From Rebecca billardiae RCC1528 (Eukaryota > Protista > Haptophyta), in assembly GCA_965240325.2 (NCBI GenBank), contig OZ251233.1:1612001-1676000 (forward strand): a stretch of DNA of 64,000 nt. The letters are read 5' to 3'. A program made the translations under genes and the position numbers. Of the stretch, positions 1 through 64,000 are shown piece after piece. The stretch's first letter is position 1. Every line of letters starts with the position of its first letter. The notes under the pieces are model-generated. The model made no database searches. It was not told the origin of the DNA and saw only the letters and a list, made by a program, of their open reading frames with translations.

Positions 1-669
1 CTGCCTGCTGGCTCAGGCCGAGCATGTGTAACTACCCGAGTTGCCGCGGGCCGTGACCCACCGTGACCGTCCGACGCGGTCGGCCAGTGGCGACTCCGCC
101 GCTGCGCCAACCGCGCGGTGTCAGTTGTCACTACGGTGCCTCACTCGGCGGCGGCGCACTCTAAGTAGCAGTAGTGAGTAGTTCAATTCGGATGGAATCC
201 GCCGAGTATAGCCCGCTGATTTAATATATTTAAAAAGTTATACTATATATAATTAATTTATTTAGTAAAGTCCGGGTACTATGCTGTTTCCTAATCAGTA
301 ATTGTCTTCATGCTCTTCAGTCAGTCAGGCCGGCCCGCGGCGTTCGCGGACCGTGCGGCCGCGGGGCGTGCCGCTGGTGGTGGTGCACCGCAGCGCCGCC
401 GCGGTCCACGGTCCGAGGCGCGCCGACGCGTCCTCAATCAGGCTGAGGCGCAACGCCCCCCGGCCGAAGCAGCAGTCAGGGTGGAACGGGCGTCACAGCG
501 TCCTTGCCGTAGTCGCCCCACGGCTCGGAGCCACCGCCGTCCGCCACGTCCACGACTGAGCTCGTCGTCGTCTCGCACAGCCACGCAACACGCATCAATC
601 ACGCGGCGACCGCCACGTCGACTCCTCGACCGGATGAAGCCGGGCCACACCGAGCAGAGTCGTCGTCGG

Positions 670-1358
670 TTAGTTGAAGTACGAGAGTTGCTCCGCGCCC
701 GGCGCCGCCTGCTCAACGAGCGTGGCGGGGCCGCGCGAGAAGGGCGGCAGAATGCCGGGCCCGCACCAGGTGTGATGGCTGGGCAGCCGATCGAGCTGGG
801 CGGCGTCGCTCCCGCCGAATGCACGCGTGATGCGCGGTTGCCGCTGAGCCGCTGCGGCCGTTGACGACATACCCGCGGCGCAGCGCGGCGGGAGCGCGAT
901 GCCCTCGTGCGGATGTGACGTGGCCGGCTGGCTGGCGCCCACGCCGTTGCTCGCCTCCAGCGACGTGGGCGGCAGCTGGCCGGGCGCGAACGCCCGGCCG
1001 ACGGTCACAGGTGGGCGGCGTTGCCGCTGCTGCGCCTGCTGCCCTGCCTGCGCCGGCAGTGCAACGACGTTGTTGCCGCCCGGCCCCGCCACGATGACGT
1101 GCGCCTCCCCGGCTGGCTTTTGGTGCCCGCCCAGCTCTGCATTGGCGCCCGTCGCCGCGGCCGCGTGCGCGAGCACGGGCTGCCCCTGCCCCTGCTGCGG
1201 TGGCGCGAGCTGCGCCGCCTGCATCAGCTGCGGCTGGTAGCCATAAATGGAGCCGCCGATGAACAGGCTGTCGCGCATGCCGCCCACGCCGGCCGGCGCG
1301 GGCGGGGCGGGGCAGGCGCCGACGTGCGGCGCCGGCTCGGCGGAGGGCTGCTGCGGCG

Positions 1359-1393
<35 letters not shown>

Positions 1394-1606
1394 GACGGCG
1401 ACTGCTGCGGATGGAACGGCTGCGGCTGCTGGAAGAGCACGGAGGTCGCCCCCTTCCAGAACGCAGACACCTTGGACTGGTCGAGCAGCGCGGGGGTGGT
1501 GCCGTAGGAGGACGCCAGCACGGCGCCTCCGCCCGGCCCACCGGCGTGCGCGTGCATCGGACCGAGCATGTTGAGCGAGAGGCACTGCTGCTGCCCGACC
1601 ACCCCG

Positions 1607-1651
<45 letters not shown>

Positions 1652-2223
1652 AGGCCGCCAGCCAGCAGCAGCGCGCGGTGGTCCCCGTGCATCTGCACGC
1701 CATGCTGGTGGCGCTCTGCCACTGCGGCAGCAGCAGCAGCTGCTGCTGCCGCGGCGGCGGCGCGATGTGGCTGCTGCTGCGCCACCGCGTGCACCTTGGG
1801 GTGGATCGGGAACGCGGGCACTGATGAGCTCTGCATCGCAATCGCTCCGCCCGGCCCACACGCCACGCCACCCATGCCAAAAGCGGCGTGCACCGCGCCG
1901 TTGCACGCGTCAGGGAAGTTGAGTTTGCGCCCAAGGATGCGCGCTTGTGAGTCGTACGCCCGTGCCGCCTCCTCGGACGACGAAAAGACGCCCAGGTGGA
2001 TCGTAGAGCCGTTGATCGAGATCTGCGCCTGCCAAAAGTTGGATGACGCGACCTTGCACGCGTACACGCCCTTGTACTTGATGCCGTGCTTGCGCTGCTT
2101 CTTCGACGCGGGCCCATTGGCGTCGTCCGCGGCCGCATCGCCCCCCGCGTCCTCCGAAGGCGCCGCCGCGGCGGCCTCGCCGTCGCGTTGGTCGGCGGCC
2201 TCGCCGTCGCGTTGGTCTGTCAT
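670..2223 (-). CDS. AP2/ERF-domain transcription factor with polyQ/polyA low-complexity tail
   Basis: N-terminal KYKGVY...WQAQISINGSTIHLGVFSSSEEAARAYD...LNFP is the AP2 domain consensus, preceded by basic KKQRK; Q-rich region follows. 3' exon structure not verified. Confidence 0.88.
1361..1652. repeat. Two (CTG/CAG)n tracts encoding polyQ in the AP2 protein
   Basis: Uninterrupted ctg runs at about 1361-1393 and 1607-1652. Confidence 0.9.
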
Positions 2224-3913
2224 TGGCGTAGTTGGATAGAGGGCCTGTCGTTCCTTCTACCGACTCCAAGTTGATGGCGCGCGGCACGAAGCGATCGACG
2301 GAACATGCCCCTTCCTTAAATCTCGCGGGTAACAAGGGCCCTTGCCGGGTAAGGAACAAGCGATGCAATTCGACGGTGATTACGATGGATGAACCAATCC
2401 TCCAAGCACCCGCCCGAGACTGACGGTTCGGGGGGTAAAGGTTCGGTATCGTTGTTCAGCCCCGTTGCTCAAAAGGCCGCCGAACTGGTGGCGCAGAACC
2501 CCAAGAACTTGCGAGAACGCATCCTATTTCCGATATTTTGATAGTATTGCCCTGAGTCCTAGATCCTCATTTGAGTGCAGCAACCAAATTCAGGTTCCCA
2601 CGTATATGGTGAACGAACGACACTATATTCATCAATAGTGAGCCATATTCTCACAAGATCCGGGGGTTCACGTGAAGAGTTGTACAGAACCTCCGGAGCA
2701 CTCCTACACCACTACGTGTAGCGGAGATGAGGATCTCGCGCCGGTTGAGCCGTTAATCAATTATCAAGCGTTTGCGGCTATGACCTTTGGCGGTTGAATT
2801 CGCTTCATGCCGAGTCACAATAATATGAAAGGGGGTTTTCCGTTTTCAGCCGATGAGAACAGACCTTTCGATTTGGACTAATAACTGAGTTCAAGTAGCT
2901 TGGTGCTCACAAGCTCAGCCTAGCTATGTATGGGGGTACAGCGCAAACCCGCGGAGACCAGACTGACGGAGCAAGGGCTGTCGCCCTGCGGCTCTGCGCT
3001 CAGTAACACTAGTGACTAGACAGTGAACAGCTGACACCGTCAGGCAATCCAGCGGACAGGTGACGGACTCCGCCCAGACTCCTCGGCCACTCGGAGTAAC
3101 CGACCAGCGGCTCACCAGTGGGCAGTGGCACGCCGATCGATGACTGGTCCGCGGACTGCGGCCTGACGGAGCGGTCCGCCACTGTACCGAGTGAGTGTAC
3201 GGGTCTCCGCCGGTCTCGGACTCTGAGCATGCCTCTACCGATCGAGTACGGAGTAGCAGGTGACGGAAGGTCAGCACTGAGGACTCATCGGAGCTGCACT
3301 ACAGTCCAAGTCGATGACTACAGTACGATTCATCACCGCCCGAGTATCGTCTTGTTCAGCGGTCCGTCACTCGCAGACTGTGACTGTGTCAGGCTCAGGC
3401 TGCGACGGTCCGACGACTGACTGTACTCAGTACTGACGTCGGAGGCGGGACGTGAGTCGTGACCCGGGTCCGGGACGGGTTAGTCGGGTTTTGCCCGACT
3501 CGCCGACGGTGTCGGTGTCGCGGCCGGGTGAGCGGGCACTGAGCCGCGAGGGCCGGTGGCGGTCGGGCCGCGGGGTCGGAGACTCAGAGTCGGAGAGTCC
3601 ATGCCGCACGGACGGGCAGGACTCGTAACATTAATAATAATAAGTTACATTGAACCGAGGATGACATGTAATTTAGTCTAAATGTCTCATCACGTCGACT
3701 ACGAGTGTGAGTCTCAGTCAGAGTCGTCGGACCGACGGATGACGGAATCAACCGTGTAAGACTGCGTGCCGGCATCCGTAACGGCGGCGCATGACGAGCC
3801 CCTCCCGCCCTCCGGCCTGTACTTGTAGTCGTCCCCGCGTCCACGACCTCCCCTTCCGCAGCGGCGCCGGAGGGCTGCAGCCTGCAGAGTACACGGGACC
3901 CGTGCCCGGCGGC

Positions 3914-6900
3914 TCAGTAGACCGTCCCCATCTGGACGGGCACGTCCGCGACGACATCAACGGCGTAGCCACCGCGCACGCCCGCGTCCATCGTCGCGGG
4001 CAGCAGCACGTAGCACGCGGCCGCTCGTGCGGGCAGCAGCAGCGTCGCGCGCACCGCCTCGGCGGGCGAGAACGCGCTCTCATAGAGAACGTCCGCCTCG
4101 GCCTTCGACGCGAAGCGCAGCCGCTCGTGCGGCCCGTCCGCGCCGAGGGACGCCGGCGCGACCAGCAGGTAAAAGCCAATCATGGCCGCCGTCGCGTCCC
4201 GCCGCCGCTGCTCGGCCCACGGGTCCGCGCCGCCGCCCGCCGGCGCGCGCGCGTCCCTGGCGCGCCTGAGCTCGACCGTGACGGTGGCCCAGCCCGCGTC
4301 GCCGTGTGGCTGCCCGTCGCCGTCCTCCTCGGGCGGCGGCGCGCCGCCCACGTGCAGCAAGTGCTGCGGGTTGAGCCACCACTCTGCCCCAGCGACTGCG
4401 TGCGAGCCGCGCGCGCTGTCCACGCCCTGCGCGGGGTCGGTGCGCCACGCGCCGCGCACGCCCGCCGTGTGCACCTTGCGCGTGCGCGTGAGGCGAAGGG
4501 GCGCGGCGGGCGTGGCCGCGCCATCCCAGAACGCGTGCACGGTGCACGCCGCGCCGCGCGGCGCCGCGCCCTCCGCCGCCTCCTCGCCGTCGAGCGTTGG
4601 CGCAGCCGAGGCGGAGGGCACCACCGTGTACACAAGGCCTCGGCCAAGCCGAGCGGAGAGCTCGGCGCTCGCGCGCGGCGCGGCGCGCGCGGGCGACCGC
4701 GCGCGCGGCTTGTTGGTCCTTGGGCGCGGCGCTTCGTTGCCCTCGTCGTCCAGCTCGCCGCCGTAACCGCCGTAACCGGAGTCTGCGACGACGTGCGCGC
4801 TGTCCAGGTACACGCACGGCCGCGCGCCAGCCTCGGCGCTGGCCGCCGCCTCAGCCTCGGCCGCGCCGCCGCCGCCCGACGCGCCGCCACCCGGCGCCCG
4901 GCCGGCAGCGCCGCGCCTGAACCGCGCGAGACCGCTCGTCGCGACGGCGAGCCCAGCGACGGCGGCTGCCTCCGCTGCGTCCGCGTCCGTGGGCGCGCCC
5001 GCGGGCGCGCCCGGCGCGCCGCCCGCTCGGCCGTGCTCGCCGCCGCCCCCAGCCACGCCCGCCCCGCCATACAGCGTCGATCGGACGCCCACGCCCACGC
5101 CCAGACGGCCGCTCACGCGGTCGCGCGCTGCGCCGCCGGCCGGCAGCGCGCTCTCAGCCGCCGAGACGGCCGCGTCGGCGGCGGCGGCGCGCACGCGGAG
5201 GGCGACGCTGTCGCTGGCGCGCGCCGCCATCGCCGCCTCCGCCGAGTCGAGCACAGAGTCCGGGTCCTCACGCAGGTAACGCCCGGCGCCCAGCAGCCCG
5301 CGAGTGCTGCCGCTCACACCCGCGAGCAGCCGCGCGCGCGTGCCGCCTCGCTGCGAGGCTAGCCACGGCGCGCGCGCGCGCGCCGCCTCGGCCAGTGAAG
5401 CGCTCGCGCGCGCGGCGGCGTGCGCGTCGGCCTCGGCCGCGCGCGCGGCTGAGGCGTCCGCGGCCGCCTCGAGCGCGCTCGAAGCGCCGCCCGGCAGGCT
5501 CAGCCCGAGCTTGGCAGCGGAGAGGTGGGGCTGCTGCCTGTGCTGCTGCTGGGAAGTGTGGTGCGGTGCCGCAGTGGGCGCACGGAGCGGCGCCGGGGCG
5601 CCGAGGGTGGCGGTGGCCGCGCCGCCGTGCGCCGCCCACGGACCATCATCGGCGTCGTCCACGTCCGAAGCGTCGGTGTGCGCCGGGTGCGGCGGCTGCA
5701 GGAGCACGTGCAGGCCCACCGCCGACCGCTCGGCCGCCGTGCCGCCCTCGGCAGCACCAGCCTCGCTCGTCAACACCAGCTGCACAGCCACAGTCCCACC
5801 GCCCGCCGCGTCGCCACCGCCGCCGGCCATGTCCACACCTCCGCCCCAGTCGTTGACCGCGCGCGCGCCGTGCGGCACGCTCAGTGCGAGCTGGGGGTTG
5901 GTCGGCCACCAGAGCGAGGGCGGCGGGCCGGCCGGCGTGGAGGGCCACGCGCAGCGCAGTGCCACATGGCGCAGCCGGGGCACCGGCGAGACGTGCACGC
6001 CGGCCGGGCAGTCAGTCCACACCCGGAGGACGAAAGCGCATGCTCGCGCGCCGCGGTCGGAGTCGTCGCCGCTGGGCGACGCGCGCGCCGCCGGCGTCGC
6101 GGCGGTGCGGCGCGGCATGTGGCGCAGCTGCGGGACGACGGTGACCGTCTCGCCGCGGCGCAGCCGCAGCCGCACCACCGCCTCCTCTCCCGCCGCGACG
6201 AGGCCGGACGCCGCCAGCTCGCCCTCCGCGCGCGCCGGCGCGCCGCCCGGCGCGCCGCCCGGCGCGCCGCCCGGCGCGCCGCCCGGCGTGCCACCCGGCC
6301 AACTGACAGCCGTCGCCTCTGCCATGGCCCCACTCCATTTTCGCGTGCGTCCGCGCGCGCAGGCGAAGGCGGTGAGCTGCGCGAGGCTGCCCGCGTCGGC
6401 GCCGGCGGGCGCTGGCAGCGGCAGCACCGAGACGAGCACCACGCCGCCGCCTGCGCTCGGCTGCGCGTCGTCGGCTCCGGCGCCGCGCGCACCAGACGGC
6501 GTGGCGGGTGCGGAGCCCAGGGCAGCGGAGGCGGAGGGCGCTTGCACCGACGACGCCGCGCGCGGCAGCGAGACCCACCACTGAGGCGCCTCGCACAGCG
6601 GCGCGGTGGGCGGCTCGCCGGCGCGCGCGCGCACGCACCGCGCCGCCCACGTGCCGACGAGCTGCACGCAGTGCCACGCACGCCCGACCTCCGCCCCTCC
6701 GCCGCCGGCGCCAGGCGCGGCGGACGGCTGCGCCTGCGCTCGCGCCGAGGCCGGCCGCGACGCGCTGAGCGACGGGCGCGCAGCGCCGCGCGCCGAGCCG
6801 GGGCGCGCACTCGTCGCTGGCGCGGCGGGTGCGTACGCGGCTGGCGCGCGCGGCGAGGCGCGCGGCGCGTGGAAGTGGCACAGCGTCAGCCTCGTGAACT

Positions 6901-8344
6901 GCGCCGCCGCCTCCTCCGCCGACACCCAAAACGCTCCAGCGAGCGTCGGCGCGCCGAGCGCGCCGCCGCGCGCCGCCGGCTCCGGCGGCCGCGCCGCTCC
7001 GGGCACCGCCGCGCGCCACGCGAGCGCGGGCGCGGCCGCCGCGCCGGGGGCGAGCGAGCGCGCGAGCGCGACGCCTGTTGGCGTGCGCCACTCGGCAGAG
7101 CCCTCCGCCCACGCGCCGCGCCACCCGCCATGCCCTCCGCCGCCGCCCGCGCCGGCCGGCACGCCACCAGCAGTCGCCGGGTCCAGCAACAGCAGCAGCC
7201 GCGTGCCGCCTGCCTGCCGCGCGCTGAGCACGGCGTACGCGTGGTTGGCGCGCACGCCGGAGGGCGGCGCGGCGCGCCGGGGGGCGCCCTCGCCGCTCTG
7301 CTCCAGCGTGAGCGTCGCGGCGAGCGCCGGCACCCACTGCGCTTGCCGAGCTGTGTGCAACCCTAGGTCGTCGGCGGCGGCGGCGGCGGCGGCGGCGGTC
7401 GTGGCAGCGCCGCCGCCATGGGGCCGCGCGGCCTCGGCGGCGGGCGGCGCGGTGCCCGGCTGCCACGGCGCCCCGAGCAGCCGCCACAGCCGCGAGGCGG
7501 CGTCCTCGCCGGCCGTGCCCTCGCCGCCACGCGTGTGCACGCGCACGACCTCACATACTCCGCCTGTGAGCGCGCGCAGCGCGGTGGCCGCGCTACCGCC
7601 GCGCAACCGCCCGTAGCTGGGCGTATCCGCGTCCGGATCGCGCCGCGCGTGGCCGCCCGGCAGGCTGCGCGCCACGGCGAACGCCTTCTCCACGTACGCC
7701 GGCCACAGCTCCTGCACGCCGCCCTCCGTGCCCGCGGCGGCGCGGCCGGCGCGGCCGCCGCTCACAGCGCCGGCATGCGCACCGCGGGCAAACAGAAGTT
7801 CGTTCCCGCCGGCGCCGACGGCGAGCTCGGGCCCCACGGTGATCGAGCGCCAAGCGAAGGCGCGGCGCGCGGCGCGCTCGTCGCCGCCGTCCTCGGGCGC
7901 GCTCGCCAGCAGCAGCTGCACCGTGACTGGAGCGTCGGCTGCGGCCGCCTGCGAGCTCGCATCGCTGAGCGCGCCGCCGAGCTCGGCCGAGCCGTCCGCA
8001 GCGGCGGGGCGCACGCTCGCGAGGCGATGGAGGGGCGGCGCGGGATCGAACGTCCCGTCCGACGGCGGGGCGCCTCGCTGGCCCACGCCGGTGCGGATCG
8101 CCTCGAGCGCGCCATGCGCGCGCTCGCCGCCGAGCGCGCACAGCGCACCAAGCAGCCAGCAGTCACCGAGCTCGCCCTGCGCGGGGACGGCGGGGTCGGC
8201 GGCGGCTGAGTCGACGAGCGGGAGCGTGAGCTCCGACGGGAGGGCCCACTCGACGCTCGGCGCGCGCGGCAGCTCGCCGATCGCCACGTCCAACGGCGCG
8301 GCCGCGTCGCCCAACGGGTCCTCATCGGCCGTTGGCAGCGCCAT
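3914..8344 (-). CDS. Calpain-like cysteine protease (CysPc core plus domain-III-like repeats)
   Basis: QGELGDCWLLGAL (catalytic Cys), LWPAYVEKAFA, YGRLRGG...ALRALTGG, NHAYAVL (His), WRGAWAEGSAEW, GAFWVS; downstream WWPTNPQLAL and WWLNPQHLL resemble calpain domain III. Confidence 0.85.
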   Translation of the reverse strand: MALPTADEDPLGDAAAPLDVAIGELPRAPSVEWALPSELTLPLVDSAAADPAVPAQGELGDCWLLGALCALGGERAHGALEAIRTGVGQRGAPPSDGTFDPAPPLHRLASVRPAAADGSAELGGALSDASSQAAAADAPVTVQLLLASAPEDGGDERAARRAFAWRSITVGPELAVGAGGNELLFARGAHAGAVSGGRAGRAAAGTEGGVQELWPAYVEKAFAVARSLPGGHARRDPDADTPSYGRLRGGSAATALRALTGGVCEVVRVHTRGGEGTAGEDAASRLWRLLGAPWQPGTAPPAAEAARPHGGGAATTAAAAAAAADDLGLHTARQAQWVPALAATLTLEQSGEGAPRRAAPPSGVRANHAYAVLSARQAGGTRLLLLLDPATAGGVPAGAGGGGGHGGWRGAWAEGSAEWRTPTGVALARSLAPGAAAAPALAWRAAVPGAARPPEPAARGGALGAPTLAGAFWVSAEEAAAQFTRLTLCHFHAPRASPRAPAAYAPAAPATSARPGSARGAARPSLSASRPASARAQAQPSAAPGAGGGGAEVGRAWHCVQLVGTWAARCVRARAGEPPTAPLCEAPQWWVSLPRAASSVQAPSASAALGSAPATPSGARGAGADDAQPSAGGGVVLVSVLPLPAPAGADAGSLAQLTAFACARGRTRKWSGAMAEATAVSWPGGTPGGAPGGAPGGAPGGAPARAEGELAASGLVAAGEEAVVRLRLRRGETVTVVPQLRHMPRRTAATPAARASPSGDDSDRGARACAFVLRVWTDCPAGVHVSPVPRLRHVALRCAWPSTPAGPPPSLWWPTNPQLALSVPHGARAVNDWGGGVDMAGGGGDAAGGGTVAVQLVLTSEAGAAEGGTAAERSAVGLHVLLQPPHPAHTDASDVDDADDGPWAAHGGAATATLGAPAPLRAPTAAPHHTSQQQHRQQPHLSAAKLGLSLPGGASSALEAAADASAARAAEADAHAAARASASLAEAARARAPWLASQRGGTRARLLAGVSGSTRGLLGAGRYLREDPDSVLDSAEAAMAARASDSVALRVRAAAADAAVSAAESALPAGGAARDRVSGRLGVGVGVRSTLYGGAGVAGGGGEHGRAGGAPGAPAGAPTDADAAEAAAVAGLAVATSGLARFRRGAAGRAPGGGASGGGGAAEAEAAASAEAGARPCVYLDSAHVVADSGYGGYGGELDDEGNEAPRPRTNKPRARSPARAAPRASAELSARLGRGLVYTVVPSASAAPTLDGEEAAEGAAPRGAACTVHAFWDGAATPAAPLRLTRTRKVHTAGVRGAWRTDPAQGVDSARGSHAVAGAEWWLNPQHLLHVGGAPPPEEDGDGQPHGDAGWATVTVELRRARDARAPAGGGADPWAEQRRRDATAAMIGFYLLVAPASLGADGPHERLRFASKAEADVLYESAFSPAEAVRATLLLPARAAACYVLLPATMDAGVRGGYAVDVVADVPVQMGTVY

Positions 8345-8505
8345 TGCGCGCTGCGGCTCAAGCGAGAATAAAAACGCCCCTTACCCCCATACTTAAAAAA
8401 AAGCCTGGGGTTGCCTCAACCAGACGGTTTCGCCTTTGGTGAGGAACCCGGGCTGAGGGCGAGATGGCGCCTGCGCGCGACGCCCTGTGAGCGAGCGGGC
8501 GCAAG

Positions 8506-9847
8506 ATGAGTGAGCCGGGCGCCGGGCAGCCGGCGCGCGACGTGCTGCGCGGGCGCGTGCCCGTGCTGCCGTCGCCATACCCCACGCACCCGCACAAGCC
8601 GCCGCACGCCCTCCGCGCCTCCGCCGTCGCGACGCCACCGCTCGACCTGGGTGCTGCGCGCGCGCGCGTGGGCGGCGGCCGCGCCGCGGCGGCGGGCGGC
8701 GCGCGGATGGCGTCGCTCGGCGAGCTGGGCTCCTCCGCGCCCGTGGCTCTCCCACGCGCTCGGCGTGCCGCCTCGGGCGCCGCGTCCGACCCGCTCGCCG
8801 CGCTGCGCGAGATGCGCCGCGAGGTGGCCGCCGTGCAGCACACGGCCGCGGTGTCGCGCAAGCGCGTGCCCGCGGCGAACGAGTCGGCGCGGCGCATCGC
8901 CGCGGCGGGGCTGGTGCTGCCGGAGATCCCGGACGTCCTCTCCGCCCGCCAGCAGACGCGCTCCCTGCTGCAGCTCGAGCTCGAGTGGCGCGAGGGCCTG
9001 TCGGCGGCGATCGGGCCGGGCGGCAGCGCGGGCGGCAACGGCGACCAGCTCGGCAAGCGCACGATTGAGCGCACGGCGGTGAGCGTGCGCGCACTGCGCC
9101 AGATGCTCGGCGTGCCCTCGCCGTTCGCCTCCTTCCTCCCCGACCTCGTCGCCGAGCTGTACGCGTGCATCTACTCGGACACGCGCGTGCCCGAGCGCGG
9201 CGCGGACGCGGACGGCCGCGGCGCCGCCGAGAACGAAGGCGACGATGACGAGGTCGGCAGTGCGCGGCTGCGGCTGCCGTGGCACGAGGTGGCGGTGCTG
9301 AACGAGCCGGAGGCGAACGAGGCGGAGCGCGCGCGGCTCTCCCTCCTCCTCGCCACCACGCGCAACAAGGCGCAGAAGGCGCAGGCCGAGACGAAGGCGG
9401 CCGCGCAGCGGCTCGACGCCGCAAACGCTCGGATCGACAAGCTCGAGAGCGCGGCCGCGCGCCGCCGCCCCATGGTGGAGGGGCTGCTGACCCGGCTGGC
9501 GCAGGCGGACGAGGAGCTGGACGAGCGCGGGCGGACGCTGCTGCGCGTGCTCGAGTCGCGCGACGCCGCGTACGACCAGCTCGCCGAGGCGCAGCTCCAG
9601 ACACAGCTCGAGCAGAAGCGCACGGAACTTTCCGAGAAAGCGATCGCTGACCTCGACCTGCGGCTCGCAGCGTCCTACTCCGCCGCCACCGTGGACGCGC
9701 TGCGCGCGGAGAAGGAGCAGCTGGTCTCGGCGCTCGCGGCGTACCACGAGCTCCTCGCCGCGCTCTTCCCCGCCGACGTGCCCAAGCCGCTCCCGACGCT
9801 CGCGCTCGGCGAGGGCGTTCTGAAAGACTTGTGGCGAGAGGTGCCGA

Positions 9848-9893
<46 letters not shown>

Positions 9894-12800
9894 AGGGAGG
9901 AGCGTGGCGGTGGCGTTCAGCCAGGTGGCGGCGGCGCTGCCGCACTCGAAGGGGCGCGGGTGGGAGCACCTGCGCGCGGAGCACCAGCTCCTCGGCGCGC
10001 GCGCGCTCGAGTCCGAGCGCAAGCGCCTCGCGCTCCACGCCACGCTCGAGCGGCGCCGCGGGCACGCGCACGGCGGCGGCCATGCTGCCGCGGCCGCGGC
10101 GGTCGGCGGCGGCGGGCTGGCGTCGGCCCTCGCTGCGAGCGCCGACGACGACCCGCTCGTGCGGACCGCGCTCGACGCGGCGGTGTCGGCGTCGGGCGTG
10201 GAGAAAATGATGCCGAGCGCGCCCTCGCGCGCCTCCATTGCCGCCGGCGCCGCCGTAGCCGCCGGCGCCGCCGCCGCCTCGCCGACCCGTCACCACGGGC
10301 CGAGCTCATTCGCCCACGCGCCGCCGCCGCCACACGGTGCCGCCGCCGCGGCGCACGCCGCCGCCGCGGCCGAGGCGGAGGCGACGACGCTTGCGGTCGG
10401 GCTCGGCGGCGCGGCGCCGCTCACGCCGCGGCCGGTCGGCGCGATCTCCTCGCTGAGCGCCGCGCTGTCTCGGCTGGCCGCCGCGCGCGGCTTGCCGCTT
10501 GCCGCTGGCGACGGCGCGTGTGCGAGCGCTCACGCGAGCCCGCCGCAGCCGCGCACGTCGCCCAACCAGCGCGCGAGGCAGTTGGGGCTGGGCGCGGGCG
10601 CGGATGGCACGGCGGCGAACGCGAGGCGGGGGAGCACGCTGCACCACCGGCCCACCGCCTCCGTGGCGCCGGGCGCGCACGCCGACGCGCGCAGACGCGC
10701 GCACGCGCGCTCCTCGGCCGGCGCGCTGGGCGCGGACGCGCGCGCGCACGCGGATGGACACGGCGGCGGCGGCGGCGGCGGCAGCGGCTCGGATGGGATC
10801 TTGGTGCCAGCGGGCGTGCTGCCGCACGCCCTCGACCTGAGCAAGCCCACCGCCGAGCTGATGCTCGCCCTCGTCGAGAGCACAGTCCTGCTCGCAGACC
10901 CATGGGATACCTCTGGCCACCGGATTCCGCACCCGGACTCTGTGGCGGCGGCCGCGAGGCTGGTGCCGTTGAGCGGCGGGGACGCGGTCCGGCGCGCGTG
11001 GGGCGCGGGCGGCGGCGCGGGGCCCGAGCCGGGCTCGGTCGGCGCCACGCCCGCCGGCCGCGAGCGGCGGTACAGCGGCGGCGGCGGTGGCGTGGGCAGC
11101 CGCGCGGGCGCGGGCGGCGGCGCGGTCGGCGCGGGCGATGCACTCCTGATCCCAACGGCCGGACCGCCGCACTGGGCGGGCACGCCGCGCTCGCTCCGCG
11201 CGGCAGGCGCGGCGCTGACGGCCGCCGGCACAAGCGGCAGCGTGTACGTGCGCGCGCACGCGCTCTCGCTCAGCCGCGTGCGCGCGCTCGTGTCGGAGTT
11301 CTGGGCCTGGCGAGGCGGCGGCGCAGCCGCCGCCGCGGCCGTGCCAGCCGACGGCCGCGGCGGCGCGGCCGCCGCCGCGCCTGAGTGGTCGCTGCAGGCC
11401 GGGCACTCGCTCGACGACTCGGTGTGGGCGTTTTGCGCAGAGCGCGCCGCGGCCGAGCGCGCGGGCGCGGCGCCGGGCGGCGAGGAGGCGGCGGCGTCTC
11501 TCTGCTACGCACTGCATGAAGGACTTGCGCGTTACGGCCGCGGCGCGCACAGCGGCGCGCGCGACCCGGTCGTGAGCACGCTGACCAACGCACTCGGCGG
11601 CCTCTGGCCGCAAAGGATCTGGTGCGGCGCGGGCGCGGCGCGGGCGCGGCGCGGGTGCGGGCGTGGTGGCTGCGCATGCGCGCGCGCGTGCTGCGGCGCC
11701 GCCGCGCCGTCGCGCCTGTCGGGCGGCCCCACTGCAGCCGCAGACGTGCCCAGCGCGCGCGCCCACGCGCGCGCACCCGAGGCTGACGCGCCACACCGCG
11801 CCACCCCGCCTGACGCGCAGGGCCGACCTGCTTGCCGCCCTCAACGCGCTTCACGACGCGATGCGCGCGCGCGCACCCGCGAGTGAGCGACAGGCGAGCT
11901 CCGCGGCCGAGGCCCCCAGCAAGGGCGCGGGCGGCAAGGGTGTGGGACAGGCGGCGTCAGTGCCGCCGCCGGGCGCGGGGCAGGACAAGGGCGGCGCGCC
12001 CAAGGAGGACACCGCCGCGCCCGCGCCGCCGCCGCCGCCACTCACGCTCCCGCTCGGCACCATCGCCCACGTGCTCCGGAGCCGCGCGGCCGAACCTTTT
12101 TCGAGAAACTCGCACGTCGCCGAGGCGCTGGCCAGGCTTCTGCTGCCGCACAGCGGCGGCGGCGCGGACGGCGGCGGCGGCGGCGGGCGCGTCTCGCCCA
12201 CCCCTGAGATGGCGTTCGCGGCGGCCGCCGCCGCCGCCGCCGCCGCCGCCATCGACCCCGCGCACGACGCAGGCGGCTCGGACGAGGGCCTCCCGCCGCT
12301 CCCGGCGCTGGGGCACGGGCCGCGCGTCACGCTCGGCGATGCGCTGAGCGCGCGCGCCCTCGCCGCGCCAGGCAGCGTGCCGCGCGAGCTCGCTCCGTTC
12401 GTCGGCGCGCTGTACAATGCCTTTCTGCTGCGCTATCACGAGCTGCTGCCGGCGCTCGAGGCCGTGCTCACGAGCGGCGAGCTGGGCGCTCAGCACGCGG
12501 ACGGCGGTGGCGGCGGCACGGCGGCGGCGGGCGCGCACGGCGCACACCCCACTGTGCGCCTCACGCCGGCGGACGCGCGGCGCGCGCTGCAGCTCGCCGC
12601 GCGCGGCGCGCTGCAGAGCAAGGAGGCGTCCGAGCTCGCCGCGCGCGGCTTCGGCGTCGCCTCGGCCGCGCAGCTCCGCCCGGACGCGAGCATCAGCGCG
12701 CAGCTCTGGCTCGCTCAGCTGCGGCTGCAGGGGCCCGTGCGCGCGCCGGTGGACGGCGGCGGCGCGCGCGGGCGAGCGCCACGCCTCAGCCAGGCGCCGC

Positions 12801-13048
12801 CGGCGGGCAGCGGCGCGGCTGCGGCGCCCGCGGCTGCGGCGCAGCGCGGCGGCAGGCTCAGCGGAGCCCCCACGCCGACACCGCTGCTCGCGCCGCCAGA
12901 CGCGAACTCCGCCGCTGAGCCGCAGCAGTGGCAAGGCGCCAGCCCGCGCTCGCAGCCGTCGGTCAGCAGCCGGATCGCAAGTCCGAGCAAGGGCGGTGGC
13001 AGCAAGCAGCTGGCCTCCCTCGACGCGGAGCTTGAGCATCATGGATGA
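8506..13048 (+). CDS. Coiled-coil protein, TSNAXIP1 (translin-associated factor X-interacting protein 1)-like; one predicted intron 11622-11820
   Basis: N-terminal coiled coil; PRSLR...VRAHALSLSRVRALVSEFW...LCYALHEGLARY...DP pattern recalls TSNAXIP1-family C-terminal region; a GT...CAG intron joins ORF 8506.. in frame to ORF ..13048. Confidence 0.6.
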
Positions 13049-16000
13049 TGAATGGTGGCACCACCCGTCCCAGAAAGCCCGTGAGCCCGTCTTCGGCTCA
13101 GCGGGCTCGTGAGGTACCGACGGTACCTCATGATGAGCTCCCTCGGACTTAGAAATTAAAACTGACGACCGCCACGCATCAGTTGCGGGTCGTACGTCGT
13201 ATAAGCGCTATCTGCTACGTACGTGCGCGCGTATATTTTTCAATACCATATGCACGACTACGGCGGCGGACTCGTCGACTCGAGCCTTGACGTATGGGGC
13301 TGGGACGGGTGGCAGGCGCAGCCATTAGCAGAGCGCAGTCATCATCATCGGACTGCGCTAGGACCGTTCGGCACGGCTACGATCATAAGCTATACGCTGA
13401 GCTCATTGTTCTGAAGCGCAACGCCGGTATATAGCGCAGCAGGCGGTTTAATAATATGCGCGGAATGATATATATGATGCGCGACGATGTAGTCGAATAA
13501 TGCTGAATATATCGTATAGTACGATAGTCGTGATGCGTATAGACTGCTACACGAGCTAGTCGTCGTTATCATCATTGTCATCCGGCGGAGTCAGTAGACT
13601 CAGTAGTGACGACGATGGCGCGCAGGACGTACTCGGAGTGATGATGCGATCGATCATCATGACAGCGGCAGCATCAGTGTTACTGAGTGCCAGTACGGTA
13701 CAGTTCGGAGTCAGTTCGGCGCGGAGCCTGACCCAGCTAAAGAATAATACGACGACGACTGCTGATGCTAGTAGCAGGCCCGGCCGCATAGGCTGCCTGT
13801 ATAGTGCTCGTCGATCGTGATTGATACTTCTGTATACTGGCGCTGCGCTATATAGCAGCTAAGTTTTCACTTATTACGATAGATAGCGCCCGCTCGTCAT
13901 CGCGCGAGTCATCAATCGCGTAGTGAGCTAGCGCAGGCGTAGACGCGACTACAGCACCGTTGCGGCCAAGTTAGCAGCAGCAGTATTGACTATTGTAGTT
14001 ATCGCGTCAGCAGTACCGCAAATCAGTCGGCTGCTTAACATTCTGATTGCAGGCGCCCATATATATATGCTTTCATGTACATATAGCGCTGCTACTAGCA
14101 GTCGGCTAGTGGTCGTAGTAGTATAGCAGTAGCAGTATTTTATTGTGGCGTCTACGCGTACGATCGACTGCTGCCCGCGTGAGTGTGACGACACATCAAC
14201 CTTGGCGGCCTCAGGGACAAGCATAGCTACTGTCATACTCATAGCCGACTCGGTTGAGCGCCCGAGACCGCCAGCTGCGCGCCATCTTGATGGCGGCCGG
14301 AGTCGTTGGCACAGAACTTGGCAGGGTTAGCAGCAGCATATCATCATTATTGAAGTCGTCGCGTCGTCATACGGTAGTGGTGTGCACGGTGCGCAGTTCT
14401 GCAGTCTGCTGCTGCCGCACTGAGGCTTGCCACGATATTTCGACGGCTCCTACTCCTAGCCAGCATCGTCACTGCTGGCTGACGATGGTGATGACGCCGA
14501 GACAGACGCGTACAACGAATCAAGCATGGACATCATGGTTGTGATGTCCGAGTCGTCAGGCGCACAGTCAGTCCTACTTCTGTCAGCAGCATCACCGAGT
14601 GGCGCCGGCAGACGCGAGCTGACGCGCCAGTATGATAGTTATTAGCAGTCGCCTGTAGTCTGTCGGCGCGGCGCGCGGCGCTGCTGCTGACACTGCCACC
14701 CAGGACGCAGGCTATGGTCGACGAGTCTGAGCGCGCCCTGGCGCTGATGCAGTGCTGTTTCGTCGCACTTCCGGGACTCGGCTGTGCAGCCTGAAATTGA
14801 ATACTGAGTGCTGCCTGTCACCGTCAGCGCGGCGCATCATCATCAGTATTCAGCATATTCGCAGCTTATGACCGTGCTTCGCGGCTCTTGTTCATGGAAC
14901 CAACGTAGTTAGGGGTCCGCGAAAGTGTGGACGGTTGCTCGCCCGAGTAGGCGTGGGTGGCGAGCACAACGTCGTGGCAGTCCGGGAGCTAGCACGCCCC
15001 AGTCTGCACGCCCCGGACTGCGATCTTTTGACGTGCGCCCTCGACGTGCTGCTTCGCCCTCCTCGGCGCGAGGGTCCGGTTGTCTTGGCTCTCGCCACTC
15101 GGGGCACGGTCGCGTGGAGCGACTCCTCGCTGCCGCCCATGTTCCTCGATCGCTGCCGAGCAAGTGATTTGCGGCCTGGGTTAACCCGCGAGGCCGCAAG
15201 TGCTGCAAAGTGCTGCAAATACGGAAAATCGTCACTCACGTCCGGGCCCTTGAGAGTTGCTCCTCGGGATGGCTGTCGCCGTGCAGCCCGTGAGGGGGTT
15301 GTCCATCGCCACCGCGGGCGCCCGGGCCGGCGCCGCGATGGCGGGCGCGTGGCGCCCGCCCAAGATGGGTAGGTCGTGGACGTGAGCTCACGTCCACCAA
15401 ATATACCAGCTTGGAAGCCCGAAACGTCGCAAAATGGCGAGATGTGCGCTCTCTTCCCCGCCGCGCTGACCATTGCAATCTGGGCAGCCATAGCGGCCGC
15501 CACGGGGTCGAACTCCACGGGGTGCCTCATGGCTGGTCTGAGCGTACACGCACGCCTGTCATAGCGCACGCGCGCAGCAGTCCGCGCTGACCAGACCGCA
15601 CCGCGCGCGCGCGTCTCGTGCTCGCGCACAAGCCTCGGACGCGACGGCGTCCGATTGGTCTTGGTCGTGGCACGGGGCGGCGAGAAAGCATGGCGTGAGT
15701 CGTCCTACGTCCACGTTTTCTCGCGCGCGGGTGGCGGTGCGTCTCCCCGCGGACGCATGCGTAGGCAGCGACTGTCAGCCAGCTGCGCTGGTCGCCGTAG
15801 CCTGATAGCCAGTGCGTGCACTGCGGCTTCGCCTAGCTGCCTAGTGGGTCATCATGTGCCCAGGCAGTGGATGAATTGGAATATGGGCCAGCCTCCGACG
15901 ACGACCCCAGGTAGCGCTAGTAACACACGCAGATGCTGTCTCTAACCGATCTGGCGCTGCGTCCGCTGAGACGATCTCTTCAGAAAGCTCCCATCAACAG

Positions 16001-17236
16001 CTTGTGAGAGTCAATCAGCCGGGCCGCCGGATTCAATCGTGTGCCTCAAGGCTCAAGGAGCTGTCGTCGATTGACCTCAGGACGGTCTATACACACGAAC
16101 GTTCCACGCGGCTGGGCGAGCCGCCGGCTCCACTACAGGTGGCCACGCCGCCGATGGGATCAGGTCCCTGACCTGCGGTGAGATCCCTCCTTGCCACACT
16201 ACTGTACCTTGCATGGCCACGACGCTTGGATCGGCGGCGGCTCGTCCGAGCGCCGCCTCGCACCCAGGGCGGCGGCTCGTCACGCGCTGCGCGATGGTGT
16301 GCCCGCACGGGGCAAGGTGACATTGACCAGCCGGTATTTGCCTGCGCGGAAGAGGCGCGGCCTCCGAGCCCGCGCGACGACACGATCTCGTAGAGAAGGA
16401 AGGACAAGCTGTATGTATGCGTATGCGCAGTGTGCACACGCTCACACGCACACACGCGCACGCACAATGGCCAGCAGCACGCATGAGGAGCAGTCCATCA
16501 CAGGCTCAGGCACGCCCACGCTTTTGTGCGCCTCGTGCGTACCGGTGGATGCCCAACGCTCAGGTTCTTTGCCACCCTCTACAGCATGTGTTTCATGGTT
16601 TAGGTGAACCTGGCTCTGATCCACTGCTGCTCCACGTTGACGCCTCTCCCGAGCAGGACAAGCTGCGTGATTTCCACAATCTGGACGAGCTCTTACAAGG
16701 GCGCACGGCTCTCGTATCTTACAAAGTCATTCTCCTCGTCGTCGCTCGTGAGTTCACGACTGAATGGCAAGGAGTGGCCACGCCGAGAAGAGACAAGATG
16801 CGTCAGCTCGATCTCGGTGCGGACAGGAGTCCGTGGGCTCGTCGGACCCGAGTGGTCAGCCCGCACCGTTCGAATCGCAGATCTCGTGCCATCCACGACG
16901 GCTTCGACCAGGGGGCGAACCACGGCATTCTACATTTGCGGCTCGGCGCTCGTCAAGGGCAGCAGTCCATCTGACACGGGATCTCGCGCCCACAGCTCCC
17001 GCCATTTCTCGTCCCGCCGGCCAACGGGCTCGCTTGCCGGTCAGTTTCCGGTGGACCACGCGAAATCCGGAATTCTGCGGCCTTGCGGGTTAAAACACCC
17101 GAGCGACCGTTGGCCACTTCGCCCCGGTTTCTGCGTGACGCGCCTGCAACTCTGTCTGAACTCCAACGGCCGACGACGAAGCGACCAGTGGCGCTTCGCA
17201 CTCATCCGACTCACCACTCACCATTGCTTCAGGCCC

Positions 17237-17593
17237 ATGTCGAAGAAGACAGACTTCACCGCGAAGCAGGCCCGAGAGACGTACGGCCTCACGGACGACG
17301 ACCTCGAGAATATCCCCTACAAGATGAAGGCAGCCTACGGCTTCGGCGGCGGCTCGTACAGAGTGTGGCGTGGAGGCGATCTTGCCGAACGCGCCAAGTC
17401 CAAGCGTTCCGCTCTGGGCAACTCCTATGACAAGCAGGCGATCACAAAAAAGCTTGCGGCGCAGAAGCAGCGCGAAGCGCGCGCTGACAAGCGCGACGCC
17501 AAGCTCGTGGAGAAGTACTTCCCTGGGCGCAAGTTCTCGAAGAAGGCGGCCAAGGAGGCAAACAAGCTACACAACAATCGCCACTACCGTTGA
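17237..17593 (+). CDS. Small basic protein with XPA C-terminal-like domain (118 aa)
   Basis: ATG at 17237, GC3-rich codons; FTAKQARETYGLTDDDLENIPY..K...YRVW resembles XPA-C/Rad14 ITKTEAKxxYLLxDxDL motif; Lys-rich helical tail. Confidence 0.6.
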   Translation: MSKKTDFTAKQARETYGLTDDDLENIPYKMKAAYGFGGGSYRVWRGGDLAERAKSKRSALGNSYDKQAITKKLAAQKQREARADKRDAKLVEKYFPGRKFSKKAAKEANKLHNNRHYR

Positions 17594-18780
17594 GGCCGCC
17601 AAGTTGAGCTCCTTTCCGCGTACACGCACGTCACCTGGCATGAGCACATCTTGAACCAACCAACCGTTGTGAACCGACTTATGAGCAACACGCGCTTGTG
17701 GCTATTGTCAACACCACTCATACGCTTAATTGCAATGCCTCCATCGAGATGACGATGATTCCGTGCATCATCAACGATCGTCGCGTAAGGCGTCAATCAA
17801 TGATCAGTCCGCGCCGCGGCGACGACGGCCAGGCGCAGGCGGGAATAGACAATTGTGAAATGTCTCGTCGTTGGAATGATTCATCCGCGGGACCGCGGCC
17901 TGCGCGGCCGCCGCCGCCGCATAGTCGGTCGAATCGCAGGATTAAGCCGTGAACAAGCACTCAGCACGTCGGGTCCAGGTCCCGCGCCCGCGGCCGACGG
18001 TCGGACGGATGATCGTCCGCCGCGCCACGCGTACCTCTGGCGCCGCGTGCATGGCCGACTCAGTGCGCAAGCGCAGCCTATAGAGCTAGTCATTATGCAT
18101 TCATTGCGTCGCTGACTGTGCGGCCGCGCCCGTACTACTACTGCTACTGAATTGAACGCGAAGTTATCCGCCGCCGCAGTGTAGTCACTGACGAGTCAAT
18201 ATTCGCCGCCCGTCAGCAGTCGTATTGCGCCGTGGTCGCGTAGTACATTCGTATAATAAACTCTCATGCCACGCTATGCCGTCTGCTATGACTGTGAGTT
18301 ACTGTACGGGCCCGCCGAACGGGTCACACGTGGTCGCGATCAAGGGGCTAGTTTATCGGCAGATCGACGGCATCAGTTATTGAGAATACACAGCATCGCT
18401 CACATCGGCCCGGGTCTACTTGAACCTACCATTGATGGCAGCGCTCGGCCTCGCGACCTAGTGCCTCGCCATCACTGCGTCAGGCCTCACTTCGGCTCTC
18501 GGTCCTCGTCGTCAGCCGCATCAGGCTGGGGCACCCGAGCTCGGATCGGCCAGGTAGTCAGCCGCTGCCGGACTGATGAGAGTCGCACGCTGTCGCACCG
18601 ATGATCGGGCGCAGTATAATCTACCGCGTTCGTTGATGAGAAAATCGCTTATTAAATAGAACAGCAGCGCGCGCGCTGCTCAGCGCTGGTCGAGTTCAGT
18701 AGTACGAAAATCGCAATACAGTACTGGTAACCACGATGGTATATATATATCTACTGCTGCTGTATTTTTATAAACTAACT

Positions 18781-18832
18781 CCCTCTCTCTCTCTCTCTCT
18801 CTCTGACTCTCTCTCTCTCTCTCTCTCTCTCC
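18781..18832. repeat. (CT)n microsatellite
   Basis: Interrupted ct dinucleotide run seen directly. Confidence 0.9.
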
Positions 18833-19239
18833 TTAGCGCCGACTGTACCGAGCCCTAGCTTACCTGAACGGTGCGCGGCGCGCGCTGGCCCGCGCCCACC
18901 GCCACCGGGGCCGCCGGCCCGACCCGCCTACAACTCGCGCCCTCCGGCTGTGCTGCGGCGCCGGAGTGACTGAGACTCGGTGTGAGTACCCGCCGAGGTC
19001 CAGCAGCGCGATATATTGGCGTCATATTGGCTAGCTATAGTCCGGCCTTAGTAGTCCGGTCCTACTCGGTTTAGCGGCCGGCCTAGACGGGCCCGTCAGG
19101 CCGCAGTCTGACACTAGTGTCACTGACAGGTAAATGCTGTCGTATAGTTATCTCGTCACTATCTATCTGCTCGAACGGCCGGCGCCCCGACGCCGACTAC
19201 CGCGGCGGTCACTAACTTATTAAACTATATATATATATA

Positions 19240-22200
19240 AGGTGCTGACGCTCCTGCCCGGGCTCCTGCTGTGGCAGCCTCTGCGCGGGGGCCGCGGCCG
19301 CGCGACGCGGACCATCGAGCGCCGCTTCGGCTTGTGGGACCGCGGGGAGCTCGACACGCTCGTCGACGAGTGGGCGCAGGAGTGCCGCCGCTCCGCTGAC
19401 GAGGCCGCCGTGGGGGGCGGCGAGGGGCTGGGAGACGCGCAGCGCGAGGTCAAGCGCGCCACCGAGCTGCTGGCGAAGGGCGAGGTCTCGGCGGCGGCGC
19501 GGCTGCTCGAGAGCCACGGCCTGGCTAGCATGCAGGACCAGGCCGTACAGGCGCAGATGCGCGCGAAGCATCCGCAGCGCACGTACTCGCTCGACGGCGT
19601 CCTCGACGACGACGCCCTCGACGACGCCGCCGAGTTCATCATCACGGCCGACGACATTAAGGAGGTGTACCGCGGCCTGCCGCGCGAGAAGGCGGCTGGG
19701 GCGTCGGCGTGGCGGTTTGAGTACCTCACGGCCGTCGCGCCGACCGTGGACTTCCCCGACGACAAGGCCGCCAGCGCCCCCGAGGCGCACGCCGCGTTCG
19801 CGACGCTCTTCCTCGACAACCGGCTCCCGGGCGGGTTCAACCTCACCTTTGCGTCCGTGCGGCTCATCCCCGTGCGCAAGCGCGCCGCGAGCGCGGCCGG
19901 CGCAGAGGACGCGCGTCCGGTGGGTATCTCGTGCGGCCTCCGCCGCGCGCTTACGCGCTGCCTGCTCCGACGCGCGGACGTCAAGGAGATGCTGGAGTCG
20001 TACCTCGCCCCCCTGCAGCTCGGCGTCGCTGTCCCGTCGGGCGGCACGAAGCTCGTCTTTGCGATTCGCGAGCTGCTGGACGCGCACCCGGACTGGGTTC
20101 TGATCTCGTGCGACATCCGGAACGCCTTCAACGCGACGCTCCGCCGGTCGATCATCCGCGCGGTGTCGACGGCCGGCGAGCTGTCGGCGCTGACGCCGCT
20201 CGCGCTCGCGATGCTCGCTCCCAAGGCGCGCGTCTTCGACGGCGGTGGCGGCACTGGCCAGCCCATTCGGCAGCTCGACTTCCTCAGCGAGGAGGGCGTG
20301 CAGCAGGGCTCGGTCGAGGCAGCGGCCTTCTTTGCGATCGCGCTCCAGCCGCACCTGCGCGCGCTGGACGAGCGGCTGCAGCCGTGCGGGGGCGCCGCAC
20401 GCGCGGGCCACGACGATGTGAGCATCATCGGCCCGCCGTCCGAGGCCTTCCGTGCCCTCCACGAGTTCGCCGCCGCCGTGAAGGACTCGCTCGGCCTGGA
20501 GCTGCAGGTCGCCAAGACCAAGTGCTACATCCACCCGGAGTACGACCACCTGCTGGACGAGCACCGGGGCGACGTGCCGCGCGGCACGCTGACGGACGCA
20601 GACGGCGTCGCTCACCACGGCGTCACGGTGTATGGCGTGCCCGTCGGGACCGAGGGCTACGTGGCCACCCACCTCTCTGACAAGTGTGCCGAGATCGCTG
20701 GCATCTCGAACAAGCTGATCAACAGGCTCGGCTCGGCGCACAAGCAGGGGCTGTGGGTGCTCACGCACTACTCGACCTCGACGAAGCTCGACTACTTCCT
20801 CCGCCACATCGAGCCCGACGCCACTGCCGAGGCGTGTGAGCGGTTTGACGCTATCATCCTCCGGCAGGCCGGCGTCGCGCTCGGCTTCCCCACCGACGAC
20901 CAGCTCGACGACATCATGCTGCAGCGGCTCCGCCTGCCCGTCCGCCTGGGGGGGCTCGCCCTGCGCTCGGCGGCGCAGCGGGCACCCGCCGCCTTCTGGG
21001 CGGGGGCCCACGCCGCTGTTCCCGCGTTCCTCGACCGCCACGCCCCCATGCAGGGCGGCGTCGCCGTGCACGGCGTCCTCGAGCGCGACTCCATCGTCGC
21101 GCGCGTGGGCCGTGACGCGTTCGTGGACATGCGCGCCGCCGGATGGCGCCAGTTTCTGCAGTCGGGCTCGGCGCTCGGGCGGACGCTCGCGACCATCTGG
21201 GAGCGCCTCCAGCTCGCCGAGCAGGAGGCGCCAGCTGTGCCCAACCGGCAGCCTTACTGCGTGCTCCACCTCCCGGCGGGTCAGGTGGCACCCACGGCAC
21301 GCCGGGCTGTGGACGGCACCGTCTACTACAGCCTCGCCAAGGACATCACGGAGGACGTCGAGAACACCCACGGCTGGCTCCTGCGGCGGCAGCTCAGCTC
21401 TCTCTCTCGGGACGACCGCCGTGTGCACCTCATCCAGAACGTGGACCGTGCCTCACTCGCGTTCGTGGGCGCGCTCCCGATCGGCAGCGCGGCGGTCCAC
21501 CACCAGGGTGAGTGGCTTGAGATCGCGGCGCGCGCGCTCGGGATCCCCAGCCCGGTCTGCGCGCCGCTGGCCCAGGCCGGGGCGTACGTGCCCACGCGCT
21601 CGGGTCCCGGCATCCGGGTGGACGCGTACGGCGACGCGCTCCTCAGCGCGTCCGGCCGCAACGCGCTCCCCGGCGACCACGTCGCACGCTACCGGCACGA
21701 CCCGGTGATCCGCGTGCTGGCGGGGTTCTTCCGCACGTACGCCGGTGTGTACGCCGTGCCGGAGGACACCTGGATCTTCGGCTCGGTGCACGCCCAGTCC
21801 ACCGCCCAGGCGCAGGCGGTGCTCGGCACGGACCGCAAGCGCGTGCCGGTGGTGGACCTGAGTGCCGAGGTGCACGGCAACTGTACCCTGTTCGAGGTCA
21901 AGACCATCTCGCTGAGCCCGTCGCGCTACAGGGTGAGCGACGGCCGCAACGGTGCGGTGCGCCAGCGCGCGGAACTCGTCCCGCGCGAGCGGCGCAAGCA
22001 GCTGCAGCTCCTCGACCGCGAGGTCTATGGCACGCTTGAGGGCCAGGTGGGCCCATACGAGGCGCGGCTCGACACCTTCCCCGCGATCGTCCCGATTGTC
22101 GTGGGGGCGTTCGGCGAGTGGAGCGCGGAGGTGGACCTCACCCTCAAGAAGATCGCCAAGATGGGGCGGGACACGTGGCGCGCGCGCCTCAGCGCGCCCT

Positions 22201-22590
22201 CGCGCCCCGCCGCCGAGCGCGCGCTGCTCGGCACCATCATGCGGCGCGAGCTGGGCATGCGCTGCCTGCGTGGCCAGGCCAAGATGCTCATCGCCCGCGC
22301 GCGCATGGCGCACGTGCGCCCGGGGGCACGCGCCCGCGGGGGCACTGCGTACGACGACTGCTTCGAGACGACGGCTGACGACGCGTGGCACCGCGACCAC
22401 CGCGGTGGCGCGCGCGCGTCGACGCCAGACGGTGCGTCGAGCTTCCGCTCGGCGATGGAGTGATGGGCGACTACGAGGGGGGGGGGACGACGGCGAGGAG
22501 CGCTGATCCTGGTGTTTGTCTCTGCTGCTCGATCTGCCGCTACAGCTTGCTGACTCTCGGGGCGCCTGCCCGTTGCATACCACGTCGTTA
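19240..22590 (+). mobile_element. 5'-truncated CRE-like non-LTR retrotransposon (RT + restriction-like endonuclease) inserted in (TA)n
   Basis: Open ORF begins right after (TA)n 19226-19239 with no ATG; ~127-nt 3' UTR ends ...CACGTCGTTA followed by (AT)n. Confidence 0.88.
19242..22463 (+). CDS. Reverse transcriptase + RLE endonuclease polyprotein (N-terminally truncated)
   Basis: AAGASAWRFEYL, ARPVGI, YLAPLQLGVAVPSG, DIRNAFN, GVQQGS, GHDD, GLELQVAKTK, LRLPVRLGGLAL; C-terminal RHD...VVDL...FEVKT...VPIVVGAFGEW typical of CRE-clade RLE. Confidence 0.9.
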   Translation: MLTLLPGLLLWQPLRGGRGRATRTIERRFGLWDRGELDTLVDEWAQECRRSADEAAVGGGEGLGDAQREVKRATELLAKGEVSAAARLLESHGLASMQDQAVQAQMRAKHPQRTYSLDGVLDDDALDDAAEFIITADDIKEVYRGLPREKAAGASAWRFEYLTAVAPTVDFPDDKAASAPEAHAAFATLFLDNRLPGGFNLTFASVRLIPVRKRAASAAGAEDARPVGISCGLRRALTRCLLRRADVKEMLESYLAPLQLGVAVPSGGTKLVFAIRELLDAHPDWVLISCDIRNAFNATLRRSIIRAVSTAGELSALTPLALAMLAPKARVFDGGGGTGQPIRQLDFLSEEGVQQGSVEAAAFFAIALQPHLRALDERLQPCGGAARAGHDDVSIIGPPSEAFRALHEFAAAVKDSLGLELQVAKTKCYIHPEYDHLLDEHRGDVPRGTLTDADGVAHHGVTVYGVPVGTEGYVATHLSDKCAEIAGISNKLINRLGSAHKQGLWVLTHYSTSTKLDYFLRHIEPDATAEACERFDAIILRQAGVALGFPTDDQLDDIMLQRLRLPVRLGGLALRSAAQRAPAAFWAGAHAAVPAFLDRHAPMQGGVAVHGVLERDSIVARVGRDAFVDMRAAGWRQFLQSGSALGRTLATIWERLQLAEQEAPAVPNRQPYCVLHLPAGQVAPTARRAVDGTVYYSLAKDITEDVENTHGWLLRRQLSSLSRDDRRVHLIQNVDRASLAFVGALPIGSAAVHHQGEWLEIAARALGIPSPVCAPLAQAGAYVPTRSGPGIRVDAYGDALLSASGRNALPGDHVARYRHDPVIRVLAGFFRTYAGVYAVPEDTWIFGSVHAQSTAQAQAVLGTDRKRVPVVDLSAEVHGNCTLFEVKTISLSPSRYRVSDGRNGAVRQRAELVPRERRKQLQLLDREVYGTLEGQVGPYEARLDTFPAIVPIVVGAFGEWSAEVDLTLKKIAKMGRDTWRARLSAPSRPAAERALLGTIMRRELGMRCLRGQAKMLIARARMAHVRPGARARGGTAYDDCFETTADDAWHRDHRGGARASTPDGASSFRSAME

Positions 22591-22601
22591 ATATATATAT
22601 A

Positions 22602-22677
22602 TTAACGACGTGGTATGCAACGGGCAGGCGTCAGAGTCAGCAAGCTGTAGCAGCAGATCGAGCAGCAGAGACAAACA

Positions 22678-22680
<3 letters not shown>
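22602..22680 (-). mobile_element. Second, inverted ~80-bp 3'-end copy of the same retrotransposon
   Basis: Reverse complement of 22510-22591 with one small indel/substitution patch and one further substitution; (TA)n on both sides. Confidence 0.85.
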
Positions 22681-22719
<39 letters not shown>

Positions 22720-22741
22720 TTAATATATATATATATATATA
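22681..22741. repeat. (TA)n microsatellite interrupted by CGTTA
   Basis: TA run 22681-22717, cgtta, then TA run to about 22741. Confidence 0.9.
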
Positions 22742-23260
22742 ATTTTTATATAATTACTACCGTCCCGGCGGACCGGAGCCCCGTCCGCGGCCGTCCGCCG
22801 TCGGAGGGCGACGCCAGCCGTTAGTTATGGCGCCAGCTATATAGCTCAGCTACTGGCCGGCGCCCATAAAATGGCCGAAGCCCGTCGAATGTGCCGAGGC
22901 ATGCACCGAACGGCACGCAGTCATCCTCGTCACAAAGGCATGACTCACTGTGACATGACGAGTCACGAGTCACGAGACACGAGTCCGCGCGGACCGACCT
23001 GCTGAGTGCTGGCACGGAGTCCTGCGCTGAGCTGTCCAGTGTTGCTCCACAACTCAGCCCAGTGCAGCCTCGGATGAACGGGCCCGTGCGGCGCGCGCAC
23101 GCGTGCCGCACGGCGCGCAGCTCTTCGCACAGCGTGCCTTCTGCCTCAGCTTGACAGGGCACAGCCAGGCCGCCGCGGCTTGCCCTGATGCGGCATGACC
23201 GCCACCATGCGGCGCAGGCGGCAAAGCGTGCCCGCCGAAGTGGCCGCGCACTGGACGCAC

Positions 23261-23770
23261 TCAGGCGTTCGCGAGGCGGCCCCACCTGCGCGACATCCGC
23301 TCGTTCTCGGCGATCAGCTGCTTCGGGATGACCTCGGTCTTGAGTGGCGCCTCGGGCAGCTTGTGCTGGACGAGGTCGGCGATCTTGCGGTCCACCTTGG
23401 TCGAGCCGGCCACGGTGGACTCGGAGAGCCAGTAGTGCACGGTGTACGAGACGATGGGGTGCTTCACGCAATCGTCGGGACTCGACGTCGTCGAGCCGAT
23501 GTACACCTCCATCCTGGCGTACGTGGGCTGGTCGGCGTCGATCAGCATCATGAACGAGTTGGCGGCCTTGCCGGTCGCGTACTGGCCGAGGCGGCCATCG
23601 CCGAGGTGGAAGAAGGCGACGTCGTAGCCATCGACATACCACTCCGCCGTTGCCTTCGCGTCCATCGTGAGCCTCCTGAACACCTCGCCCTTCTCGTGGC
23701 CGATATGGTACTCGTACACATGGTCGTACTTGCTGTTGTCCTCACCCTTCTTCTTGAAGCACTTCAACAT
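23261..23770 (-). CDS. Hypothetical protein (169 aa), possibly SRPBCC/START-like fold
   Basis: ATG at 23770, strongly coding codon usage and globular composition; upstream GTGCGC...CAG suggests a 5'UTR intron. The fold is a guess. Confidence 0.65.
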   Translation of the reverse strand: MLKCFKKKGEDNSKYDHVYEYHIGHEKGEVFRRLTMDAKATAEWYVDGYDVAFFHLGDGRLGQYATGKAANSFMMLIDADQPTYARMEVYIGSTTSSPDDCVKHPIVSYTVHYWLSESTVAGSTKVDRKIADLVQHKLPEAPLKTEVIPKQLIAENERMSRRWGRLANA

Positions 23771-24178
23771 GCCGGGCGCGGAGCGGGGCTGGCGCCGGAT
23801 GGATGGGGAGACAAAAAGGGGACATGCACCGCGGGGCAGGTGAGCGTGGGGTGGGGTGCGCTGCGCCGAGCGAGCGGGGGGCCAGTGCGCGCGCACGTTC
23901 TGCGACGGTCAAGTGCTACGATGGAGCCTCCGGCGGCGGCGCTGGGCTTCTCTGACAATCAAGCTGCTCGTCTTTCGATCGGGCCGGGGCCCGTGGGTAA
24001 TAAATAACGACCAGAAGAGTCAAAATAGGCCTGCACGAAATATTGCGCGCGCATCAGTGCGCGCGAGCGCTCCGCCCATTGTCAGTGTTTGGCGTTCGAC
24101 GGGATAATTATCGCGAAACCGCTGACTATTATGATACTGTACCTACTTGATAATGCCCCGCGCGAACCGGCGGGCGAT

Positions 24179-24920
24179 TCAGAAGTGATGATGGCCCGGG
24201 GCGTCCTCTTCCATCGCCTCGGCGCTTCCAGGCGCCGCCGCGGTGGGCTGCGGCGGGAAGTACTTCTTACACACTCTGAGCAGCTTCTGGCAGCCCGCTG
24301 GACCACCCAGTCGTCGCTCACACCCGTCCACGATCTGGCAGTGGCACGGCGCCGGAACGCGCGCGTGGTTGCAGGCGAAGGGGCGTGTGGCGCTCAGCTT
24401 AGCACGGCGGCGCGTCGCACGCCACACGGATGCGCGCAGCACCGGCCGGCGCGCGCGCGCGCGCGCGCGCACCAGGTAGATGTCAACGAGCGCGCACGGC
24501 CGCAGGTTGATCAGCTGCAGCTTCTCCGCGGGCGTCAGCGGGTCGGGCAGCTTCGCCACCATCTTGTCGACCTCTTCGAGAAACGCGCTCACCACGGCCT
24601 CGGAGATGCCGGCGAGGTGGCAGCCGCCGAGGTAGAGCAGAGTCTGCTCCTGCAGCGTGCGAAGCTCGCGTAGGCCCGGCTGGGGCGCGCGCGGCTTCGT
24701 CCGACGCTCGCCGTTGATCAGCTCCGTCGCGTTCTCCGCCGAGCGCGTGCTTTCCTCCAGCAGCTGCCACACCTCTGCGTTGCTCACCACGCCCGCATTG
24801 TTGTCCTCGCTGGGGGGGGGACGGGCGAGAGGGGGCGCGCGCGCCGGGGAGGAGGTGGGTTGGGTGGGCGAAAGGGTGGGGTGCGCTGCGCCCGCCGCGA
24901 GCGCGCACGCACATGCGCAT
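24179..24920 (-). CDS. RPC9: RNA polymerase III subunit RPC9/C17 (Rpb4 family); exons 24913-24920, 24473-24809, 24179-24334
   Basis: Spliced product MRIEDNNAGVVSNAEVWQLL...LTPAEKLQLINLRPCALVDIYLIVDGCERRL matches RPC9 motifs; two GTGCG...CAG introns. Confidence 0.85.
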
Positions 24921-25132
24921 GCGAAGGGAGCTTGGTGGTCACCCTAAGCAGACCACACCGCGGCAGCCATCATGTCGGTGCGACCCGCGACGACGACGGG
25001 ACAGCAGTGTTCGGATCGGCCGGGAGTCCGGATGATGGCCGTTGTTTGACCTTGGTCAGAAAGTACAAAGCGAGGCAAGGGCTGCCGACGCCGAGCCGCT
25101 CCACGGCCGCCTCGCCTGCAAGCGGCGGCGGG

Positions 25133-28100
25133 ATGAGCCTCGAGCGGCGAGGGGCCACGCCCCTCGCGGCGTCGTTCACGCCGCCCATTTTATCAGCGAG
25201 CGCCGCGACCCGCCCCTGGACTCGCGGCACGGCACCGGCGCGCATCGGCCACGGCATCACGCAGCCTCGCGTGTTTGTCGTGCCGCGCAGCGCAGCGAGC
25301 AACCCGCCGCAGCACGCCGCAGTCGGCGGTGGCGGCGGCGAGGGCGAGGGCGTGGATCTGACGGGCCGGGAGGGGTGGCACACTCACCGCCTCCCGCCCC
25401 TGCCGGGCGGCCACAGGGGCGTCGTGCACCCGCTGCCCGCGCAGCCCGTGCTCGCGGCGCGCGTGCCGCCAGCCGGCGCGCCCGACGACGCGACGAGCTC
25501 GGCGGCGGCGGGCAGCGCGGGCGGCACGTGGGCATGGGTGCCGGCGCCTGAGGCGCGATCGGCGTACGCGCCATCGCCGATGCCCGTGCGCGCGTGCCCA
25601 CCCGCGCACGGCGCCCTCAGCCTGGTCCCGTCGGCCGAGCTCCGCGCGCCGCCGCCGCCACCGCCGCCATCGGAGCCGCCGCCGCCGCAGCGCGCGGACG
25701 AGGCGCTGAGTGGCGCGCCGCCGGCGAGTCGGCGAGGCTCGATGCCGTTCGCGATCGACGCGTCGGACGTGCCCGCCGAGTTGCGGCATAAGCTCGCCGG
25801 GCTCGCGCCGTCGCCGCAGGCGGACGCGCGCGCATTCGAGCACCTGCCGCCGAGCGCGAGCGCGCGCGCGAGCTTCGGCGCGGGGGCGCAGGGCGCGGCG
25901 GAAGGGAAGGTGTACTGGGCGCTCGTGCTCGTGTGCGACCGCTTCCTCGCGGACAAGCAGGCGCGCGCGCAGGAGGCCGCGCACGCGGCCGAGCAGCGGC
26001 GGCACGAGGCGCGCGCGGCCAAGGCGGCGCGCGCGTCGGCCGGCTCAGCCGACGGCGGCTCCGAGCGGCTTGGCTCGACGCTGCAGCGCGCGAGGAGCGC
26101 CCTGCCGCCGGACGTGCGCGAGATGGACCTGGGCGCGATGATGGGCGACGACATGCTCCGCTCGCCGCGCTGGCGCGAGCTCGTCCGCCTGCTGCGCCGC
26201 GCGCGGCTGCACACCCAGCTCGTCAAGTCTGCAAACAGCGAGCGGGAGTTTTTTTTGGTCGTGGGCGCCACCTTCGACAGGCTGGAGGAGGTGGCGGAGG
26301 CGAAGGAGTTCGAGCTTCGTTACAGGCCGATGGCGACACTGGAGAACGCCACCGGCTTCTCCACCGCCTCCACGCTCCTCGAGTCCTCCTTCGGCCTGTA
26401 CAAGCGCGGGCGCGCCGCGCGGTTCGCGCGCACGCGGCTGAACGGAGGCGAGAGCGTGTTCACCTCGTTGCTGGCGTGCCGGCTGGTCGAGGCGGCGGTG
26501 ACGGACGCGCTGCTCGAGGGCTCGCGCTGGGGCAAGACGCTCGCGCAGCTGGTGAACATGTCGAACGCGCTCACCGACTCGTTCTGGCTGCACGACGACG
26601 CCGAGCGCGCCGTCCTCGCCGAGGACCTCGGCTTTGACCATGCGCGGCAGCGGCTTGACTGCTCCGACCCCGGCCGCGGGTTTAGTCGGATCGACGAGCT
26701 CGCGCTCGAGCGGTGCCGCTCGTACTTTGGCGAGGCGGTGGCGTTCTACTTCGCGTGGCTCAACTTCTACACGCGCTCGCTCACGCTCCCCGCGCTGATC
26801 GGCATCCTCGTCTTCCCCGTGTACTGGCTCCGGCCCGCCCTTTACTACGAATGGCTGATTCTGCTGTATGCGGGCACCATGATGGTGTGGAGCGCCGCGT
26901 TCCTCGAGAAGTGGAAGGCGCGCGAGGCGCTGCTGCGGCGGCAGTGGAACATGGAGAACTTCGCCGAGGTGGAGGAGGAGCGCCGCGGCTTCCGAGGCGA
27001 CGACGACGACGGCTTCTACACGCCCGAGGGCCTGTGGGTGGCCGTGCACGACGCGGACCTCGCGCCCCTGCGCGCGCACGGGATGCAGATCGAGCCGCCG
27101 CGGCAGAAGCGCGCGTCTCGGCTCGCCAAGCGCGCCAAGGTGGTGATCTCGCTGCTCGTGCTCGGCGTGATGGCGGCGGGCTGCATCCTCACCACGCTGG
27201 GCATCCTCTGGTTCCGCGTGCGCGTCGAGGACCTCGAGTACGGCGGCGTGCGCATCGGCTCATACACCGCGGCCTTCATCAACGCACTCGCGATATCCAC
27301 CTTCAACGGCCTCTTCCGGGCGATCGCGCTCCGCCTGAACGACTGGGAGAACCACCGGCGCTCGTCGGAGTTCCTCAAGGCGCTCGTGTACAAGATGAGC
27401 GTGTTCCAGTTCATCAACTGCTACTCCACCCTCTTCTACATCGCGTTCGTCAAGCCGCTGCACGTGCGCGTTCTCTTCCTCGACGCTCGAGACTGCCTCG
27501 GCACCGAAGCGGCCGACAGCGGCCTGAGCGGCGTCGACGAGCGCTACGCCAACTGCTACGAGGAGCTGCGCACGCAGCTGCTGATGATCATGCTGCTCAA
27601 CCTCGTGCTCGGCACGGCGCAGGAGCTGCTGCAGGGGCGGCAGAACCGGCTGCGCGACCGGCTCCGCGAGCGCGTTGCCGACCTCGCCGCAGCCGTTTCC
27701 TCCGCGCTCGAGCGCGCGCGCGAGCGGCGCGCGGCTCGGCGCGCGGGCAGGCCGGTGCGCGCGCGGCGCTCGTCGTTCGAGCGCTGGGTGCGGCGCGGCA
27801 AGGTCCTCGTGCCGCCGCCGGTCGACGGCGGCGGGCGCCAAGCGCGCGGCAGCCCGGCCGCCGCGCGCCGCCGCGGTTCCTCCGGCAGCACCCCGCCCTC
27901 CTCCGCGCAGCAGCAGCAGCAGCCCTCGCCCGCCATCGCGCTCGCGCGCGCGGTCGAGACGCAGGAGGACACCGCGCTCACCACCTCGGAAGCGCACGGG
28001 CTCGGCGCCACGTTCTACGAGTACAACGAGATGGTGCTACAGTTCGGCTACCTCGCCATGTGCGCGCGCGCGCGCGCGCGCGCGGCGCAGCCACCCACCC

Positions 28101-28758
28101 AGCCGGGTCTGACGCGCCCCCGCCCGGCCCCGCGCCCCGCACGGAGTGCCCGCCAGGTTCGCCGTGGCGTTTCCGCCCGCCTCAATGCTCGCGCTCGGCA
28201 ACAACGTGCTCGAGGCGCGCACCGACTGGTACAAGCTGCTGTACGACTCGAAGCGCGTCAAGTGGGAGGGCGCGACCGGCATCGCGCCGTGGGACACGAT
28301 CCTGCGCGCCATCGAGATCGTGGGCGTGCTCACCAACATCGCCGTGTACTGGCTCGTCTCGCCCGATCTGCGCAGGCTCAACTGGGTGGTGCAGGTGCGC
28401 GCGCGCAGTGCGCCGTGCGCGCGGCGCCGCCGCAGCGCCGCGCCGCCTCACGACTCCGCGCCGGGTGCCGCCTCGCGCGCGCGTGCAGCTCATCATCGCC
28501 GGCTCGTCCGCCATGGTGATCTACATCGTCAAGGCCATCATCGGCGCGCTCGTGCCGGACGTGCCCGACTCCGTGAAGATCGCCGTCGCCAAGGAGCGCT
28601 GGCGCGTCGACCAGAAGATCAAGTGGGAGGAGCGCAAGATGAAGGAGGCGGCGGGAGGCACGGACGGCACGCACACGCCGTCGGATGACTCGGACGACTC
28701 GGGCTCCGATGACGCTTCCGAGCCCGCCGCAGCTGCTGAGGCTTCCCCGACGCGCTGA
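25133..28758 (+). CDS. Anoctamin/TMEM16 family channel or scramblase; introns 28060-28156 and 28395-28488
   Basis: RSYFGEAVAFYFAWLNFY, FLEKWKARE, LNDWENHR, FQFINCYSTLFYIAF, EYNEMVLQFGYLAMFAVAFP, NNVLEARTD, GIAPW. Confidence 0.93.
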
Positions 28759-29010
28759 GTAGCCAATGGTACAGTTTTCGTTCGTTATGACTATGGCTCA
28801 CCGTGAGTCAGCAGCACTGACACGACTGTGACTGTGACTGTCTCACTCCGTGCCACTCTCGGAACTGCTCGAGTGACGGCCGGCGCGGCGCAGTGCCGGC
28901 ACGGACCACAATAATCGGAGGCGCGGCCCTGTCGGTCGTCGGACTCGGAGCGGCTGGCACGGCCTCGGGCGGCGCCCTGCCGCGGACCGAGCCGGACGAT
29001 GTCCGAGACG

Positions 29011-29013
<3 letters not shown>

Positions 29014-29043
<30 letters not shown>
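29014..29043. repeat. (GA)n microsatellite
   Basis: Pure ga run seen directly. Confidence 0.9.
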
Positions 29044-29047
<4 letters not shown>

Positions 29048-29375
29048 CGCGTATATATACTATAGTGCTGACTGGTGTGCAAAACAATGGCTCTGACACA
29101 ATGAATTCACGACTGTGCTTGGATGGCGCGAGTCGCGCGGTCCTCGCCGGGCTCGCGGCCGCCTCGGAGCCTTCCGAAGGCACACGGAGACGCGACGCGG
29201 GTCGCTCCTGATACTCGACTGTGACCCCCGCGGGGTCCGCCTGCGCCGGTCGGAACCCACGCCTCGGGCTCGCAGACCATGAAACTCGGATCCTGGTGCC
29301 CACCGCCCTCCACGGGTACGGCGTCTTCGGCCCATCGCCACGCGCCTGACTCGGCGCCCCTCGGTGCACGTGCCC

Positions 29376-30122
29376 TCAGTTCTTGATGACGAGACTTTCG
29401 CTGCCGCGCCGCCGCTCATCTCGGGTCGCGGCGGCCGCGAGCACGCGCTGCTTGAAGTCGGTCGGCAGGTCGAGCTCGAGCGAGAGCAGGGCGAATGTCT
29501 GTCGCAGCCACTCCGGCGTGTGCTCGGTGAAGCACGTGAGGAAGAGGAGCCACAAAAACGGCGGCGCGAGCCCGTTCACCGCGACAAGCGGGTAGAAGAC
29601 GAGCGACGGGCGCATCGCCACGCGCAGCGCGAGGGCGGAGGAGAGGTAGTAGATGGAGCCGGCGCCGAAGAAGTAGCCGCCGAGGGCGAAGAACACCATC
29701 CCGGAGAACGGCGCCTTGTCTGTGTGCACGACGCGGAACTGCACGAGCGCGATCGCCGCGACCGTCGAGATGATGCCATTCCGGGTGTAACTCAAGTAGA
29801 GATTCTCAGTGGTGAGCCAGGTGTTCCACGCCTGCATGCGCGCCCGCTTCTCCCGGAGCTGGACGAGACGGCTCGCGTCGGTGGAGAGGCTGCGCGAGAT
29901 CATCCGGCTGATCAGCCCAGCGCCACTCGCCAGCTGCGACGCCAGCGTCGCGCGCGGCGCTGCAGTTGCGGCGAGCGCCGCGCACGGCGTCGAGAGTGAC
30001 CGAAGAGGCCGGGAGGCGTACGCAGGGCGGCACGTTGCGAGCGCAGACCGCGTGGCCGAGAACTGCGCCGCGCGCGACGGCGCGATGCGCGCCAACGCGC
30101 GAGCAGATGCCAACGCCATCAT
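29376..30122 (-). CDS. DUF202/YidH-like membrane protein with probable mitochondrial targeting peptide
   Basis: R/S/A-rich N-terminus; WLTTENLYLSYTRNGI resembles DUF202 LANERTFLAWxRT; three hydrophobic segments. Confidence 0.65.
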   Translation of the reverse strand: MMALASARALARIAPSRAAQFSATRSALATCRPAYASRPLRSLSTPCAALAATAAPRATLASQLASGAGLISRMISRSLSTDASRLVQLREKRARMQAWNTWLTTENLYLSYTRNGIISTVAAIALVQFRVVHTDKAPFSGMVFFALGGYFFGAGSIYYLSSALALRVAMRPSLVFYPLVAVNGLAPPFLWLLFLTCFTEHTPEWLRQTFALLSLELDLPTDFKQRVLAAAATRDERRRGSESLVIKN

Positions 30123-30663
30123 CTCCGCACGCAACGAACACGACTTCGCTCCGTCAAAGGGCAGACCGGTGCGTACCGGGCGAATCTCAATCCCGGTCGC
30201 AGGCTCCTATTTGCGGTCGAAACGCGAGGGATCTTGGGCGCGCGTGACTCTTCGCGAGAACCGCGCAGTGCGTGCGCGCCCACACGCAGCCACGCAGGCT
30301 GTGCGGCGCACAGCCTTGTGGTGCGCGCATTCCCTTGGGGGCTTGCTTTGACGAAGGCGGAGAACGAGCTGTATCTCGTCTGCCTTCTGCGTTTAACGCC
30401 CGACTTTTCCACGATCTTCGGCGCATCCAGGACCGGCTGATCATGATGAGTACAGTCAAGGACGTTGCAACCGCTTCAGCTTGGGTGCACCAGGTTTCAC
30501 GTGCCCGTTGCCGCCGCCGCCGTTCGTCAACCGTGCGGTGGCGACCACTGACGGGCGCCAACGGGCGCTGCCCGTTGACTCGCGTAACGTCGCGGTGCCG
30601 CTTGGCGCGCGAGAATCGAATAATTGATCGAAAGGGCAAGACGGCATTCCGGATTCCCCCGGC

Positions 30664-31896
30664 ATGGTGCGGTCGCGCTCGCGGTCGCCGGGCGGCGCGC
30701 CGGCGGTGACTCGAGCAGCTCTCGTCGCCGTGGCGTGCGCGAGCGCGTGTGCGCACGCGGCGCTCAGCCCGGCGGCGCTCCGCGCACGCCTCGCGCTCCC
30801 GCTGCCGCCGCGCGCGCGCGCGGGCGAGCGCGACGTGTATGCGGTAGGCGATGTACACGGCGACCTGCACGCGCTGCGCTCGGGGCTCGTCGCCGCGGGG
30901 GTGCTCGACGAGCGCGGCGAGTGCTGGGCTGCAGGAGACGCAGTGCTCGTGCAGACGGGGGACCTGCTCGACCGCGGGCCGGACGACTACGAGATCCTCA
31001 GATTCATGCGCGCACTCCGCAGGCAGGCGCGCGCGTGCGGCGGCGAGGTGGCGAGCGTGCTCGGCAACCACGAGGTGATGAACGTGCTCGGCGATTTCTC
31101 GTGCGTGCTCGACGCCTCCGCAAACGAGCCCTTCGACAGGCTCATGGCACGCTCGGCCGGCCGTGCGTGGGCGGCCGACGTCAGCGACGCTGAGCAGAGG
31201 CAGGAGCGTAGCCGCGCCGCCGCGCTCGCGCCAGGCGGCCTCGTGGCCCGCACGACGCTCGCCGCGCCCATCGCGCTGACGGTCGGCCGCACGCTCTTCG
31301 TGCACGGCGGGCTGCTCTCGAAGCACGTGCCCCACCTGCTCGAATGGAACGCAGCCGCGCACGCATTCGTCCGTGGCAACGCCCCGCTCCCCGTCGAGGC
31401 GCTCATGCGCGCCGACGCGCCGCTCTGGACGCGCCGGTACTCGCGCGAGCCGAGACCGGACGGCGAGGCGTGCACCGAGCTGCACGCGGTCCTCGCGGCG
31501 ACGGGCTGCGAGCGTATGGTGGTGGGGCACACGCCGCAGCCGTGCGGCGCGAACTGCGCGTGCGACGGCGCGGTCTGGCGCATCGACACTGGCATGAGCG
31601 ACTTCTACGGCGGCCGCGCCGAGGTGCTGCGCATCGGCTCAGACGGCGGGGTGGCCGTGGCGTCAGTCCACCCGCGCGCGGGCGATGCGGCGGGCCAGCC
31701 GGGTGCGGCGATGTGGGTGCCCGCCTCGGCGCGCAGCGTGGATGCTGCCGCCACCGATCGCAGCCCGCGCAGCGGAGCCGAGCTCGCCGCAGCTGCGCCG
31801 CAGAGCAACAGCCCTGGCATCGGCCGCACGGCAGGCTCCGTGCGCTCGTCTTCCGCTTCGGCGGCAGTATCATCCCGTGACCCGTTGGACTGCTGA
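30664..31896 (+). CDS. Shewanella-like protein phosphatase (PPP-type metallophosphoesterase)
   Basis: GDVHG, GDLLDRG, GNHE, HGG, GHTPQ and SLP-type IDTGMS motifs; hydrophobic leader. Confidence 0.9.
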   Translation: MVRSRSRSPGGAPAVTRAALVAVACASACAHAALSPAALRARLALPLPPRARAGERDVYAVGDVHGDLHALRSGLVAAGVLDERGECWAAGDAVLVQTGDLLDRGPDDYEILRFMRALRRQARACGGEVASVLGNHEVMNVLGDFSCVLDASANEPFDRLMARSAGRAWAADVSDAEQRQERSRAAALAPGGLVARTTLAAPIALTVGRTLFVHGGLLSKHVPHLLEWNAAAHAFVRGNAPLPVEALMRADAPLWTRRYSREPRPDGEACTELHAVLAATGCERMVVGHTPQPCGANCACDGAVWRIDTGMSDFYGGRAEVLRIGSDGGVAVASVHPRAGDAAGQPGAAMWVPASARSVDAAATDRSPRSGAELAAAAPQSNSPGIGRTAGSVRSSSASAAVSSRDPLDC

Positions 31897-32739
31897 TCAT
31901 CATCATTGATGCCGCTCCGCCAGGCTTCGCATCGTCCGGTCAATGTCGTCGTCGCCTTGATCATCTCATCGCGCCCGAAGCCCGCGTGCTGTGAATACTA
32001 ATAGTCTAAATAAAGGTATTGTTATTGTTATTAATATGTTAGTATATATATATATATATTAAAACTGAGTACATTTTTGAAATCGGTATGTACATAGTCG
32101 TCGTACGTATTATTGACCGCCGCGCACAGAGTCGAACTTGAGACGAATATAATAATGAACTTCAGCAACTAGCTTCAATGGGCGCCGTTGGTGAGTCGTC
32201 GCGGACGTCGCAGATCGCGGTCACACGGTGTCAATATATCTAACGTGTGCCGGTCCTTGAAGATTCGCGTACAGTTTACTATGATTTAACGTGCACACTT
32301 GGTTAAGGCGTGATTGACGCCATCCAACACTGCACAAAGACACCGCCACAAAACAGACCGGCGCAACGGTGATGAGTCAGGCCGCGTAAATTAAAATCTA
32401 AATGCTGTGAGTGGCGCCCTGCTTAGATAGATAGTGCCTTGACTGACTATTGTTAGTTAGTGCCTGCCGACTGATGGCGGCCACGTAACTGACGATGGGA
32501 TCATCGCTCGGGCAAGCACAGCACTGTCAGATGACGCGTAGAACCAGGCTCAATCTGATATTCAGATGAGTCTGCGCGGTCTTAAATTAAATTCGTGCGC
32601 GGCCACGCCGCCGTCTCGCGATGCACACCGATGCCATCGGTCAGGCGGCTGCTGTATATGCGGCTGTGCGCGCCTGGTGAGCCACGATCGTCGCACTTAA
32701 GCCTTGCTCTTCCAACCGTCGCTCAGATGACGCTGTCGC

Positions 32740-33318
32740 TCATGCTGCGGACGCCAGTGGCGGCAGCTGCGACAACGAGCCCGAGCCGCGACGGAAGCGG
32801 AGGCAGTCGGTCTTGGCGATGGGTGAGTACGGCGACGACGAGTCCCACGCCATGTCGAACTGGAGGTTCGCAAGGGGCTCGCCGGACTTGATCGCGTAGT
32901 TGGTAGCACCGGGCTTGTGCGGCGCCGGGTACGTCTTGGTCTGCAGCGGGAAGACGGCCGAGCGGAGCGCGCCATCGCCCGACTTGATCTGGACGGTGAG
33001 CAGCAGCTCGTCGCGCGTGCCCCTCTTGTTGGGGCGCACGCAGTCGGCGACCCACTCGCCTGACGCTGCGTTCTTGGAGTCAGAGGTACGAGCCAGGGGA
33101 ATCGAGCGGCCGCCGATGTCGGCCGCGAGCAGCTCGTTGCCCTCGGTCACGCTCAGCTGCGCGATGTAGGTCTCGCCCTCGCACAGCTTGAGTGTCTGCG
33201 GCTGGTCGAAGCGCGAACCGTCGTGCTTGAAGTGGACGAACTCGCCGGTCGACTTGATGCGGAGCGAGAGCGACACGTGCGCCTTCTCCTGCGATGCCGA
33301 GCGGCGGACGGTGGTCAT
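32740..33318 (-). CDS. CRIP1a/CNRIP1-like protein, copy A (192 aa)
   Basis: VSLSLRI...VHFKHDGSRFDQPQTLKLCEGETY...DIGGRSIPL...GEW...VRPNKRGTR...LQTKTY...GEPL aligns colinearly with recalled CRIP1a motifs (VFYKVDGQRF..RTIKL..GSSY; ISIGG; VTPTKSGER; WQVKFY; GSPF). Confidence 0.75.
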   Translation of the reverse strand: MTTVRRSASQEKAHVSLSLRIKSTGEFVHFKHDGSRFDQPQTLKLCEGETYIAQLSVTEGNELLAADIGGRSIPLARTSDSKNAASGEWVADCVRPNKRGTRDELLLTVQIKSGDGALRSAVFPLQTKTYPAPHKPGATNYAIKSGEPLANLQFDMAWDSSSPYSPIAKTDCLRFRRGSGSLSQLPPLASAA

Positions 33319-33682
33319 GTCTGAGTGTGGACGGGAAGTACGCGGACGCGGGGTCCTGGGACGGCGTGTCTGGCGCCTTGTTTTGGTGGCAGAATGAGGA
33401 GTCGAGGAAGCTCTGCAGCCGAACTTGTTCAGGAAGATCTCCAGGAAGGCCGAAACCAGCGTTGCTGTCCGGAGGAACCGGACGCAAGGCCGCCCGGGCC
33501 GGTCCTGGGCGGCGGCGGCTGGCCACTTGACCCAAAAACACCGGACGACCGTTTGGTTGCTCCGTGCTGCGCCACCTGCCGGCACCGAGCTTGAAACGAC
33601 GCGCCGAGCCTGCTCTTCCGCGCATCACAGCAACCCACCCGCAAACCAGGCGCCCGTCCCACCCTCGCTCGCCGCCGCACCG

Positions 33683-34285
33683 ATGTTCACCACCGCCCGC
33701 CGCTCGACTTCGATGGAGAAGGCGCATGTGTCGCTCTCGCTTCGCGTCAAGTCGACTGGAGAGTTTGTCCACTTCAAGCACGACGGCTCGCGCTTCGACC
33801 AGCCGCAGACACTTAAGCTGTGCGAGGGCGAGAGTTACGTTGTGCAGCTGTCCGCGACCGGTGACGAGGGTATCCAGCTGATCGCCGCCGACATCGGCGG
33901 CCGTAACATTGAGCTCACGCACGAGAAGGACCGGCGCAACTCTGCGACCGGCGAGTGGATCGCCGACTGCGTGCGCCCCACGAAGAGGGGCACGCGCGAC
34001 GAGCTGCTCTTCACCGTGCAGATCAAGTACGACGGTGCACGCCGCTCGGCCGTTTTCCCGCTGCAGGTGAAGACGTACGCAGCCCCGACTAAGAAGGGGG
34101 CTTCAAACCATGCGGTCACGTCCGGCGAGCCGCTGGCCCACCTCCAGTTCGACATGGCGTGGGACTCGTCGTCGCCATACTCACCGATCGCCAAGACCGA
34201 CTGCCTCCGCTTCAGCCGACGCTCCTCGTCGGCGCGGCTCAAGACGACTGAGCCCGCGGTGCCCGACGTGGCCTCGGCGGCGTGA
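33683..34285 (+). CDS. CRIP1a/CNRIP1-like protein, copy B (200 aa)
   Basis: Close paralog of 32740-33318 on the opposite strand; same motifs (VHFKHDGSRFDQPQTLKL, VRPTKRGTR, LQVKTY). Confidence 0.75.
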   Translation: MFTTARRSTSMEKAHVSLSLRVKSTGEFVHFKHDGSRFDQPQTLKLCEGESYVVQLSATGDEGIQLIAADIGGRNIELTHEKDRRNSATGEWIADCVRPTKRGTRDELLFTVQIKYDGARRSAVFPLQVKTYAAPTKKGASNHAVTSGEPLAHLQFDMAWDSSSPYSPIAKTDCLRFSRRSSSARLKTTEPAVPDVASAA

Positions 34286-34877
34286 GGATGGTTGAACGAG
34301 CTCAGGCTCTTTTTGCGCGTGGTCGCCCAACGCCGTGCATTATCGCGTCGGTACAGCTGCGGAAGGCCGTACGTCGGGCACGGGCCGCCCGGGGCCGATG
34401 CACGCGCTCGGCTATTGTGCGCCGCCAGACAAGGCCGCCCCAGTCCGCCTCCGGGGCTAATGGGCTTGGCACTCAGAAAGCCATACGCGCTTCGAGGCGC
34501 TGCTCAAATGAGCCCGTGCCTTGTCTCTAAGTGCGGCTGCACATTTAATAATAAACGTCGCAGCTGTAAATTAATTACGCGCCGCCATTATTCATTAATT
34601 CAATACGGGATTCCCCAGGAATGTGATTACAGGAGATTACAGGAGTATTACCAGCTTACAGTAGTCACCCCCGTGTAAGGATTAAGGTCCGACTGCCAGT
34701 GTCCCTCGGACCCGCAACGTCCTGATAATTCAGCATCATATCATTAAATTGTATAACGAGTAGTATTATAAAGAGCGTCAAGTGGTAGGTAGTATATTCG
34801 CGGGTAGTCAACCATTTAATCAGGGAGAGACGTCAGACGAGACGAGATCGATATTCGATTGTAATTAATGACGATGA

Positions 34878-34966
34878 CGAGAGAGAGAGAGAGCTAGAGA
34901 GAGAGAGAGACAGTCTCAACAGACAGACAGACAGACAGACAGAGAGCCAGACCTTAGACTACACTC

Positions 34967-34997
<31 letters not shown>

Positions 34998-35030
34998 TCG
35001 AGAGTGTGTGTGTGTGTGAGAGAGAGAGAG
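34878..35030. repeat. Compound microsatellite (GA)n/(GACA)n/(GT)n
   Basis: Adjacent ga, gaca and gt runs seen directly. Confidence 0.9.
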
Positions 35031-35168
35031 GATGCTGATCGATATATACTGCTACGACTGTGACAGTTCGCGCGTGATCGAAGATTCAGCTGACTATTTA
35101 TCGTCGGTCATCCGCCTCAATCCTCATCCGGGCTCCGGCGGACGACCGTTCAGAGAGTGACTACTGAC

Positions 35169-35933
35169 TCAGACTGGCTTCAGCTGCTTCATCATCGCCA
35201 TGAGTGCGCTGAAGTGCTCAGGGTCGTGAGCCCGAATGTGCGCAAGCAGCTTGTTTCCACCACTTGCACGTGCCTCCACGCCGAGCTGCTCACGCGCAAA
35301 AGCCTCGAGGGCGGCGCGCGTGCGTGAGACGGCCTCCTCTGCGCTGCCGGCTGGCAGGCACAGCTCCAGCTCGCCGACGCGCTCGTTGAGGCTGACCTCG
35401 AGGTCCAGGTCGACGTGCACGCGCCCGAGCTCGGCCCCGCCATCAATGTCATACGAAACGCGGTCCGTCCTGAGCGAAGCGAACGGCGCGATTCCGGCGG
35501 CCGCCAGCGCATCCTCCAGCGAGCCGCCATCCAGGGAGAGCGGCGTGGCCGGGGAGAGCGCGGCATTCAGGACACGCACGATCTCCTGCTCGTCCCTGGT
35601 CTCCGTGTACACCGATGGTTCGTTCATGCTGATCGGATGCTTCAGCTCGTAACGACCCTGCCGCCGTCGCAGCCACAGGTTCTTGAGCGTGAGCTCGTGA
35701 GCAGCGTCGCCCGCATCCAAGTACACGTCATCAATTGACGTGCGCGACGGCGGCTCCTTCGCAAGCTGTGCGATGCGTTGCTCGACCTCCACGTCCCACG
35801 CGAACCGTACCTCCACCTCCACGTGATCAGCGCCTTGGTCGCCGGCGGTCATGTGCGTGCGAGGAGGGCGACCCGCGAGCAGGAGTGGCAGGACGAGCTT
35901 GGAGAGGTGGAGCACTGCTGATTGCACAGTCAT
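35169..35933 (-). CDS. THTPA: Thiamine triphosphatase-like CYTH-domain protein
   Basis: VEVEVRF (ExExK-like), DVYLD, LWLRRR...YELK, YTE, RVSY, VDLD, VGELE and C-terminal KLLAHIRAHDPEHFSAL. Start codon uncertain. Confidence 0.8.
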   Translation of the reverse strand: MTVQSAVLHLSKLVLPLLLAGRPPRTHMTAGDQGADHVEVEVRFAWDVEVEQRIAQLAKEPPSRTSIDDVYLDAGDAAHELTLKNLWLRRRQGRYELKHPISMNEPSVYTETRDEQEIVRVLNAALSPATPLSLDGGSLEDALAAAGIAPFASLRTDRVSYDIDGGAELGRVHVDLDLEVSLNERVGELELCLPAGSAEEAVSRTRAALEAFAREQLGVEARASGGNKLLAHIRAHDPEHFSALMAMMKQLKPV

Positions 35934-36156
35934 GCGGCCATGCTGAATTGCTAATCCGCGATTCCGAATCCGGGCGGCACGCGCGTCACGGGTGCGCACT
36001 GAATGAACAAGGGCGGAGATTCTTGGTCAAATGAACAACAAAGCTACTGTCTGAGTGTCTGTAACTAAGACTACTACCCCCATACTGTCACTGAGTCTTG
36101 CTGATGCTCCTGACTGACTACGATGACGCAGCTGTGCCGATCAGTGAGAACGCTGC

Positions 36157-37317
36157 TCAGGCCCTCACCCGCCTGGCCATCACCACGGGTCGTGCACGCG
36201 ACGGCGTCGATACAACGCTGGCTGTGACCAGCGGCGGCAGCTGCGATGCAAATCGCGGCCGCGGCGCTGCCACAACATCAGCCGGGGCAGTGGCTGTGCT
36301 GCTGGTGCGCTTCCGCTGTCGCTTGGCGGCGCTCATCACTTCGTTGGGGCTCTTCATGTCTTGCTGCAGCGCGCGCTTGTGCGCAAGACTCCGAAGGCGC
36401 TTCATGCCGGCCAGCTTGTGCGTAGCGCACAGGCTGGCGCGCGTGTCGCCCGGCATGCCGTATGAAGGCTGTGCAGTGCAGCCTGCGTGATCGCACTTGG
36501 GGTGCTTCACATTGACCATGCCGGCCAGCTTGTGCGCAGCGCACCGGCTGGCGCGCGCGTCACCCGCCATGCCGAATGAAGGCACCTTGGTGCAGCCCGT
36601 GTGATCGCACTTGGGGTGCTTCAGGTCGACCATGCCGGCCAGCTTGTGCGCAGCGCACCGGCTGGCGCGCGCGTCACCCGCCATGCCATAGTACGGCCGC
36701 GTGGTGCAGCCCGTGTGATCGCACTTGCGGCTCTTCAGGTCGACCATGCCGGCGAGCTTGTGCGCAGCGCACCGGCTGGCGCACGCGTCACCCGCCATGC
36801 CGAACGAAGGATCCTTGGTGCAGCTCGTGTGATCGCACTTGGAGTGCTTCAGGTCGACCATGCCGGCGAGCTTGTGCGCAGCGCACCGGCTGGCGCGCGC
36901 GTCACCCGCCATGCCGAATGAAGGCTCCTTGGTGCAGCTCGTGTGATCGCACTTGGGGTGAATCAGGTCGACCATGCCGGCCAGCTTGTGCGCAGCGCAC
37001 CGGCTGGCGCGCGCGTCACCCGCCATGCCGAAGTGAGGCCGCGCGGTGCAGCCCGTGTGATCGCACTTGCGGTTCTTCAGGTCGACCATGCCGGCGAGCT
37101 TGTGCGCAGCGCACCGGCTGGCGCGCGCGTCACCCGCCATGCCGAATGAAGGCTCCTTGGTGCAGCCCGTGTGATCGCACTTGCGGTTCTTCAGGTGGAA
37201 CATGCCGGCGAGCTTGTGCGCAGCGCACCGGCTGGCGCGCGCGTCACCCGCCATGCCGAAGTGAGGCCGCGCGGTGCAGCCCGTGTGATCGCACTTGCGG
37301 TTCTTCCGGTCGACCAT
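36157..37317 (-). CDS. EsV-1-7 cysteine-rich repeat protein (8 repeats)
   Basis: Eight units of KCDHTGCTxxPxFGMAGDARASRCAAHKLAGMVDL fit C-x4-C...P-x-F/Y...C-x2-H-K-x2-GM-V; basic C-terminal tail. Start at ATG 37317 or upstream GTG 37404. Confidence 0.88.
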   Translation of the reverse strand: MVDRKNRKCDHTGCTARPHFGMAGDARASRCAAHKLAGMFHLKNRKCDHTGCTKEPSFGMAGDARASRCAAHKLAGMVDLKNRKCDHTGCTARPHFGMAGDARASRCAAHKLAGMVDLIHPKCDHTSCTKEPSFGMAGDARASRCAAHKLAGMVDLKHSKCDHTSCTKDPSFGMAGDACASRCAAHKLAGMVDLKSRKCDHTGCTTRPYYGMAGDARASRCAAHKLAGMVDLKHPKCDHTGCTKVPSFGMAGDARASRCAAHKLAGMVNVKHPKCDHAGCTAQPSYGMPGDTRASLCATHKLAGMKRLRSLAHKRALQQDMKSPNEVMSAAKRQRKRTSSTATAPADVVAAPRPRFASQLPPLVTASVVSTPSRARPVVMARRVRA

Positions 37318-37329
37318 GCCGGCCAGCTT
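36406..37329. repeat. 114-bp coding tandem repeat, 8 copies
   Basis: Near-identical 38-codon units. Confidence 0.92.
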
Positions 37330-37432
37330 GGCAAGGCGACCACGATGACCCTGCTGTCGCGCCCGCAAACGCGCGCGCGCCTCGCGGTCGAGATGAGCAC
37401 CCACGCCCGTTTGTGACGTTTCAAACTACTGT

Positions 37433-39818
37433 GCTTATCTCAGCCCGGGCCGATTTAAGCGCTTAAATCGGCCCGGGCTGAGATAAGCTCCGCGCGAGCT
37501 TATCTCAGCCCGGGCTGAGATAAGCGCTTATCTCAGCCCAGCGGCTCGCGACTCGGCCGCCGTGGACTCGGAGCGCACGTCGCGCGGTGCGGCCCGCCCG
37601 CTCCATGGCTGCACGCGCTGCTGTGTCTTCGGTGGCCACACCGACAGGGTGAAGTGTGCTGAGTCTAGTGGCGGGCGCCCAGCTCCACCCACCCCCTTCT
37701 CCCTGGCCCGCCCCGCCTGCCCTCGCCCGCATCGGATGCCTTCCTCGCGCATGCAACTCCACGGCGGCAACTCGGCTTGTGGACTTGCTGCCCGCATGAG
37801 AAGCATGCAGCCAACACCATGGACGCACCATCGACGTTCGCCAGTTGACCATGTCCGCGCGTAGTCGCACGCGGGTGAACACGGCCCGTGCGCTACAGTC
37901 GGTTGTGTGCTGTTGCCATTGCACGTTGTTCAAAATGTGCTGAACGTTGCCACCGCGGCCGCCGCGCGCGGGCGTACCGGTGCCAGCGGCACAGGCATGG
38001 GCACCGGCGCAGCTCCATGGACGATCATGGCGCTGCGGCTAGTGGGCGCGCCGACGCCGGCACGCCCGCAGCTGTCGGCGCGCACGGCGAGCACGCCAAG
38101 CTCGCAGCGCGTGCCGCGGCTCAGGGGCTGGTGCGCACGGACAGCAAGCTAAGGTTGCGGTGTGCGCCGCGGTCCGCACGCACGCAGCGGCCGCCGCATG
38201 CGCCACGCGCGCGGTGGCCGCCGCGCGCGCCGCGGTTGCCGCGCGCGCCGTGGCTGCCGCGCGCGCCGCGGCGGACCAGCGCGCCGCGGCCGTGCGCGAC
38301 GACCGAAGGCTAGTCTGTGGCGGATAGCGAGCGAGCGCGCCGCCGCGGCCAGTGAGCGCGCAGCGGCCGGCGAGCACGCTCAGCCTCATCGCGCAACTGT
38401 CACGTGTTGGCGCCAGGCTTGATGGGCACCTGCGGCGTTGGGCCAATGGGCATCTGTGGCCCGTGCGGTGCGCGCTCGCCGGTTGCGGTGGCGCGCTCGC
38501 CAATACCTACGCATGCTGGCGCGGCCTGCTCACCGGTCGCGGTGGCGCAAGCCCCGGCTGCACCATCCATCCGCGCCGGTTGCGGCGCGCTCACTAGCCG
38601 CAGCGGCAAGCTCGCTATCCGCCACAGACTCGCCTTCGGTCGCTGTGCGCGGGGCGGTCGCGGCGCGTTGGTCGGCCTCGGCGCGCTCGCCGGCCGCGGC
38701 GCGCGCGGCAGCCGCGGCGCGCGCAGCAGCCACGGCGCGCTCGCCGGCCGGGCGCGACGGCCGAGTTACGCTGTCTGCCGCCGTGGCGCGCTTACCGGCC
38801 GCAGCGCGCGTGGCAGCCGCGGCGCAATCGCCAGCCGCGCGGCGCGCGGCAGCCGCGGCGCGCTCACCGGCCGGGCGCGCGCAGCAGCCGCGGCGCACTC
38901 GCCGGCCGCGGCGCGCTCGCCGGCCGGGCGCGCTCAGCAGCCGCGGCGCGCTCGCCGGCCGCGGCGCGCTCGCCGGCTGCGGCGCGCAAGACGGCTGCGG
39001 CGCGCGCGGCGGCCGTTGTGTGCACGCGGACCACGGTGCGCGCGGCGACCTTGGCGTGCTCGCCAAGCGCGCCGAAAGCTGCGAGCGCGACGGCGCCGGT
39101 GAGCCCACCAGCTGCGGCGCCACGACCGTCGACAGTGTATTACTCTGCCGAAGCGCCTGCCACGCTTGAGACGCAGCGAGCCGCACACCACAGCTGTCAG
39201 CCGATGGTCCAAGCTCGGTCGTGAACCGGCAGCCGCCGCGCAGAGTAGTGCGCCGCGCGAAGGGACCGTTTCGATCTGACGGGATCGCGATGATTGGCTG
39301 ATCCAGCGTCGAGCGTGACCGGCAAGTATGCCAAGCTGGGCAAGCACATGCCGCAACGCGCGAACGGTACAAGGGCAACGTGGTACAAGGGCAACGGCAC
39401 ACGGCAGACAGGTGCACGTGGGCCGTGGCCACATGCGTGCGATTACACATGACACACATGTACAGCACACGACGTACAAGTACCCGCGACCGTCGATGGT
39501 GGAATCGATGGTGGAACAATGGCGTTGGCTGAGGCCGTTGCATGCGCGAGGAAGGCATCCGATGCAGGCGAGGGCAGGCGGGGCGGGCCAGGGAGAAGGG
39601 GGTGGGTGGAGCTGGGCCCGCCACTAGACTCAGCACACTTCACCCTGTCGGTGTGGCCACCGAAGACACAGCAGCGCGTGCAGCCATGGAGCGGGCGGGC
39701 CGCACCGCGCGACGTGCGCTCCGAGTCCACGGCGGCCGAGTCGCGAGCCGCTGGGCTGAGATAAGCGCTTATCTCAGCCCGAGATAAGCTTAAATCGGCC
39801 CGGGCTGATTTAGCGCTG
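37433..39818. mobile_element. Non-autonomous foldback element with ~245-bp TIRs and palindromic terminal modules
   Basis: 37511-37757 is the near-perfect reverse complement of 39537-39781; ends built of GCTTATCTCAGCCC and TTAAATCGGCCCGGG modules; no TSD or transposase recognised. Confidence 0.8.
38680..39010. repeat. GC-rich degenerate minisatellite (unit about CGCGGCGCGCTCGCCGGC)
   Basis: Multiple imperfect copies inside the foldback element. Confidence 0.65.
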
Positions 39819-39946
39819 CCGTCCGGCGGCTGGGGAGCAACCCTCACGGCTCACCGTCAGGACGACTCAAGACTGCCTGCAGTCTGCACTGAGACGTGTG
39901 GCTCACAGCCTGTTAGATCTCGCACCGCGCCTTCAAAGCTGCCGAG

Positions 39947-39986
<40 letters not shown>
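39947..39986. repeat. 40-nt C homopolymer (G40 on minus strand)
   Basis: Seen directly, 35 nt downstream of the GTPase stop codon. Confidence 0.85.
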
Positions 39987-39987
<1 letters not shown>

Positions 39988-40021
39988 CCCCCCGCGCCCC
40001 GCCCGCGCGGGCGCGGCGCGG

Positions 40022-41923
40022 TCAGCGCCTACGCTTGCGCTTCGTGGCGCTGGGCTGCACGAGCCGAGCGCCGGTGAACTTTGCGTTGCCGCGCGTCGCG
40101 TCGATGAAGGGGTTGATCGGCTCTCGCGCGCGCACGGCCACGCCGACGGGCGCGCGCACGCGCAGCGTGCACGGGCCGGCGGTGATGACGGAGAACCAGC
40201 CGAGGCCCGCGATCACGACGTCGGCCGCCGCGCGGCGGAAGCCCACGCCGACCACGTCGATGTCGGTCGGCTCGAGCTCGGCGAACGCCGCGGCGCGCGA
40301 CGCGTTGAGCGGCGGCTGCAGCATGCCGCCCGTGTGCTCGGCGCGCACGGCGTCGGCGCGCGCCGCACTGGTCGGGTGCAGCTTGACGCCCGAGGCGACG
40401 TGCGCGGCGAGCACCACGCGCCCGGCGCGCTCGAGCGCGCGCACCTCGAGCTGCGCGAGCCCGCCCACCAGCAGCACCTTGCCCTGCGTGAGCGGCACGA
40501 GCGACGGCTTGATTGCGCCGCGCGGGAACACGGCATCGACCTCCTCGGGCGTCAGTTGTGTCGAGAGCTGGGAGGCCTGCACGATGCCCGGCGTGTCGTA
40601 CACGAGGAGGCCGTCGCGGCAGCGCACGCGCATCGGGCCGAGGGTGGTGCCCGGCAGGTGCGACGCGGTGAGCAGCCGCGGCGCCACCGCCTTGGCCGCC
40701 GCCTTGGCCGCCGCCGGGCTGAGGGCGGGCTCGGCGCCCGCGTCGCCCTCCGCGTCGGCGGTGGCCGCGGCGGCCGCGGCGGCCGCGGCGGCGCGCTTGC
40801 GCGCGCGCGACTTGGCCTGGTACGGCGTGAGCAGCGAGTTGATGAAGGACGACTTGCCCACGTTCGCCGCGCCGACGATGAACACGTCGCCGTGCTCGCG
40901 CCGCCGCTCCGCCCAGCGCGTGAGCGCCGCGTGCAGTCCGCGCACGCCCAGCCCAGTCCGTGAGGACACGATGTGCACCTCCGTGAGGCGGAGGGAGGGG
41001 AGCTCGGCGGCGAGCGCGGTGCGCAGCCACTTCTCCACGCGCGTGAGCGAGACGTCCTTTGGCAGCACGTCCGCCTTCGTCGCGACGAGCAGCACCGGCG
41101 TGTTGCGCTGCAGCAGCCGCGGCAGCGCGCGCAGCAACGAGCCCTCGACATCAAACAGGTCGACGAGGTACACGCACACCGCGCACCCGGCGGAGGCGCG
41201 CGGCGCGGAGACGGCGTGGCGCGCGTCGTGGCCGCGGAGGCACGCGGCGAGGATCTCCTCGAACCGCTCGAGGCTGAGCTCCTCGCGCTCCGAGTACCCC
41301 ACGCGCAGCTCCTTGGCCGCGCGGTTGGCGTATCGGAGGCCGTGGCACCGCTGGCAGATCACGCCGTGGCCGACCTGCGCAGACTGCTCGAGCTTGTGCG
41401 CGGGGACGAAGCCGGGCGCGGCGGCGCGCTCGCCCTGCAGCTGCACGCCGCAGCCAGCGCACTGCCCCGGCGGCACGTCCAGCTTCGCGAGCGGCTGCCC
41501 GGCGTCGGGCAGCTCGGCGCGCTCGGCGCGGTTCGCGTCGCTCGGGCCGTCGCCAAAGAGGGACTCGTCGACGACGGCAAGGCCGTCGTCGTCGTCGTCG
41601 TCGTGCGCGCCGAACGCGCCGCCGCGGGGCGAGCGCGGCGTGTCGTCGTCGTCGTACGCCGGCCCACGCGGCGTGTAGTCCTCGTCGACGACGATCTGCA
41701 CGTCGTCGCCAATCCGCGGGCGGCCGTCGCCGGCCGACGATGCCCCACGCGCGCTGCGTGCCACGTTCGACGCGAGAGGGCGGTGCGCCAAGGCGGGCGC
41801 GCGGCTGCGCACGCTTACAAAGAGCGGCGCGCGCGCCGCCGCTGCCGAGCGGAGCGCCGCCACACCGCGTGCGCACGCGAGCATGAGGAGGAGAGCGCCG
41901 ACGACACGTCCACTACGACGCAT
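40022..41923 (-). CDS. YqeH/NOA1-family circularly permuted GTPase, probably plastid-targeted
   Basis: CAGC...CQRC zinc finger; G4 TKAD, G5 SS, G1 GAANVGKSS, G2 PGTT, G3 DTPG; C-terminal DVVIAGLGW; signal plus transit-like leader. Confidence 0.9.
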   Translation of the reverse strand: MRRSGRVVGALLLMLACARGVAALRSAAAARAPLFVSVRSRAPALAHRPLASNVARSARGASSAGDGRPRIGDDVQIVVDEDYTPRGPAYDDDDTPRSPRGGAFGAHDDDDDDGLAVVDESLFGDGPSDANRAERAELPDAGQPLAKLDVPPGQCAGCGVQLQGERAAAPGFVPAHKLEQSAQVGHGVICQRCHGLRYANRAAKELRVGYSEREELSLERFEEILAACLRGHDARHAVSAPRASAGCAVCVYLVDLFDVEGSLLRALPRLLQRNTPVLLVATKADVLPKDVSLTRVEKWLRTALAAELPSLRLTEVHIVSSRTGLGVRGLHAALTRWAERRREHGDVFIVGAANVGKSSFINSLLTPYQAKSRARKRAAAAAAAAAATADAEGDAGAEPALSPAAAKAAAKAVAPRLLTASHLPGTTLGPMRVRCRDGLLVYDTPGIVQASQLSTQLTPEEVDAVFPRGAIKPSLVPLTQGKVLLVGGLAQLEVRALERAGRVVLAAHVASGVKLHPTSAARADAVRAEHTGGMLQPPLNASRAAAFAELEPTDIDVVGVGFRRAAADVVIAGLGWFSVITAGPCTLRVRAPVGVAVRAREPINPFIDATRGNAKFTGARLVQPSATKRKRRR

Positions 41924-42127
41924 TGAGCCGGGACCGACTGGGCGCATGGCAACGACGTCGCCGCTGCATTAGACAGTCAAGGCGCCCTTGGTCAGTCAGT
42001 CAGGTACAGATGGGGGACTGTAAAGTACGTCTGTGTTGTTTCAACGTATGGATACAGCAGTGCAAGACCGAAGACCGGTCTTGCGCGGTGGGCGACAGTT
42101 GGCGGGCGTCGATCTCGCCTGCCACAT

Positions 42128-43246
42128 CAAGGGGAGTCAGGGTACAGCACGTCCAGTTGGGCTGCAGCTGGAGCTTGGGTCCAAAAGCTTCCCGCGGCGC
42201 AGCGGCACTCGCCGCCGCCGCCGCCGTCGAGGGGCGGTTGTGGCGCGCACGGCGTGAGCCGCTGCGGGCGCTGAGGTGCGCGCGACGGCGGCGCGCCCGG
42301 CGGCGCTGCTGTAGGAGGCCACTGCCCTCCTCTCTGCCCCGCGCGCTTCGCTCGTCGTCGCCGTCTCCGCGCCTGCGACTCAGCGCGCACGCGAGCGCGG
42401 CACCGCCCGGCAGCCGGGGCAATCTCTGCCGTGACTGCGCATGTGCGTCGCGACCTGGTCGGCCCAGCGCGCGAGGCGCGTGCGGGCGAGGTAGGGCCAG
42501 TATGGGCGCGCGCCATGCCGCCTCAAGTAAGCCCATCAGAGCGTACAACAGGGAACTGAGCACGTGTGTCTGGTTGGCCGCTCAGTGGACTGTGTTCAAG
42601 CAATGCACGGGCCATCGTCGAGGCGATCTCGAGGCACTCAGTCAAAACGTCAGTTCAGCGCGCAGACGACCTGGGTGAGAGTCACTGACAATGTATGACT
42701 CGCATGATCACAAAAGGCTCTGCAACTATCGCGTCTGTACGCCTACTGCCTCGATCGTGCACACTGACGCCTGCGCTTGGGTGCCGCATTGTTTGTCAAC
42801 GTTGTCGACAGAGGTGCAAGGCCCGCGACATGCCCACCGGCGCAAGGTCGAGGCGGCATGGCGCGCGCCCATACTGGCCCTACCTCGCCCGCACGCGCCT
42901 CGCGCGCTGGGCCGACCAGGTCGCGACGCACATGCGCAGTCACGGCAGAGATTGCCCCGGCTGCCGGGCGGTGCCGCGCTCGCGTGCGCGCTGAGTCGCA
43001 GGCGCGGAGACGGCGACGACGAGCGAAGCGCGCGGGGCAGAGAGGAGGGCAGTGGCCTCCTACAGCAGCGCCGCCGGGCGCGCCGCCGTCGCGCGCACCT
43101 CAGCGCCCGCAGCGGCTCACGCCGTGCGCGCCACAACCGCCCCTCGACGGCGGCGGCGGCGGCGAGTGCCGCTGCGCCGCGGGAAGCTTTTGGACCCAAG
43201 CTCCAGCTGCAGCCCAACTGGACGTGCTGTACCCTGACTCCCCTTG
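42128..43246. mobile_element. Foldback element, P/Galileo-like: 397-bp TIRs, CA...TG ends, 7-bp TSD GCCACAT
   Basis: 42128-42524 is the reverse complement of 42850-43246; gccacat|CAAGGGG...CCCCTTG|gccacat. Confidence 0.85.
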
Positions 43247-45483
43247 GCCACATTATTAAGGGCCCCGCGACCGGCTACCACATTAAGGCGACCGGCTGCC
43301 ACATTAAGGATCCGCGCCAACGCTCGCACGGCCACCGACACGCCACGCGCGGAGCGATGCGCCGATGGTCTTCGGCTCGGTCGCAACGTCCTGAACCGCG
43401 CTGGCCTGTTCAGTCGCCCTTTGCTCGACGCAGTCGTGCACTGGCCGGTGGAGGCAGTGGCGCCGGGCGTCGGGAAGCACTTCGAGTTCCTCGGTGAGGC
43501 TGGCGAGCCCGCGCCCGACAAGAAGTAGCGCGGCGGCGCGTGCGCGCTGTGCTCGCGGTGACGTACGTGCTGCTCGCGAAGGGAAAGCAGTTCAAGCAGG
43601 GACACCTCAAGCACTCGGCAGATTATCTCGCATTGCTCGCCGCTGGCGGTCAGCGTGCGAAGCGCGCTGCTGGCATACACGGCGTTGAGCAGGTCACCGT
43701 GCGAGAGTGCTCCGTCAGACCCGTGGCCAAGGCCCTTGTCGATCAGCTGCGCTGAAGGGCGCGCGCAAGAGTGCGTGATGGAGGTCAGTTCCAGGCAGGC
43801 TCCATGTTGGCTGCAGCGCTGCGTCTGCGCAGCATGCCCCCGCAAGCGCGTCTGCACGCGCACGCCTGCGCTCAGCTGCAACTTGCGCTCGAGCTCAGCC
43901 TTGAGCGCGCTCAGCGTGCCCTTCAGCAGCTCGAGCGGTTCCTCCTTGCGCCACGCGTCCGCGTGGCGCCGCGAGTAGTTGCTTGTTCAGCGGCTGCACC
44001 TGCACCGCCGCGCGCTCGACGCTCGCCTCGACCACCTCCGCGCGCACGCGCTCGCCGACGCGCTCCAGGGACTGCTGCGTCAGCTCGTGCGCACAGTGGA
44101 GCGCCGGAGCGACACCTCCGCGCCATCCACCGCGCTTATCGCCTGGCTGGGCGCTATGGAGAGCTACACCGCGCCGGGGGCGCGAGCCCGACGACGCATT
44201 CGCAGTTCACCTCGCTGTACGACGAACGCCACCTCGAGCGCACGAGCGCATGCGTCTGCAGCGGGAGCACCGACGGCCGCTCCGGTAGGCTCGCCGCCGA
44301 CTTCCCCAGTAGTAACCAGCATATCAAAGTCGTCTTCGGTAGCGCGCGAGGCTCGCTACAATACGGTGATGCTACACCACATGGTTTGCGTCACACGCAG
44401 CACCACATGGGTGGCCGGCAGCGGCGTACCATCGGCTGAGCTGTTCCTGAGTCACTGTTCCTCTGCAGAGACGTGCGCGCGTCACGAGCACTTGCGCGCT
44501 CTGCGGCCTTCGGCACCTTGACACCTTGACATCATTGCGCGTGCGCATGACAGGCGCGGATGGTTGCGCACTTGCGTGTCCGTCGGCGGCGCGCACGATC
44601 CGCGAGCACCGTCCGCCGGGGCCTTGCCATTGTCGACCTTGGACGGCGCACGGCGCACCGCGGCGCGCTCGCGGCCTTCGGTCGGGTAGCCCTCGCTGGA
44701 CATGTGCTGGCCTCTGTTGCTCCGCTGCTCATCGGACCGGGTGCCAATCAGTGGCCCACAATTGACGACCCGTGCGCCTGCCCCGCATGCTCGCACACGG
44801 GATGACGCAGCCTGGAGCCAGCCCGGTCGAGATTTCGGGATGTCAAAGCAGTGGCCGAGCATGCGCTCAAGCGCTCTCATCCTCATGGAGCGTGACCTCT
44901 ACCGTTCTACCGTCTGAGCGTCTGCCGTCACAGGAGTCGGACAAGTCCCCAGAGCTGGGTGCAACCAGTCCCTCGGGAGTAGCCGCCAGGCCTCCCGCCA
45001 CCACCGCAGCCGCGCCGCCCAGGGTTGTGAGTCCTGGGATTACCCGGGGTGGTCAGGCTGGCGCGCACGCTCGCGGAACCTTGGAACCCGCGCTCCCGCG
45101 CTGCGTCGCGTGTCACCCCTCGATCGCCGCCCCACCGCCACCTCTTCCCTCCCATCACCACCTCTTCCTCGACATCCTCGGCCTTCGCCGCAGCACCGAC
45201 GCCCCGCGCGCGGCCGCTGTGGCAGCGGGCGATCAGCGTGCGCTGCGCCGCCGCGCCGCCGCGCCGCCCAGAGTTGTGCAGCGCGGCCTGTGAGTCCTGC
45301 GAGCTGCCCTGTGTGGTCAGGCTGGTACGCACGCTCGCTAACGCTTCGAACACGCGCTGCATAGCGTGTCGCCCCTCGATCGCCGCCCCACCGCCGCGTT
45401 TTCCTCCACGCACGGCGGCCGTCGCCCAGCACGAGAGCCCCGCGCGCGGGCAGCGCGCCTTAATGTGGTGGCGGGATCCTTAA

Positions 45484-46992
45484 GGTGGCACCTCCGGAAC
45501 AGACGGCGGGAGGCAAGATGGCGAAGAAACAGCCCCGGCGTCGCGCTCGCTCGAGGCTCGGAGGCCCGTGCGAGCCGGCGGGGGCTCGAGCGGCACGGGG
45601 CGCACGTCGGGCGGGCAGACCATGCACGTGGGCCTTCCGAACCGCTCGCCGACGGCCTCGCTCCGCCGCTTCTCGCGCTCGCGAGCTGTGTCCGTGCGCG
45701 CGCGGTGGGCGGGCGTCGCGCAGCTCGACGCGAGGCGTCCACGGCGGAGATTGGGCCCAGCTGGGGCTCGAACGGCTTCGACGTGCGGGGCCGGTCATGT
45801 ACGTGCGCGCGCGCGCGCCGGAGCCGTCCGGCGACCTTGTGGTTGTGCTGCGGGAACGACGTCACACCCGGGCGGCACTGCGAGGTTCTGCGCGGGCCCA
45901 TGTGCATGCATGTGCGCGAGGCGTGGGTGGGCTCGCGATGGCGGGGCGCGTTGGTCGAAGCTGCGCCATGGTCGTCGGTGCCGGCTAGGCGCCGACGGGC
46001 GAGCGCGGCGGTCCATTCGGGGCCACGCGGGCCGCCGGGAGCTCGTGCGCAGCCGCTCGGCCAGATAGGTGGCCCCGGCGGCAGTCTGAACGAGGTCAGC
46101 ACTTCACATTTCGACAAACTCCGCACCCCCGCTCGTGGTGGGCCACCATGCGGCGCACCAGGGGGTGCAAGCAAGCAGCCGTCCCGAGGAAACTGTTGGT
46201 AGGATTCGAAAATATTATCGAAAATCCTTGAAAAAGCCCTTATTTCGACATTTTCGATAATATTTTCGAATCCTACCAACAGTTTCCTCGGGACGGCTGC
46301 TTGCTTGCACCCCCTGGTGCGCCGCATGGTGGCCCACCACGAGCGGGGGTGCGGAGTTTGTCGAAATGTGAAGTGCTGACCTCGTTCAGACTGCCGCCGG
46401 GGCCACCTATCTGGCCGAGCGGCTGCGCACGAGCTCCCGGCGGCCCGCGTGGCCCCGAATGGACCGCCGCGCGCGCCCGACGGCACCTAGCCGGCGCCGA
46501 CGACCATGGCGCACCTTCGACCAACGCGCCCCGCCATCGCGAGCCCACCCACGCCTCGCGCACATGCATGCACATGGGCCCGCGCAGAACCTCGCAGTGC
46601 CGCCCGAGTGTGACGTCGTTCCCGCAGCACAACCACAAGGTCGCCGGACGGCCCCGGCGCGCGCGCGCGCACGTACATGACCGGCCCCGCACGTCGAAGC
46701 CGTTCGAGCGCCCAGCTGGGCCCAATCTCCGCCGTGGACGCCTCGCGTCGAGCTGCGCGACGCCCGCCCACCGCGCGCGCACGGACACAGCTCGCGAGCG
46801 CGAGAAGCGGCGGAGCGAGGCCGTCGGCGAGCGGTTCGGAAGGCCCACGTGCATGGTCTGCCCGCCCGACGTGCGCCCCGTGCCGCTCGAGCCCCCGCCG
46901 GCTCGCACGGGCCTCCGAGCCTCGAGCGAGCGCGACGCCGGGGCTGTTTCTTCGCCATCTTGCCTCCCGCCGTCTGTTCCGGAGGTGCCACC
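45484..46992. mobile_element. Palindromic foldback element, Kolobok-like: ~740-bp arms, 24-bp spacer, TTAA TSD
   Basis: TTAA|GGTGGCAC...GTGCCACC|TTAA; arms 45484-46225 and 46250-46992 with few mismatches. Confidence 0.85.
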
Positions 46993-47087
46993 TTAATGTG
47001 GCAGTGGTCAACCGGCTGCCACATTAAGGCTTAATGTGGTGGCGGGATTCGGCTTAATGTGGTAACCGGCTGAAGTCCGCCTGCACA

Positions 47088-47188
47088 CCTGAGCTGTGTG
47101 CGTCTCTTATTCTTAGTACTGTACAGTCCCTTCTTGGTAAACTGTATCCATACAGTTTACTAAGAATAAGAGACGCACACAGCTCAGG
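47088..47188. repeat. Small hairpin or mini-MITE (31-bp perfect stem, 39-nt loop)
   Basis: cctgagctgtgtgcgtctcttattcttagta ... tactaagaataagagacgcacacagctcagg. Confidence 0.8.
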
Positions 47189-47378
47189 CAGGCGAGATTA
47201 CAACGTGCAAGACCGGTCTTGCACGTATGGATACAGTTACTACTGTGGGAGTACTGGCGTGCTCTTGCGTCTTGAGGTCATGGGTTCAAACCAGTTTCCA
47301 GGTCTATAGTAGATCTCTTCGGGATTGCAAGACCGAAGACCGTCAAGACTCAAGACGGATACGAAGGCCGCATCCGTC

Positions 47379-48857
47379 ATGAGCACGTCTGCGCTCGCGC
47401 TTGCTGCGTGTTGCATCGGTCCGCCATCGACGGGTATACCGCGCCGCGCCGCGGGCACGCACGCGTTCGACGGCTCCGATGTGGAGCTGTGGCCCACTTG
47501 CGTCGAATCGCGCTCCATGCGCGAGCGGCTGGCGTCCCGCCGACGCGCCCACTGCGCCGACGGTTCGTTTGCCGAGCGCAGCAACTCGTCGTCGAGCATC
47601 GCACAGCTCTCGCGGGCAGAGCGATGGCGCGTCCGGAGGTACCTGGGCTCGCTCGATGGGGCATCCTACGGCCTCGTGCCTGCGCCGAGCCGGCCCCCTC
47701 CGGCGGAGCGCGTGCGCGGCTCTCTGCTCGACGCGCGCAACGTCGTGCTCTTCCACTCGACCGCCGACGTCGCGGAGGGGTGCGGCCAGCTCGCGCGATC
47801 GCTCCGGTGGAATCGCACGCGCGAGCTGCAACGGGGTATAACGGGTACCTCGTACCACGTCGACATGTGCTGCCTGCTCGGCGTGCACCGTTCGCACGAT
47901 CCGCCGCTGTGCGCCGGCAGCAGCGCATCGCTCGTGTGGGCGTGGTCATACGGAGACAAGATCGTGGAGCCCACGCTGCCGCACTTGGCCAAGGTGCGGC
48001 CCGTCAGCCAAACGTCTCCCATCGCGCTCCTCCCGCTCAGCACGGGGCGGCACAGCGGCGCGCTCAACACGATGCCCAGGCGCGAGCGCGCGGCGGGCCG
48101 GCCGTTTGCTGAGCGCGGGGCGTGCGCCGTGTGGCGAGGCGCGTCGACGGGCAACTCGCCCGAGTCGGGCACGGACGGCTACGCCCCGGATGCGCCTCGC
48201 GAGCTGCGCGCCCCGCGCCGTGTGCTCGTCGAGCGCTGGCACAACGCGAGCCTCGCTGCCACGCGCGGCGTGGCGGTGGACGTGGGCTACTCCGCCCTCG
48301 CGAAATCTGCCAAGCTCGCACCGCACGTCCATGGGCGATATGTGGCGGGCAGCCAGTCGGTGGAGCAGATGATGGCGTGCCGCTACCTGATCAGCGTGGA
48401 GGGCAACGACGTGGCGACCGGCCTCAAGTGGATGCTCTACACCGAGAGCGTGGTGCTCATGGCGCACCCGACGAAGGAGACGTGGGCGCTCGAGGGGGCG
48501 CTCGTGCCGTGGACGCACTACGTGCCGCTCGCGCGCGACTACGAGGACCTCGCGGAGAGGCTCGCGTGGTGCGAGGCGAACCTCGAGCGCGCCGCGGCGA
48601 TCGCGCGCGCCGGGCGCGCGCACCTGCGCCGCGTGTTCGGGGGCGGCCCGGACGCAGAGGCGCGCGTGATCAGCGCGGTGCTCGACGGCTTCCAGGCGGC
48701 GGTGCAGTACCGCTTCGGCACCGAGCACGTGCCGGCGCACGCGCGCTCGGGAGAGACGCTCGCCATGTACGCGTTGGACGCGTTACCAATCGCGAAGAAG
48801 GAGGCCGCCGAGGTGGCCAAGGCGTTCTCGTACCGTACTGGCTCTGATGGCATGTGA
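47379..48857 (+). CDS. Glycosyltransferase family 90 (CAP10/LpsA-like)
   Basis: VWRGASTG, YLISVEGNDVATGLKWML, SVVLM..P, ETWALEGALVPWTHYVPLARDYEDL; signal-like N-terminus. Confidence 0.88.
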   Translation: MSTSALALAACCIGPPSTGIPRRAAGTHAFDGSDVELWPTCVESRSMRERLASRRRAHCADGSFAERSNSSSSIAQLSRAERWRVRRYLGSLDGASYGLVPAPSRPPPAERVRGSLLDARNVVLFHSTADVAEGCGQLARSLRWNRTRELQRGITGTSYHVDMCCLLGVHRSHDPPLCAGSSASLVWAWSYGDKIVEPTLPHLAKVRPVSQTSPIALLPLSTGRHSGALNTMPRRERAAGRPFAERGACAVWRGASTGNSPESGTDGYAPDAPRELRAPRRVLVERWHNASLAATRGVAVDVGYSALAKSAKLAPHVHGRYVAGSQSVEQMMACRYLISVEGNDVATGLKWMLYTESVVLMAHPTKETWALEGALVPWTHYVPLARDYEDLAERLAWCEANLERAAAIARAGRAHLRRVFGGGPDAEARVISAVLDGFQAAVQYRFGTEHVPAHARSGETLAMYALDALPIAKKEAAEVAKAFSYRTGSDGM

Positions 48858-49733
48858 CCTAGCTCTGAGCAGTACCTGCCACCTGACCCGCGCGCCAGCT
48901 GCAATGCCAGGCCGCGACCGCCGCGACCCGCCGTCCGACCCGCGGATCGGCGCAGTCGTCGTCAGATCGCACGCAGCCTGCTACTTATTATGCAGTGCTG
49001 TCATCATCGTAGTCGTCGTACTGTAGTCATCGTCAATGCCTATATGACGACTGCTAAACGGTAGTAGCTTACCATTGCTCATTGTTGTATGCACGACTTC
49101 CGCCGGGCTTTAGGCTTGATGGCCTTCGGCATGCATGATTCCGCGCATGGTCTGGATTCTGGTGGGTCCCGCGCCGTCCCAGAGTCGAAGCGGAGCAACA
49201 GAAGCGTCGTCACCGAACGAATCCGCCGGGATAGATCATAGACTCGTGATGGCTTCACGCGCGGGACCGTCCGCGAGTTCCGGGAGTGACCGAGTAACTA
49301 TCAGGCACCGCCGCGTGAGATTCAGCGTGACGAGTCCGGACCGATGTGAATAAATATTATATATATATATATATATATATATTAACTACTCACTACATCC
49401 AGCCATGAAGGACTGGCCGCGCATTGTATCAAATTATATATTCATCGTCATTCGTCAATGACCCCAGACGTCAATATCATACATCGAAATGATATCATCT
49501 ATGATCATCATCATCGTGCATCCGTCGAATAGAGTAGTAAAATCACCGTCAGTTATAATATAATATTATACGCTCGTCGTGCGACGCTCACCCCCGACCT
49601 GCCTGCACTAGCTTGCGACTGGTACGATACTAGCACTCAAGCCGGCATTCAAGCCCACGACGCTGACAGTGGCTCGGTGTGACATAGTGTAGTATCGTCA
49701 CTGCGACATTAAGTAGTATCAACCCGCGCTGAC

Positions 49734-50480
49734 TTAGTACGAGAAGGGGATCGTAAAGTCGGCAGCAAACGGCGCCATCGGCTCGCCGCCGTAGCCGCTC
49801 ACAACGCCCGACAGCAGGGGCACCGAGCCGGGGATCTTAGCCTCACAGAGGAAGCCGAACAGGCCCAGCATCGCCAGGCGGCCGTTGTTAATCTCCTTCA
49901 CCAGCCCCTTGGCCTTCGCCTCGTCCGACTTGTTGGCAGAGAGGCCAAACGGATCGTAGAGGTCGAGCGGAACAGGGTGCGGCACGACGACCTCGCCCTT
50001 CGTGAACGACGGGAAGGCGCCCGGCTTGCCGCCGCGCATGTAGTGCGTGCCTGCGCACTCGGACCAAAACTCCAGCACGCCGATGCCGAGGATGATCTGC
50101 GCCTTTGCGGCCAGCGGAATCGCGTCCCACAGCTCGGGCGGCGAGAGGCCCGACGCAATCATGTCGCCGCCAACGGGGGCCCACGGGAAGCGGAGGCCGT
50201 TCGCGTGCGCGAGCCACCCGCAGAAGCCGGCCATCGCCACGCGGCCGTGCTTGATCTCCGAGTGGCGGAGGAAACCGATGGTGGCCTCGTTGCTCTGCCC
50301 CCAAAACTCCTGCTCCGCGAGGTTCAGCGGATCGAAGAAGCCCAGCTTCGGGTTGAGCTCCTTGGCGAGCGCTTCGAGGTCCGCCTTCGTCTCCATACGC
50401 ACGGATGCGCGCGGCACGGCAGCGCGCTGCGCCGTCGGCGCGCTGAAGGCGACAGTAGAGGCCGTCACGAGCGCGAGCAT
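49734..50480 (-). CDS. Light-harvesting fucoxanthin-chlorophyll a/c protein (possibly Lhcq-type)
   Basis: FFDPLNL, RHSEIKHGRVAM, KEINNGRLAMLG; bipartite leader MLALVTASTVAF. Confidence 0.96.
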   Translation of the reverse strand: MLALVTASTVAFSAPTAQRAAVPRASVRMETKADLEALAKELNPKLGFFDPLNLAEQEFWGQSNEATIGFLRHSEIKHGRVAMAGFCGWLAHANGLRFPWAPVGGDMIASGLSPPELWDAIPLAAKAQIILGIGVLEFWSECAGTHYMRGGKPGAFPSFTKGEVVVPHPVPLDLYDPFGLSANKSDEAKAKGLVKEINNGRLAMLGLFGFLCEAKIPGSVPLLSGVVSGYGGEPMAPFAADFTIPFSY

Positions 50481-53400
50481 CTTGGACCTGACGAGGATGG
50501 ACGGGTGAAGGTGCGGTCGCCCGTTAAAAATCAATTAGTAGTATCCATTAGGTAGTATGCTACACATCATTAGTTCATTGCCGAAGCGCAAAGGGCTTTT
50601 GTCGTTCTGTTAAATTTAGGATAGTAATTACGGAGCGGTCCGAAGTCCGGACGACAACTTCAGAGGGGGCGGTCGAAGTCCGGAGAAATGACAACAGGAC
50701 TGCTGATTCCGCACCGATCCGAGCGCAATATGTGTGCTATTGCGACGCGGATTCGCAATGATTGTAGGGCCATCTCCAATCCAGCTGATTGTCAATCCAC
50801 TCGACAGCCGTCGCTGAGAACGCGCGCGGGCAGCGTGAGCGCGCGGTCGCGCAGGGGTGGCCAAACGGCATCAGCCAATGCTGCTGCCTTCGGCAAGCGC
50901 GCCTTCTCACGGTAAGCTTCGGGCAGCACTGTGGCGATGGCCGTAGATGCGGCTCCGGCCAAACGCCCTCGACGCGTGGAGCGGCCCGCGCCATCACGGC
51001 CGTGAGCGCGCGCACGGATGCGCCTGTGCAAAGTGCTGCTTGAGCTCAAGCACATGGACAAGGAGCCAGGAGACGAGGCGTTGGCGGCAAGGCCCGCGAC
51101 TCCGCGAGGCGCAGACAGGACCTGGAGCAGCTCACGCCGGGATCGTGTGTACAGGGGTAGAACGCGCCCGCACGGAACCACGCCGCCTACACAAAGCGTG
51201 CGGGCAAGCTGCAAGCTCTGTCAAGAAGCGCGCTTCCTCCCCACCTGGCGACTCTGCGCTCACCGAGTGCTGCCTCCCGCGCTGCGGGCCGACAGCACCG
51301 CGCGCGCACGGCGCAGCGCGCGACGCGGAAGGTGGTGGATGCACGGCCACGCTCGCCCCGTCGTCACTGCGCGGCGCCGCCGCCTCAACTGGCATCCGGA
51401 CGGTGGCGCAGCCGGGCGCCGACTGGCTGTGCGATTGCTGCCTACTCGGAGCCAAATTTTAGTAGCGGGTAGTATATATAGTGACTGGCAGTGTCACTAT
51501 AGCAGCAGGGACGAAATACGCGCCGCCGCTGGTCGGCCGTGACTTTCGTCGAGTCGAATTACGTTAGAAACTTTGAGACTGTCGTTAGGGCCGCGCCCGC
51601 CCTGGCCAGGCGCCCGCAGAGTCGCGCCCGCACTGGTAACTGGATCATAGCCGCCGTATAGTGGGTCCACCGGCAACTTCTCGGACCTCGCGGATGAGCC
51701 ATGCCTCCCGGCAGCGTCTCGCGTGGCAGCTTCGGATGGCGCAAGCGCACTGTACTGCTGTGGTTCAGTAGTATGCAGTACGTGCTGACCGGCGACTGCT
51801 CACGGCGCTGGTTCTGGCCGCGGGCCGCGTGCCACTGCTGGTGAATGGGGCACTGGTTGCCGTGGTCGCGCACTTCTTGGTAGTCTTGTGGCTCGGGCGC
51901 GGCCGGCAGTCGCCAGTCCGCCCGTGGCCATGTGCAGCACCGTTGGTGTCTGGTGAACATGGCGCGGATCAAGCAGAGTAGTTGTACGCACTTACCCGGG
52001 CGCATAGCCATAGAGTATAGGCTAATTCTATGATTTAATAAGGACACAGGCACGAGGTCGAGGGCGCAGCTCTCCCGATTCGTCTGTCGAAGTACTGATT
52101 GGCGGAGACTGAGGATGCACGAGCGCGTTGCCGTTGGCCGCGGGTGAGGGACTAGGGAGTCTTCACCGACTATGCTCAGATCATACGTCGGAGGTAGCTA
52201 CTAGTGGGTGCCCAGGGGTATGCCACTGTACTTGCAGTAGTCGGACTCGGTCGTCATGCAGTTGCCCTTGCCGTCGGTCAGGCTGTTCTGAATGAGTAAC
52301 TGTTCAATCAAGTTGATGCCGTAGCTGAGAGCTGAGTGCAGGTGAGCTAGCAGCTGATTTAGTGGCGGATGTGGATTGTGGTCCGTGCCCTGGCGGCCGC
52401 GGTGTGCGCGGGCTTGGTCTAGACTGAATAGGACTCGGGTAGCTACATATATATATAAACTCCGTCGTTTAGGACGATTAAGTAGTATAGGGCGGTAGCT
52501 ATAGTAGCTAGACGCGCGGGTTATGTAATAATAGTAGTGACGAGAATCCGATAATGTGACGACGAATAGTGAATACTACGACAATAGAATTACCTGCGCT
52601 GCGCTGACGCCGGAAGCCGCCGCCTGGAAATTTACTATTTAATATCAGTATTATTAGCCATAGAATCATGGCTGTATTATCCGGACGATGAACTAATAAT
52701 CGTGAAAGGTGACACGGAGTCTCAGAGTCAGACAGTGACACAGTCCGGTCCGCAGACTCCGGGTGCCGCACTCTACTTACTCTAGGACTAAACGGCTGGT
52801 CATCCGAGTCGTACTCGTAGCCTCATAAGTGATAAGAGTATTAAGACCGACTACTGGTTCACTCTGAGGACCGGCAGCGCGCGGCCTACGGGGCTAGTGA
52901 CTACCGGCTAGTGCCAATGGCCGGGCCGGGCCCGCGGGCGGACTCTCCGACTCCGCGACTCTCGCCGCGGACTGGCGACTCGGTCGGTAATGGAGTCGCT
53001 GACTCACTCTGTAAGCCGCTGAGTCTAACTACACGGCTCGTAAGCCACATAATCACAATGCTGACATCAATAATAGCGCATTATTTTTCCTGGACTCCGA
53101 TCGACGACGCTCAACCCCGTTCCCAATCCCTATCCCACCGTCGCCTGAGTCCCACTGCGGCGAATCAGGTCGGGGCCGCGGATGCCCACGGCCCTGGCAA
53201 CGCCCGTCGACATGTGACTCTCCGCACGCTCAGAGTCAGTGACGGTGACACTCGGGCGACCCGTCTCGGTTCGCGCCGCTAGCCCAGCCACTGCCCGCCG
53301 AGGTTGCACGGCCGCGGCCAGACAGATTCTGAGGACGGACTTGCCGCTCGGAGGCCAGAGGCGCCCGCCGAGCCTCGGCCTCGGTAGCCCCAACGGCCGG

Positions 53401-53506
53401 CGCGCCAAGCGCGGCGATCGCGCCCCGTGCGGCGCTCGGCGCTCACGCCGCCCCCGCTGCTCACCCGCGCGCGCTGCGCCGCCTGCCCCGCCCGCACCAT
53501 CGGCCC

Positions 53507-54378
53507 TCAGCTATACGACGCTCCCTCCGGCGGCTGCGGCAGCTTGCGGTTGCTCGCGGTGCACAGGTCCCTCCGGATCTTGAAGAGAATCGTGTCCATC
53601 GAGTCTGATTCCTTCCAGTCGCCCAGCCCCGGCGTCTTATTCGGGTTTGCCTGCGCGTGCACGCGAGCGTGCGCGGCGGCGAGGAAGGGCACGCGGTGAG
53701 GTGCGCGCGCGTGGTACGCGCCCGCCCACGCCCACGCCAGCGTGCGCGCGTCCGCTCCGCGCGCCCGGCGCTCCTCCCGCCGGGCGCCGCGCGCACGTGG
53801 CCGGTCGCCTGGTCAATGTAAGGCAGATTGATCTTCGTGTTGAAGCGCAGCAAGGGCGGGGTCTGCGGGTACTTCTCGTCGCACGTGATCGTGATGGCGT
53901 AGATGCGGTTGTCGAATGTCGTCTGCCAGGCGCGTCGCGGAGCCCGGTCGCGGTCGCGGGTGAGCACGCACGCGGCACGCGGGGCAGGCTCGCTCGGGAG
54001 GCGCACGCGCACACACGCGCGCGCGCGCGCGCACCCCAGGCGGGCCGAAGATCGTGCCGTTCCAGTGGGTCAGGGTGATGTCGTCGTGGACTGCAAGACC
54101 GACGGTGACGCCATCCGAGTTGGCGCCCTTCTCGCCCTTCTCCAGCTCGTCGAGCAGCTTGAAGTTGCGAGGGACTGAATGAATGATCGTGAGGCGCAGG
54201 GGGGCCGGCGCGTAAGGGCAGCGCGGCGGCTCGGCGGTCGCGCTCGCGGGCGAAGCACCGTGCGTAGGGCGATATCGCAGCTTGGTAGACGCGCGCACGG
54301 CCCACGACTGCGCGCCTAGCCGCGCCGCGCCGCCCGCTCCGGCCCGCGTCTGCGCGCACCCTTGATACGCTCCGCCAT
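53507..54378 (-). CDS. MMS2: Ubiquitin-conjugating enzyme E2 variant MMS2/UEV1; introns 54175-54359, 53923-54034, 53651-53796
   Basis: Spliced product MAERIKVPRNFKLLDELEKGEKG...WNGTIFGPPGTTFDNRIY...KINL...NRKLPQPPEG. Confidence 0.95.
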
Positions 54379-54604
54379 GGTCGCCTTTGCGGCCCTGCCG
54401 CTCGACCACGGCGCTTATGGCCAACGAGCTAAGTCCGGACATCCTGTGTCCGGGCGGAAAAACAGCCAAGGCCCACGCCCCGAAAGTTGTGCAGCCCCGG
54501 CCACGACTCTTCACGAGCGACCACGGCCGCCTGTTGCTGCCCACTGGCTGGCATTTTCGTGGCATCAAGCAGCAGGCCGCGAGAGCTCGGCAAGCGCCGG
54601 CGCG

Positions 54605-56603
54605 ATGGCGGAGGGCGTGCGGACGCACGCCGAGCCGAACGGCCACGGGGAGCTGTCCATCCAGCGCGTCCCGAACGACCACGACGACGCCCACGACCCG
54701 CGGGACGCGCGCGACTCGCCCGTGATCGGCGACGTACACGTACCTGTCCCGATGTCGCCGCGCGAGATCGCGGCCGGTGCCTCGAGCTTGGACGACTCGC
54801 CCCGCCACCTGCTTCGCTTCGCCGCCGCGTCGTCTGCGCACGTGGAACCCGTCACCGCCGAGCCCTCCCTCGCGCCCTCGCTCGCCCCCTCGCGCTGCAC
54901 CTCGCGCCGCACCTCGTGCGGTACTTACGTCTCGCGGTATGAGCCTCCAACAGCCGAGCCGTCGCGCTGCACGTCGCCGGGCGGCAGCAGGCGCGCGTCG
55001 ACGAGCCGGCCGGCCGGCGCGCGTCTCGGCGGCTGGGTGCGCATCGCCGACGCCGACGACGGCGCGAGCCACAGCCCCTCGCCGCCGCTGCACGACCGGC
55101 CGCGCAGCGTGACGCCGCCTCCGCCTCGTCCGCCGCGCGCGTCATGCAGTGCGTGGGCAGAGGAGGAGGAGGAGAGCGAGGACGAGCATCACGGGCGCAG
55201 CGCGCTGCCGTCGTGCACCGCCGACGCGGCCGCGGTGGACGAGGACAGCCAGCGCAGCCTCGACGAGCGCATCAGCCCACGCAGCGGGCCGCGGAAGTCG
55301 ACGCCGCGCCGCTCAACCGTCGCGTGGGCTGACATGGTGGCGGCGGCCGAGCAGGTGGCGGGCGAGGAGGAGGAGGAGGAGGAGGAGGAGGAGGAGGAGG
55401 AGAGCGAGGACGAGGGCGGGCCGGCCGCGGAGGGCGCGCTCAGCGCCGCGCGCCGCTCCGCCGTCGCGTGGGCCGAGGCGACGCGCACGCCCCTCCGCCC
55501 GACATCGGCGGGCGCCGCCTCTGCGGCGCGCTCGTCGGCGGAGAGCTCAATGGCAGGCGACTCGCGGCCCAACTCCGCGCCCGCGTCGGGCCACGCGTCG
55601 TTCTCGCGCACCGCGCGCGCGCGCACGCCCTCGTCCGCGGCGGACTCGACGAACGAGTCGCTCGCCTCGCTGCTCGCCACCGCGCGCGCCGGGCGCGAGT
55701 GGGCCTTTGAGCTTGCCGCGAGCGCGGAGCGGCGGGAGCGCGCGCGGCTCTCATCGGGCGGCAGCCGGCGCAGCCCGACGCAGCAGCCGGCGTGGGGCGC
55801 GCAGAGCCCGGGCGCGGGGTGGGCGGCGCACGCGGCCTCGCCCGCGCACGGCTCGGCCGCGGCGGTGGCGCAGCACGCGGCGTACTGCTACGGCTACGCC
55901 ACCACCACCGCCGAGATGCGCGGCTCGCCCGACGCGCACCTGCTTTCAGCCATTGGCTTTGGCAGCGGCACCTCCTCGGGGCGGCCTTCGCGCGCGCCCT
56001 CGCCCAACCCGGCGGCCGAGGCGGCGGTGACGCGGAGCATCAGCGGCGGGATCGGCGGCGATTACGACGGCGGCGCGCACGCGCTGCTGCGCGAGCTCTT
56101 CCTCGCGGCGAAGGAGGGCGACGTCCCGCTCATCGAGCGCGCGCTGCTCGCGCTTGCGCGCCACCGCTCTGCACCGCCTGACGTCGAGACCGCCTCGCCG
56201 ACAACGGCCGACGGCGGCGGCGGCGGCAGCCGCGGCCTCGAGACCGTGCGCTGGGCGGTGAACTGCCCGTGGCCGGGGGAAGGCACCTCGCACGGCTGGC
56301 GCCCGCTGGACGTGGCGTGCGAGGGCGGGCACACCGCCGCGGCCAAGCGGCTCATCGCCGCCGGCGCGCGCCCGGACCGCGCGCACGCGCACACGCGCAT
56401 GAGCCCCCTGCATTTTGCCGCCCGCGAGGGGCGCACCGGGCTGGCGCATCTGCTGCTCAAGGCGGGCGCGCGCGCGGACGCGAAGGACCGGCACGGGCTG
56501 CAGGCGCTGCACATCGTGCGCGCGCGCCTCGGCCCCGCCGCGCGCGCGACGTGCACCCACGCGCGTCTCCAGCTCACGCGCAGCCGCCCACCGCGCCGCC
56601 GCG

Positions 56604-56635
<32 letters not shown>

Positions 56636-57811
56636 GCGCCCGCCGCCGCGCCGCGCCCGCCGCCTGCCAGGCTGCGTATGGTGACCACGTCGACACCGTC
56701 CGGCGGCTGGCCTCGGCGCCCGAGGCGGAGCTCGACGCGCGCACGCACAGGCGCGGACAGACGGCGCTGGTGCGCGCGCCGCGCTCAGCGCGCCGCGCTC
56801 GAGCGCGCCGCGCGGCGGCCGCGCGCCGCGCGCCGCGCGCGCCTCGTGCCCGCGCTGACGGCGCCGCGCCCGCCCGCCCTGGCACAACCTCCGCGTGCGC
56901 GCGCGCAGCACCTGTGCGCGCGCTGCGGGCACATCGAGTCCGCGCGCGCGCTCCTGCTCGCGCGCGCGTCCCCGCTCGCCCTCGACGCCCTGGGCCGCAC
57001 GCCGCTCCAGATTGCGATCTCGGCGGGCCACGGCCACGTGGCAGCCATCATGGAGCAAGCGGGGCGCGAGGCGGCGGCGCGGCCGCTGAGCACGGCCGAG
57101 GCGGCCGTGCTGACGGACGAGCCGCCCAGTACGCCGGCGGCGGCGCACTCACCCACGCGCGCCGGCTCGTGGACGCCCGCGCTGGCCGAGGGCGGGGACA
57201 CGCCCAGCCCGCCCGCGGCGAGCTGCGTGCGCGCGGCCGCCGCGTCCCTCTCACCCGGTGTGGCGTGCACGCCGCCGCCGCCCGCCGCCTGGGCGGGCGC
57301 GGGCGTGGCCGAGGCGGCGGCGGTGGAGGCGGCATCGGGCGCCGAGCTGGCGCCCCCGCGGGTGCCCACGCCGGCGGGCTCCCCGCTGCCGGCGCTGCAG
57401 AGCGTCTCGGCCACAGCCGACGCGTCGCCTAGCCCGGCGCAGCCGTCTGCGCCCGCGCCGACCCCGGCGAGCGCAGCTTCGTGCAAGCAGCCGGAGGCGG
57501 CGGCGGCGGCGGGCTGCCAGACCGCGTCGCCGCCGCGCAGCGTGCCCCATGCGACGCTCGCGTCCGCGCTGGACGCGGCCGCCGGCTCGGAGCCGCAGCC
57601 CGCCGCGACGCCCGGCGGTGGCGCGCGCTCGCTCACGCTCAAGCTCACGTGGATCGCCTCCGCGTCTGGCAGCGGCGCGGGCTGGCTGCGTGCCGTCAGT
57701 GGCTTGCTCCGCGCGGCGGCGCTCGTGCTTCTGAGTGCCACCGTCGCCGGGGCGCTCGTGCTCGAGGTGGACTGCCACGATGGCCTCAGCGGCGAGTGCG
57801 CGCCATCATGA
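54605..57811 (+). CDS. Ankyrin-repeat protein with disordered N-terminus and C-terminal TM anchor; introns 56516-56670, 56770-56908
   Basis: GWRPLDVACEGGH, SPLHFAAREG, ALHI|AAYGDH, GQTAL|HLCARCGH, GRTPLQIAISAGH; the introns restore the ankyrin register. Confidence 0.85.
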
Positions 57812-58055
57812 TCGCACTTCGAGACTGGCAACCCGACGCGCTGGCGCTGGCCCTGGGCTGCGTCACCTCGCACCTGCGTGGGCGTCGGGCGACCCGGTCC
57901 GGGGGCCGGTCGGCCATCGCCGCGCCGTCAGACAGCACCGTCACGGTCACTGGCGCCGTCATAGTTAGGTCCGGCGCGGGCGCGTCAGTCGTCACTAGAC
58001 CACTGAAGTAGTACACATCAGTAACAGCAGTCACAACTACACCCTAACAACTGTA

Positions 58056-59769
58056 GGGGGGCCAAAGTGGCACTGTAGCGTTACTGACGGCCACGAGCGC
58101 GGGTCCTAGCGAGTGTTTAGAGCTGATTTCGGGCTGGATCATTTGCCCTCTGGAGGGGTCTGGGCCGGCCATGTAAAAAAATCAGGTGCACATACCCTGA
58201 ATATAGGGCGTAACGGCTAGCATATTTACTTATTAGAATGAGCCTGAACTTATTGGAAACGGTATGTAACGGTCGTCCTATATGTGACATATAGACCATG
58301 TCGACCTCACTTTGATAGAGCATCTCAGCGAGATCGTTCTGAGTCCCCAGCAGCAGCAGGTCCCAACATGCGATATAGGCTGTGTACTGGCAGGCTGTCA
58401 AATATGTAGTTTCCTAGAAGCCACCGATCGTTACATACCCACTGTGTATATAGGCGCCATGCTGATGAATACAGCCTCGTCTGATCTCGAGCTGCGAGAT
58501 ACGTTTTCAGACTGTGTATACGGCCACGCGTACGGCGTATTGCAGACATAGTAGACCCAAAGCACCGGCCCCACGTCCTTAGCCCGGGAGTGCTCTCGGT
58601 CATAGTCAAGGTTTAAAGTGACTCGAGCCAACCGTCACCGCTCCCTGGCCGAGACCTACGAGGCAGGTCAAATCTGTCGTCGTCGCAGTGCGGCACAGTG
58701 CCGAGCATGCGATTCGGCAGCAAACGTCTGCTCCAGGCGGTGGCTGGCGTGTCTGCACCAAACCAGGCTGGATGGGATTGGTCCATATAGGTACGCACTA
58801 CCCTGTTCCGCGCTATTTCTGGGCTTAGGGGCGGATATTCGGCCTACAGAGGCTGATCCGGCGCTGTTCGGCGCTCCTGGCTGGCTGCGCGGAGCCCACC
58901 GGCAAGCGCCGGCGTGTGCAAGGTGTCAAGATTGAGACGGTCTCTGACGCTCCCGCCGGTCTTGGGCGCACCAGGGTGCATGAGGGCCCATCTGCATCTG
59001 CTTCTGCAGGCATGAGCGTCACAGGGGCGCGCTTGCAGGCACGGTCGAGTGCACGTCGGACCTGTCGAATGAGCCAACCGCTGCCTGCGAGCACGCCCCG
59101 CGACGTCCTGAGAGGCGAATGGGAGGCGCCCAGACGCCATCAGAGGGCACACGTGACCCATACCCAACGTACTGACCATCGCAAGTGCCACGGCAGGTGC
59201 AAACACGGGCCCTACAAGCGGAACATGACAGTTGCGAGCTCCGCGGAGGTGTTGCGCGCGAGCTCGCGCCGGTCTGCTGACGGCGATTCCGGCGCAGCAG
59301 GGCAGGTTAGGCGAGCTGGGCATCCACATACATACATGGGCACTTGGTGCGAGCATCGATCTCAACTGTGCGAGTTGATCATGAGCCACACCGTGCGGTA
59401 GCGTGACGGGCGCACGCAGCGCGCCAATTCAAGCCGGCCGACGCGCGCCGCGCACGGCGCGAGATGGCCAAGAAGCGGGTGGTGAGCCGCTGGTGGCGCA
59501 AAGGCACGGGTCAGTAGCGCACACCAGCGTCACGCGCGCGCGCACCCGAGACCATCTCGGCGTCTCAAAGGTCGCGAGCGCGCGGCGGTCCACTGCCTCC
59601 GGCCGCTCGCGCTGGAGCGGAACCGAGCTCTGAGCGTCCGACGGCGTCGGAGCTCGATTTTCGAGCGGGGTCCGAGAAAAAGGCTCCGCGCCACCCTAAA
59701 AGGCCGAGGGCGGAGCGAAAATGCGACGCGACTTTGCTTTTCATTTTTAAATGGGCGGTTTGGCCCCCC
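58056..59769. mobile_element. Putative degenerate TIR DNA element (11-bp TIR GGGGGGCCAAA, TA flanks)
   Basis: TA|GGGGGGCCAAA at 58054-58066 and TTTGGCCCCCC|TA at 59759-59771 bracket a lower-GC segment with broken ORFs. Confidence 0.5.
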
Positions 59770-61030
59770 TATAACAAGTCGGCGCGGTCCGCGACGACGC
59801 TTAGCCGGCTTACCGTGTTGTCCAGCAGTAGTACTAGTAGCCCCGGCCTATTAACGCGGCCCCGCGGCCTCGACGAGAGTCACGGAATTAGAACTAGAAG
59901 TAGAACTAGATTAGTAGACTAGAAGGCGCCGAGCCGCTCGGAGACGCAGAGTACCCGCCTCGGACAGTTCTGCCCTGATTAATGCCACAGAATTCTAATG
60001 CACCGGACCGGCGGCGCGAGTCTGCGTGGCGCGGCGCCGACGCAGTTATATTCTTTAGAGTTACGGGCACGGACTGGCCCACCAGAACCGCGCCGGCGCG
60101 GGGACGCGGGCGCCGCGGGCGCGGGACTGACGTGAGGCGACTGGCGTACTCAGCATCGGAACCGCTTATCGCCGAAGATGTGACAATCGGATAGTCGCAT
60201 CAATATCGGTTACGGTATCGTGACTCGTGGGCGAATCCCGGACCGTACTGCTTGAAGACCGGTGCCGCCAGACTGCGGCTCCGCGCTGCGCCCGCCAAGT
60301 GGCAAGTTACTCGGACTGTGGTCGGTGGTCTGAGACTGGCTGCTAAGGTAGTTGGCGCCGCGCGTTGTCGGGTACGGGCGCGGGCGGACTCGGGACTCAG
60401 GGAAACGCGGGCTGCAGTGGGGTCCATCGAAACGGCCGCAAGTGCACCGAACAGCGAGCGGCTGCCGAGCGAGTGCACTCATTTGCACGCCCGCCCGCAA
60501 CCTGATGGCCGCACAAGATAGCTCTGCTCCTGTCCGGTTCGCGCAGTGGGCAGCTGTTGGGCACTTCCCTAGTCTGTACAGGTGTCAGATGAACCCCTTT
60601 GGCAGTGTCAGGTACTCAAGACTCGGGTTCAAGGTAAGATTCCGTCAACTTCGTTGATAGATACACTAGAACAGACGGGTGCAAAATGAGTGTCTGACTG
60701 TTGGAGGTCAGCCGAACGATGTCATTGGCTCGGTGCCTTTTTGGTGATTGGAAATGATGAGTGTCGGCCGCCGAACTCCTCGATTCTCGCATATTGATGA
60801 TGATTGCCCTCTATCTGAAGTTTACCCACCCGCGCAGATCTGGTCTCGAGCCTTCGAATTGGCGTTCGTCACTCGCTCTCATTGGCTAATGTGTGCCGAT
60901 GAATAGAATCCGAGCCCTGAATCACCATCAATCTCCCCTCCAACTCCTCGCGTGAAAAGCCTGCCGTGAACCGCGCCCCGCCATAGAGTCAGCTCGTCTC
61001 CTCGAGCGCAGCAGGCTCGCGCCCTCTGCA

Positions 61031-61648
61031 ATGACCACGAGCATCCCTCGTCAGCTCACGAGTGGTGACGAGTCGGAGGACTCGGATGTGGACTGGCTAG
61101 ACATTGGGGACCATTTGGACATCGACGACATCCTGCGAACGGCGAACATCTCCACCAATCTGTTGTCCACGCTCAGCATCGACATGCCACGCGCAGCACC
61201 GCACACGTCGTGGACGCCGCCAGAGGCATCTGGCCTGCAGAACAGCGAGCCATTGCCGCGGGCCCCGCTCGCGACAGCATTGGCATCTCCGTCGCCCGAA
61301 GGCGATCGCGCCCGCAAAGAGGTCGTCACGCGGCTCTCAAGGCGCGCATCATCGTCCATCAGGCCGCCATCGACGCCGGCGTCGCCCTCGACTCCCTCGC
61401 GCCAAACGCCACGTGCTGCGCCGCGCTTCGCATCTTCATACACGGGCGCACCCGAGCGGCAACGATCTGACGAGCTCTCGAATGACCAGCTCTCGGACGC
61501 CAACACCACCTGGGACTCGCCCGGGAGCGCAGACGAGAAGATGGGAGCGATGGACAGCTTGGTACCACGTGCAGCCAAGGATCGCTCGATGAGCGCGCCG
61601 CAAACGCGGCCCGTGATGATCGGGCTGGTACCTGCGTTCCTCGTCTAG
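61031..61648 (+). CDS. Hypothetical S/P/D-rich protein (205 aa)
   Basis: ATG-started ORF with plausible composition; no motif recognised. Confidence 0.35.
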   Translation: MTTSIPRQLTSGDESEDSDVDWLDIGDHLDIDDILRTANISTNLLSTLSIDMPRAAPHTSWTPPEASGLQNSEPLPRAPLATALASPSPEGDRARKEVVTRLSRRASSSIRPPSTPASPSTPSRQTPRAAPRFASSYTGAPERQRSDELSNDQLSDANTTWDSPGSADEKMGAMDSLVPRAAKDRSMSAPQTRPVMIGLVPAFLV

Positions 61649-62334
61649 ACGCGTGCTTGCACACCCTTCGAGGCCGCGCGTCATGGCCTGTCGGCAATGC
61701 GGCGTCGACCGGGGCTCTCATCGATCCACGCGCATGGCGCGCGTGGAGCCCCACCGCATCGACGCTCGCCGCCGCGCACGGGGCCGCGCATCGTTTCGGA
61801 GCAGCCGCGGCGGCCTCGCTCCACGGCATCTCCCGAGCGGCTGTGCCCACTCTTCTACGCCGGCGCACATGTCGGCGCGACACTCGGCGCCGTGGCACCC
61901 AGCGTGGGCGGCTTCGTCCAGGCGGCATATTGTACGGCGCCCTGTGGCGATGCCGTGTTGTCAGAGAGACCTCGCTCGCTTCTCGCTGCGCACGGCTGCG
62001 CGCACGAGTCCCTGCCCGAGCATCAGAGTGGTCGCAGCTTCTCTGGACGACGCTGCGACGACAGACGACGTCTCGGGCGCATTTTCGTGGGGCGAGCACG
62101 ACGCGTTGTTCGGTGCGAGCAACAGACCCGCAGGCCCTTGCCGTGAATCCGCGTTCGGCGCAGAGTCGCGTGACCGCGCGCCCGGTCCAGCACGGCCACG
62201 CGCCCACGGTCAGGATCGTCAGACGCCAGTGCGTGTCACATCCTCTCAGCTCTCTCTCAGTTTCAGTCACAGTCAGTTGTTTCAAAACAGAGCACATGAT
62301 GCATGCATGATGCGCAAGGCACTTACTACTGTAG

Positions 62335-63015
62335 GTGCATCTCATCACTCACTGGTCACCGCCCGCGCTGCCCAGACGTCGTCGAAAAGGCGGGCCACAA
62401 ACGCTCCGGTTGGCTTCTGCTGCCATTTCGCCAATCGCCGCCGGAGTTCGCGATTTTTCGTGTCCTCTTTCGCTCATTTTCCATTCCCGCCGCTGCTTAT
62501 TGCAATGCTTGCTTGTAGTTTTCATCGCATCGTCATCTTTTGCTCTTCCGCCTGGGTCGACAGCCACAGCCGCCATCGTTGCCCTCATCTTGCCGGCGGA
62601 AGCCCTCGCAAGCACGTACGGCACAATGCCGTCTGCAGAGTTGTGCGCGCTCGCCGCCGATGGCCTCGCCGACGCGGACCTCAACGTCCTAGGCGACCAC
62701 TCCGACGCGTTTGTGCGCCTGCATGTGGGCGAGTATACCTTCACGTCGCCGCACGTCGACGACGACCTCGCCCCCATCTGGGCATTTTGCACCCAGGAGA
62801 TCGAGGGCTGGGACGCGCCCACCGAGGTGCGTATCGAAGTACTGGATCACGACAACTTCTCCTCGGACGACCCCATAGGTGAGGTCACGGCCACACTCGA
62901 TCCAGCCGTTGACGTGGACACGTGGCTCGATCTCGTGCCGCAGGGGCGTGTGCACCTGCGCGTCCGAGCAAGGGAGCACCCGAATCCAGCCACGCCGCCA
63001 GCCAGCCCGCCGCCA

Positions 63016-63092
<77 letters not shown>

Positions 63093-63582
63093 AAGCCCAA
63101 GCCCAAGCCCGGAGGCACGCGTCAGCCCGAGCCCGAGCCTGCCCGTGCTACCGCCTCCGCCTTCGCCCACCGCAGACGTCTTTGCTCTCCCAGCCTCCGT
63201 CGAGCCACAGCTCGAGCCAGCTGGTGCGCACACTGCGGGCGCGGTCATCCTTGTGATCATGCTCGTCATCGCCGCGGCAGCTTCGCTCTTTGCTCTCGGG
63301 CGTGCCGTGCGCCTCCGTGCAAAGCGCTGGAGGGACGGTGGGCGGCTGATCCGCACGCACTCATCCGCCCACCCGCGCTGGCGACGCGCTGTCGACGGGC
63401 CAATCGCACCCGTCGGTGATGACGGCGACGACCTGCGCGTCATCGAGCTAGTGCAAGCTATTCCGATCGACGACAGCGTCCGCGTCGACGCGGAGGGCGT
63501 TGTCGTCGGCTCGGGTGTCGCCCAACAACCGCCCAACTACACGACGGCAGTGCTGAGCGACAAGCCTGCACTCGTCAACTGA
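62335..63582 (+). CDS. C2-domain protein with (Ser-Pro)n stalk and one TM helix; true start uncertain
   Basis: LADADL...SDAFVRL...VDDDLAPIW...[17 protein letters not shown] is a C2 signature with acidic Ca2+ ligands; SP repeat; [20 protein letters not shown] followed by basic residues. Confidence 0.8.
63014..63110. repeat. (AGCCCG)n hexamer repeat encoding (SP)n
   Basis: About 16 tandem hexamers. Confidence 0.9.
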
Positions 63583-64000
63583 TACAGTCTGAACTTGTGA
63601 ACTGCTGTCTGTGAAGCCGGCCGGCGGTGCCTATGATGTCGTCGCACTTATTATCTGAGCAACGCTCATGTCGGATGATTCGGCAGTGGTCTGTATATAG
63701 CAATAAGCTATTCACTTACCACATCAGTGCAGACGGATCAACCGGCTCTCATCTGTGATGATGATTGATGAGTCATTGTCAGCCCGATCATCAGCCGTCG
63801 TGCGGATTGGCCGGAATCGGATTCGGCTGCGCGCCGCCACCAGCGGCGGCCAGTCTTTGCTCTGCTCGGGGCGTGAGCGCAGCGTAGCTGAGCTTGGGCA
63901 TGATCGGGGCCAGCGTGGTGCCCGTGTGGTAGGCGATGGGCGCGCTGCGCTCGCTGGGATCTGCGAGGCCGATCTGCCAGCTGTCCACGAGGCCTGCGAG

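What the first reader, a model, noticed from the sequence alone, without database searches (positions are those of the whole stretch)
19226..22741. CRE-like RLE retrotransposon that appears to target (TA)n microsatellites, with repeated insertions at one site
Seen: a 3.35-kb copy starts abruptly inside its ORF right after (TA)n and ends GTCGTTA-(AT)n. An ~80-bp slightly diverged 3'-end copy follows in the opposite orientation, then (TA)n containing a lone CGTTA that matches the element's last bases. Known: RLE-encoding non-LTR elements (CRE, R2, R4/Dong, MoTeR) are often target-specific and give 5'-truncated copies by target-primed reverse transcription. Inference: two or three separate insertions hit one TA tract; (TA)n is self-complementary, which would explain both orientations. 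A TA-specific RLE element in a haptophyte may be an undescribed site-specific system.
Basis: partly seen in the sequence, partly recalled or inferred. Interest (0 to 1): 0.85.

Follow-up and report, generated by a model that had tools for sequence, protein, structure and literature searches.

The report
Retrotransposon that inserts into TA repeats
This is a real, recently active jumping gene (a non-LTR retrotransposon with a restriction-like nuclease) that inserts preferentially into (TA)n microsatellites. That target has been reported for DNA transposons, but I found no report of it for this class of element.

Summary
Window 19239-22590 is a 3.35-kb 5'-truncated copy. It is followed by (AT)6, an inverted 78-bp copy of the same 3' end, and a TA tract holding a lone CGTTA.

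The full-length element is 4692 bp with one 1518-aa ORF. The ORF has an N-terminal region with no detectable relatives and an RGG box, a reverse transcriptase, and a C-terminal nuclease whose predicted fold best matches the R2 restriction-like endonuclease (Z 9-10.8).

The genome holds about 550 copies of the 3' end, in both orientations (262/286), mostly tiny (median 286 bp in my sample). Among 53 sampled copies, 53% have (TA)3 within 12 bp of the 5' junction, against 0.3% of background positions. 74% have ATATAT directly after the 3' end. Unambiguous target-site duplications are 9-15 bp (mostly 10-13) and start with ATATAT.

The inverted copy matches the family reference exactly, while the long copy carries private changes. 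They are therefore separate insertions.

"CRE-like" is not supported: there is no zinc finger and no CCHC knuckle, and the clade could not be placed. "Haptophyte" was not verified. No read-level check was possible.

A non-autonomous partner shares the 3' end. The scan's first readers flagged this family in at least seven other windows of this genome.

Verdict: a new variant of a known kind, the microsatellite-specific LINEs.

The parts
19226..19239 (.). (TA)7, the left remnant of the TA-microsatellite target
   Evidence: It directly abuts the 5' truncation point.
19239..22590 (+). 5'-truncated copy of the 4692-bp element (reference positions 1349-4692, 98.7% identity)
   Evidence: blastn against the full-length reference taken from L042. 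The 5' edge is ambiguous by 1-2 nt.
19242..22463 (+). Remnant of the single ORF: the C-terminal 1073 of 1518 aa, frame still open
19905..20531 (+). Reverse-transcriptase core (full-length aa 668-876, catalytic DD at aa 837-838)
   Evidence: Weak Pfam RVT_1 hit (E 0.011). The profile's best PDB sequence hit is the R2 RT (E 0.04). Invariant D737 and D837-D838 in 37 relatives.
21621..21902 (+). Restriction-like endonuclease core: D1240, RHD 1264-1266, E1287, D1318, E1331-x-K1333. No CCHC.
   Evidence: conserved residues; predicted fold best matches the R2 RLE, Z 9.0-10.8; no Cys available for a CCHC.
22464..22590 (+). 127-nt 3' UTR ending ...ACCACGTCGTTA, with private variants in this copy
22591..22602 (.). 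(AT)6 spacer between the two tail-to-tail copies
22603..22680 (-). Independent inverted insertion: the last 78 nt of the element, 100% identical to the reference
22681..22717 (.). TA tract (target)
22718..22722 (+). Lone CGTTA, equal to the last 5 nt of the element. Probably an extremely truncated third insertion.
   Evidence: 7 loci of TA-tract + CGTTA + ATATAT genome-wide against 0 for the reversed control; a continuous series of 5-40-nt mini-copies inside TA tracts.
22723..22741 (.). TA tract, the right remnant of the target, followed by AT-rich unique flank

Best explanation
The locus holds two, probably three, separate insertions of one young family of non-LTR retrotransposons into a single (TA)n microsatellite.

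The family's full-length element is 4692 bp with one ORF: an N-terminal region with no detectable relatives that includes an RGG box, a reverse transcriptase, and an R2-type restriction-like endonuclease.

Inferred mechanism (target-primed reverse transcription):
1. The nuclease nicks the bottom strand at the edge of, or inside, a TA run. The primer therefore ends ...ATATAT-3'.
2. Reverse transcription starts at the RNA end ...GUCGUUA, probably helped by pairing with a (UA)n stretch on the RNA.
3. The top strand is cut about 12 bp downstream, which gives a 10-13-bp target-site duplication that begins with ATATAT.
4. Synthesis usually aborts early, so most copies are tens to hundreds of bp long.
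5. Each insertion regenerates a TA-bearing target, so copies stack.
6. TA repeats read the same on both strands, so copies enter in either orientation.

Shown: the element's anatomy, its copy number, TA enrichment at both junctions, the duplications, the stacking, and the independent origin of the inverted copy.

Inferred: the order of nicks, and whether specificity comes from the protein or from RNA-target pairing.
For: Anatomy:
- Six full-length copies share one 5' end, and each has a TA tract within about 11 bp upstream.
- Five of the six have an intact 1518-aa ORF; the sixth was only partly fetched.
- The RLE fold is supported by Foldseek, where the top 7 hits are all R2 proteins, and by VIA-align, where the only Z>=8 hits are the R2 C-terminal domains.
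- The RHD...E...D...ExK residues are conserved in 37 relatives.

Targeting:
- Copy counts are 257+280 (21-mer) and 262+286 (13-mer) against 0 for the controls.
- There are 347 exact CCACGTCGTTA+ATATAT junctions.
- Among 53-54 sampled family copies, (TA)3 lies within 12 bp of the 5' junction in 28/53 and within 25 bp in 34/53. ATATAT follows the 3' end directly in 40/54. Background is 0.3% and 0.7% (binomial P about 2e-56).
- Unambiguous duplications are ATATATGAGTGAC, ATATATTACGTC (twice), ATATATCAT and ATATATAGCATATAT.
- Mini-copies embedded in TA tracts number 132+38 against 0+3 for the control.

Stacking:
- A tandem array at C1:1713789-1714316 regenerates the 12-bp duplication at each step.
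- Tail-to-tail pairs with 7-12-bp spacers occur at three other loci.

Independence of the inverted arm.

A 42%-identical relative from a metagenome also ends CCGTTAATTA(AT)10.
Against: - About a third of sampled copies have TA only on the 3' side. Part of the (AT)n may therefore be a tail brought or grown by the element rather than target.
- A few copies sit in non-TA sites. One has a clean 12-bp duplication GTGTATCTGAAA and no AT tail, so TA is a strong preference, not an absolute requirement.
- No DNA-binding domain that could read TA was found.
- No biochemical, read-level or polymorphism evidence was available, and no empty-site allele was seen.
- The flank sample (54 copies) is about 10% of the family. 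Thirty of its loci were chosen as best matches to the 3' 126 nt, not at random. The 19-copy subsample from contig C1, taken from hits listed in positional order, gives similar figures (10/19, 13/19).
Confidence: 0.85

Rival explanations
1. The (TA)n is only the element's own 3' tail (as poly(A) or (TAA)n is in other LINEs), and insertion sites are essentially random.
For: 20 of 58 sampled copies have (AT)n at the 3' side only. Examples are copies with 5' flanks in (GA)n, (ATT)n or unique GC-rich DNA.
Against: - The 5' flanks are enriched about 170-fold for (TA)3 (28/53 against 0.3%).
- All six full-length copies have upstream TA tracts.
- Duplications contain target ATATAT plus unique bases.
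- Mini-copies lie inside TA tracts.
- The non-TA insertion with a clean duplication carries no AT tail at all.
Confidence: 0.03
2. The TA association is passive. TA-rich islands would be fragile or permissive DNA in a 68% GC genome, where many mobile elements accumulate. This could happen by selection against insertions elsewhere, or by endonuclease-independent use of breaks at cruciform-prone TA tracts.
For: - Earlier scan notes report unrelated split-repeat retroelements also sitting in TA microsatellites of this genome (s1-360705, s1-357914, s1-365425; not tested by me).
- TA tracts are known fragile sites (titles and abstracts).
- Palindromic duplications around long TA tracts occur here (L014/L027).
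Against: - The precision is at nucleotide level. The 3' end is joined exactly to ATATAT in 74% of copies.
- Duplications have a regular 10-13-bp length, which is typical of staggered enzymatic cleavage. Endonuclease-independent insertions usually lack them.
- Targets with only 6 bp of TA are used, and these cannot extrude cruciforms.
- The nuclease catalytic residues are conserved, and ORFs are intact in five full-length copies.
Confidence: 0.08
3. The inverted 78-bp copy (and the stacked structure) is an assembly artefact, or a fold-back made in one event from the long copy.
For: - An 80-bp palindrome around a TA spacer is the kind of structure that assemblers and polymerases can create.
Against: - The inverted arm lacks the long copy's private variants and equals the family reference. 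A fold-back or a read chimera of the same molecule would copy those variants.
- The same tail-to-tail arrangement recurs at C8:58566/58596, C1:3466460/3466480 and C1:431231/431254.
- The geometry, with the 3' ends pointing inward, is not what twin priming gives.
Confidence: 0.05
4. The element creates many of the TA microsatellites it sits in, by seeding and expansion of its tail, rather than only finding existing ones.
For: - Copies with TA on the 3' side only carry (AT)6 to more than (AT)20 next to non-TA 5' flanks.
- There are ~550 family-1 ends, plus the family-2 copies, against roughly 1800 G/C-bounded tract edges of (TA)>=6.5 per orientation. A sizeable share of tracts therefore touch a copy.
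Against: - Most TA tracts in the window carry no copy.
- Duplications show that TA was present in the target before insertion.
- This reading complements targeting rather than replacing it.
Confidence: 0.15

Closest known systems
R2 (28S rDNA-specific RLE LINE; solved structures 8GH6, 9DOU, 9NL2/3)
   Same: - Single ORF with an RT followed by a C-terminal PD-(D/E)xK restriction-like nuclease.
- The nuclease model aligns to the R2 C-terminal domains at Z 9-10.8.
- The RHD...E...D...ExK motif order is the same.
- Copies are 5'-truncated, and extra nucleotides occur at 5' junctions.
   Different: - No N-terminal zinc finger or Myb domain, and no CCHC knuckle.
- RT sequence similarity is marginal (E 0.04).
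- The target is a dinucleotide repeat, not rDNA.
- It makes a 10-13-bp duplication.
- No ribozyme was detected.
CRE clade (CRE1/2, SLACS, CZAR, MoTeR, FoTeR)
   Same: - RLE-bearing, site-preferring LINEs that insert into repeated targets.
- The REL motif spacing RHD-X20-E...D-X12-E fits the published pattern (PMC12857005, seen).
   Different: - The C2H2 fingers and the CCHC part of the published REL motif are absent.
- The targets differ: spliced-leader genes or telomere repeats.
- Phylogenetic grouping was not tested.
Dong (R4 clade, (TAA)n) and Togen (NeSL-related, (TG)n)
   Same: They are RLE LINEs that insert specifically into microsatellites (PMC3812793, PMC4640811). They are the closest functional analogues.
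   Different: - The repeat unit differs. TA is self-complementary, so here there is no orientation bias.
- The domain set differs: by published descriptions those clades carry zinc-binding motifs.
Micron MITEs (rice) and MuTAnT MULEs (Medicago)
   Same: They target TA microsatellites (PMC3812793, PMC4486113).
   Different: They are DNA transposons that move by transposase, not by target-primed reverse transcription.
Dualen/RandI
   Same: An algal or protist LINE group with an RLE. Some relatives of the present family carry RNase H, and one carries an OTU protease.
   Different: No AP-endonuclease domain was found in any of 37 relatives. Dualen has a CCHC (PMC5029228), whereas this clade does not.

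Membership tests
Non-LTR retrotransposon with restriction-like endonuclease (RLE LINE, broad sense) | Reverse transcriptase with a catalytic aspartate pair | tested here: met
   Weak RVT_1 hit for the query, but 21 of 37 relatives match it, best E 5e-15. The profile hits the R2 RT. D737 and D837-D838 are invariant.
Non-LTR retrotransposon with restriction-like endonuclease (RLE LINE, broad sense) | C-terminal PD-(D/E)xK nuclease of the R2 type (RHD/N...E...PD...D/E) | tested here: met
   The motif is present and conserved. The fold matches the R2 RLE at Z 9-10.8, above all other nucleases, which score 7.6 or less. The model core has good confidence, though the whole-model mean pLDDT is 59.
Non-LTR retrotransposon with restriction-like endonuclease (RLE LINE, broad sense) | No terminal repeats, 5'-truncated copies, target-site duplications | tested here: met
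Non-LTR retrotransposon with restriction-like endonuclease (RLE LINE, broad sense) | CCHC zinc knuckle just upstream of the RHD motif | tested here: not met
   No Cys lies between aa 1220 and 1326. The clade consensus there is VDxxGxxL...G...HD.
CRE clade | RT groups with CRE1, SLACS and CZAR in a phylogeny | not testable with these tools
   No reference CRE, NeSL, R4 or HERO sequences were reachable. All 150 listed relatives are unnamed metagenome proteins.
CRE clade | N-terminal C2H2 zinc finger(s) | tested here: not met
   No Pfam hit at E<=10. There is one Cys in the first 490 aa. No zinc-finger family was found in 37 relatives.
CRE clade | Insertion into spliced-leader genes or telomere repeats | tested here: not met
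   The target is (TA)n.
Microsatellite-specific LINEs (functional class: Dong, Togen, Kibi, Koshi, Mino, Waldo) | Both junctions lie in the same simple repeat far more often than chance | tested here: met
   5' junction 53% (12 bp) to 64% (25 bp), and 3' junction 74-80%, against a background of 0.3-0.7%.
Microsatellite-specific LINEs (functional class: Dong, Togen, Kibi, Koshi, Mino, Waldo) | Strict specificity (nearly all copies in the repeat) | tested here: inconclusive
   10 of 58 sampled copies have no (TA)3 at either junction. Most of those still sit in AT-rich DNA or TA-like sequence.
Dualen/RandI | AP-endonuclease domain together with an RLE | tested here: not met
   No Exo_endo_phos hit in the query or in 37 relatives.

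The most novel reading that the evidence does not exclude
Target choice may be set mainly by base pairing, not by a protein DNA-reading domain. The pairing would be between a (UA)n stretch at the RNA's 3' end (a read-through or templated tail) and the nicked TA DNA. This lineage has lost the zinc finger, Myb and CCHC modules that other RLE LINEs use. If so, it would be a naturally 'RNA-addressed' RLE retrotransposon. Its 38-nt 3' module also mobilises a non-coding partner, and its target could in principle be changed by changing the tail.
Probability: 0.25. Interest if true: 0.8.

Novelty: new variant of a known kind. Interest (0 to 1): 0.55.

Why it matters
Site-specific RLE retrotransposons such as R2 are the model for how LINEs choose and cut targets, and they are now being engineered for gene insertion.

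A young, intact family with these properties gives a simple natural system for one question: how much of target choice comes from the protein, and how much from pairing between the RNA tail and the DNA.
- It prefers a 2-bp self-complementary repeat.
- It lacks every zinc-binding module known from its relatives.
- It makes regular 12-bp duplications.
- It drives a non-coding partner through a 38-nt 3' module.

It also explains a visible feature of this genome. A sizeable share of its TA microsatellites are interrupted or flanked by stacked element ends. This matters for repeat annotation, marker design and assembly checks.

Tried and rejected
The table therefore rests on 54 family copies plus whole-genome pattern counts.
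- Sequence search of the whole protein against PDB found nothing real.
- The N-terminal 270 aa had no homologue and no Atlas hit. The single-sequence model was unusable (pLDDT 37), so no fold search was run on it.
- Atlas on the RT-RLE part gave only generic RVT_1 clusters.
- Rfam found no ribozyme or other RNA family in a full-length copy.
- MFE folding of the 3' UTRs of family 1, family 2 and the relative gave no significant structure (z +1.4, -0.4, -0.2).
- Cluster look-up of ten relatives gave no names, so no clade label could be borrowed.
- Twin priming as the origin of the inverted copy was rejected on geometry: it puts the 3' ends outward, and here they point inward.
- Cruciform recognition as the basis of targeting was considered unlikely, because targets with only ATATAT are used.
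- Dualen kinship was considered because some relatives carry RNase H or OTU. It was rejected as membership because there is no AP endonuclease.
- Literature: no (TA)n-specific LINE was found in the searchable library. Repbase Reports and several reviews are not in that library, so prior description there cannot be excluded.
Full report
OBSERVATION

- A (TA)7 tract at 19226-19239 abuts a sequence whose reading frame is open from its first base.
- That sequence runs to 22590 and ends ...ACCACGTCGTTA.
- It is followed by (AT)6 at 22591-22602 and the reverse complement of the last 78 nt at 22603-22680.
- Then come a 38-bp TA tract, CGTTA at 22718-22722, and a 19-bp TA tract.
- The surrounding genome is 68% GC, and TA tracts are rare in it.

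THE ELEMENT

A search of the window's own 72-Mb assembly with the 5' 400 nt of the copy found only eight places. Six of them extend 1348 nt further upstream to one common 5' end, ATGGCCGACTAGG....

The full-length element is 4692 bp.
- It has a 13-nt leader, a single 1518-aa ORF and a 122-nt 3' UTR.
- Five of the six full-length copies have the ORF intact. The sixth was only partly fetched.
- The full-length copies are 99-100% identical to each other, so the family is young.

The protein has three parts.
- The first ~270 aa have no detectable relative and no usable model.
- An RGG-rich stretch and a KRRR motif follow.
- The reverse transcriptase matches Pfam RVT_1 only weakly in the query, but 21 of 37 relatives match it, best E 5e-15.
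- The C-terminal domain carries D1240, RHD 1264-1266, E1287, D1318 and E1331-x-K1333.

A model of this C-terminal domain has a confident core, with a mean pLDDT of 59 for the whole model. Its seven best Foldseek hits are all R2 retrotransposon proteins. With VIA-align, the only matches at Z>=8 are the R2 C-terminal nuclease domains: Z 9.0-10.8, 143-159 residues aligned, rmsd 3.3-4.4. Other PD-(D/E)xK nucleases score Z<=7.6.

The motif spacing fits the published REL pattern RHD-X19-33-E...(R/K)PD-X12-14-D/E, quoted in PMC12857005. The CCHC knuckle that precedes RHD in that pattern is missing. The protein has only 14 cysteines, one of them in the first 490 residues and none between residues 1220 and 1326. 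No zinc finger, Myb or AP-endonuclease domain appears in the query or in 37 relatives.

IS (TA)n A TARGET OR ONLY A TAIL?

Copy number and orientation. The 21-nt 3' end occurs 257 times forward and 280 times reverse. The 13-nt end occurs 262 and 286 times. The reversed controls give 0. Orientation is therefore balanced, as expected for a self-complementary target.

Flank sample. I examined 54 family copies from 50 fetched loci. Thirty loci were the best matches to the 3' 126 nt. Twenty were the first pattern hits on contig C1, listed in positional order.
- Copy lengths run from 26 to 4692 bp, with a median of 286 bp.
- ATATAT follows the last A directly in 40 of 54 copies.
- (TA)3 lies within 12 bp of the 5' junction in 28 of 53 copies, and within 25 bp in 34 of 53.
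- Only 0.3% and 0.7% of such windows in the rest of this 64-kb window contain (TA)3 (binomial P about 2e-56).
- The C1 subsample alone gives 10/19 and 13/19.
- All six full-length copies have a TA tract within about 11 bp upstream. A few variable extra nucleotides (gcgta, ggtgta, cta...) separate it from the element.

Target-site duplications. Where the TA run in the target was short, the duplications are unambiguous: ATATATGAGTGAC, ATATATTACGTC (twice), ATATATCAT and ATATATAGCATATAT.
- They are 9-15 bp long, mostly 10-13 bp, and begin with ATATAT.
- TA was therefore in the target before insertion.
- It sits at the end of the duplication that is joined to the element's 3' end. In target-primed reverse transcription, this is the priming site.

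Exceptions.
- About a third of copies have TA only on the 3' side. Some lie next to (GA)n, (ATT)n or unique DNA. Part of the (AT)n is therefore probably a tail that the element brings or that grows afterwards.
- One copy lies in a non-TA site with a perfect 12-bp duplication GTGTATCTGAAA and no AT tail at all. Priming can therefore occur without TA, and the RNA can end at ...GUCGUUA.

REPEATED INSERTIONS AT ONE SITE

The inverted arm. It is 100% identical to the full-length reference. The adjacent long copy carries private changes, CTCGGGGCGCC for CTCTGACGCC plus one more substitution. The private variant was seen once among 44 sampled occurrences. A fold-back, or a chimeric read of one molecule, would have copied those changes. 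The two arms are therefore separate insertions.

Recurrence elsewhere.
- The same tail-to-tail layout with 7-12-bp spacers recurs at C8:58566/58596, C1:3466460/3466480 and C1:431231/431254.
- A head-to-tail array at C1:1713789-1714316 shows successive short copies, each followed by the same 12-bp duplication ATATATTACGTC. Each insertion thus regenerates the target.

The lone CGTTA.
- TA-tract + CGTTA + ATATAT occurs at 7 loci, against 0 for the reversed control.
- The looser pattern TATATA-N(0-24)-CGTTAATATAT gives 132+38 matches against 0+3 for the control. The inserts form a graded series of 3' ends of 5, 7, 9, 11, 14... nt.
- An 11-14-nt form ending at the ATA of ...CATACC... recurs at seven or more loci. 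This suggests 5' joining by microhomology with the TA target.

So the CGTTA in the window is most simply a third, extremely truncated insertion. For any single 5-nt match this cannot be proved.

A NON-CODING PARTNER

A second repeat shares only its last ~38 nt with the element. Its long form is about 1.16 kb (L058:3660-4821) and contains 180-bp internal tandem repeats. A ~490-bp short form has a uniform 5' end.
- In the short form, only the final CCACGTCGTTA is strictly kept.
- It has hundreds of first-look candidates in the genome.
- It is also flanked by TA tracts, and it is found stacked with family-1 ends.
- This is the LINE/SINE-like relationship expected if the reverse transcriptase recognises the 3' module.

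RELATIVES AND CLASSIFICATION
- The word-indexed search found only five close proteins, all from metagenomes.
- A profile search found 17,227 proteins at E<=0.001 and 1,410 at E<=1e-30. All of those I looked up were unnamed.
- The closest foreign family (P0002/P0007, 40-42% identity) ends CCGTTAATTA followed by (AT)10. The TA association therefore predates this genome's family.
- More distant relatives end differently. P0004, P0005 and P0008 share CAGGGCGGGGG(A)n, and P0009 ends in poly(A).
- I could not place the RT in the CRE, NeSL, R2, R4 or HERO scheme because no reference sequences were reachable.
- Two features that CRE and the other RLE clades carry are absent: the N-terminal fingers and the CCHC. 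I therefore file it as an RLE LINE of unresolved clade, not as CRE-like.

MECHANISM

What is shown:
- staggered duplications of regular length;
- the junction of the element's 3' end to ATATAT;
- both orientations;
- stacking;
- heavy 5' truncation.

What is inferred:
- that the RLE makes the first nick at the TA edge, so that the primer ends ...ATATAT-3';
- that this primer pairs with (UA)n on the RNA.

Whether the protein or the RNA-DNA pairing sets the preference cannot be settled from sequence.
- The lack of any recognisable DNA-reading module, and the position of TA at the priming end of the duplications, lean toward a role for pairing.
- The tail-less non-TA insertion shows that pairing is not obligatory.

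Passive accumulation in fragile TA islands is a weaker rival. Other element families also sit in TA tracts here according to earlier scan notes (untested). However, the nucleotide-level precision and the regular duplications argue for enzymatic targeting.

NOVELTY
- Reviews and papers in the searchable library list LINEs specific for ACAY, AC, TC, TTC and TAA repeats (PMC3812793) and for TG repeats (Togen, PMC4640811).
- They list TA microsatellites as targets only of DNA transposons: Micron (PMC3812793) and MuTAnT (PMC4486113).
- I found no (TA)n-specific LINE, but Repbase Reports are not searchable here.
- The scan's first readers flagged the same family in at least seven other windows of this genome. 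Those notes agree with this report but are not independent evidence.
- I rate it a new variant of a known kind.

LIMITS
- There are no strain comparisons and no biochemistry.
- The flank table covers about a tenth of the copies.
- The organism was not identified beyond plastid-like, mitochondrion-like and nuclear SSU genes on C41, C40 and C20.

Noticed in passing
L058:3660-4821 (G000:C1:595937-597098); short form e.g. L066:596-1075 (minus strand): A non-coding repeat family has a ~1.16-kb long form with 180-bp internal tandem repeats and a ~490-bp short form with a uniform 5' end. It shares only the last ~38 nt (strictly CCACGTCGTTA) with the autonomous element and is also flanked by TA tracts. 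It has hundreds of candidates genome-wide and is probably a SINE-like partner.
   Followed up: partly
G000:C1:1713789-1714316 (L065): A head-to-tail array of short element ends. Each is followed by the same 12-bp duplication ATATATTACGTC, and the array ends in a truncated family-2 copy. It is a clean example of serial reinsertion into a regenerated target.
   Followed up: partly
L014/L027 (G000:C7:1598141-1598882): Two 184-bp copies lie in opposite orientation around a long TA tract. They have the same truncation point and identical, inverted outer flanks. This is a palindromic duplication of copy plus flank, not two insertions, and it suggests that long TA tracts here mediate inverted duplications.
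   Followed up: no
L029:1917-2863 (G000:C20:721675-722621): About 946 bp lying between two element copies has inverted ends (...aggcctgttttatttct / agaaataaaacaggcc...) next to TA. It may be an unrelated terminal-inverted-repeat element sitting in the same TA island.
   Followed up: no
whole assembly G000: No element copy was listed on contigs C2, C4, C6 or C9 in any search, although neighbouring large contigs carry dozens each. A bacterial-SSU model hit only C41 (plastid-like), C40 (mitochondrion-like) and five nuclear 18S copies on C20. These four contigs are therefore not explained as bacterial.
   Followed up: partly
L048, L054, L076 (metagenome and run contigs of relatives P0005, P0004, P0008): Three families only ~30% identical in protein share a conserved 3' terminal motif, CAGGGCGGGGG followed by A's. 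This suggests a second conserved 3' recognition or target module in a sister lineage.
   Followed up: no
genome-wide, e.g. G000:C5:2793310, C5:2828244, C5:4186068, C13:2322635, C14:1590973: An identical 11-14-nt mini-copy, (ATA)CCACGTCGTTA, recurs inside TA tracts. It marks a truncation hot spot where the element's ATA can pair with the TA target.
   Followed up: no
window 18779-18831: A (CT)26 microsatellite lies about 400 bp upstream of the TA island. The island itself (about 19010-19240 and 22740-22900) is an AT-richer patch in a 68% GC region.
   Followed up: no
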